Shown: positions 1 to 64,000 of the stretch, piece by piece | Layout: each line of letters starts with the position of its first letter | Position numbering within the stretch: the first letter of the stretch is position 1 | NCBI GenBank assembly: GCA_965213685.1 | Contig: CBDBZY010000064.1 | Coordinates: 864,001-928,000 of the forward strand | Reading direction: 5' to 3' | From: a bacterium | GTDB taxonomy: Bacteria; UBA8248 | DNA: 64,000 bases | Notes under the pieces: model-generated | Seen by the model: only the letters and a program-made list of their open reading frames with translations | Database searches by the model: none | What the model was told of the DNA's origin: nothing | Translations under genes and position numbers: made by a program

Positions 1-476
1 CATTTCACCTACTTATACTACCCACATATTTATTTGAGCAAGTAATGTAGAAAACAATTAATTTTTCCCTAGCTCCTTCCATTCCTCCCCCTATCCTCCG
101 AGCCCTCTCTGCTTTAACTCACACTCTTCACAGGTAGAATTCAGCAGTGTCTACCGAAGGAAAAACATAGGTTATAGGCAACATAGGTTTTTAGTCCAGT
201 AAGCACCCTGACTCACCAATTCCTCACTTCTCACCAACAAATAGGATTGTGTCAGGTTCTCAATCACAGTAGCACTGCAGAATAATTATGGCAGAGGAAA
301 AGTTAGTATTAGTAGTTTAGAAATCCTACGTCATAGTCACATAGTGGCTTCAAATTGCTCAAAGTAATGTTTGAGTTTTCTCATACACTCTAACTGCGTT
401 CCAGTGGAATGATGGAATATACTGTTACTTTCGTAGCTACATTTATGTACTTGTATATACAACGATATGTACACAC

Positions 477-1295
477 TAGAATTGGACATTTCCAAGTGCA
501 GTGAATGGCTCTGGTGCTCGCCAGTTGACAGTGACATTGTGGAGAGGAGTGGAAGCTGAGTTAGTGGCTGAATTCTATATGCAGTAGAAAGTGGAAGGCA
601 TGATTAAGAGTAGAGGGTTACATTGGGTGGCATGACTTCATTACCTGCTGTGGTATATCTGTTGGTGAGTCCACAGTGGCATTATTCTATATGCAGTAGA
701 AAGTAGAAGGCATGATTTATTCTACATGCAGTAGAAAGTGGAAGGCATGATTAAGAGTAGAGGGTTACATTGGGTGGCATGATCAATAAACTTCATTACC
801 TGCTGTGGTATATCAGTTGGTGAGTCCACAGTGGCATTACATTGCAGAGTCCTGACTTCAGGGCTAGCAGACACAAATGTTCCCACAATATGATACATGT
901 GGAAAGGTATCCCTGGAACAGGAACTCTAGCTTGTATGAAGAATCCAGTGAACATCCTTGTAGAGTGAAGTGTGACTGTAGAAAACGACATGTACAGAAT
1001 GAATGCTGTTTGAGTGTACAGGTAACATAGCCTTACCCTGGTGGTATTCATTACAGCTGTAGTAGCCATCACTTTCTCCATTGCGTGTCACTGTTAAAGT
1101 CAGGCCATCACAGTTACTGTTGTTTCCGCAAGGTATAGAAGGAACTACTGTCTCAGTTAGTGGGTCAGTGTGGATAGGTGACATGCTGTAGCATGATTCC
1201 GGTGGTGCTCCACTGCTGTATGCTGAGACCCTCAGTGGGAGTGCCAGTACTGCTGCTGCTATTGCTAGCATAAGCCATTTGTGGTTGTGAGGCAT
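477..1295 (-). CDS. Secreted Reeler-domain protein, 5' exons only (ferric-chelate reductase/defense-protein-like N-terminus)
   Basis: Exons 1295(or 1271)-1037, 975-800 and 574-477 join in frame through GT-AG sites. They give a signal peptide (MLAIAAAVLALPLRVSA), then YSSGAPPESCYSMSPIH, FTGFFIQAR...VGTF...LQC and NSATNS...VTVNWRAP...GNVQF, which are hallmark Reeler motifs. Downstream exons were not resolved. Confidence 0.75.
574..840. repeat. Local tandem duplication (about 2.3 copies) of the Reeler intron plus the exon-2 3' end
   Basis: The unit tcta(t/c)atgcagtagaaagt(g/a)gaaggcatgatt starts near 574, 686 and 721. The segment ttacctgctgtggtatatc..gttggtgagtccacagtggcatta occurs twice. Confidence 0.9.
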
Positions 1296-2401
1296 TCTGT
1301 TCAAGATTCAATGTGGTATTCATAGCATGATATTACTGTATGCATTGGCCCCCCCACGACACTATCATGAATATATTTAACCATCACCTACCAACTAAAA
1401 TGTCAAAGCCACTATGGACACCATCAACTCTGCCCAAACCCAATGGCTTATGGTATCTATAGCAGTACAGAAACGTACAGAGCCTGGCTGATGGGCCTTT
1501 TTGCTTCATATTAATTTTGTTTGTTGGTGGGATAGCTGCATCAGCTCTTCAACCACAGCAAAATATATTGTCATCTACGTATCAATGCTCATATAAGCTT
1601 AACTGAACTGGCCGGACTATATAGGAAACCACGAAATACGTCATCTGCTTTGACAGACGACTTATTTCGATGTAGATTCATGTTCTTTGCTTGCTGTACC
1701 CACTCGCTACAGTCCTAGCCCCACCCACATTCTTTGCGAATCGCTCCATTCATAGGCGTAGACATAACAGAGACTACCGGTCATCGCGCAGCCACAGTCA
1801 TAACATCACCTCAAATACGCACCCACAGCGTCCATTATTCTGTCCTACCTTTATCCCTACTTCTTCCTAGCTCTCTACTAACCCATTGGCCTCTATTGTA
1901 CGCTCCCACTGCTATGTAAAGGGCACAAAGACACTGTTGAGTAATCCTCAGGTACAAACAATTCGACTATTCTTATTCTTACTTTCTTTTGCGTACACTG
2001 GCCTTCACCTCCATCGGAATCATCGGCATTGCACGGTCTGTCAAACTGCGCTATAGTGGTACTACCCGCCTCCGCATGCGCAGAACATCCCATAGTCGAC
2101 TAGTGATTATATGGTAGAAATGCGGTGTCCATAAGAAGCCTTTGTCTTGTGATGATAAAGATCTCACATTGAATAAGTAGCGCTGCAAATAAACAATTAA
2201 TTGACAACATTGTGCGCTTGCATGCACAGGATAGAGTGATGGCTAACTTAAGGTTTATGTCTCTATTCATGGTGTACTTATTGAATGGATTGACTAGAAT
2301 ATCTCTTGCTTCATGGCTCCAGATGGTTATAAATCTACCTTCAGAGATCTTGGTGTGGGTCTTCTCAAGCTTATACACACATTGGTGTAAATTAGTGCCA
2401 G

Positions 2402-5400
2402 TTACAGAAAAGCGTAATAGATATCCACTGTTGAGCAGCAAAAGATGAGAAGAAAGAATTGGTGCATGCAAAGGGTTGATGAAGAAGTGGTACAGGTGCT
2501 GAGAGCTAGGTTTGACCTAAGTGGCGATATATCAACAGGAAAGTAAATTAATTTATGAACAATCTTATAAAGAGTACACAACTTAAAATACAGGCGACGG
2601 TTGCAGAGAGTAGGACACTTAGCAAGGTCAAGTAAATCCTGATAATCCAGATTATCCCATTGTTTAGAACATATTTTCAATGCAAGTTTCTGTGTATTTT
2701 CCAGTTTTTTTATGCTTCTGGCTGTACGAGGATCCCAAACTGGGGCTGCATATTCTAAATGTGGCCTGATTTGTGTGGTATACAATTCAAAGGGAGTGTC
2801 TGGTCCGGCACTACTGTAAAGTAGGCCCAAGAGTTTCCTTGCTTTGGTGCAAACAGATTCGATGTGTGGTGTCCAAGAGAGGTCTGACGATAGGATGACA
2901 CCAAGGTATTTGATGGTATCAACACATTCCAGTGGAATACCCTCTAGAAGTATGGCCGGGACATCAGTTGGTTTCCTCTTTCGAGACACTCTCATATATT
3001 TGCACTTAGATGGATTCATAGTCAGATGATGTGTGCGAACCCAAGTATTTAATAAGTCATTGTCTTGCTGAAGGTGTTGAGCGTCACCTGGAGAATTGAG
3101 ACCTCTGTACAACAACATGTCATCAGCAAATAAGTTAATGTAGGTACCAGAGGAGAAAGGCAAGCTGGCAGCATCATTGATGTAGGTAAGGAACAGCAAA
3201 GGTCCTAACACTGAGCCCTGTGGTACTCCAGACAGCACTGGTAAAGGAGCTGAAGATTCGCCACCAACAACCACTTTTTGACATCGCCGAGTAAGGTAAC
3301 TTCACACCCATTTCAGAATATGGGGATGAAGCCCAGTAGCTTCTAATTTCTGAAGTAGGGGTACATGAGGAACTGAGTCAAATGCTTTGCGAAGGTCATA
3401 GAAGATGGCGAGAATTTCCTTGCCAGTCTCCAATGCTTGAAGCCATGCATGGACCACAGTTAGGAGAGAAGCCACAGCTGACTTTCCATGTTGAACCCCC
3501 CACTGGTTAAGAGCAAGTTGGTAAGAGGTGTTGAAATGATCAGTAAGCAGCCAATGGAAGTGTCATTCAAGCAATTTGCTCATTATGGAGAGGAAGGAGA
3601 TTGGCCGGTAGTTGCCTTATCACCACCCTTGGGAATGGGAACGATGGATGATTCCTTCCAACATTGAGGACACTTGCCACTCCTGATTGAAATGTTAAAT
3701 AACTTTGTTAGTGATGGAACAATACTCTCAAGTGTGCCTTTTAACATCCTAGATGAAATTCCATCTGGTCCACTGGCTTTAGACACATCCAGAGAGCGAA
3801 TAAGGGCTGCTACCTCCTCTTCACAACAGAGGAAATCATCTGGACAGTGGTTAGATGGACATTCATTTAGGGACTCAAGTAATGGTGGAACAGCAGGATT
3901 GAAACAGCTGGAGAAGAAGTCATTCAGCATCTTAGCTTTGGCTGAGTTGGTAGATGCAGACATATCATTTAACATAAGAGTAGGAATGGTTGATTTTTGT
4001 TTGCTAAGACATTTGATTGCTTTCCAAAACTGTTTCTTGTTAGTTGAACTTAAGGTATTGAAGTAGGCTCTTCGAGATTTACGAATCATGGAAGTTACAG
4101 TATTACACAACATTTGGTACCTCTTAGCACTGTTGCAGTTGGGAGACTTCTTATGTTTTCGAAAAGCAATGTTACGTTTATGAATACACCGAACAATATT
4201 CTGGTTCAGCCAGGGCAGATTGTGCCTCCTTAGCAGTTGCCTTTGAGGAATACACTCCGACATTATCTCAAGAAATCGTTTTTGCCAGTTGCGGGTGGAA
4301 GTGTCAATGTCATTTTCATGTAGCAAGCTGTCCCAGTCAGTGATGCGAATCAGGTCACAAGCCTTGGTGAAATCCGCATGCTTGTAGTCCCAAATTAGGC
4401 ACTGGGATAGTTTGAACTGTCTGTGAGTGGGTTTCCATTTTAGTAGAAGGTGGAGGCCATTGTGGTCAGAATTTGCAAGAGGTGGGGTAGTACAGCACTG
4501 AATAAGTTGAGACATGTCTGATAACAGAGCCAGATCAATGATAGATGGCTCTCTATTTGGTTTAGTGTGAGTTGAAGAAGTGACTGCTTGTGAAAGTGAA
4601 AAGGTATATAAAACCCATGTAACTTTGGGGAGAGAGGATGGCTGGGATTGCAAAAATCCACATTGAAATCTCCTATAAGTACCAAAGTAGAAAAACTGGA
4701 AGGATTGATGTTGTGTACAATTGAAAGAAGAGAATCAAAAATATTTGCAGGAGACGATGGTGGCCTATAAAACAGTAAGATGCAATGCTTCAATTTGGGA
4801 GGTGGGGAAGAAATGGAAACAGAGAGAAACTCTAGATTGGGAGATCCCGTCATTGGTAATTCACTAGTGACACATGGCTTTACATAAATTATGACCCCAC
4901 CACCATGCCTGTTCTGGTCTAACCTATAAAGTGCATAGCCCACCAGTGAAATTTCAAAGTCAGATATTTCAGTGGAGAGCCAGGATTCCACTATGCAGAT
5001 TACAGTCGGTTCAAGATCTTCCACAGTAGCAGCCAGTTCATCAAACTTGGGAAGGAGACTTCTTGCATTGTAATACAAATTTGACAAAGGATTGGAGCTG
5101 GGAGTACCAGGTTGAAAGCTTGTGCCTTCCACGAAAGGAGTAAGTGCTTCTATAATTGTCTAAAAAAGGCAGTGTATTTACAGGAGGTAGGGAGTCAGAC
5201 AATAGGGAGCAATGGGTCACACCATCTGCACTGATGTCTTCACTGTGAGTAACAATGACTGTGTCTGTAGCAGTTGCAGATGAAGATGTAGAAGATTGTT
5301 GAGCATTGTCTGATTGCAGTGTAGGAGATGTTTGTGGTTGCTCTGGTTGCTGGCCAGGTAGGACATTGGCAGGAGAGCTGTCTTCATAGCAGTACATATT

Positions 5401-6100
5401 CTCTAGTTTCCAACCTGTGTGGGTAGAAATGTTCATCCATTGTTGTTCAAGCATGTTTATGGCAGACAGATCTCCCCGTATTACTAACCACCACCTTTTC
5501 ACCAGTCCACATTGCGAGGTTTTGTACTTGTGTTTGATTACCAGGCCACTTGTCAAAGATTGTGTGGGAATGAAGCGCCCAATTGCATTGAATAGTGCTG
5601 TCGATGTGGTAGACCTCAGAGTGCCCCATACCTTCCTTGCATCTGGGATGAGAACACGATTCTTGAGTGGTTTTGGAGTGTATGCAGAAGGACGATGGGG
5701 GGTATTGACTGTAGTCATCTCATTTTCAACGAGGTGATGACCACCACCACTACCACCACCCATACCACTACCACCACCATCATTACCACCACCCACACCA
5801 CCACCACCACCATCACTATCACCACCCACACCTCTGCCCCTACCACCACTACCACCACCCACACCTCTGCCACCACCACCACCACTCCTTCCACTAACAC
5901 CACATCTAACACCAGACACACATTCCTCTGCCACCCCACAGTTGTTTCCCACATGTGAACTCCATCTTCCACAACCACCCATACCCCCACTACCTCTCCC
6001 TCCTCCCCTACCCCTCCCCCTACCTCTGCCCCATACCCCATGCTCACCATCTTGGCTCAGCACCCAGTGTCCATTGGGACGAAAAGTAGCTGGGTCATTT
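2402..6100 (-). mobile_element. CR1/L2-like non-LTR retrotransposon, near full length and frameshifted (ORF1, APE endonuclease, RT)
   Basis: APE motifs: YYNARSL, VESWL, YRPP, IGDFNVD, SDH. RT motifs: KASGPDGIS, IVPIPK, SGVPQGSVLGPLLF, LFADD, KYLGV, RPHLEYA. These are split over ORFs 4440-5132, 3583-4653 and 2402-3274. A Gly-rich ORF1-like frame lies at 5041-6126. Confidence 0.9.
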
Positions 6101-6168
6101 GCGTTCTTTTGTTTGTTAAAGAACAATTCTGTTTTTGCAGTGTATCTACTGATCTCTTGTCCAGACCG

Positions 6169-6372
<204 letters not shown>

Positions 6373-6440
6373 ACAATATCGCCGAGATAAGTAATAATTT
6401 CAAGTGAAGACTGTAGAGAAGCCAAAACGATGTCGCTAAT

Positions 6441-7115
6441 TAGTCTCGCAAGCCAGCTGTATTTTTCCTCGGGGGAGGACGTGATCGGAGGGAAACGGGA
6501 AAATGCGAAGGGAAAAATACGTCCAGTAACATGTTCTGCCGGATTGTCGAATAGTAACGTTAATTGCTCATTACCGCATACTCTCCTCGACGATTATGGT
6601 GTAGAGATGGCTGTAGAGGCTGGGAAGAAAGGTAGTGAGGGAGGACTCGACGAAGCAGTTGGGGTACGCAAAGCTGACACAGGTAGCTGTGAGGACGTTT
6701 CAATCTTATCTCGGAACGCTTTCTCCTCGAGACCTGTATACGTCCTCCTTAATGCCTTACGAATACCACGGCATGGTCTGCACAAGCAGTCGTGTGATAA
6801 AAGCAGTCTGTTCGCTTCTGAAGGGAATACTGCGACACTATAGCTGCTACAAAGTAGACTGATGCCTCGTTTTCCGACAGACTTGCGTCTTACTGCAGTC
6901 AGCGCTCGTCACTGGTGCCAGGTACTGAGAACAGATGGCTCAAGACACGCCACCCCGCTAGCCCTCGCTTGTGTCTATTTCCCGTGGCTTCGTAAACAAT
7001 TTTCCGCTGCCGCCTGCACATGTTACCAGTTAAGACGTATTTTACCTTCGCATTTTCCCGTTTCCCTCCACTCACTTCCACCACTCGCGAAAAATGTACG
7101 GCTGGCCTGCGAACA
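6441..7115. mobile_element. Non-autonomous DNA transposon (MITE) with imperfect long TIRs and a TAG start
   Basis: The left end tagtctcgcaagccagctgtattttt...gggaaacgggaaaatgcgaagggaaaaatacgtc is mirrored by gacgtattttaccttcgcattttcccgtttccc...aaaaatgtacggctggcctgcga at about 7034-7112. Confidence 0.6.
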
Positions 7116-8310
7116 AAATCCATTGCCCTTTTACGAAATATGTACGGACTGTCACTGAGCAGCTATCACTGAGAAGACAGCGAGGTTATATCTGTCTTTC
7201 TGATACTGTTCTTCGGCAACAGGAGGACTGAAGAGGTACTGTTGTTACGTCTTTCCCGCGTGTCAGTGGCCGCATTCACACAGCAGCAAAAATGTGAGCC
7301 CACAAGTGTTGCTTTGTTACGAGACTACAAGCAATAAACATATATATAGCACAGCAAATTGTCGTAGTCAGAGAGGAAAGCGGCTCTCTTCGAGTCCTTG
7401 TTTCAGCTTCAGGTAATTCATACATTCAATGGAGCTCTGCTAACAGACCAACACACCTGACGTCACGTCCAAACCCACACGTGTCACACCTCCTTGGCCA
7501 TAATAATATTGTCAGCCATTTACGTCTCACGTGAGTGCCGTCCCGCGAGCCTTGCGCTTGGTACATGGTGGATCCAGAAGGCGTTAGTTGTAAGGTGAGC
7601 TGATGCGTCATTCGGTGCTGGTCTCGTAGCTCGACAGTGTTTGTACGTTTATACATAATAGGCAGTTTGTTGCGATGACTCGGAACGGCCCATATATGTC
7701 CGCTAAGTTAGTACGGCTGGAAGATTCAGCTTTGCAATCCAGCATGACTACAACTTTCCCTCTACAATGTGAAGTTTGTGTAGTGAAAAGTACAGTTATT
7801 ATTGTCATTTCAATGTCTGTACATGTCAGTGTTCAACACCAGCTTGGTACGTTCGTACTGTTGTCAGGAGGCCTACAACGATTTGTAGTCAATACCGTTT
7901 CTGGTCTACATATGCCTTTCAAGGAAGAGAGTGATATGTCGGCCTGCTGGTCTCCAAATGAACTTAGTTAATAGTCCATAGTGGGAAGGTTTTCCATCAG
8001 CCATACTAGCATCGCTCTTCAATTAGGTGAATAACAATTTTCATACACACCTTATGAGCTTCTAGGTACTCTCACAAACACATATACAGAGCACCTGACG
8101 ATGTCACTTTCAACTTCCTGACTGCTAAAGTCCCCCTGAAACCAAAACTTCCTTAAAGTGTTAGTAGTAGGAGTATGGAAAGAGGAAGGGTAAACATTTT
8201 AGTTGGTATACTAGTCACTGGGACATTTCAAGAATGGTGGTGTATATAAACAGTTTTGTTTTCTGTTGCCCAGGTTCTGTACCATTCACCTAGTAAGCCA
8301 ACTCTCTAAA

Positions 8311-11112
8311 ATGGAGGAAGGCAGTACGCATAGTGATGACAGTGATTATGAACCTGCACCAATTGCTTGCACAATGAACGACAGCAGCCAGCCTCCCCCT
8401 CTCCCTCCCCCTCGTTCATCATTCACTTTTCCTCATGGTTCATTCACTTTTCCTCGTCGTATACATTCCCACAGCTCAGCGGACCTCTATTCCTCAGTGA
8501 AATCTCAAAACCAACTGTTTCTCTGCCAGGCAATGAGGAAGTCAATCAGTGCTGATGTGAAGTTCCTGCTTCCTAAAGAGCCTGTGCAGTTGTCACAGTT
8601 CATCACGCGCTATTCTGCCCTGCTTCCCTGTCAAGTTCAGCTCCTCAGTGGATTCTGCTCCACTTCCATGGCCTCTGCTCCCTTACAGAGCGACATCCTC
8701 CAACTGCATTTCATCAAACACAGCAAGGTTGTAGTAATGAAGGAAAAGGAGAGTGGAGAAGAGTGCTCTGTCCCTCTCAACTCGGCAACAAAGTTTGGCC
8801 TTTTGTACAACCCTCATGCAGACCTGCTGGAGGCAATGGCTGGATTCGAGTTCGAAACTGTGGGGGATGTCATGGCCATGAAGCCTCTGCCTCTTGTTAT
8901 AAAAGCAACACAGTGCTACAAGGGGAGCTCGGCTGAATCATTAGTGGAAGAGGAAGAGATTTTTTGGGTGTTAGGAATCAGAAACTCCTTTCGTTCCAAA
9001 CATCTTCGAGTTCGTAGTCTACAGAAAGGAAACAAGCTCTTGCCTGAGAAGTGCTCAGGTGCCTTTACTACTCTACCAGATGACATCCAAGTCCCACTGG
9101 TGACACTTCTTGACCTCGGTCTTCATCTGCCACAAACTGCAGTTGCCTTTGGTAGTGATAGCACCATGCAGCAGCAATCGACGAAGTATCTCGTTATTTT
9201 GGAAAAGATGGCAGGCGAGACCTGCATCATTGCCTCCTACCCTAGTCCAGAGGAGAAGAAAGAACTCACTCACCTGGAAGTATCGTCTGACTTGGAAGTA
9301 GAAGTGGAGACAGTAGCAATGAATCTGTCGGCAAGGAAAGAGCTTGAGATCCAAACACAAGAACTATTTGTCAACTTCAATGAGTCCAAGTCATCTCTGA
9401 TAGTTCAGAAGAGCAGCAAGCAGGCTAATGAGCTGCAAGCACTCCTCCACAGCCAGCTTCTCCCTGGTAGAGAGCAGGAGGGTGTGCAGCTCGTTCACCC
9501 ACCAATGCTTGGCATTGACCAACAGCCCTGTGAAGATCCTCCGAGATCCGAGGCAAGTTCCTCTCAGCCCCCCACACCAGAGGTGAATATTTTAAGCCCA
9601 ACACCAAGTTCAGAATTTCCACCAAAGCTAGAGAACGACTACCAAGTGGTGCCTTCAGATGGAGGCACTGCAGATGAAGATTATGTATACATGGCTCGGT
9701 TAGGCAGCATTCCTGAATCTCTGAGTGAAGACGCTTTTAATTCACACTCTCGCAGCCCAAGTGCTGAGATTGAGTATCCCAAGCAGAAAACCCCTACAGT
9801 AGCAGATGTTGAATCACAGAGTCAGTTCGTACATACATCAAACAGCCTGCCTGAACTGTTCGCCAAACTTGACAACTTTTCTCAGCAAGTAGGCTCACTA
9901 TCAGCTTATATGAAACAACAAGACTGTATCCTGAAAGAAATGGAGAAACTACAGTCCACTATGCTCGCAGTACAGAAAGACGTAGAGCTTTTGAAAAGTC
10001 CTACAGAGGTAGGGAAGACATCCCCAGATCCGCAAGAAGAAGAGCACGAAAGAAACAGAAGATTCCTGGCTACTCTGGACACTCAACAGGTAAACTGATG
10101 TTTGTCCCTTATTGTGGTGAACTACTATGTAAGCTGTGCCTAGATCTTATCTCAAGCCCCCTTTCCCCTTTTCCCCCTTTCCTGTGAAGTAGATAACATT
10201 GATTGTGTGTATGCAAATAAGCATCAGAGCAAAGAGAATCTATTGCATGTCTGTTTGCTCATCCATTTGATATTCCTCATGGGTGACTGCTTATCACATT
10301 ACCCACTGTACGTAATTACCTCACCAATGGCAAGATATGTGTGGGAGGGAGGGTGGAAGCTGGTGTCTAAGCTTCTGGTAGGACATGATTTGCCCTATTC
10401 GAGCTTAGTATGGCATTGGGCCACCTTGCTTCAAGCATGTGGCATGGGAGGTCCCATACCCATACTCCTTGAAGACATAAGTGTACATGTATACTTTCCA
10501 GAGCCTGTTGCAAAGTAGTTGCTGTGTAGTTTTTTAAACCACTTGCCATTTGAAGAGTTTTTGCTACATGTACATGTATATCTACGTGTGTGTGTGTGTG
10601 TGTGTGTGGGGGGGGGGGGGGGGTACCTTTGTAGTGTTGGTATATCCTGGAAAGTCCTCTAAACCTGTGGCATCAGCCATACACGTTGCTAGGCAACATC
10701 ATAGTAATAGTACACTCTTCCCCTTTTGTGGCATTACACAGGAGTGGCATAATTGGTCAGGGTACTTGAATTTTGGCCTCTTGTGAATTCATAATTATGT
10801 ATTGGAAGACATTCCCTGCCCAATGCACAAAGTGTACTACAGCTGTCATGCCCATGGCATAGTATTGCAAATAAACCACATTAATCTTTGAATCCAATAT
10901 CTTGTGCATAACAGATTCTGAAGATACTGGATGCACTGGATCTCCCTGAGTACAAGGAGGCCTTTCAAAGACAGCACATTAATGGGCACGTGCTACTGCA
11001 GCTGAATCACCAGATACTGGAAGATGAGTTGGGAATTAAGTCTAAACTCCACCGCATTCGCCTCATGACATTAGTGTCAGGAAAGGTGTCGGGCAACACT
11101 CTTTTGCCATAG
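8311..11112 (+). CDS. CABIT-like + proline-rich + coiled-coil + SAM adaptor protein (GAREM/THEMIS-like)
   Basis: Exon 8311-10089 (donor gtaaac) splices in phase 0 to 10915-11112, which encodes a SAM domain (ILKILDALDLPEYKEAFQRQHINGHVLLQL...ELGIKSKLHRIRL). CABIT-like motifs: LSQFITRYSALLPCQV, CSVPLNSATKF, FETVGDV, LLPEKCSGAF. PPPLPPPR and Tyr motifs DYEP, DYQV and DYVY are also present. Confidence 0.72.
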
Positions 11113-12094
11113 TACTTAACGCTTCATTTGCACTCTTTGTTGTTTACCTGCACTTCTAGCTGTTGATCTGTAGTACATATTAGTGTATTGTTATGTACTA
11201 TGAATACATTTGTATCATACATGCAGCTGTATAAACACAAGTTTCCTTTTGGATTGGGGTGGAACCTAGTAGTTGTACCATCATTACCCTATTGTCACTC
11301 TGCCTGTACTGTAGTTCACTCCCAGCTATTTAGGCCAGGTAGACAATGTCAAGAGAATGAAATGGCCAACGAACCAGTAGTGCAGGACCTTAGTGGTACA
11401 TTTTGTCAAAATTCAGCACTATTCTTCCTGCATGGGTAAAGCAACATGTATGAACATACAAGAAAGAGTTTCGAAGTACACCTTTAGGGCACCAGTGTGT
11501 TTTAGATGGGGTGAAAAATGTAGAGTTAGTATATATTTCATCTCAGAAGTGGTCTGGGAATCTGTACATTTGTGACATATTGATAGGGACACTTTACATC
11601 ACATGTAATATTGTAATGCTGGTCAGTTTCTGTCAGAGTTTCAAGTCAAAACCATGAATTGACCTTTCAAACAACAACAGTCAACAACACATGGGGTGGC
11701 ATGTTTCAGCATTTTGGGAATGCCTCATTCCACAGACTGACACAGAGGGGACTACAACCCATGCTCACCATATGTACATAGACAGCTACAACTTTTTTCA
11801 GACCTTCCAAAGATATCAACTACCCAACATGTGTGTCACCCACGGTGGGAGAATAGCCATCTGCAGAACATCTTTGGGAGGGATGGGTGAGAGAGATAGA
11901 TAGTGGGAGAAAAGGAAAGGTGTGAAATCTAATATGTATATCCATATGAAGATACGTATCTCTTAACTAGCTAGCACTTCAATACCATATGACAATAAAG
12001 TAATAGCACATAATGTTAGCTTGTCCTTTCGTGACCTCTCACAAGCAAGAGTTGAACAAACAACTCAACCTGTGAAATCATTAGAAAGTAGTCT

Positions 12095-12173
<79 letters not shown>

Positions 12174-13149
12174 TATCCACCATTCCTGAACAGAACTCAG
12201 TTGTAAAGCATGCATACTAATTGGCCATACAGTGGCTTTCTGGCCCAATCACCACCTATACACTCATGGTAGTGGTTACCTCTCAGTTATGCTAAACTTC
12301 AGACAGGCAAGATGGATGGATATCAACTGCCAAATTAAGACCAATATGGTAGGCTGCATAATGCTAACTTTCTGGTAGGCCTGTGTGTGCTAATGTCATT
12401 CAGTGGGTGTAGGGTGAAGAAGACTCAATGGCTATGTACATTCAATAAGGCATATCTTGGCCTGTGGCTTGGATGGAGTGCCACAGTGGAGTTGGCATCT
12501 CCCACCGATTGTGGTGAGGTAATCATATGGCCATTGTAGGAAGTGGGTGGGTTCAGTCCTCTTTCCCGAGGGCACCCTACACCTGAACAATAGACTGCGC
12601 AGTTGTGGATGTGGCATGTTTTCGATGAGCATACTGATTCATGTAGCTATACATGTACATGTACATGTATGTGTCATGGAATTGGAAGCTGCAGGGAGTA
12701 TAGACTATTTATGGATAGTACATGTATACTGATTAGTTGGAGGTTATGTAGTACAAAATAGTGGGTATATAGCACATTCCTAAATTCATCAGTTGTGTTG
12801 GCATCAGTGCAGATGCTGGATAGCTGTTGTACTGCTGTAGACAATGTGCTACTTGAAAAGTCACATGACCCACAGATACACGGTAAGAGCTTAGGAGCTC
12901 TTAATCAATGCACGATGCCACAGGTAGAGACCACATGTACAGTGTTAGCTTGCCACAAGCATGTGACTCCTGTGACACCCCTCCAGGGTTAACGACAGCT
13001 CTTGCTGGAGGTATAGTATTATTTTTGGGGGGTGTATACAATAGTAATACAGCACAGGCAATGCATGAAAGTACACTATAAGAACTTTAGTGGAAATAAA
13101 GCAAAGGCGAAAATACACTCAAAAAATAACAAAAAATATATTCCCCACA

Positions 13150-15900
13150 GTCTGGACTAAAGGTTAAGAGGTGAAACCTGTGCCTCATAAGACATCAGGT
13201 TTCCACATCATGATGCGAAAGTCCTTTGCGACAAGACCAGAGGAAGAACAAGCTACTTGGATACACATGATGAAGATTGGAGGAGGGTGAATGCAGCCAG
13301 CCCAATGACTGGAGGTACATGAGTCACTTATTGGTTAGTTGGTGCTTCTTTGCCAAGTCCACCAGTAGCAGGACATTACAAGGGGAGTGAATGAAGCTCT
13401 TTCTACTTCACGAATGCATTGTCCATATGATGACTTTTAATATTCTCATATCATTGGTAGCAAGAAGCAGGCTGGCATTGTTAGTTCAATCTGTTGAGAG
13501 GATTATACATCAAAAATGCCTAAACGACCACCCCAAAACCCACAGGCTGCAATATCAACACAAACACAATCCTCCATGTTGACGGAAGCACCTGCAAAGG
13601 TTTGATCACTGATTGGCTGCAGGGAAGGCTCACAGCACATCATGACAAACAGTGGACAATGGGTTTGCAGTAATGTCTCCGGTTTCATTGTGGCAAATGA
13701 TTGGAACCCCAACCCCCCGGGCAGGAAAGGGCATGATCAACAGAAAAGTTATTCCCATGGGCACAGTAAGATGGTGCACGGAGTGGTTGCCAGGCACATT
13801 GAAGAGCAAGAGCATTTCTGAAGGCTTCTTTGTGTAACCAAAGAACTCCACTAGCAAAGAAGTCAACCAGCTTGAGGAACCTTTTCTTGCAGCAATTCAA
13901 AGGCATGATCAAGAGAGGAGGGTAAAGTGCTGATTGCTGATGACAGGTTCTTTTGGTGCTTGTGTAAGGGAAGTTCAGCCTCAGCAGTTGACTGTTCTTT
14001 ATGCATTTTCAGGGATAATTGAAAGAATGAGGTGACAGAGTGGCTTTGTGAACTGTTTAGATGCTTGATCCTCAAGATGGAAAGTTTAAACCAGGCCACC
14101 ATTCATGGCTGGAAGTAAAGAGAAGAGATCACACTCAATTTTACTGGGTGGTGCATGACCTGTTAGGGCAGAAATGAGCTGAGACTGAATTATGTTCTCT
14201 AGTGGTTGCAATAGAAAGCTGGTGTTAGGAATGGTACAAGAAAAGGTCTCTTTTGTCCCCTTGTACACCCATAATGCTGAATGGTTCAATTCTAGAGACA
14301 GTCACTGTGTACAAGTACTTGGGACTCCTCATATCATCAGCTCTATCATGGTCAAATCACATTCAAGGAGTTTGCAGTAAGGCCAGGAAAATACTAGGAC
14401 TTTTATATCGCAAATACTGTAAGGTTTCTGACAAAGCCACTCTGCTCCAATTGTATACATCGATAGTTCATCCTCACCTGGAATACGCTGCTCATGTATG
14501 GCATCCTCACATACAATGTGTCATCCAGCTGCTTGAAAGAATGCAAAAGTTGTCCTATAGGATGTGTACCAAGGCATGGAATGCAGGCTACGAGGAATTA
14601 CTAACTACTCTGCAGCTTCCTACTCTCTCTAATCATAGGTTGTTCCTCGAGTTTGCACTGTATTCAAGATCCTTCATGGATTGTGTTACTTTCATCCACA
14701 TGTATTTTCTACCAGGGAGACTAGGACACATGTTTGTAGACCTCTGATGCTCACTCATCCTTTCGCCACAACATTTTTCATTTGTCCCTCATTCAGTTCT
14801 CCAGTGGAATAACCTGTCTGCACATGTTATCAATAATTCTTCTGTGCATTCACTTCAAGTCACTTCTGCATTACCTTAAGCACTCACAGCTAGCTCTCTT
14901 TCTTTTGTCTCTTTGTTGTTGTCATCATCTTGTTTTTGTTGTAGAGTACATTTTGATTAGCCTTGGTTATTATTGTACCCATGCTATGCAAAACTTTCAT
15001 AGAATAAGAAAATTGGTCAGTGAGTCACTGCAGCATCGTCAGCATACCAAATCTGTGTATCAATGTTGATTAAGGGGAGGATGATGATAGTGTACATTAG
15101 TGTGGCCAATGGATCCCCTTGTGCGGTACCTTCTTGTGACCAGAGTGATTGACCGTCAACAAAAAATTGTGTTTCTCTCTAATAGACATTGATCATTATA
15201 GTAGCTAGAGGTGAGCTAGCCCAGTTCCCAGGTGATTTAAATGCATTGCTTGTATCCAGCAGTAGAGCAGCCTCAGCACCTTCAGCAGAGAAAGCCACAT
15301 TCATTGCATGAATGGGCTGCCTCAACTCCAGCAGTTTGACCAGCACAGAGCTGAAGAGACCCTGCAGCTTCCTGCACATCCTCTCAAGCTACCATGAGGA
15401 CAGTTTTTGAAATCATCCATTGAGCTGTTTCACAGATGCCAATGAGATGAGAACCAGGGCTCTTGTCCATCTGCAGGCAAGAAATGGTGCCAGATTATGT
15501 GGGTTGACAAAGGTTGTACACCAGTGCCTTGCAAAGAGTGCAATAGAATGACAGAAATCATTGGATGCTGTTTGAAAAGATGTGCAAAGCCTCCTCCAGC
15601 AGGCAGCATGCATCAGTGCCAGATGGACCAGCTGCACCATCACTATGTAAAGCATGCATGCAGCATTGTGGATCATTGAGCTGTAAACGGCATCAAATAG
15701 TACAGGATGAATTTTGGGTGAAGAGTTATCCAAGTGAAGAATGCAATAGGCAGGTTGTCAGGGAGGTGTTTTTCTCTCAAGAATCTCATGAGCATTGCAT
15801 GAGTCTACATTAAGGGAGAATATGATCTCATTAAGAGAAATAAACCACCCTTGGACGTTCTGAAAATAGACATACAGCTGCTTTTGTCTTCCCCTTGAAC
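13150..15900 (-). mobile_element. Degenerate CRE-clade-like (RLE-type) non-LTR retrotransposon
   Basis: Broken frames give [50 protein letters not shown] (about 15105-15145), AFRNALAL..W, FSVDHALSCP, HNETGDITA..DV..EPSLQP and DIAACGFWGG..FDV. Boundaries are approximate. Confidence 0.7.
14250..15010 (+). mobile_element. 5'-truncated CR1/L2-like fragment nested inside the CRE-like element
   Basis: YKYLGLLISSALSW, KARKILGLLYR and PHLEYAAHVW are homologous to the RT C-terminus of the 2402-3274 ORF. Confidence 0.75.
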
Positions 15901-15939
15901 TTGTAAAGTTGTGAGCCGAGTGGCTGCTGACTTTATGGA

Positions 15940-16702
15940 ACTTCAGAGTGACATTATGGAAGTAGCCAAATGGGTATAATTATGACAACTCACTAACGTT
16001 CAACACTTCAAAATGTTGATTACCCACAAAATGAAAACAATGCCATCATTGTATTTGAATGGACAACTGATTGTTGAAGTGAATAACTACAAGTATCTTG
16101 GAGTTCATTTAACATCAGATTTGAGGTAGGATACCCACATTGCAACTATCTGCCACAAGAGGAAAAAACTGCTTGGTCCCATGTACAGAAGGTCTTACAC
16201 TAGTGTCGATCCTATCTTTCTCTGCAGGCTCTACCTCTCTCTAGTCCATCCAGTATTGGAGTACGCATGTTAGGTGTGGGATCCATACACTCAGAGAAAC
16301 ATCAGAGTTGGTAGCCATGAAAGTTAACTCCCACAGTTGGAATATTGATTACGAGACATTGCTGAACATCTTTCAGCTTCCCAGTCTGAGTGCACAACGA
16401 GAATATTTAAGAATCGCCACTCTACATAAGATCATTACAGGCAACTTACTTTCTCCTTTGATATTCTGAAACATAGAGCTGCAAATCATTCCACCCGTGT
16501 TACCACAGTTATAACCAAATCTTTCACAGTTCCTACTCTTTCTTATAAACCTAGAACTCTATGTATGTGGAATAGTTCAGGAACAGAATATGCAAGTAAA
16601 ACTGTTAATGTATGCTTTAGTGTATGTTGTTGTAAGTAGGGTACACTTCATATTAGCATCCTTTTGCCGTGTGTGTATCCATTGCTCTGCATGTAAAAAA
16701 AG
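15940..16702 (+). mobile_element. Degenerate CR1/L2-like 3' fragment with A-rich tail
   Basis: YKYLGVHLTSDL and PVLEYAC*VWDP motifs; ends in tgcatgtaaaaaaa. Confidence 0.7.
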
Positions 16703-16780
16703 ATTCAGTCTTCAAAGACAGTACTTTTGTTGGCCCAGTATAGCTCCACGGTGCAGGCGCCTTCGCCGAAGTGACAGGAG

Positions 16781-16919
16781 TATGGTGGCCCACAGGGTTC
16801 ACCCACCGCGGCACCCGCTTCCTCTGGGTATATAGGGCATGGGGGTGCCGCAGCGGGTGCCGCAGCGGGTACAGACGCAGGTGGGTACCGCGGCGGGTGA
16901 ATCCTGTGGGCCACCGTAC
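16781..16919. mobile_element. Short GC-rich hairpin MITE with TA flanks
   Basis: ggtggcccacagggttcacccaccgcggcaccc is inverted as gggtaccgcggcgggtgaatcctgtgggccacc; TA on both sides. Confidence 0.6.
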
Positions 16920-17637
16920 AGGAGCAGGGAAGCTGACTATGGACCATGCGTGTTCCGTCTCTATAGACCTCAAGCGTACATAGACAAGATGAAGGAGTCG
17001 GTAAAAGTTTGCTGATGGGCTAGTATACCTCTCACGCACGCGCACACCATGGCCTCCGAAGTTACGCACACACATACGCCGTATTATTTTGGGCGTGGCT
17101 TTCGCTTGTCAGCTCAGGGAGGTTCTTTTGTACGGCCCCTCGGGGCGTGAGGTTTATCCGCTGTCCGGAGGTTAGAGGTTGTCCCTATCTGGGAGGTAGA
17201 AATGCATGCTACAATCGGTTGGGGGCAGACAGTTCTACTGAGGTTGTCCGCTTCTCGGAGTGTCCAGTCCTTCTCGCCACTCGTCTTTTCCACATCAGGA
17301 ATGGGACCAACAGCTACCACGGTGTACAAAAGAATTGCCTCCATGATGGCCCAGAAGCTGGACAAGCCATACAGCAAAACCCTACACTGCCAGTCTATTA
17401 CTGAGAGTGGTTCAGCAGTTCCTCTGGGATCATTTTATTCGCAGATTTAGTCTGATTGTCCATGTTCATATTATCACTTCACGTGTCCCTGCTCTAAATG
17501 TCCGTGTTCATTTGTGATGTATAATTTTAATTAAATGTGTGACATTTCTGGCCTGACCCTCAGTACATCTGTCTTATATCACAACACTATCCACTCCTCT
17601 TCATTTCTATACAATAATATTAATACCAGGAGATAGC

Positions 17638-17748
<111 letters not shown>

Positions 17749-17775
17749 ATGCACTGCCACATGAACTACATTTCT

Positions 17776-25137
<7,362 letters not shown>

Positions 25138-27244
25138 TCTCAGTTTCACAACTGTGACCGGATTGTGTGTGTAGGTGCATGTATGTTTACTTCCACTGTA
25201 AAAGAAGACAGAATGCAAACTTCTTTACAGGGTATTATTCACTACGTGTAGTGTCTACAATTGACATAAAATAATTATTGGCAATTTTGTTATTAATTTC
25301 CAGAATGTTTCCCAAGATACACATACATCCATAAAGTAGAGCTACCCCTTTATAATCTAATGCAGCAGCAGGAGTATAATGTCACAGTACATCCAGTAGT
25401 GGTGAGTTCATCTATCTAAGAGTGATCCAACCCATGCCTGCGAGATCAAGACCATTGACACGGTCACTAGGTATTCATGGCCTATTAAACACGCGGGTAA
25501 TTCTCCTCGCATTCTTACCAGCTTTGTCTTTTACGCGTCGTCATCTAAGATTCCAGAACCCGGAAACAGTACATAATTGGGGCGAGCTAGAGCGGGCCTA
25601 GTCTAGTTCCCAGACCCTTCTATTTACGCGAAGACATTGACTATACCTTCGCACGCCGGAATGTGAGATTGAAAGGAGCCCCGTAAGCGCTGCAAAGCGG
25701 CGCCAAGGAGCGTTGGGAGGAGGGCTGGGTAATTGGCTAATGGCTATGTCCAACAACACCGCATGATAAAGTGGAACAGCGATGTACTAACCACAGCAGC
25801 CAGGTTATGCTCTTATGCGGATCACAGTTACGTAACAGAAGCCACACAAGTGTATTGTAAGCCCAGTATATCTCAGTTGCCAAGTCCAGTTGGCAGCCGG
25901 GACGGTTGTCATTGGCAAGATGACCCATGTGGAAAAAGCTTTTAGTCCTGCTCATTGACCTATCAACCACAGCCACTTCAGTGAAGTGACACTAAATAAA
26001 CAATTGAAATTCCAGCGAATCAGGGAAGGGACCGGCATTACCTAGGCGTTAGGAACTAGGCTAGGACCAGCATATTATGCTCCATACATGCTACGGTTAT
26101 GCTATGCTGTGCTGCTTATCCATTATGCTCCTGTAGTGTCTCAATTATGCTCACTACCATGTACATAACACACTTCAAAGATTGCTTACAAGAGGCTGCC
26201 TCACAACTGCTGCTAGTATCTTTGTGCTACTGCCTACTGCACAAGATGTATAGACACATCAGTGAGCTACTTGGCCTCACACAGCTTGGACACCATAGTT
26301 GACCACACACACAATGCGCTGTTGGGCCAGACCCAGGCGTGGGGCGGAAAATGTCTCCAAAATGTACTGATTATACTAGCATCATGCTCAATGCTAAGAC
26401 TGTCTGATTGTGCTCAATAATATGCTGGTCCCTAATGCATAGCACTTCCCCAGACCCTTCCTCCTCCTGTGCGGAAGGACAATGAAGAAAGAACTCCTGC
26501 ATACTAATAGTCAACTTCTCTACAATCATTTTGATTCTTACAAGGACTTGTCCAATGTGTGTCTGATACAGGCCTATGTATCCTAATCCCCAACCTATTC
26601 TTGTATGTTATCATCTCACGCAGGCTGATTCGTGAATCTTGAACTTTGAAGTTTGAAGGGTCTGGGAACAGCGGGCCTATCAGTATGGCACGCTGTTAGT
26701 AACAAAATTCCACAACGACCTGAGAACCTCTCACGTCAACTGGCATGAGAGGTTTCAGCTCCCGTCATCGTGAGCACTCTCGTCAACCAGTATAGACAAG
26801 TAACCTTCCTTGTCTATACTATCTATGGTCAACCTGAGAACTTGTAAACATGAGAGATTTTCTCTCTCGTCGATGTGAGCAGTACTCTCACGACCTGGGA
26901 AAGCCTTGGTACAAGACTACCAAATGAAGAGCAGCACACATGTACTATGATACTTGGAACCCCCCTAGAACCACCCTTGCTATACGCCACTACGGCACAA
27001 AGTACAACACAATCATCACCGTTCTTACGTGTGAAAGTTCATAAAACCATTCTGTTTTGAGATCTTTGTTGTCTGTCAATCTAGAGCAAACCAAGCGCTC
27101 GCTCAAACTCGCCCCATTGATGACTGCATCTAACTAGTGATAGCTTCTGAAATTCATAGGTCACCGGGTCCGGTACATCCGCTGAGAGTCTCGGCCCCCA
27201 GACCCTTTCTAAAGGAAAGGGTCTGGTGCATATTATATCCTAGT

Positions 27245-27611
27245 TAGCCTCGTTGCCAGGCCGCAAAAATGAACGGCCTGGTACTCACTGCATGCGCATG
27301 CGCTCCATTCCCCAGAATCTGGGGAATCCGGTTATCTCAGTAAATTATTGTTCGTTTTCGCGGCTCGAGAACGAGGCTAGTCTCGATGCTAGGCTACCCT
27401 CGATATTAACTAACGCTAAAATCGAGGGTGGCCGAGGCTATGGACCAGGCTCAAAACCGCTTCAGAGACAACAAACCTTTATGGCCTTCGTATACTTACT
27501 CCGCGTATGTTTCCGTATACCTATTTGAATAATTGATACTGCGAGCATGCGCATTAAAACGCGTGCAGTGGGTACCAGGCCGTTGATTTTTGCGGCCTGG
27601 GAACGGGGCTA
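27245..27611. mobile_element. MITE with about 55-bp TIRs (TAG...CTA termini) and a 9-bp TSD
   Basis: tagcctcgttgccaggccgcaaaaatgaacggcctggtactcactgca versus tgcagtgggtaccaggccgttgatttttgcggcctgggaacggggcta. Flanks are tatcctagt (27236-27244) and tatcctaat (27612-27620). Confidence 0.8.
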
Positions 27612-28175
27612 TATCCTAATGGAATCGACGTTGGAATGTTGGCGCGGGTGTTAGAATGTTGTAAATCTGCGTGCCTGGCGTTCCAGTTTCCGTGCCGTTT
27701 CTCCCCTCCCCCTTTTTCGCACGTGACCATTAGAAAGGGTCTCCGACTGCTTTCGTAGGCACGCCCACCTATTCACGTCCACTCTTTCCTATCAGTCATG
27801 GGCTCAAAGGCCTGAAGGGTAGTGGATAAAATGCAATTCTACGAATATTTCTGCTGGCTAGCTGGGCTAGGCGCTAGGCTTGGTGCGCACGATCCGTCCA
27901 GCCATAAATACTGCACATGGTCTAGCCACGCCCTCACAGCCGCACAACTTAGTGATACAATTATTTATCATTGAATGTTGCGAACTTTCCAGTGGGTCAT
28001 GAATACACACATAATCAAGAGTGCACTATTTGTTGCTAACCGCATGCACAAAGAAATGGTTAACATGCATGTACACGTACAGTGTATGCAATACCTCAGT
28101 CACAGTATAACTATACAAGTGTGATGAATGTGCCAACCTGATACACTATTACTATAAGAGTTTTGAGCAGCAGGA

Positions 28176-29100
28176 CTAGTACATCTGATGATCACCACAG
28201 TCACCAACCCAAGCAGGCACTGTGTAGGAATGAGCCCAGCCACACTTATTGGGAGATATACCAGAATCCTGCGTTACTACCCTGAAACAAGTGAGGAAGG
28301 GGTGTAACCTCATTCCTGCAATAATTGATATGTCGATGACACCACCCCAGTTTCCAGAGAGCAGAGCAGTTCCCATAGCAATGGTAATATAGTAACGACA
28401 ATGACATTTGTATGGCTGGAATATAATGAAGAGGACACAGTACAGGAGGATGAAGATGGTGGTTATTGAAACTGGAGAGAGTCCATGAAAACATCCCAAG
28501 CAACACTAACCCGCTGAGGAGGAGGAAGCCTAAGAATGAGCAATAGTCTCTGGTACCATTTGTCCTGCCCTTGAAAGTGCCCTGGAACACGTCCATGAAT
28601 ATACGCAATACATGAGAGTTGAGGTGGAGCCTGTTCAGCAAGCGTTGGAAGCAGCGAAGAGGGTGGAGAAAGAGCAGCAACATTGGTAGCACCACCAGGA
28701 GTACCATTACTGTGAGGGCCAACAGAGCAAAGGGCAAGTGCTCACTACCAAAGTACTCCACTGTGGGCGCATTGAGGAGACAGTGCTTCATAGTAGGATG
28801 TGTGGCAGTTTCATTGTGATAGAAATATACATAGGTAGGCACCCGCACATTGAATGAAGCAGTGAGGAGCTGAGAGGTGGACAAGAAGATGAATGAGGCC
28901 AAAACATTGATGAGTGATGTCCTCACATTCCACTGCTGTTTGAAGTGCTTCAGTAGCCACCTCTGCATTGAGAGAGATTTTGGGCAGCATCACCTCAGGT
29001 TAAGACCCAGGGAAAGTTTGCTTGGACCATGTATCTCTCTCCCATCTTCGGTAGATACTGTCTTCTTTGCTGTGGGTGCATTTGACAATCAATTATGCTC
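28176..29100 (-). pseudogene. Fragment of a multi-pass membrane protein (family I recall as expanded and uncharacterised in non-bilaterians), frameshifted
   Basis: LINVLASFIFLS, VEYFGSEHLPFALLAL...LPMLLLFLHP..CFQ and FMDVFQGTFK..TNGTRDY. The frame breaks near 28480 and the N-terminus is missing. Confidence 0.6.
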
Positions 29101-29303
29101 TCAGTCTCTGTAGCTGAGTAGTTTCAGTGTGGGTGATAGAATGGACCACAGAGCACACCAAAGGATATTGTGTGACCTGTGTCTATCAGTGTTGCTGTGT
29201 CTGCTAGCTCTCCAGCCACTGACTCTTCATGCCCTCGATCTGTGGGCACTTTCTCCTCTTCTCTCCTTCTTTCCCTCCCCCCAGTCTTCCTCCCTCCCCT
29301 CAG

Positions 29304-29647
29304 GACAGGATGTGGTGGCAGCCACTGACTTCTCACAATGTATTTGTTCCCCTTGGCATTGTGCTGCAGCCGTGGATAGCAAGCCTCGTGATGGCCTTCA
29401 GCTCAGTGTCTGTTGTGTGCAGTTCTCTCCTGCTCAAGTGGTGAGTAATAACATCCTGCATTGTGGGCTGTGTTGGAGGATACTGTGTTTGTCTCTCCAC
29501 AGCTGTCACAGGCAGACCCAGTCTGACCTGCAGTCAACCCTGACCACCACCTTAGGTCCTCTGTACCTCACCAGTGCCCTCCAGTCCATCTCCACTCCAG
29601 CGTCTGTGCCACTGGCGTGGCCTGGGCATGCTGGTCTGGAGAACTAA
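29304..29647 (+). pseudogene. ATP7: Orphan 3' fragment of a Cu-transporting P1B ATPase (ATP7A/B-like)
   Basis: DVVAATDFS (cf. DVVASIDLS) is followed in another frame by [33 protein letters not shown] (cf. [26 protein letters not shown]). A GT donor at about 29441 leads to a short last exon. The intervening TM with the YN motif is deleted and no upstream ATP7 exons lie in the window. Confidence 0.75.
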
Positions 29648-30382
29648 GCCTCGAACCACACTATTGTTCTAGTAGATGGAATGTGAGGATACAATTATTT
29701 ATTTGTGGTTCATTAGAATGTTGTGAACTTTCCAGTGTTACAATGTGTCATGAATACACACATAATTAAAAGTGCACTAACTATGTGTTGCTAACTGCAC
29801 AAGGAAGTAGTCAAAATGCATGACGATTGTACATGTATGCAATGCCTTGGTCACAGTATCATTATATAGTGTGATAAATATGCCAGTCTGACACATTATT
29901 AATTTAATAGTTTTGAGCAGCAGGACTGGTACATCTGATGATCACCACAATCACCAACCCAAGCAGATACAGTGTAGGAATGAGCCCAGCCATAGTTGTT
30001 GAGATGTACAAGAACCCTGCGTTACTACCTTGAAATGAATAAGGAAGGGGTGTGCTCACTCTTGAGATCATGAGAAATGATACCTGGTGTTATGTGGATG
30101 TTACTTTGTGGTACAGTTGTCTAACAATTCCAGGATACTGCCTTCATCTAATCTGTGCTGATCAGTACTTGTCTCTATATAGCCCTCCCAGTACTCTTTG
30201 TTGTTTGAAAAAAAAAAAATTATATGTCTCATTTGGCTACTGTCATTCCCCTCAAAAGTCCTCTTTAAATTCACACGTTCAGTGAAAGTTGAACTGGAGG
30301 CCATTACACTACACCTGAAGCAGGTCATCAGTGATCCCAATGCAATTCTTACCCACTAGCGTTTGGTAATGAGCTGTATGCA

Positions 30383-30627
30383 CACTGCAAAAAGAGAATT
30401 GTTCTTTTAACAAAGACCTTTGTCATGTGAGTTGCACCTGCACAGCTGTGTCCATGCTTCCCTCGCATGTAGTACACAATCACAACATTTCCTTGTCATG
30501 TGGCCCATGACACAGCCGAAAATGGCTGTGATGATAATATTTATAGTGTTTGAGAGTACAGTTTACATGGCCTTACAACTTATGTGACAAAGGTCTTTGT
30601 TAAAGTAACAATGTCGTTTTTGCTGTG
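30383..30627 (-). mobile_element. About 245-bp CAC...GTG MITE, copy 1 (inverted relative to copies 2 and 3)
   Basis: TIRs cactgcaaaaagagaattgttcttttaacaaagacctttgtcatgtgagttg and caacttatgtgacaaaggtctttgttaaagtaacaatgtcgtttttgctgtg. Confidence 0.85.
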
Positions 30628-30814
30628 ATGGAAGAGTATTATTCTCCTGCTAAACAGCTCAGCTCTCACAACCTTGTTCCTGTAGCCAATGGCAAGCCAC
30701 TCAAGAGTTACAAAATATTGCAAATATAGGACTTCAGAACAGACCCCTTCATATCATAATCCCTGGACAAGAACTCTTTCTGTGAAACTCTGTCTAGTGC
30801 TCACTAGTTTACCT

Positions 30815-31059
30815 CACAGCAAAAAGGACATTGTTCCTTTAACAAAGACCTTTGTCATGTGAGTTGCAGATATATTCAAAAATGTACTCTCATATACTAC
30901 AAATGATATCATCACAGCTGTTGTGGGCTTTACTATGGCCATATGACAAGGAAATGTTGTGATTGTGTAGTACATGGGAGTAAAGTATGGACATGGTTAC
31001 ACAGGTGCAACTCACATGACAAAGGTCTTTGTTAAAGGAACAATTCTGTTTTTGCAGTG
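30815..31059 (+). mobile_element. About 245-bp CAC...GTG MITE, copy 2
   Basis: cacagcaaaaaggacattgttcctttaacaaagacctttgtcatgtgagttgca...tgcaactcacatgacaaaggtctttgttaaaggaacaattctgtttttgcagtg; near-identical to 38861-39103. Confidence 0.88.
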
Positions 31060-31871
31060 GCGCTTGTGTCTTGATTTGCTTTGCTCACTGAGAGGAATGG
31101 CTCCCTGAGTGACCAAAACTGTAGCTTTAGATTTATGCAGCCAACTTCAGGCACAAAACATAATAAGACTTTCTGTTCATCATCTGACAGCATGTGTCGT
31201 TTGAAAACAAACAAGTTGATCCCATTATTTTGTGGTGTTTGAATAGAATGCTGGAGGTTAGAGCTTGCAGTTCAATAAATCAAACTTGCAGTTCACAAGA
31301 AGATGGTGAAATGAAGAGGCAAGAGAATGAGAGGACAAGATACACCCCATCCTGCAGTACAGTGACTTTCACAACTCTCTCCAACCCTGTAGCATGTCTG
31401 GGAATTACATTGCCCCTGAAAGAGTCACGTACAGTTTGCTCTACTCAGCCTGCCAACAACATTGCTTCTATACAGCTCTACAATACTCTGGACCAAATGG
31501 CTTCTTGCTGAACAGCTTTTTCATTGCTCCCGGCCTTACTATTGTACCCATACTAATATTTAACCATGCTCTCGCAGAAAGTGATACCTAGGGCATGATT
31601 TCCATGATTCAAGGAACACTCTAGACCTCACACAATGTTTTCCAGTGCTTACATATTCATGGTCAATCAGTTACTGCATACATGAATAATTCATTAGATT
31701 GGTGAGCTTTTGTTTTACCTGCATCCCAAGTTAGAGAGCAATGAAAGAGCCTGACACTTGGACAGGTAAGATTAATCTATAAATCAAATGGTTTTGGTCT
31801 TTATTATAACTGCATTAACATTATTCAAATTATAACTATTTTAGTCACTTCTACTATTGTTTGCTGAAATG

Positions 31872-33335
31872 TCACTGTGGACCTTTGTCCATATATTCTT
31901 GGAATTCCTTCATCACCATGGCTTCCATCTCATGAAAGGTGTAGTCACTGGTTGGAAGGAACTCATTAATCACCTGAGTGTTTGCCACGTAATCAAAGTA
32001 GGGCCAATGTGTGAAGTCATTAGTGCCATACTGGTAACACTGGACAGTGGCACAGTAGTCAGCAGTGCTGTTCCACAGCTGGTGGGTTTGGAACCAGTTT
32101 GGGGAGATCCACGTAACATCACCAGCCCAGACATCGAAAGTTTTCAACGACGGATAATCGGGCTTGTCTGCATGCTTGTTGAAAATCTTGAGAGTCAGGC
32201 CACCGTGTAGCACCTTAATCACTGCGTATGCATTGCCGTGGTTGTGGATGGGACTGCCGTGGTTAGTGGGCCATATCTCCAGGACATATGGTATGCCTGG
32301 TGAGCTCCCACGGTTGGTACCCAGTGTTACACGCAGGTAGGTTTGACTGAAATCTCCAAATTCATCTGTCTTGGACTTCAATTTCTGGTAGAGCTTTCCA
32401 CTGGGGCCTTTAAGGCTGTAGCGAATCGCGTCAGAAAGGCAGTATTTGGTGGGTGTAGGGGACCAGTCCAGGTCAACATTTGGAGCAGTGACATTTGAAT
32501 AGAGCTCCAAGCAGGCTGGAGGCAGGCTAGCCGAAAAGGTGAAGTTATTGTCATCCAACTCAAACAGATTAACTCTTGAGCTGTCTAGCACAAATGGAGA
32601 CCAGTTGCACACAAATGGATCCTTGCTAAAGCTAACCTGGTGCTCAATGTCGATGACGGATGTAGCCAGGGTCTCAGATTCTGTGTCCAATGCGTTGCCA
32701 GAACATGTAGGAAACATGGCACTCAGAGTGCACCCACGAAAGCCATCTTTGAGAAAGTGAGCTGCATACCGCTCGACCAACTCTTTCATCGGCTCAATAT
32801 CGTACTGCTCAATGAGTCGGCGTACGGTCGGGCTGAAAAGGTATTGAAGCTTCTCTCGTACTTTCTCGTCCTCCACTTCATTTCCGGTAAGAAATCGGTA
32901 CGTCATGAGCGTTGTCTCCTCCATGCAGTAACCTTTGCCGTACTTCAACGTCAGCAGATCACGATCGTAGCTGAACCAATACGAAATTTTTCGGTTTTGT
33001 TCGTAGCCGACATGCTCATTGTTAACGGTTCCTCGTACTTCCTTCAGTTGCTCTGCTTTCCCGTTAATGTGGATCTTAAAACTCGCTGAATGTTTACACA
33101 CTTCCAGCGCTATCCACTGGTCGGCTCCCGCTTGATGAGGTTTCAATTTCGGTCGGATGACGATGGAGAATGCAGTGCTGCGCTGGATGGAAAAGATGAG
33201 CGTGCCCTCTCCGATGACTGGGAAGTCTTTGGTCCAGTTTGGCTTCGTGCCATCCCGAATGAGACGCGCCGTATCAATACCCATCCCACCACAACCAGAG
33301 CTCTCCGATGGCACCTTTTCCGTCTCGGCTGACAT
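31872..33335 (-). CDS. Intronless 487-aa protein with a C-terminal cysteine-dioxygenase-like (thiol dioxygenase) cupin
   Basis: Uninterrupted ORF. YLRVTL...YVLEIWPTNHGSPIHNHGNAYAVIKVLHG...THQLWN...CATVQCY aligns by eye to CDO motifs (YTRN, W..GHGSSIHDH, HRVEN, SLHLY). AATAAA on the minus strand at 31800-31805. Confidence 0.8.
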   Translation of the reverse strand: MSAETEKVPSESSGCGGMGIDTARLIRDGTKPNWTKDFPVIGEGTLIFSIQRSTAFSIVIRPKLKPHQAGADQWIALEVCKHSASFKIHINGKAEQLKEVRGTVNNEHVGYEQNRKISYWFSYDRDLLTLKYGKGYCMEETTLMTYRFLTGNEVEDEKVREKLQYLFSPTVRRLIEQYDIEPMKELVERYAAHFLKDGFRGCTLSAMFPTCSGNALDTESETLATSVIDIEHQVSFSKDPFVCNWSPFVLDSSRVNLFELDDNNFTFSASLPPACLELYSNVTAPNVDLDWSPTPTKYCLSDAIRYSLKGPSGKLYQKLKSKTDEFGDFSQTYLRVTLGTNRGSSPGIPYVLEIWPTNHGSPIHNHGNAYAVIKVLHGGLTLKIFNKHADKPDYPSLKTFDVWAGDVTWISPNWFQTHQLWNSTADYCATVQCYQYGTNDFTHWPYFDYVANTQVINEFLPTSDYTFHEMEAMVMKEFQEYMDKGPQ

Positions 33336-33418
33336 TACTTTGGCGCGAGCAAGTTTCTTTTGGAAAACGTTCTGAATACAGTGACCCAGCTGAATTGCAC
33401 AGCTTTGATTCCTGCTTC

Positions 33419-36400
33419 CCCTTTATACCCGGAATAGCGCGCTTGCGCGAGTTCACGTGTAACGGAATTAATTGCGTATTTAACGCGGCACGTGTTCTAC
33501 TAATCTTTCGACTGCTCTGCCCGTCAATGGACAGGCCCAGACTGGATTAGAAGCTCCTAGAATGATATTCCAGAGGAAAAGCGCCGTTTTGATTGCTACT
33601 ACACGAAGCAGAGACGAGGATACGTGCCAAAGTAAGGTAAGTGAACGCAGCTGGCGTCTTGAATGAGAGAGAAGTGGAATAAACGAGGAAGTAAAGAGCA
33701 AATGGGTTGAAAGGAGGGAGGGAGAAAGAGATAGAGGAATGGAGGGAGGAGAGAGAGTAAGGGAGTGAGGGGGTAGAGTGGGAAGAGGGAGGCAGGTAGG
33801 CAGGGGAGGGAGTAGGTGAGCAAAACGGGGAAGGAAGTGGGAGGACAGGGGGAATGAGATTATAATGCCTAATTTTGTGTAAATGCAAGAGAAACCTGTA
33901 GTACCAAGTTGCATCCCTCCATCTATGGACTGTTCATGAAGAGTAAATGTAGATTACACACAGACAACAGTGGAGTGCTAAGGACATAGATACACAACAT
34001 GGGTGAATGGAGATGAGCACATTTACATATGACAAGTAGGGATGATGAACGAGCTTAGGTAGGGGATGGCACTCACGTACATGGCTTGGTATGCATGTAG
34101 TATCTGCATGAGTGACTCTGTACATGTATGGAGGGTAAGTGCAATGCTCATAGTAGAAGAGCATGTAAGTGAGTACACAAAAAGTGAGATGACAAACTAG
34201 ACGTTGTGTTCATCTCTGATGACATGGTGGAGGTGGTACTGCAAGAAGCAGTCATCGTCTTTGCCATTATGGCAGAGAAAGTGGTCACAATCTTTACAAT
34301 ACCATACTGTCTGGTGCCTCTGCTTTTTGTAATTGTAACAGTAGTAGCAGCGGCGACCTTTGTCTGCTCCTCGCATAGGAAAGTGTGCAGTACAAAACCG
34401 TTTGACTGGTTGAGAGACGGATGGACGGCCAGGACGCTTACGGCTGCAGTATTCTCCAATGAGCTCTCTTGCCAGGTCAGTACGAAAGGTAATCACACTT
34501 TTCATATTTGTGTTGATGTATTGCTTGTAAAGAATAAAACTATTGGTAACTGCTACATCAAATAGAAACCAAAAGATGTATTTGTAGTACTTTCTACACT
34601 TAAGTCTCACATGGTAGTATCCCCTTAGCTGGTCATTTCGATCAACGCCACCCATGTGTTGATTGTACAAGGCAATTGATTTGGGACATTTGACTTTGCT
34701 ACGTGTACCATCTTTATTCTTTCGTAACACATAACATGTACTGGTAGGGTCTGCATTAGTAGCTGCTGCACATACAGTCCTATTATCTTGCCATACTGTC
34801 ACTGTGAGATTTTTACGTTGGTATGTCTGGCTTTCTCCCCGCTCTTTGAACCCTTTCTTTGCCACAGATTTTAGCTTTTCTGGGAAACCTCTACGGTCAG
34901 CTCTCATTGTGCCGCATGCGTACAGGCCAGACTTCAAAAGGTCCAGAAGTAATCCTATACTAGTGAAATAATTATCAAAATATATGTGTCTGTATGTGTT
35001 TGTGTAAGCACGAGTTAGTGTTTTTACTACGGTTGCTCCCAAGTTTTTTTGAGTGGTGTTAGACTTTTTGCCAGTGTATACCTCAAAATCTGACAAATAG
35101 CCATTTAGGGAGTCAGATATTGCCCATACCTTTATTCCTCTCTTTATGGGCTTTTTAGGCATATACTGCTTTAGAGACGATCGACCTTTGAATCTAATCA
35201 TTGCTTCATCGACACTCATAGTCATGTGAGGGCAGTAAACCAATTGAAATGTCGTTAGCAACCTTGCAATTATTGGTCTTATTTTTCCCAACTTGTCATA
35301 CTCAGGGTTACCAGGAGGAGAAAGAGTGCTATTTTCCACAAAGTGTAAATAGCGGTGAAGCTCAAAGAATCTGTCTCGGGATATCCTTTTTGCAACAGGT
35401 GAGTAGTAGAAAAATTCGTCTGTTTTCCAGTAATGATATATTGATGGTAGATGACATATTCCCATCAATATCATGAATCCCATGTAGGCTTGAAGCTCTT
35501 CTATTGTTACCTTTTCCCATCTGTGAAACCTCTCTCCTCCCATACACTCTAAGGCATATTGGTTGGTCTGCAGCACAATGTACTGCAGTAGTGTTGATGT
35601 AAAAAATAGGCTGAAAATACCAAATGGGGAGGAAGGAAGTGGTGCTTTGGGTCCTGGCGTTTCAGTGAAGGGCTGTGTTGTCACAGCCTTTAGTGATGAT
35701 GACCACTTGATGCACTCAATACTGTATGAAAGAGGAGTGAATAAGGCATATACATGTTACACCCAAACCTTGGCGAGAATGTGCTTTACCTTTCCGTTTC
35801 CTCAGGATCACTATCAGAGAGGTTGTCAAGAAGGGTTTCACTGTCATCAAGGGGAATCTCACTGGGGGGAGGGTCTTCGAGAGGGATGTCACTACAGGGA
35901 GTACATGCGCATGTATTTGTTTTTCACTGTTCGTATGTTATCTTTGAAGGCATGTATAGGTACATGTATCCTTGTAGAAATGTAACACTTCAGTACCGTA
36001 TGTAAAAGGTGTGAAAAAGCATACACATGTTGCAGCTAACTTGCTGTCATAGGGTATATTATTTTACCTTTCCATGTCTTCAGGAGGAACATCACTGTCT
36101 GAAGTGTTGAGAGGGCTGTAAGGAGGATCATCAGGAGGAATGTCACTAGTGGGAGGATCTTCAAGGGGGATATCACTATGGGAAGTACATGTGCATGTAA
36201 TTGTTTACAACACTTTCATAATTATGCAACCTTTCAAAGGTAAATTTAGCAAAATGAGTACACTGTGTATGTACCTCACCTGTCATCTCTACTGCCATCA
36301 TCGTCAAAGCTGAAATGTGTAGAGGAGTAAGTATTCAACTATAGCACTGTGGCTGTAGTATTCTGACTTTTGCTTACCTGTTCATGCCAATCTCTTCCTC

Positions 36401-36840
36401 CGGCAGCCCAAATTCCTCATCACTTCCTGGAAAGAAGACATCCTCCAGTTCCCCGTCCTCTCCTTCTTCATCCAAGAGAAGAAGGACCTCGGCTCCAGTA
36501 AAAGAAGCTCTCATACAGTTCCCCTCCACTCTAAGCCCAGAGTATTATGTACTGTCATAGTACTTGTTATCATTATTAATAGCTTGCGTTTACCTCTATC
36601 CACAGCAAATGAATGTTCTTGTTGAGCGGGTTGTACAGTTGGTTGGGGTGCAGTTCAAAACTACAAGACTCCACTGAATGCACAAGTAGTATTGGAATGT
36701 TTACTACGCACTCCGCAGCTGGAATGAACCGTTACTGAAGCAGCGCTCGCGCGTAGTTGGCTATGACGTCTATACCCGTCACTCGTCATTAACGACATAC
36801 GCGCTAATGACTGCTTTAGCCGTCATCCGGGTATAAAGGG
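33419..36840 (-). mobile_element. piggyBac DNA transposon, apparently full length
   Basis: 15-bp TIR ccctttatacccgga (33419-33433) and tccgggtataaaggg (36826-36840) enclose a transposase gene. A canonical TTAA TSD is not evident (flanks cttc and taag). Confidence 0.88.
34197..36514 (-). CDS. piggyBac transposase (PGBD4-like), 5 exons, about 633 aa, intact frame
   Basis: Exons 36514-36378, 36309-36280, 36175-36068, 35891-35790 and 35721-34197, all phase-2 GT-AG introns, total 1902 nt. DDD triad in SVDEAMI, YFDNYFTS and GGVDRNDQ; C-terminal Cys-rich domain CYYC...WYCKDCDHFLC...CF..YH. Confidence 0.88.
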
Positions 36841-36844
36841 TAAG

Positions 36845-36960
36845 GGAAATCACAATGGCCCTGACATCATGTCGCGTGGAACATGGCGGAAAAAGGTTGG
36901 CCGTGAGCGGAAGTTTAACGGCCACGCCTACTGGTGGGCGCATGCGTAGATGTCACTGCT
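36845..36960. promoter_or_regulatory. CpG-rich promoter-like patch immediately outside the piggyBac right TIR
   Basis: Clustered catggcgg (YY1-like, about 36882), gcggaagt (ETS-like, 36907) and gcgcatgcg (NRF1-like, about 36938). Motif matching only. Confidence 0.35.
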
Positions 36961-36984
36961 GTAAGACACTGCTGGCATCACTGA

Positions 36985-37490
36985 TAATCTACTTGACTGA
37001 AGAGTTCAGTATGTTTCTATTGGTCAATCTAATTCTAATAACTTACCTGTCATTTCTGGTGTTCCACAAGGAAGTATTTTGGGTCCACTTTTGTTCCCTA
37101 TTTTCAATGATCTTCCTACAACATTATCAGTGTCCTCAAACGTCTTGCTCTTTGCAGATGATGCCAAGTGTTTGATGCCTGTTCTTTGCAAGATTGCACA
37201 CTTCTTCAGAATGATCTGACAAGACTCTTTGGGTGGTGTCTGTCTTGGAACCTTTTTCTAAACGAAATAAATGTTCTGTTGTTCATTACAAAACTGGTCT
37301 TTCTCCTACATTTTTGAATAACAAACTGATTGTCTCTAAATATGTGGAAAAGGATCTCGGTCTGAATGTATCTGCTGGTCTCAAATGGAGACCTCATTAT
37401 CAACTTATCACTTCTAAGACTTACAAAATGTTTGTTTGTTGTGCAGAGTTTTCTCTTGACATGTGTCTGTTTCTGCTAAGCGCTCTTTAA
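36985..37490 (+). mobile_element. Degenerate CR1/L2-like RT fragment
   Basis: ISGVPQGSILGPLLF, LLFADDAKC and EKDLG motifs with frameshifts. Confidence 0.75.
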
Positions 37491-38860
37491 GCACCCTAGA
37501 AGAACCCTATTCACCCTCAATAATTGCATTTAGGTGGACCATAGCTGGAAATACTTGTGTCTCCTCATAACACCTTATCGTACTTGGACAGTACACTCTG
37601 CAAAAATGCTCGGATTCTTATCCTGTCCGGGATGCGATTTTTTATCTGACGTACACTTTCTGGACTTGATCTCTGGACAAACGTATACGCTAGACGAAAT
37701 GCGCATGCGCAAACTTGATTGTAGATGGGGGAAATAGATCGTTTGGCGGGATTGTCAGGTCTTTGATGGCGTTCGAAAGGCTTCTGGGACAAGACATATG
37801 CACGTCCAGCCAACTGCCATATCCAGAAGGCGTGAAGGAGTCACAAAGGGAAGTAAACTAGGTCCGAGTGGTAGGCCTCCCAAACGTCCTCTTGATGATG
37901 ATCCAAGTGCTCAGACAAAGCGAAGTTTGTGTTGTCTATTCAAGTTGTGTGTTGTATACTAGTAGACTATACTGTACGCGAATATTATATCAAACATTAC
38001 CTGTCCATTCAATTCTCTTCGAGTCTTCCACCTTGTTATGTAATTAGCAGCAAGTCAGCAGTCAGCAGCTATACAGTCCAATCGCCAACGTGCGCTTTTA
38101 ATTATAAGGCGGATGTACTTCCGGTCGCTCTCCATGTTTTGCGGTTTTGTTGATATTTTTGCGATGCGTTTTTGAACCATCATATCTCTAGAACTACCCA
38201 AGCAATCTCCTACAAACTAATATGAACGGTTCTTCAACCCTTCCACAGCCGATACGCAAACAGAGCTGAACAATAGCCATGTCCTAGACTGCCGTAGCCT
38301 TTGTCTAGCCGTACCATCCAGTTTGTCCCGGAAGTAAGGGACCTTTACGTTTACCGTCCGAACGTCGGTTCTCCCCAACGAAACCATTCCTTATTGACTA
38401 CACTAATAGCTTAATGTTAGCTCCCCTCTACCATGAAATTTGGACTTGTTCTACCGTTATTTACATGCAAACAGCACCATGCGTTTTGGTGTACGTCACA
38501 CGTAATACAAATCACTAGTCCACTTGGAGAGGCAATGTAGAAGAGTACACTGCACGTGTAAACACTTATATGTAGTACTATCACTCAACAGAGTGAGAAC
38601 CATCACAACAAGATCCAGAAATACACAGGTAAGAGTAGTTACATCCACCATTCACCAAGGCCGACCAAACCAGCTTTGCATTCTCTGCAAAGCATGCAAT
38701 CCTTCCACTCAAATTCATGGAATGATGCAACTTGCTTGAAAATCTCAGTATACATGAGCCCTCTGTTGTTGTCTAACTGGAGAGATGTATTTGCAGGTTA
38801 TGCTGGGATGATATCAGTAAGACCTCTACCCAGACAGAGACAATAAAAGTCCGTGTTACA

Positions 38861-39103
38861 CACAGCAAAAGGACATTGTTCATTTAACAAAGACCTTTGT
38901 CATGTGAGTTGCAGATATATGTAAATTGTACTCTCATATACTACAAATGATATCATCACAGCTGTTGTGGGCTGTACTGTGGCCACATGACAAGGAAATG
39001 TTGTGATTGTGTACTACATGGGAATAAAGTATGGACATGGTTACACAAGTGCAACTCACATGACAAAGGTCTTTGTTAAAGGAACAATTCTGTTTTTGCA
39101 GTG
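38861..39103 (+). mobile_element. About 245-bp CAC...GTG MITE, copy 3, with a 2-bp CA TSD (CMC/EnSpm-like)
   Basis: Same family as 30815-31059; flanked by ca on both sides. Confidence 0.88.
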
Positions 39104-39825
39104 CATTCGCAGCTGTAAACTACCATGTACTATAAGTAACAAAAGGTGTAAGATTACAGGCATGCAGGCTGATATCATTAGTCCTAATGATGACAGAGAA
39201 GCACCCCTGTGTGTGGTACATTAACAGCATGTAAAAGCATGCCTGAGATAGGTATCCTGTTTTGGACATTGTATGGGAAAACAGAGAAAACTTGGACTGA
39301 TTTGTTGACTTTTCTAGATTTAGAGAAAGACTAGAGGGTGCTGACCACGGTGATTGCTATACATGGGTTCATTTCTAAACTGTGTTAAAGGATGCCTCAG
39401 TAAATAGGGAGTGAAAGCATTGCTATACATGGGTTCATTTGTAAAGGATGCCTCAGTAAATAGGGAGAGAAAGGAGAGGTGGAGTGAGTGAAATGGCCAA
39501 ATTGAAACATATGGTAAGGAGGTTGACTTGATGAACATAAGAGAGCTGTTAGGACAGCTGATTTCCAGCTCTGGTGGAACATACATGGTACTGTGGTCAT
39601 CTTGTTGAGTGGGAGAATGTAGCAACACTAGCCCATGACTTGGATCACCACGTTAGACTCAGCTTGGAGTCAGTTCACATTTGTTCTACCAACGAATTAT
39701 TGAACAATCATTGAACAGGAACAGATGTATTCTAACGCATGTGTATGATTACTTGTTTTAGTGTACATTTAAGATTCCACATCTTTGTTGTAGTTGCTCC
39801 AGTGTGTGTCTCTTGTTACATTGCA

Positions 39826-39877
39826 CTGATGATGGCATTTGTATAGATACTGAAACATTTGCTGGAAAGTAAATGTC
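39826..39877 (+). ncRNA. Degenerate type I hammerhead ribozyme motif (Penelope-like relic)
   Basis: CUGAUGA, stem II uGGCAU/AUACU, GAAA, 8-bp stem III CAUUUGCU/AGUAAAUG, then UC. Stem I pairs poorly. Confidence 0.45.
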
Positions 39878-40674
39878 ATTGGCTAGTGTAATCAGTTTAG
39901 TTTAAGCATGAATCCTCCTAGCCAGAGAGACTTTTTGGCATTGAAAGTGACACAGAGACAACATGGACCTAAAGAGAGAAGTAGACATGGAGATATACAC
40001 TAGACTTAAGAAGAGTATACTACAGAGGAAGACAGTGACACTAGTAGTGCCATGACTACGGATTTGGAACTTGGTACTTAATGTGTGATGCTGTTGGTGT
40101 ACATTATTCACTGCGGTTTACACATAAACTTGTCCATATTTCAACCATTGATATTTCGTAAACCCTACTGTAGAACAGCTTACTTTTTTTCATGTGGCAG
40201 CAACTGCCTTTGATGTACGTTAGTCTAGCTCGGCAGTCCACATAGTCTTGGAGAACCGCTATTCGGACATGGTATATACACGGTGTTGTAACCGTCGATC
40301 TGTAGGTACCTGAGTCTCCTGGAATGCAGCTCCATTCTGGTTAATGCCAGAAATGTGCAGTTTGCAAAGACCGATTCCAGAACACCCGTTCTCAGCTGCA
40401 AAAAAGGTCCGCTTCCAAAATATTACACGGTTAGCGAGAAAAGCCCACTGAAACAAGAGCCAAAAATCGGTGGATTTTCTTTGCTCGCACGTCTATGACG
40501 TAATGCGTTTTGCATACTAAATTAAACTTGTACACGCACTATGCTGACTTCCGGTCTCTGGCGATTGGACTGTATACCTCCACTGCTAGAATCTACACCA
40601 GCAGCTACACTAGATGGGCGGCGCCCGTCCAGGACCGGTGCCGCCCATCTGTCAACTTTGTCAGCTCTGTCAAC

Positions 40675-42476
40675 GGATCATGTGGAGAGAACGGACCCAG
40701 CGCGCTATCACTCCCGGAAGCCATACAAGTGCCCGCGCTGTCACGCCCGCGGTCACGCGCTATGCCACGCCCCCAAAATCCATACGCACCTGCATGAGGG
40801 GCTGTTAGATGTTGTAATCCGTATAGCTAGGCAATAAAGTTGGTGATCAAGTTGTTCTAGGTGCTTGCCCTAGCCCAAGCTTTCCCAAGGCCAGCCGCAA
40901 CAAGCTGAACAACCTTTGAGGTTACCCCAAGCCAACAATTGGGGCTCAGGTTGTTTCAAACGCCAAGAGCTCCAGAGTGGGACTCAGTGGAAGGCATTAT
41001 CTTTTGGATTAGTGGTAGCTTTGAAAAAAGCTGGTTTGTAAAGGAAGAAAAGGAAAGTAATAGAAAGGGAGCTTTGAAAAAAGCTGGTTTTAATGAAATC
41101 AAAAGTGGGCCCATTGCCCCGTAACCATCTACTGGGGGTACCACAAACTGATGTCCTGGAAGAGGCTGGTGAGAGCTGCAGATGCTGTCCGTCCATGTCT
41201 CTCCCTCCACATGAACTCGTCCAGATAGGACGACAGCATCTCCTCATGGACACCCTTCATCCGCTTGAATTTTCCCTTCACGCGGTTCCAATAGGACTCC
41301 ACATTCTGTGTGTGGACTCCTGTCACTGGGTCAACAAAGTGAAGGGAGTGGTTCACTGTGTTGTGTGTGGACACTGAAGGCAGCTGCTGCACCCTGCTGT
41401 AGGCAGCCCAGTGGTCACTGTGGACTATTGTTCCACTGCAGAGATGCCTCTGCATAACTGGCAACAGTGTTGTTGCTGTACGGTTGGGAATGATGCACAT
41501 AACACCAAGTCCTGGTGTCTGGCTTACATCGCACATCCCAAACACCCACACTTCATTTCTGGGGGCACGCCCACGATGGTACTGCAAAAGATTGGATTAA
41601 TAATTTTACTGTGGTTACAGATTTATGGACAACATACCTTGGGCTTGTGACAACAGAGACTCGTCAATTTGTACTGTCACACCTGGCCCTCCAAGCTGCA
41701 GTGGTGCATCTTGGTTCAAAAGCCTCCAGCTGCACACATCCCTGCAGTACTGGTAGGCCTGGATGGCCGTCTTCCTGTCCACTTCAGCCTCCTCAGCAGC
41801 ATCGGTTACAGGGTACTCCCTAGCCCACTAGTAAAATAAAACCAGCCACTGCTTCAGGGACAACCGAAACTTCTCAAAAAATGTCCCACTCCGGAGGCTG
41901 ACAGACTGTTTACAAGTGGAGACAGGACATCTCCACCTAAACGTAGATATTATGTATTAGTGTACGAATACCCGCATTTTGTATTGCGTGTATATGCAGT
42001 CTCACCTGTATTTTTCTGTGATGTCGCTCCTGGATTGGATCTCCATCGTGTGACTGCAGGCTGGGCAGACCTTCTGCTGAGCAATCAGGCCCCTGGTTTG
42101 GAACCAGTTGATAAGCTGGTCTGAGTCGCCTGCAAGAATACTGGCCAGTTCAATGATACTAGCAGCCATTCTGTTCAGTTGACTGTGACAAACTAGGAAT
42201 TCCCGCCGTTTCATTTTTGTATATAGCGCTTCGAGACTTTGACGTTTGCCGCTTTGTTTTCTATTGGACTGTCTTTTACCGCTAAACGATACCCCGCGAG
42301 ATTTTACCGCTATTGCTGTGTCAGATGCAGCATCTAACAGCCCCTCCTTTTCTTTATGCAGGTGCGTAAGGATTTTGGGGGCGTGGCATAGCGCGTGACC
42401 GCGGGCGTGACAGAGCGGGCACTTGTATGGCTTCCGGAAGTGATAGCGCGCTGGGTCCGTTCTCTCCACATGATCC
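40675..42476 (-). mobile_element. Merlin/IS1016 (ISXO2-like) DNA transposon with about 135-bp TIRs and an 8-bp TSD
   Basis: TIR ggatcatgtggagagaacggacccagcgcgctatcact... at 40675, inverted copy ending 42476. TSD ctgtcaac at 40667-40674 and 42477-42484. Confidence 0.92.
41129..42169 (-). pseudogene. Merlin transposase, 3 exons, inactivated
   Basis: Exons 42169-42006, 41936-41638 and 41581-41129. Zn ribbon CPAC...WRCP..C; catalytic motifs VQIDES, HSDHWAAY, VNHS..FVDP.TGVHTQNVESYW and YLDEFMWRER. In-frame TAG at 41828-41830 and a frameshift just after IDESL. Confidence 0.88.
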
Positions 42477-42724
42477 CTGTCAACTCTGTCAACCTTGTCA
42501 ACTTTGTCAAAGCAAAAGAGTGAGTAAGTGTACAAGGTATCTACAGCTACACCTCCACTATCTACAATCTACACAAAACCTATGCAATAAAACCACGTGA
42601 CCACACACACTAAATCACGTGACTATACGTGCCCCCCCAGCCTAAGTCCAGAAAGTGTACGTCAGATAAAAAATCGCGTCCGGGATCCGATCCGCCCGTA
42701 AACGTTTGTGCTCACGCGATGCAA

Positions 42725-42815
42725 TGTAAATTACGTCATAAAATTAATGCTAAATTTAGCTTGCACTCTCATTGGTCGGATCAGCATCTCAGTACTTCAC
42801 TTACATATAAAATCT
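42725..42815 (+). promoter_or_regulatory. Beta-tubulin core promoter (CRE-like, inverted CCAAT, TATA)
   Basis: ttacgtca at 42731, attgg at 42771 and tataaaa at 42806-42812, about 90 nt before the ATG at 42903. Confidence 0.5.
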
Positions 42816-42902
42816 CGCTGCGCGTATTTTGGTGCACAGTAATAAGCTCTCGCCTCGCCTAGCGGTTTCTAAGTTTCTCGGTGTTCTTCCCTCTTCTGCA
42901 GA

Positions 42903-47626
<4,724 letters not shown>

Positions 47627-48692
47627 AGTGCACCTGCCCTTTCCCTAGACATCACGTTTGAACAACTGAAGGACAATTAGAATGTCTTGTGTTATGTTAG
47701 TTTAGGATTCTGCTCTGTTTTTCTTACAACTGACATTTCTCAGTTATATCAAATATAAGGGTACTAAATGTGCATGAAGGTACTGGGTGTATCTACATGT
47801 GTGCCTGCGTATTGTTGTTACAAGGCTGCTAGGGAGAATTGCAATGTGCAAGCTGGAGTATGCAGGTATGTATTGGTGTTTGGAGGCTAGCAATTTTGCG
47901 GAGTAGGTGGTGTACCTTAATTCTGACAGACCTCACCTGCGAGGAAAAGGGTCTGGAGCCTAATGCATGTGTGTGCTGTTCCAGTAAGCCAATTGGAAGC
48001 AAGCTCCTGTCCGTCAGCTTTGTAACTATGACAACCTACTGCTTGTGTGGAAATCCTCTTGTATCCAGACCCCACCCTGATGTCACATGACTATGATAAA
48101 CCCAGACCACAAGAGGGTGGGGTCTGGGCACAAGACTACCTCTGAACAAGTGTTAATGCCAGTGACTTGTGTGGTCAATTTGGGTTTAAGTGACTTGAGA
48201 AACTGCTTCACCCATGATGCTAGCAGGTGTTGCCATGACAGCATGTTGACCATACAGGGGCGTAGGATCTTGATTGCATTGATTTTAGAACCAGAATTGG
48301 AATGTGCAACAGATTTCATAGTATAATATTTATATGCTTTTCACTGTCTCAATAGTCAGGTCTAATCCTTCCAGTAGACCATCTATTATCACTGAGAAAC
48401 ATACCAAAACGGTCCAAAAGAGGTTTTTGTCTGAACCACATACATGTACTTGAATGAACACCTAGACATTATGTAGTGACAGAGAACTCCAAGTTTATCA
48501 TTTTTATAGATGTTTATGCAATTTGACAACAGCTAGTGTGGTCAGTAGCAAATCACTCGGTCTACAGTAATTAATGGTCACATGACAGAATCATAGTGAT
48601 ATATACTACACCAGTTGTAGTGATAATGGATGAAAATAAAATGCTCACATTGAGAAATACAACACGTGTGAAGTGTGAGAGTGCAGTGCAGC

Positions 48693-51600
48693 CTAGTCTT
48701 CCACTCGGAGAGGGATCTCAATATTGTCCCACGATTGTGTCAAAAGTGGACTAACTGTACCTGAGCCTTTACTGTGCTCTGTGGGGAGAGAAGGGGGGAT
48801 GAAGTGGGAAGAGTGAAAGAGTGTTGTGGAGGTGGGATAGGGAGGTACACATAGACAGGCAGGGAGGAAGGTGGATTGCAAGTAAACATGCAGTCCTAAG
48901 TGTGTGCAATGCACACTAACCCTTGGTCTCCACTCTCAGACTGGACTGATTTGACTCCCCGGGGTTACTGATTCCTGACACACCCACGTCATTCTTAAGG
49001 TTAGAGGTCCCAAGTCCAGACTCCATTCCCACATTAGTATGGTCTCCAGACACTCCAGCAGCAGTCTGCCCTGCCACCGCTGGCTCAGCTCCCTCTCCAT
49101 TGACCTGAGGGGCAGCCTGGCTGCTGTCCGCAGTCCCACCATCTCTGACCGTTTCGGTGGTGGAGCTAGATGGCTGGGAGATTGGTGCAGGTGGAGAGGT
49201 CTTGCCATCGTTCCCAGTAGCAGCAGTGGTGTTGGGTGGAGGTGGAGGGGGTCTCTTTGGTGGAGCTAGGGAGACAGAGTGACCTTCACTATAATAATAA
49301 TAATAATTTCATATACTACAATACAGCAGTTTTTTCATGGGGGACAAATTTTCACGTTTTTTTGCAGTCAAGCAGCATCTGCGAAAATTTAACCCATGAA
49401 TAATTAGAACCCGTCCTAGAACCCACATGTACGTGTTGCCTGAAGTCCATCACAGAAGATAGTTCTTTGCACGGCACTCATCCACAATTGTCGATCAGTG
49501 TCCAAACAGAGCATGGGCATGCAAGTGCCAGCCCTACATTATATACATACGTACGTTCTGTACGTACATATACACATGCATAAAGCTAAGTCCAATTTTG
49601 CGGCACATGTTGCTGAGCGAAAATTAAACCCGCGAATAATTCCTAAAGCCAGTGGTCTTCACAAAAATTTAACGCCGTGAAAACCCCGCTATATTACGGT
49701 ATTAGGTATTTAGGCGTGTAGTGCAAGCCCAGCATCTTTCACACATGTTAGATAGGATAACCTACATGTACATGTATGGGAACCATTAATATTGGCTATT
49801 CTACAATTTATACATGTACCTATTCAACGAACTGACTTGCCCAAATATGCCTCACTACCTCACAAATGTGCAGAAAGGCCACAACACATGCACACATACA
49901 CATACATGTACATTGCATCTGCTACACTTCAGAGACCAAATATACAAAGAGTGCATGAGGTAAAGGAGCTCTCACCTAGTTTAGATTTAGAGCCAGCACG
50001 AGGCCGGTTTGACTCAGATGAGGAAGAACCTTGTTTAGTATCCTTACTGACTGGGAGGAGAGAGGCAGGGAGATAGGCAACCACACAGAAGTACACTGTA
50101 TGCACATGCATAAAGATGGCAAGTTCACATGTGCATGTACTTTGGCTTTTAAATACCAAGTGCATGCACACACACAAACACCTGAAACAAACACAATACC
50201 TAGAACTCAGAATATGGTGTATACAATTACATGTACATGTACATGCACATGTGGGTGTGACTGTCTTACCAGAGTTAGAGTTACTTGCTACTGGTAACTG
50301 TGAAGGTGTGGAGTGGGAGGTGGGAGGAGACTCAGATGTGGGAGGAGGTGACAGTGAGGAGAGGGAAGAAGCAGGTTCTGGGGATACTTCTGAGGGGGGC
50401 TGCCCTTGAGACAACTCTGTGGGTTGGGAGGGGGGAATGATCAACATGTACATGTACCACATACACAACATACATGTATATGTATGCCCTATGTATGCAT
50501 GAGGAAAGGCTGGGGAATATTTTTAGAGAACCATGAATAACCAGTAGCCACCCGGGATTGAACCGGGGCCTCTGACTTTAGCTGTCAGTGCTCTACCACC
50601 TGAGCTAAGGCCACCGGGTGACAGCCAGCCTTCACAATTCTCATGCACAGCCAGCCTTCACACTCCGCATGTGCCATTAGAATCCCGCTGCCTGGATCTG
50701 CAGCACATATGCATGTACACATACGTGAATAGATGTACACTCAAGAGCACATAAGAGAGACGACCATTTAACTCCCTGTACCGATGCACCTGTGGGGTTG
50801 GTGATACATGTGCCTCAAAGTGTATAAAAAGGGAATTTCAACCTGCAAGAAGTGGTATCCATGGAGAATAATAAATTTAAATTAGTACTAATAACTACAT
50901 GGACTTAAAGGCAACATTCCCACCCATTTCTCAACCAGGTGATCCACAACAGGAGCTTCAAGGGCCACCAGAGTGACTTCAGTGCCTGTAGCCACATGCC
51001 TACTTATCTCAGGCCATTAAGACTAGTCCAGAATCAACATCAGTAAGAGTACATACATGTACCTCTGTGTGTGTGACATGCATAAGCTCTTGCTACATGT
51101 AGTATCATATCTTATGCTCTGCAACAAGAGTCAAGGAGACAGTGAATGGTTGTCACCGTGAACATACATGTGGCTTCACACAATTCAATGGTGAAAGTTC
51201 TCCTCAAGTCCAAAACAATGAGGGGAAAGTGTCAACCTCAGCAGCAGTGAGAACACACACAATGCACCCACTCACTGAAAGTGAAATCCGGTCTGGGATG
51301 AGCCTGAGTGAGCCTGTACTAAAGCCATGCAGTGGTCTGCATGGAGTATATGTGACAGGTACACGACACTGTACATGTACAGGAGGGGTAAGCCTCAGAG
51401 GGGACAGTTGTTTGCCTGAGAGGCAGTTGGTTGAAAGGCACATGTAGTCGGCTGAGATGACAGGGGATCAGATCGTCCAGAGTGCAAGGGAAAGGTGAGC
51501 AGTATTGCACGTACGTGAGAGGGGCACCTTTTCAGGAAAAAGCTAAAAACAGCAACTATATTTAGATTCCAGGTGAGAGTACAGAGACGCGTTTCACCAC

Positions 51601-54600
51601 AAATATTTTCCTTCTCCCTGGTTAGGTACACAACAATGCCCAGCATCGCTCTAGTATACTTGAGAGGTTAGTTTGTCTAAATGCAGGGGAAGCTGGGTCC
51701 ACCTGTCCATTCTGAGCTTGGGGATGGTACCCTATACTACTGCTGTGGCCCTCATGTGGGAGTAGAGCAGCCCCAAGGGCCATTAACCAAACACTTTGTT
51801 TGGGTGGACAAGATCAACTTGTAGGCAGTTCTAAGAATGGCACAGAGTTTTGTGGTCAAATATGTACATAGACTAAAGTGATGTACATGTACATGTACAT
51901 GGGGTCAGTGGGATGCACAGCTGAGCAAGGGGAAGGCTTGTACTTACATGTGGTGTACAAGTAGAAAAGTGTACATGTAGGTACACGTAGATATAGGTAA
52001 TGAGAGCTGATGAGAGGAAAAGCAGGAGCAGGGCCACATGACTCAAAAAGATCTCACTTCACGGACTCCGGAATAGTATACCCAACCAGCACTATTAGTA
52101 GGATATACACACAATACCCGACAGCTGTTCAAATACCTTAGGGCAGTTCCAGTGCAGATACTCTGCCAGTTCAGCTGATAACCACATGCATTGCTGGGGC
52201 ACAAGAGGCCAGCACCACACAGCAGACAAAGAGGTGTGAAATCAAGACAATGTTATGTTATGTTATGTTGGCATGCACTTCACTCCGGACAATTAGCAGA
52301 CACATAGCAAGGATGAAAGAATAATCATCAGGCATTCTAAAGGAGGAAGGGGCAAGGCTATGCATGTGTTAGTTGTGGGACCTCCCCTTGCGGACTGGCC
52401 ATATGGCTAAACAGTCAGGTACAGATCATCAGAAGCAAGTACATTGTACTATACAACCCTTAGTAGCCACAAAGAGAGCAAGAGAGCTACACCTGTCATA
52501 GTATACCCTACAATAGCTACACAGCTTTCCAGGGAATGTGGTGGATAATGAACATCAAGCCCAAACACTTATTCTGTCCAACTGCAACAACATCTCTGAA
52601 TTTGAACAATACACGTGCAAACATGGTGCCAGTGGTATCGCCCTCCTTCCTCCTAGGCAAGCAATCAAGGAACTGGTGCCCAACTAGGATAGGGCTTGGT
52701 CCCCTCCTCATTCCTCTGTAGCACGGCCAGCCCTACCTTAACCGATTTCAGAAGAGACTAGCTCCGCCTCATCACAAAGTGATGGGAAGCAACAGCATGG
52801 ACCACCAGTTCAGTTGCTGCTACCTATCCACTTTTGACCAGATGACAATACTAATAACAAATGTACACGCCCGACTCCTTGCCAGCTTGTTCCAGCACTC
52901 CAACATCCAATCTACAACTGGCCATTCATGGGTGCCCAATGCACATACTCATGAAGTACTATCCATAGAGCCAGCGAATAGACTGAGCAGGTTTGCCTTG
53001 GTCACTGAAACAGGGTGAAGCAGCACCAGTTGTACACATGTAGTACTCATATGTGTAGCCACAGAGAATGCAGCACAGGTGTGGCACATGCACAAACCAC
53101 TTGTATGGCTCTACATCCACTTGTAACAGACAGAAAGGTTGATCTGCTAACTCCATGCAGACTGAAATTCTATTGGCCTCACCACTAGGCAGCCAGTATC
53201 ACAGAAGAGTGTCTGAAGGAGGATTCAACCAGGCTTCCCAGACTAGGGAGGAGCACCAGCCCTCACTGTGGCCTAGAGCACTGTCTGGGTTATTAATTAT
53301 CTTGTAGCAGAACAGGCCAGTGGCCCATCCCCTACTGTTGGGTGAGGGTCTGAAAGACTGGCCACCTGAAGTGGCAGCAGCTGCCATCAGATGCCCCTCC
53401 TAGCAGGGCTGTAGCTAGCACAGCAGTCACTATGTACTGCACTAGGGACCATGTGCACACTACAGCATAGTCCCACTAATGATGAGCAGGGCAGGTTTGG
53501 CTGACTACTACGCAGACCCAACCCAATAGGAATGTGTGTGCTACAACATCAACCAGCAGACACATGTCAACCACATAAAGTGGGAGCTAACTATCACTGA
53601 GTAGCAGGATCACCAATCCACGTACACAGAGAAAATGGGATGTACACATACAGCTGTACATGTACAGGTACAAATATTTGGTGGATAGAACACAAGTTTG
53701 AGTCTGTTCAACAACTGCACGTTAGTAGTGTGATATCGATCAGGACAGGCTGTACATAGTGACCCTTACATCCACTCGGGTGCCACACCCTTACGCACAT
53801 AGGGGAGGAGGATACCAATCTATTACAGTCTCACCTTTCGTGGCTGGAGGCTGAACAGGTCCATCTGGCAGATCTGCACGGAGAAAAGTACATGTACTTT
53901 TGAGGGCCACATGACTAGTCAGTCACAACTACTAGAGCTAACTACTGGCTTCAGATCACTGGAATGGAGTTGAGTCCTAAACTAACCAGCTACCTACATG
54001 ATCTCAACAAATGGGACAAACATGTACATGGTACTAGCGCCTTATTCAAACATTAGGTTGTGTGTTGCTACCATATGTGACTCAGTAGGAACCAGGTATG
54101 CTGACTAGCTGCTAGAGTGTGTAGCACAAAGGACATGTATGTACATACGCATGCCACAATACACAGGTAATCACAGCTACATGTGTGGAGCATTGTCTTA
54201 CTAGGAAGCATTGTAGTGCAGGCTGGACTGGCAGATGTGGAGTACTACTATACTTCTACCACTGTGGAGTCACTAGCCACATTGGACAACATCAATAGCA
54301 TGCTCTTTACACGTGTAGTGCTTCCATCCTGACAAGGTTTTCAGAAAGACTTATATTGTTTGTGGATGTGAGAGCTGCCCCCTGATACTGCTGGAAACAC
54401 CTGCCTACTGCTCCATAGTAGATGTAATTGGATATGAAACTTCTTACACAAACACTAGAAGATACACTTCTACCAGTGACAGATGTTCACATTACATGAT
54501 GCACATGTGCTGGTAGCAGCAGTCGCTCTGAAAATGAAGCATAAGATGAAGATGAGCACTACCATAAGCTACCAAGCTGTGTGACTATGAAGAACTAAGG

Positions 54601-55901
54601 CCAGCCATCTGTGCTGCATGTGCACGACGTGTAATGTCCATACTCCTGGAGCTGATGAGGCCTGCTATTGGCCAAAACACGTCCTGTGCATTGGGTGACT
54701 GTTTAACATAAAAGCCTGAGGGCCATTTGTGGCCTAGGGAGTTGTGGTTGTCAATTTATTTACTTTTCGTGAATCACATAGAGAAGGGGATCATGGTTAC
54801 CAGTCTCTGTAGCTGTGTTGGTGGTGCGAGAGGAGCCAGGGAGAGGAGGGGGCGGTGGAGGGATGGGCCGAGATGGAGGAGGAGGCCGTGCTGGGAGAAC
54901 TGAAGCAGTAGCAAGGTGAGAACAAAGAAACATACAATTCCACACATGTACAGTGCAGCAGTGCAGGCATAGCTTGTACCAAAAATTGAAAGATCACAAG
55001 CAAACATGAATTCACCTGAACACACATGTACAGCGTGTAGGGGAACAAATGCTTCACTCAGCAGGGGGCAAGACAACAGAGACACTACACCACTATTCCA
55101 ACTCTAGACCCATCACTGCTCGTGTACTGGTACTTGCATATGCATATGTATACCCACAATGCATGACCACAAAGTATGGATTGTAAGTGTCAATAGACTT
55201 AACTCTCCACTCTTTCACAACCCTGTATAGGTGAGGAATGAACACGGCCACTGGGCTATTATGTGCCCATAGACCACTAATGTGGTTTTGGCTACACTGC
55301 AGCTGTGTTTGCAGGCCATACATCCACTGGAGATGGTTCACAGCCCCATTGTCAGCATGGTGATTAGTGTCTTACACATGTATTAACACGCACACAATCA
55401 TCATAAGTGATTTCTACATGATCCAGATATCTGCCCATATGTCCATCCCTCCCCCTCCCCCCCACTCCATCCTGCCTGCCACTGCCCTCCTCCCCCCTTC
55501 CCTCGCTACTCACTGTTCTTCCTATCGTTCTTCTGGCTGGGGTATGTTCTTGCCCTATCCCTCCACTCATCGGGAGGAGGAAGGTCGGCACTGAAAGTGA
55601 ATCGGCTCAGGAAATCCACATCATCTGTGAAACAGAAGACTGCACATATCATCTCTGCACCTGGCTATCTCTTCAAGGAAAACAGTCAGTTTTATGAACA
55701 CAAATATATCCTACAAGCAGTGACTGAGATAGAGGAGAAGCAGTGGAATGAGAATACCCACTGCAAGTGTAGCTGCACTGCCTTTGGCACACGGTCAAGT
55801 TTATGCATATCGTCCTTTCCCAACGATGTAGCTGACTAGCGATACTCACCGAGCTCAGCTTGAGCCATCTCAGGATCATGATCTTGCTCGTCTGTTGCCA
55901 T
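48693..55901 (-). CDS. Proline-rich disordered protein (about 317 aa) with an N-terminal WIP/verprolin-type WASP-binding motif
   Basis: Exons 55901-55850, 55624-55514, 54899-54801, 53873-53835, 50416-50270, 50050-49976, 49265-48921 and 48778-48693, all phase-1 GT-AG, total 954 nt in frame. Exon 2 encodes DFLSRFTFSADLPPPDEWRDRARTYPS. Confidence 0.7.
49312..49701. mobile_element. Tc1/mariner-like MITE with gcgaaaatt subterminal repeats
   Basis: Ends in ...tattacggta; repeated aaaatt(t/a)aac(c/g)c motifs; left end degenerate. Confidence 0.45.
50498..50642 (-). repeat. tRNA-like interspersed repeat, copy 1 (cloverleaf 50544-50614)
   Basis: A-box tagctcaggtggtagagc and B-box ggttcaatcc; shares flanks with 57046-57192. 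Confidence 0.75.
54652..54683 (+). ncRNA. Degenerate minimal hammerhead ribozyme motif
   Basis: CUGAUGA GGCC ugcuauu GGCC AAAA CACG UC. G12 reads as A, consistent with CpG decay of GGCCGAAACGCGUC. Confidence 0.5.
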
Positions 55902-56205
55902 TTTCCAGTTGTGCGGATACGTCGCTCAGAACAGGATGCACCAGGCAGCAATGCGCTTACTCCCACCTGCTCCACGTGACCACAGAGAGCCCACGTAGCT
56001 AGCTAGCTACGTACGAGTACGTATGTACGACTGTGTATGCGCAGCAAAAAATCGTGGTTTCGCACGCACCATGTGCAACGTAGCTGCGGCAGTTGTAGGT
56101 CCCGTTCCCGGTCCGCCTGGGCGTGGGAGCCAGGGTGGTACCGCATGCGATTAAACTAAGCTCCACCCCGTACCCCGCCCATCCGAAGTCTAGCAGCGCT
56201 GCGAG
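55902..56205. promoter_or_regulatory. Bidirectional CpG-rich promoter between the WIP-motif gene and eIF2D
   Basis: 304 bp separate the divergent ATGs; CpG-rich with E-boxes (cacgtg) and a GC box (ccccgccc). Confidence 0.6.
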
Positions 56206-62949
<6,744 letters not shown>

Positions 62950-64000
62950 ACTCTTTAAAGTAGCCTTAATTATTTGAAATGCACTTGGTGTATTTGTGTG
63001 TGTTCATTTGCTTAATATATGTACTTACATAACAGTTAGTGCATAACTGCAGAGTATGGCACATAACTGCATTTTCGGTTTGGACAAGAAGGGAGAACTC
63101 TGGGAACATAAGTGGAAATGGGGCATGGAGATGATCTGTTTACATTAACAACATCTACAAAGGTCTCACAGACCCAAGACTTGTAGCTGTGTACGTTGTT
63201 GTATGCAGTGTTTGCAGCAATGTAGTCCACAGGGATGACTTGCAATTGCCAAGACTAGATATGTCGCAGGTTGTTGGGAAGAACATCATTTCCAGCTTCT
63301 CTGTCACCTGGCTGGGCCTTCTGCCTTAGTGCATTGTCACAGGGTAAGATAGATCACCCTCTGTCTAGAACATCCTGGGCAGTTGTTGTGAATAGGGGAA
63401 TGAAGTGAGTTGGTGGACTCCACTGTGGTGGCAGTGGAGATGTTTCCAATTTCTTCTGTTTGTTAATTTTGTAGCTGACGTGTACAATGATAACAGTACA
63501 CTTTACCAGATGTTTGTCTTCAAGCACTTCCACATAGATCCAAAAATACGCGGGCATGATCAAGCGTTGGAGAAGAGACTTGGCTGTCCGCAAGTTAGCA
63601 AGGCCGCCTCACTGCAGGTACGGTACGTGCGTTGCCATAGATATTCGGAGAGGTCAGAGTGCGGGTCCCTAATATCTTTTATAGCCTCTCTTCATGCCAT
63701 TCTTAAATACTCCAATCAATTTCATCCGTCTTCAAGTTCATTTGCTAGAAAGAAAAATTCGTGACTCACTACATGTACGTATATGTGGCTACTCACGTGA
63801 CGCGACTACAGCGCGCGCTAGCTAACGCCTAGCGGCATGCGCTCGCGAACGCTATGCATGCATACATACAGTTAGCGAGCGGCAGCGTGACAAAGCATAT
63901 CGCGCATGGCGATACAGCAAATCACCATTAAGTTCCTTTCTTTAATGTATTCTAGTGCTGTATATGTCGGTTAACGGAAGGTTAACCGAGGTTAACATAC

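Follow-up and report, generated by a model that had tools for sequence, protein, structure and literature searches.

What kind of protein is encoded by the intronless gene at positions 31872..33335 of a 64,000-nucleotide stretch of contig CBDBZY010000064.1 (the window), and in which organism did the gene arise? A preliminary description had proposed an atypical, cysteine-dioxygenase-like enzyme and a candidate horizontal acquisition. The thiol dioxygenases are a small group comprising cysteine dioxygenase (CDO), 3-mercaptopropionate dioxygenase (MDO), ADO/PCO, and the mercaptosuccinate and ergothioneine dioxygenases, with roles in the metabolism of sulfur and in sensing oxygen. The family described here keeps the cysteine-binding residues, exchanges the conserved histidine of the Ser-His-Tyr motif for glutamine and nearly always carries a lectin-shaped domain. 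Identification of its substrate would open a further branch of thiol-dioxygenase chemistry and would also account for the frequent carriage of the gene by giant viruses. The family database label, “cysteine dioxygenase,” was assigned without any test.

The contig on which the gene lies is sponge (host) DNA that ended up in a bacterial genome bin through mis-binning. It is 1.64 Mb long, has a GC content of 44% and is sparse in ORFs, whereas the bacterial contigs of the bin are at ~65% GC and ORF-dense, and the bin as a whole measures 8 Mb as compared to 2.9-4.6 Mb for relatives of its bacterium. The window itself contains a tubulin gene split by introns into at least three exons, together with LINE, piggyBac and CABIT genes. 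The cataloguing of the assembly as a prokaryote genome (94% complete, 3.7% contamination) would favor a bacterial member of the bin over an animal gene, but this reading is contradicted by the composition and the eukaryotic gene content of the contig and retains practically no probability. A 1.6-Mb sponge contig inside a “bacterial” bin is also a caution for gene-transfer inference from such bins. A search of sequencing runs returned four runs, all from one study, that carry this DNA as contigs, with no RNA source listed.

The gene and its flanking signals were located as follows.

31872..33335, minus strand: coding sequence, 487 amino acids plus a TGA stop, in a single exon (from the ORF list and a Geodia homolog with 99% coverage)
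33422..33427, minus strand: TATAAA, candidate TATA box 87 nt 5' of the ATG, by consensus match only
31800..31805, minus strand: AATAAA, candidate poly(A) signal 66 nt 3' of the stop, by consensus match only

The coding part is an uninterrupted ATG-to-stop frame (stop-to-stop length 516 amino acids), as the preliminary description had stated, and the polyadenylation signal that it mentioned is found at 31805-31800. Because the 485-amino-acid Geodia homolog aligns over 99% of the sponge ORF, a single exon can be assigned to the coding part; single-exon status refers to that part alone, and an intron in the 5' UTR is possible. The placement of the gene “among intron-rich genes” was overstated, as the same window contains other long single ORFs for a sulfotransferase (394 amino acids) and a CABIT gene (627 amino acids), and the contig contains 81 ATG-started ORFs of at least 300 amino acids. 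All of the sequence motifs previously quoted for this protein (SYWFSYD...LKYGKG, GSSPGIPYVLEIWP, HNH, THQ, YLR and TVQCY) are present in the ORF.

The closest relatives of the protein are from sponges, with identities of 72% for Geodia and 60% for Amphimedon and a range of 60-74% for the best sponge matches, compared to 26-46% for viral and bacterial loci. For phylogenetic analysis, the viral and prokaryote loci were thinned from 158 to 84 by removing those at least 75% identical to a kept locus, and P0185, which has no long domain match, was excluded; two further trees were built on hand-picked subsets of 62 and 56 rows, the latter being the outgroup tree. The window protein groups with Geodia and Amphimedon at 97-99% support. 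One clade with 100% support gathers all 16 of the named sequences from sponges, bivalves, echinoderms and a nemertean, and a branch of 0.5-0.8 changes per column parts this clade from every one of the 37 viral and 47 prokaryote rows. The animal-side clade holds 44 rows, 28 of them without a taxon label, and a look-up of 10 clusters among its unlabelled members yielded no taxon name. Bdelloid rotifers fall with the viruses and bacteria, on the opposite side from the animal clade. The composition of the gene is ordinary for the contig, with a GC3 of 0.573 (67th percentile among 325 long contig ORFs) and a leave-one-out codon-usage correlation of 0.29 (15th percentile), both inside the 5-95% range of the contig ORFs.

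These results do not support horizontal acquisition as an event in the sponge or its near ancestors. The gene is not nested in a viral or bacterial donor group, no viral or bacterial row lies in the animal clade, and the vertical distribution that would speak against acquisition is largely what was found for animals. A recent transfer into the sponge lineage from a giant virus or bacterium could draw on the intronless structure, a piggyBac transposase ORF located 860 bp upstream, the existence of viral and bacterial relatives and the lowish codon-usage correlation, but it is already contradicted by the sponge-only nearest relatives and the well-supported animal clade, and we regard it as very unlikely.

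An older transfer would concern the whole animal clade: a bacterium or giant virus would have donated the gene to an early animal, or to a eukaryote before that, and the gene would since have been inherited vertically, with duplication and many losses along the way. This reading bears on origin alone and is compatible with a dioxygenase function. Because named animal holders are patchy (sponges, bivalves, echinoderms and one nemertean only), bacteria (79 loci) and giant-virus contigs (149 loci) carry the family in abundance, and rooting with canonical CDO sequences, which places the root among Bacteroidota, puts the animal clade inside a grade of prokaryote and unnamed rows, this older transfer is a serious possibility, if somewhat short of probable; the intronless coding sequence would also fit it. 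The rooting is weak and may be a long-branch artefact, because the outgroup branch is very long, at ~10 changes per column, and support for the enclosing nodes is only 83-86%. Without the outgroup, the tree gives only a clean split between animals and the rest, which an ancestral eukaryotic gene fits equally well, and the unlabelled rows on the animal side are a further point against the older transfer.

As for the protein itself, structure prediction yielded a model with a pLDDT of 93.3 and a pTM of 0.90, and searches with it, by Foldseek and by a Foldseek-independent method, delivered the comparisons that the preliminary description had called for: a galectin-type beta-sandwich followed by a CDO-type cupin.

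32625..33245, minus strand: N-terminal galectin-type beta-sandwich, residues 31-237, with helical insertions at approximately residues 153-228 (structure model, VIA-align)
32970..32978, minus strand: W120-F-S122 within the SYWFSYD strand, W120 and S122 being invariant in 81 full-length relatives
31917..32585, minus strand: C-terminal CDO-type cupin, residues 251-473 (Foldseek, VIA-align, profile search)

With VIA-align, the N-terminal domain matches GRIFIN at Z 12.5 (rmsd 2.5, 128 of 135 residues) and galectins-7, -4, -8 and -9 at Z 11.6-12.2; the Foldseek-independent search also recovered the galectin-type fold, and galectins overall score Z 10.3-12.5. By sequence, this domain matches no Pfam family, and galectin is absent from the nine Pfam families matched by the 81 members at E values up to 0.05. 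The cupin matches rat and human CDO at a Foldseek E of 1e-8, at Z 13.2 with VIA-align (rmsd 3.1-4.0 over 150-161 aligned residues) and at Z 12.8 in the Foldseek-independent search, and profile searches against CDO entries of the PDB gave E values of 2e-7 and 2e-8. All known thiol-dioxygenase types match residues 251-473, with Z scores of 12.8-13.2 for CDO, 12.3 for MDO, 10.6 for ETDO, 10.3 for ADO, 10.2 for MSDO and 10.0 for PCO4. Identity to solved CDOs is 14-17%, and the sponge protein, at 17.3 bits (E 0.0035, over the 35 residues 352-386 only), does not reach the 23-bit cut-off of Pfam CDO_I (PF05995); an NCBIfam search with it gave only one chance-level match (E 0.043). The stretch ahead of the CDO-homologous part is ~250 residues long rather than the ~300 first estimated.

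The residues of the predicted active site were placed by profile alignment to CDO.

32331..32339, minus strand: Y333-L-R335, equivalent to CDO Tyr58-x-Arg60, which contacts the carboxylate of the substrate (hhalign; Tyr and Arg invariant in 144 of 144 rows)
32268..32303, minus strand: SPGIPYVLEIWP, family signature just ahead of the first cupin motif (sequence conservation)
32238..32246, minus strand: H364-N-H366, predicted first and second metal ligands, equivalent to CDO His86 and His88 (profile alignments; 144 of 144 rows)
32223..32225, minus strand: A371, at the CDO Cys93 position (profile alignments; Ala in 133 and Gly in 9 of 144 rows)
32082..32084, minus strand: H418, predicted third metal ligand, equivalent to CDO His140 (profile alignments; 144 of 144 rows)
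32034..32048, minus strand: T430-V-Q432-C433-Y434, equivalent to CDO Ser153-x-His155-x-Tyr157 (profile alignments, hhalign)

In the last of these motifs, the family rows retain T430 in 140, Q432 in 143, C433 in 135 and Y434 in 142 of 144 cases. The tyrosine and arginine were mapped through one profile-profile alignment, in which hhalign matched Y-L-R of the family to Y-A-R in 12 canonical PF05995 proteins (probability 91.9%; E 7e-7), in combination with the rat CDO numbering Tyr58 and Arg60. These alignments bear out the reading made from the sequence, in which the histidine ligands (HNH and THQ) and the arginine (YLR) were retained, alanine stood at the Cys93 position, and SLHLY had become TVQCY with glutamine in place of histidine. 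In combination with the fold, they support the designation as an atypical CDO-like enzyme. The earlier idea of a different crosslink, through the cysteine beside Tyr434, found no support; the side chains of neighboring residues in a beta-strand would be expected to face opposite ways.

In PMC8050391, Arg60 and Tyr157 are described as contacting the Fe-bound cysteine, the Ser-His-Tyr motif as speeding catalysis while being dispensable for activity, and the tyrosine of bacterial CDOs as un-crosslinked; arginine at this position marks “Arg-type” enzymes, and MDO has glutamine there. His155 of the motif is given as common to CDO and MDO in PMC10966181, and because it is replaced by glutamine here, the chemistry of this family could differ. 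A search for open papers containing both “cysteine dioxygenase” and “H155Q” returned none, and a literature search found no publication describing a protein that joins a galectin to a thiol dioxygenase, and none dealing with this family in sponges.

The family comprises at least 612 cluster representatives, and a search with the signature peptide just ahead of the first cupin motif recovered 149 loci from viruses and 79 from prokaryotes, which agrees with the mention of giant viruses in the preliminary description; fungi were mentioned there as well, but no fungal name appears among the named matches. Across 144 relatives, drawn from animals, giant viruses and bacteria, the residue signature is nearly invariant. 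The N-terminal domain is present in 78 of 79 viral homologs and 75 of 79 bacterial ones. Bacterial isolates with the family include Hymenobacter, Vibrio, Sphingomonas, Runella, Tenacibaculum and Sorangium, and the animal carriers named in protein searches are sponges, bivalves, echinoderms and one nemertean, with bdelloid rotifers added in the tree. The PF05995 profile touches 64 of 81 relatives (E up to 0.05), some fused or bacterial ones exceeding its cut-off at 24-37 bits, and the PCO_ADO profile is weakly matched in 34 of 81. Extra modules found on relatives are Jacalin, PAN, Laminin_G_3 and the ADP-ribose readers WWE and Macro.

Gene neighborhoods at the 79 bacterial loci, once clustered, gave no pathway clue, with no partner shared beyond close relatives except for proteins “A” (6 loci) and “B” (3 loci), neither of which has a Pfam, NCBIfam or PDB sequence match. 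The Pfam scan of bacterial neighbors covered 95 proteins from 19 loci, five proteins of locus L118 being left out due to broken ORF calls. A signal-like N-terminus is absent from the sponge protein and from 18 of 20 bacterial ORFs examined, the two that have one (L095_3296 and L143_2957) being copies of neighbor “B” and not homologs.

Taken together, the analyses show that the gene is intact and of host origin, with a coding part in one exon, and they establish the fold, the conservation of the residues and the phylogenetic position. We consider it probable that the gene is native to the sponge and that its product, a cytosolic protein combining a galectin fold with a CDO-type cupin, is an Fe(II)-dependent “Arg-type” thiol dioxygenase whose substrate is cysteine or a carboxylate thiol resembling it. 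The metal, chemistry, substrate class and role of the N-terminal domain we infer as follows. A cytosolic location is suggested because a signal-like N-terminus is lacking, and the beta-sandwich would pack against the cupin, in which Fe(II) is most likely held by His364, His366 and His418. Arg335 and Tyr333 would grip the carboxylate of a small thiol, and O2 would most likely be added to the nearby sulfur to give a sulfinic acid, with Tyr434 positioned beside the iron-bound substrate and O2. Thr430 and Gln432 may stand in for the serine and histidine that hydrogen-bond this tyrosine in known enzymes. Because Ala371 occupies the Cys93 position, no Cys-Tyr crosslink would be formed, as in bacterial CDOs. 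The galectin-fold domain is a fixed part of the enzyme across the family. Its role is probably to shape the route of the substrate or to gate it, and not that of a canonical beta-galactoside lectin.

The near-constant presence of the N-terminal domain could instead mean that it is a recognition module for a macromolecule or larger metabolite, such as a peptide or protein cysteine, as with ADO/PCO, or a thiol-histidine such as ergothioneine or ovothiol. The binding modules appended to relatives and the PCO_ADO profile matches would fit such a substrate, as would structural neighbors that include ADO (Z 10.3), PCO4 (Z 10.0) and ergothioneine dioxygenase (Z 10.6-11.7); in addition, the named animal holders are marine invertebrates, which are rich in ovothiol. 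CDO and MDO are closer by both fold and profile, however, the invariant Tyr-x-Arg points to a free carboxylate beside the thiol, as in free cysteine, and no galectin sequence family was matched in the 81 members, all of which makes a larger substrate unlikely. That the protein is no thiol dioxygenase at all, but either a 3-His cupin that catalyzes a different reaction or a protein that binds a metal or ligand without catalysis, is less likely still: the match below the Pfam cut-off, the glutamine at His155 and the many unrelated cupins at Z 8.5-9.7 would agree with it, but the CDO-type substrate-binding residues (Tyr58, Arg60 and Tyr157) and the three histidines hardly vary across viruses and the three domains of life, and thiol dioxygenases outrank other cupins in both fold searches.

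A bolder proposal, which we hold to be rather doubtful, is that the family forms a separate thiol-dioxygenase class whose hallmarks are a galectin-fold domain that is obligatory and a second sphere made up of Thr-Gln-Tyr, acting on a larger marine thiol (for example a thiol-histidine, a gamma-glutamyl-cysteine-type peptide or a protein cysteine) and not on free cysteine, with a gene that moved between bacteria, giant viruses and early animals and was acquired from bacteria a second time in bdelloid rotifers.

Among known systems, CDO-annotated genes of Mimiviridae (moumouvirus, CroV) have appeared in print (PMC3542560, PMC10598087), where they are taken for ordinary CDO and no assay is described; they may belong to the two-domain subfamily, which is common on giant-virus contigs. 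The galectins (GRIFIN 5nle, galectin-7/-4/-8/-9 and sponge galectin 4agg) share the beta-sandwich of residues 31-237 (rmsd 2.5-3.0, ~125-130 of 135 residues) but differ in sequence, with 3-13% identity, and lack the ~80 residues of helical insertions seen in the sponge domain. ADO/PCO (PF07847; PDB 7lvz, 6s0p and 7chj), which are 240-270 amino acids long and use a protein N-terminal cysteine as substrate, are likewise 3-His thiol-dioxygenase cupins with weak profile matches to the family, but they are farther away than CDO by fold and profile and are not known to have the Tyr-x-Arg carboxylate clamp.

MDO (PDB 4tlf, 6xb9) shares the fold, the 3-His site and the missing crosslink, but as a Gln-type enzyme it has glutamine at the Arg60 position according to PMC8050391, where the family described here has an invariant arginine, and it retains Ser-His-Tyr. 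The Arg-type CDO of B. subtilis, YubC (PDB 3eqe / 4qm8; Z 12.1), resembles the sponge protein in its Arg-type site and un-crosslinked tyrosine; unlike it, YubC is a single-domain protein of ~160-170 amino acids that retains the histidine of Ser-His-Tyr, and its profile E-values are only 0.001-0.1. Mammalian CDO1 (PF05995; PDB 2b5h, 6u4s and 2ic1) shares the cupin fold (Z 13.2, rmsd 3.1, 151 residues aligned), the 3-His site and the equivalents of Tyr58-x-Arg60 and Tyr157. The Cys93-Tyr157 thioether crosslink is confined to eukaryotic CDO, and the sponge protein, with alanine for Cys93, departs from CDO1 in this respect as well as in its low identity and sub-threshold Pfam score; its loop between the arginine and the first cupin motif is presumably three residues longer than that of the rat CDO sequence. 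It further differs from CDO1 in having Thr-Gln-Tyr for Ser-His-Tyr and in the extra N-terminal residues that make up its galectin-fold domain.

The window carries the gene under study and the following other features.

2405-5159, minus strand: LINE-type reverse transcriptase and endonuclease ORFs
8215-10095, plus strand: CABIT-domain gene, 627 aa, single ORF
17779-18960, minus strand: Sulfotransfer_2 (sulfotransferase) gene, 394 aa, single ORF
31872..33335, minus strand: gene under study, 487 aa, one ORF complete from ATG to stop
about 33660-33850: CT-rich low-complexity stretch, between the gene under study and the piggyBac ORF
34197-35543, minus strand: intact piggyBac-type transposase ORF, 448 aa (DDE_Tnp_1_7, E 2e-83), 860 bp upstream of the gene under study and on its strand
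41132-41596, minus strand: ORF with an ISXO2-like (IS1595-family) DDE transposase domain (E 5e-19), on animal DNA
43163-46022, plus strand: tubulin gene of at least three exons, with Tubulin GTPase domain pieces and Tubulin_C

The assembly is a prokaryote entry of 8.0 Mb in 71 contigs, compared with genomes of 2.9-4.6 Mb in relatives of the bin's bacterium. Long ORFs cover nearly all of its contigs of ~65% GC, and its contigs of 44-53% GC, including the one carrying the window (C64), are sparse in ORFs. The ORF-sparse, sponge-like contigs are C64 (1.64 Mb), C18 (0.81 Mb), C41, C16, C51 and C7, and the assembly is a chimeric bin that combines several such contigs with a ~65% GC bacterium. This mixture, together with the split tubulin, LINE, CABIT and piggyBac content of the window, places the gene on animal (sponge) DNA.

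The reading frame extends 516 aa from stop to stop, and because a 485-aa Geodia barretti homolog from the protein search (72% identity) spans 99% of the protein, the coding part is a single exon, as the preliminary description had proposed. Every sequence string quoted there is present in the ORF, and the polyA signal noted there would be an AATAAA 66 nt 3' of the stop codon, the sole one within 370 nt downstream. A consensus match to TATAAA lies 87 nt 5' of the ATG. Single-exon genes are not rare here, as the sulfotransferase and CABIT genes are also long single ORFs, and C64 carries 81 ORFs that start with ATG and reach at least 300 aa.

Direct sequence searches gave only a weak cysteine dioxygenase (CDO) signal, with Pfam CDO_I at 17.3 bits, below its cut-off of 23 (residues 352-386), and PDB CDO matching at E 0.016. 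The AlphaFold2 model, built from an alignment of 81 sequences, had a pLDDT of 93.3 and a pTM of 0.90, with disorder confined to residues 1-16. In fold comparison, residues 251-473 matched thiol dioxygenases: CDO (Z 12.8-13.2), 3-mercaptopropionate dioxygenase (12.3), B. subtilis CDO (12.1), ergothioneine dioxygenase (10.6-11.7), ADO (10.3), mercaptosuccinate dioxygenase (10.2) and PCO4 (10.0). Residues 31-237 matched galectin carbohydrate-recognition domains at 3-13% identity, with Z 10.3-12.5 and about 125-130 of 135 residues superposed at an rmsd of about 2.5-3.0 Å; no Pfam family covers this domain, and none of the 81 family members matched a galectin family. As an HMM of the N-terminal domain matched 78/79 viral and 75/79 bacterial homolog ORFs, the two-domain build is a trait of the whole family. 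Some relatives add Jacalin, PAN, Laminin_G_3, Cu/Zn superoxide dismutase, WWE or Macro modules to this core; the ADP-ribose-reading WWE and Macro fusions (P0220, P0255, P0240) hint that some members may be tied to ADP-ribosylation signalling.

The sponge gene belongs to a widespread family already annotated in databases. A word-indexed protein search gave 780 matches at E up to 1e-3, and an exhaustive search gave 612 cluster representatives, of which 185 reached E 1e-30 or better. Named animal holders are sponges (Geodia, Amphimedon), bivalves (Mizuhopecten, Pecten, Argopecten, Ylistrum, Mytilus), echinoderms (Holothuria, Apostichopus, Acanthaster, Patiria, Asterias) and the nemertean Tubulanus, and bdelloid rotifers also have copies. 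Viral contigs carry homologs on 149 stretches, many from giant-virus bins, and prokaryote genomes carry them at 79 loci, with isolates including Hymenobacter, Vibrio, Zooshikella, Sphingomonas, Pseudoalteromonas, Runella, Tenacibaculum and Sorangium. Full-length paralogs share a contig in three cases (P0025 and P0029, 3.0 Mb; P0085 and P0088, 0.93 Mb; P0089 and P0095, 3.8 Mb), and two copies each were also seen in named bivalves, Tubulanus and Holothuria.

In a FastTree phylogeny of 144 C-terminal domains, a split at 100% support separated 44 rows (3 sponge, 8 mollusc, 4 echinoderm, 1 nemertean, 28 without taxon label) from 100 rows (47 prokaryote, 37 viral, 13 without taxon label, 3 rotifer). 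IQ-TREE (LG+C20+F+G4, 62 rows) recovered the same split (SH-aLRT 100, branch length 0.73) and grouped the window protein with Geodia and Amphimedon at 97%. The starfish copy does not join those of sea cucumbers within the animal clade but sits with mussels and the nemertean, which points to old paralogy. Composition is ordinary for the sponge-like contigs, with the gene at the 67th percentile for GC3 and the 15th for codon usage among their 325 long ORFs. The horizontal acquisition raised in the preliminary description is thus rejected as a recent event in this sponge, since the sponge relatives group together on the animal side of the fully supported split and GC3 and codon usage are unexceptional. 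As an ancient event it is undecided: a canonical-CDO outgroup places the root among Bacteroidota, with the animal clade nested in a grade of prokaryote and unlabelled rows, on an outgroup branch of about 10 changes per column and with enclosing nodes at 83-86% support. An ancient transfer is possible but unproven. All three trees put the rotifer copies among bacterial rows, outside the animal clade, as if bdelloids had made a separate bacterial acquisition; the Rotaria copies P0235, P0261 and P0229 carry extra Cu/Zn SOD and Laminin_G_3 domains.

No pathway clue was found in the gene neighborhoods of the 79 bacterial loci. The sole cross-phylum neighbor, gene 'A', occurs at six of them (Vibrio, Ferrimonas, Runella, Sphingomonas), and gene 'B' is the immediate upstream neighbor of the homolog at three loci (two Vibrio, one Ferrimonas), sharing one open frame with it at L085.

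Gene 'A', by bacterial locus: L085:1961-3007, L095:1943-3292, L143:1577-2956, L116:6137-7609, L118:6110-7609, L131:916-2442
Gene 'B', by bacterial locus: L095:3296-4747, L143:2957-4369, L085:3312-6002

The 'A' product (about 450-500 aa, invariant CxxCH motif, hydrophobic N-terminus) had no Pfam, NCBIfam or PDB sequence match, bar one weak Cytochrome_P460 match; this protein is probably secreted and haem-bearing, and nothing obvious connects it to a cytosolic enzyme. The 'B' product is unannotated, about 480 aa, with a signal peptide. A signal-like N-terminus is absent from the sponge protein and from 18/20 bacterial ORFs examined, the other two being gene 'B' rather than homologs.

Family profiles aligned to CDO of rat and human (E 2e-7 and 2e-8), and their top-scoring PDB sequence was, fittingly, the engineered H155Q variant of CDO. 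Conservation was scored over 144 rows (16 named animals, 41 without taxon label, 37 viral, 47 prokaryote, 3 rotifer).

Residues of the sponge protein, CDO counterparts by profile alignment, and rows keeping them
H364, His86: 144/144
H366, His88: 144/144
H418, His140: 144/144
A371, Cys93: Ala 133/144, Gly 9/144
T430, Ser153: 140/144
Q432, His155: 143/144
C433, Leu156: 135/144
Y434, Tyr157: 142/144
C428: 141/144
Y333, R335, K322, E353, W355, S361, D464: 144/144 each

Y333-L-R335 aligned to Y-A-R of 12 canonical PF05995 proteins drawn from bacterial genomes (profile-profile probability 91.9%, E 7e-7), which we take to be the Tyr58-x-Arg60 element of CDO (rat numbering).

Since the bacterial neighborhoods give no pathway, the best-supported mechanism rests on these conserved residues. 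Fe(II) would be bound by the three His of the cupin, and the substrate would be a thiol with a nearby carboxylate gripped by Arg335 and Tyr333. Tyr434, backed by Gln432 and Thr430, would sit beside the O2 site, and the predicted product is a sulfinic acid. A substrate larger than free cysteine is also conceivable, given the obligatory galectin-fold domain and the accessory modules for binding that relatives carry.

According to PMC8050391, CDO Arg60 and Tyr157 touch the cysteine bound to Fe, the Ser-His-Tyr network speeds up an activity that is possible without it, the Cys93-Tyr157 crosslink belongs to eukaryotic CDO with a free Tyr in bacterial enzymes, and the Arg position separates Arg-type from Gln-type enzymes. 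Against this background, the residue map and its conservation identify the family as a thiol-dioxygenase-like cupin of Arg type, un-crosslinked and with a Thr-Gln-Tyr second sphere. The CDO fold, 3-His site and Arg, with Ala for Cys93 and Gln for His155, support the earlier reading of an atypical CDO-like enzyme. We found no description in the literature of a Thr-Gln-Tyr second sphere in an Arg-type un-crosslinked thiol dioxygenase, and the family is best called a new variant among the thiol dioxygenases.
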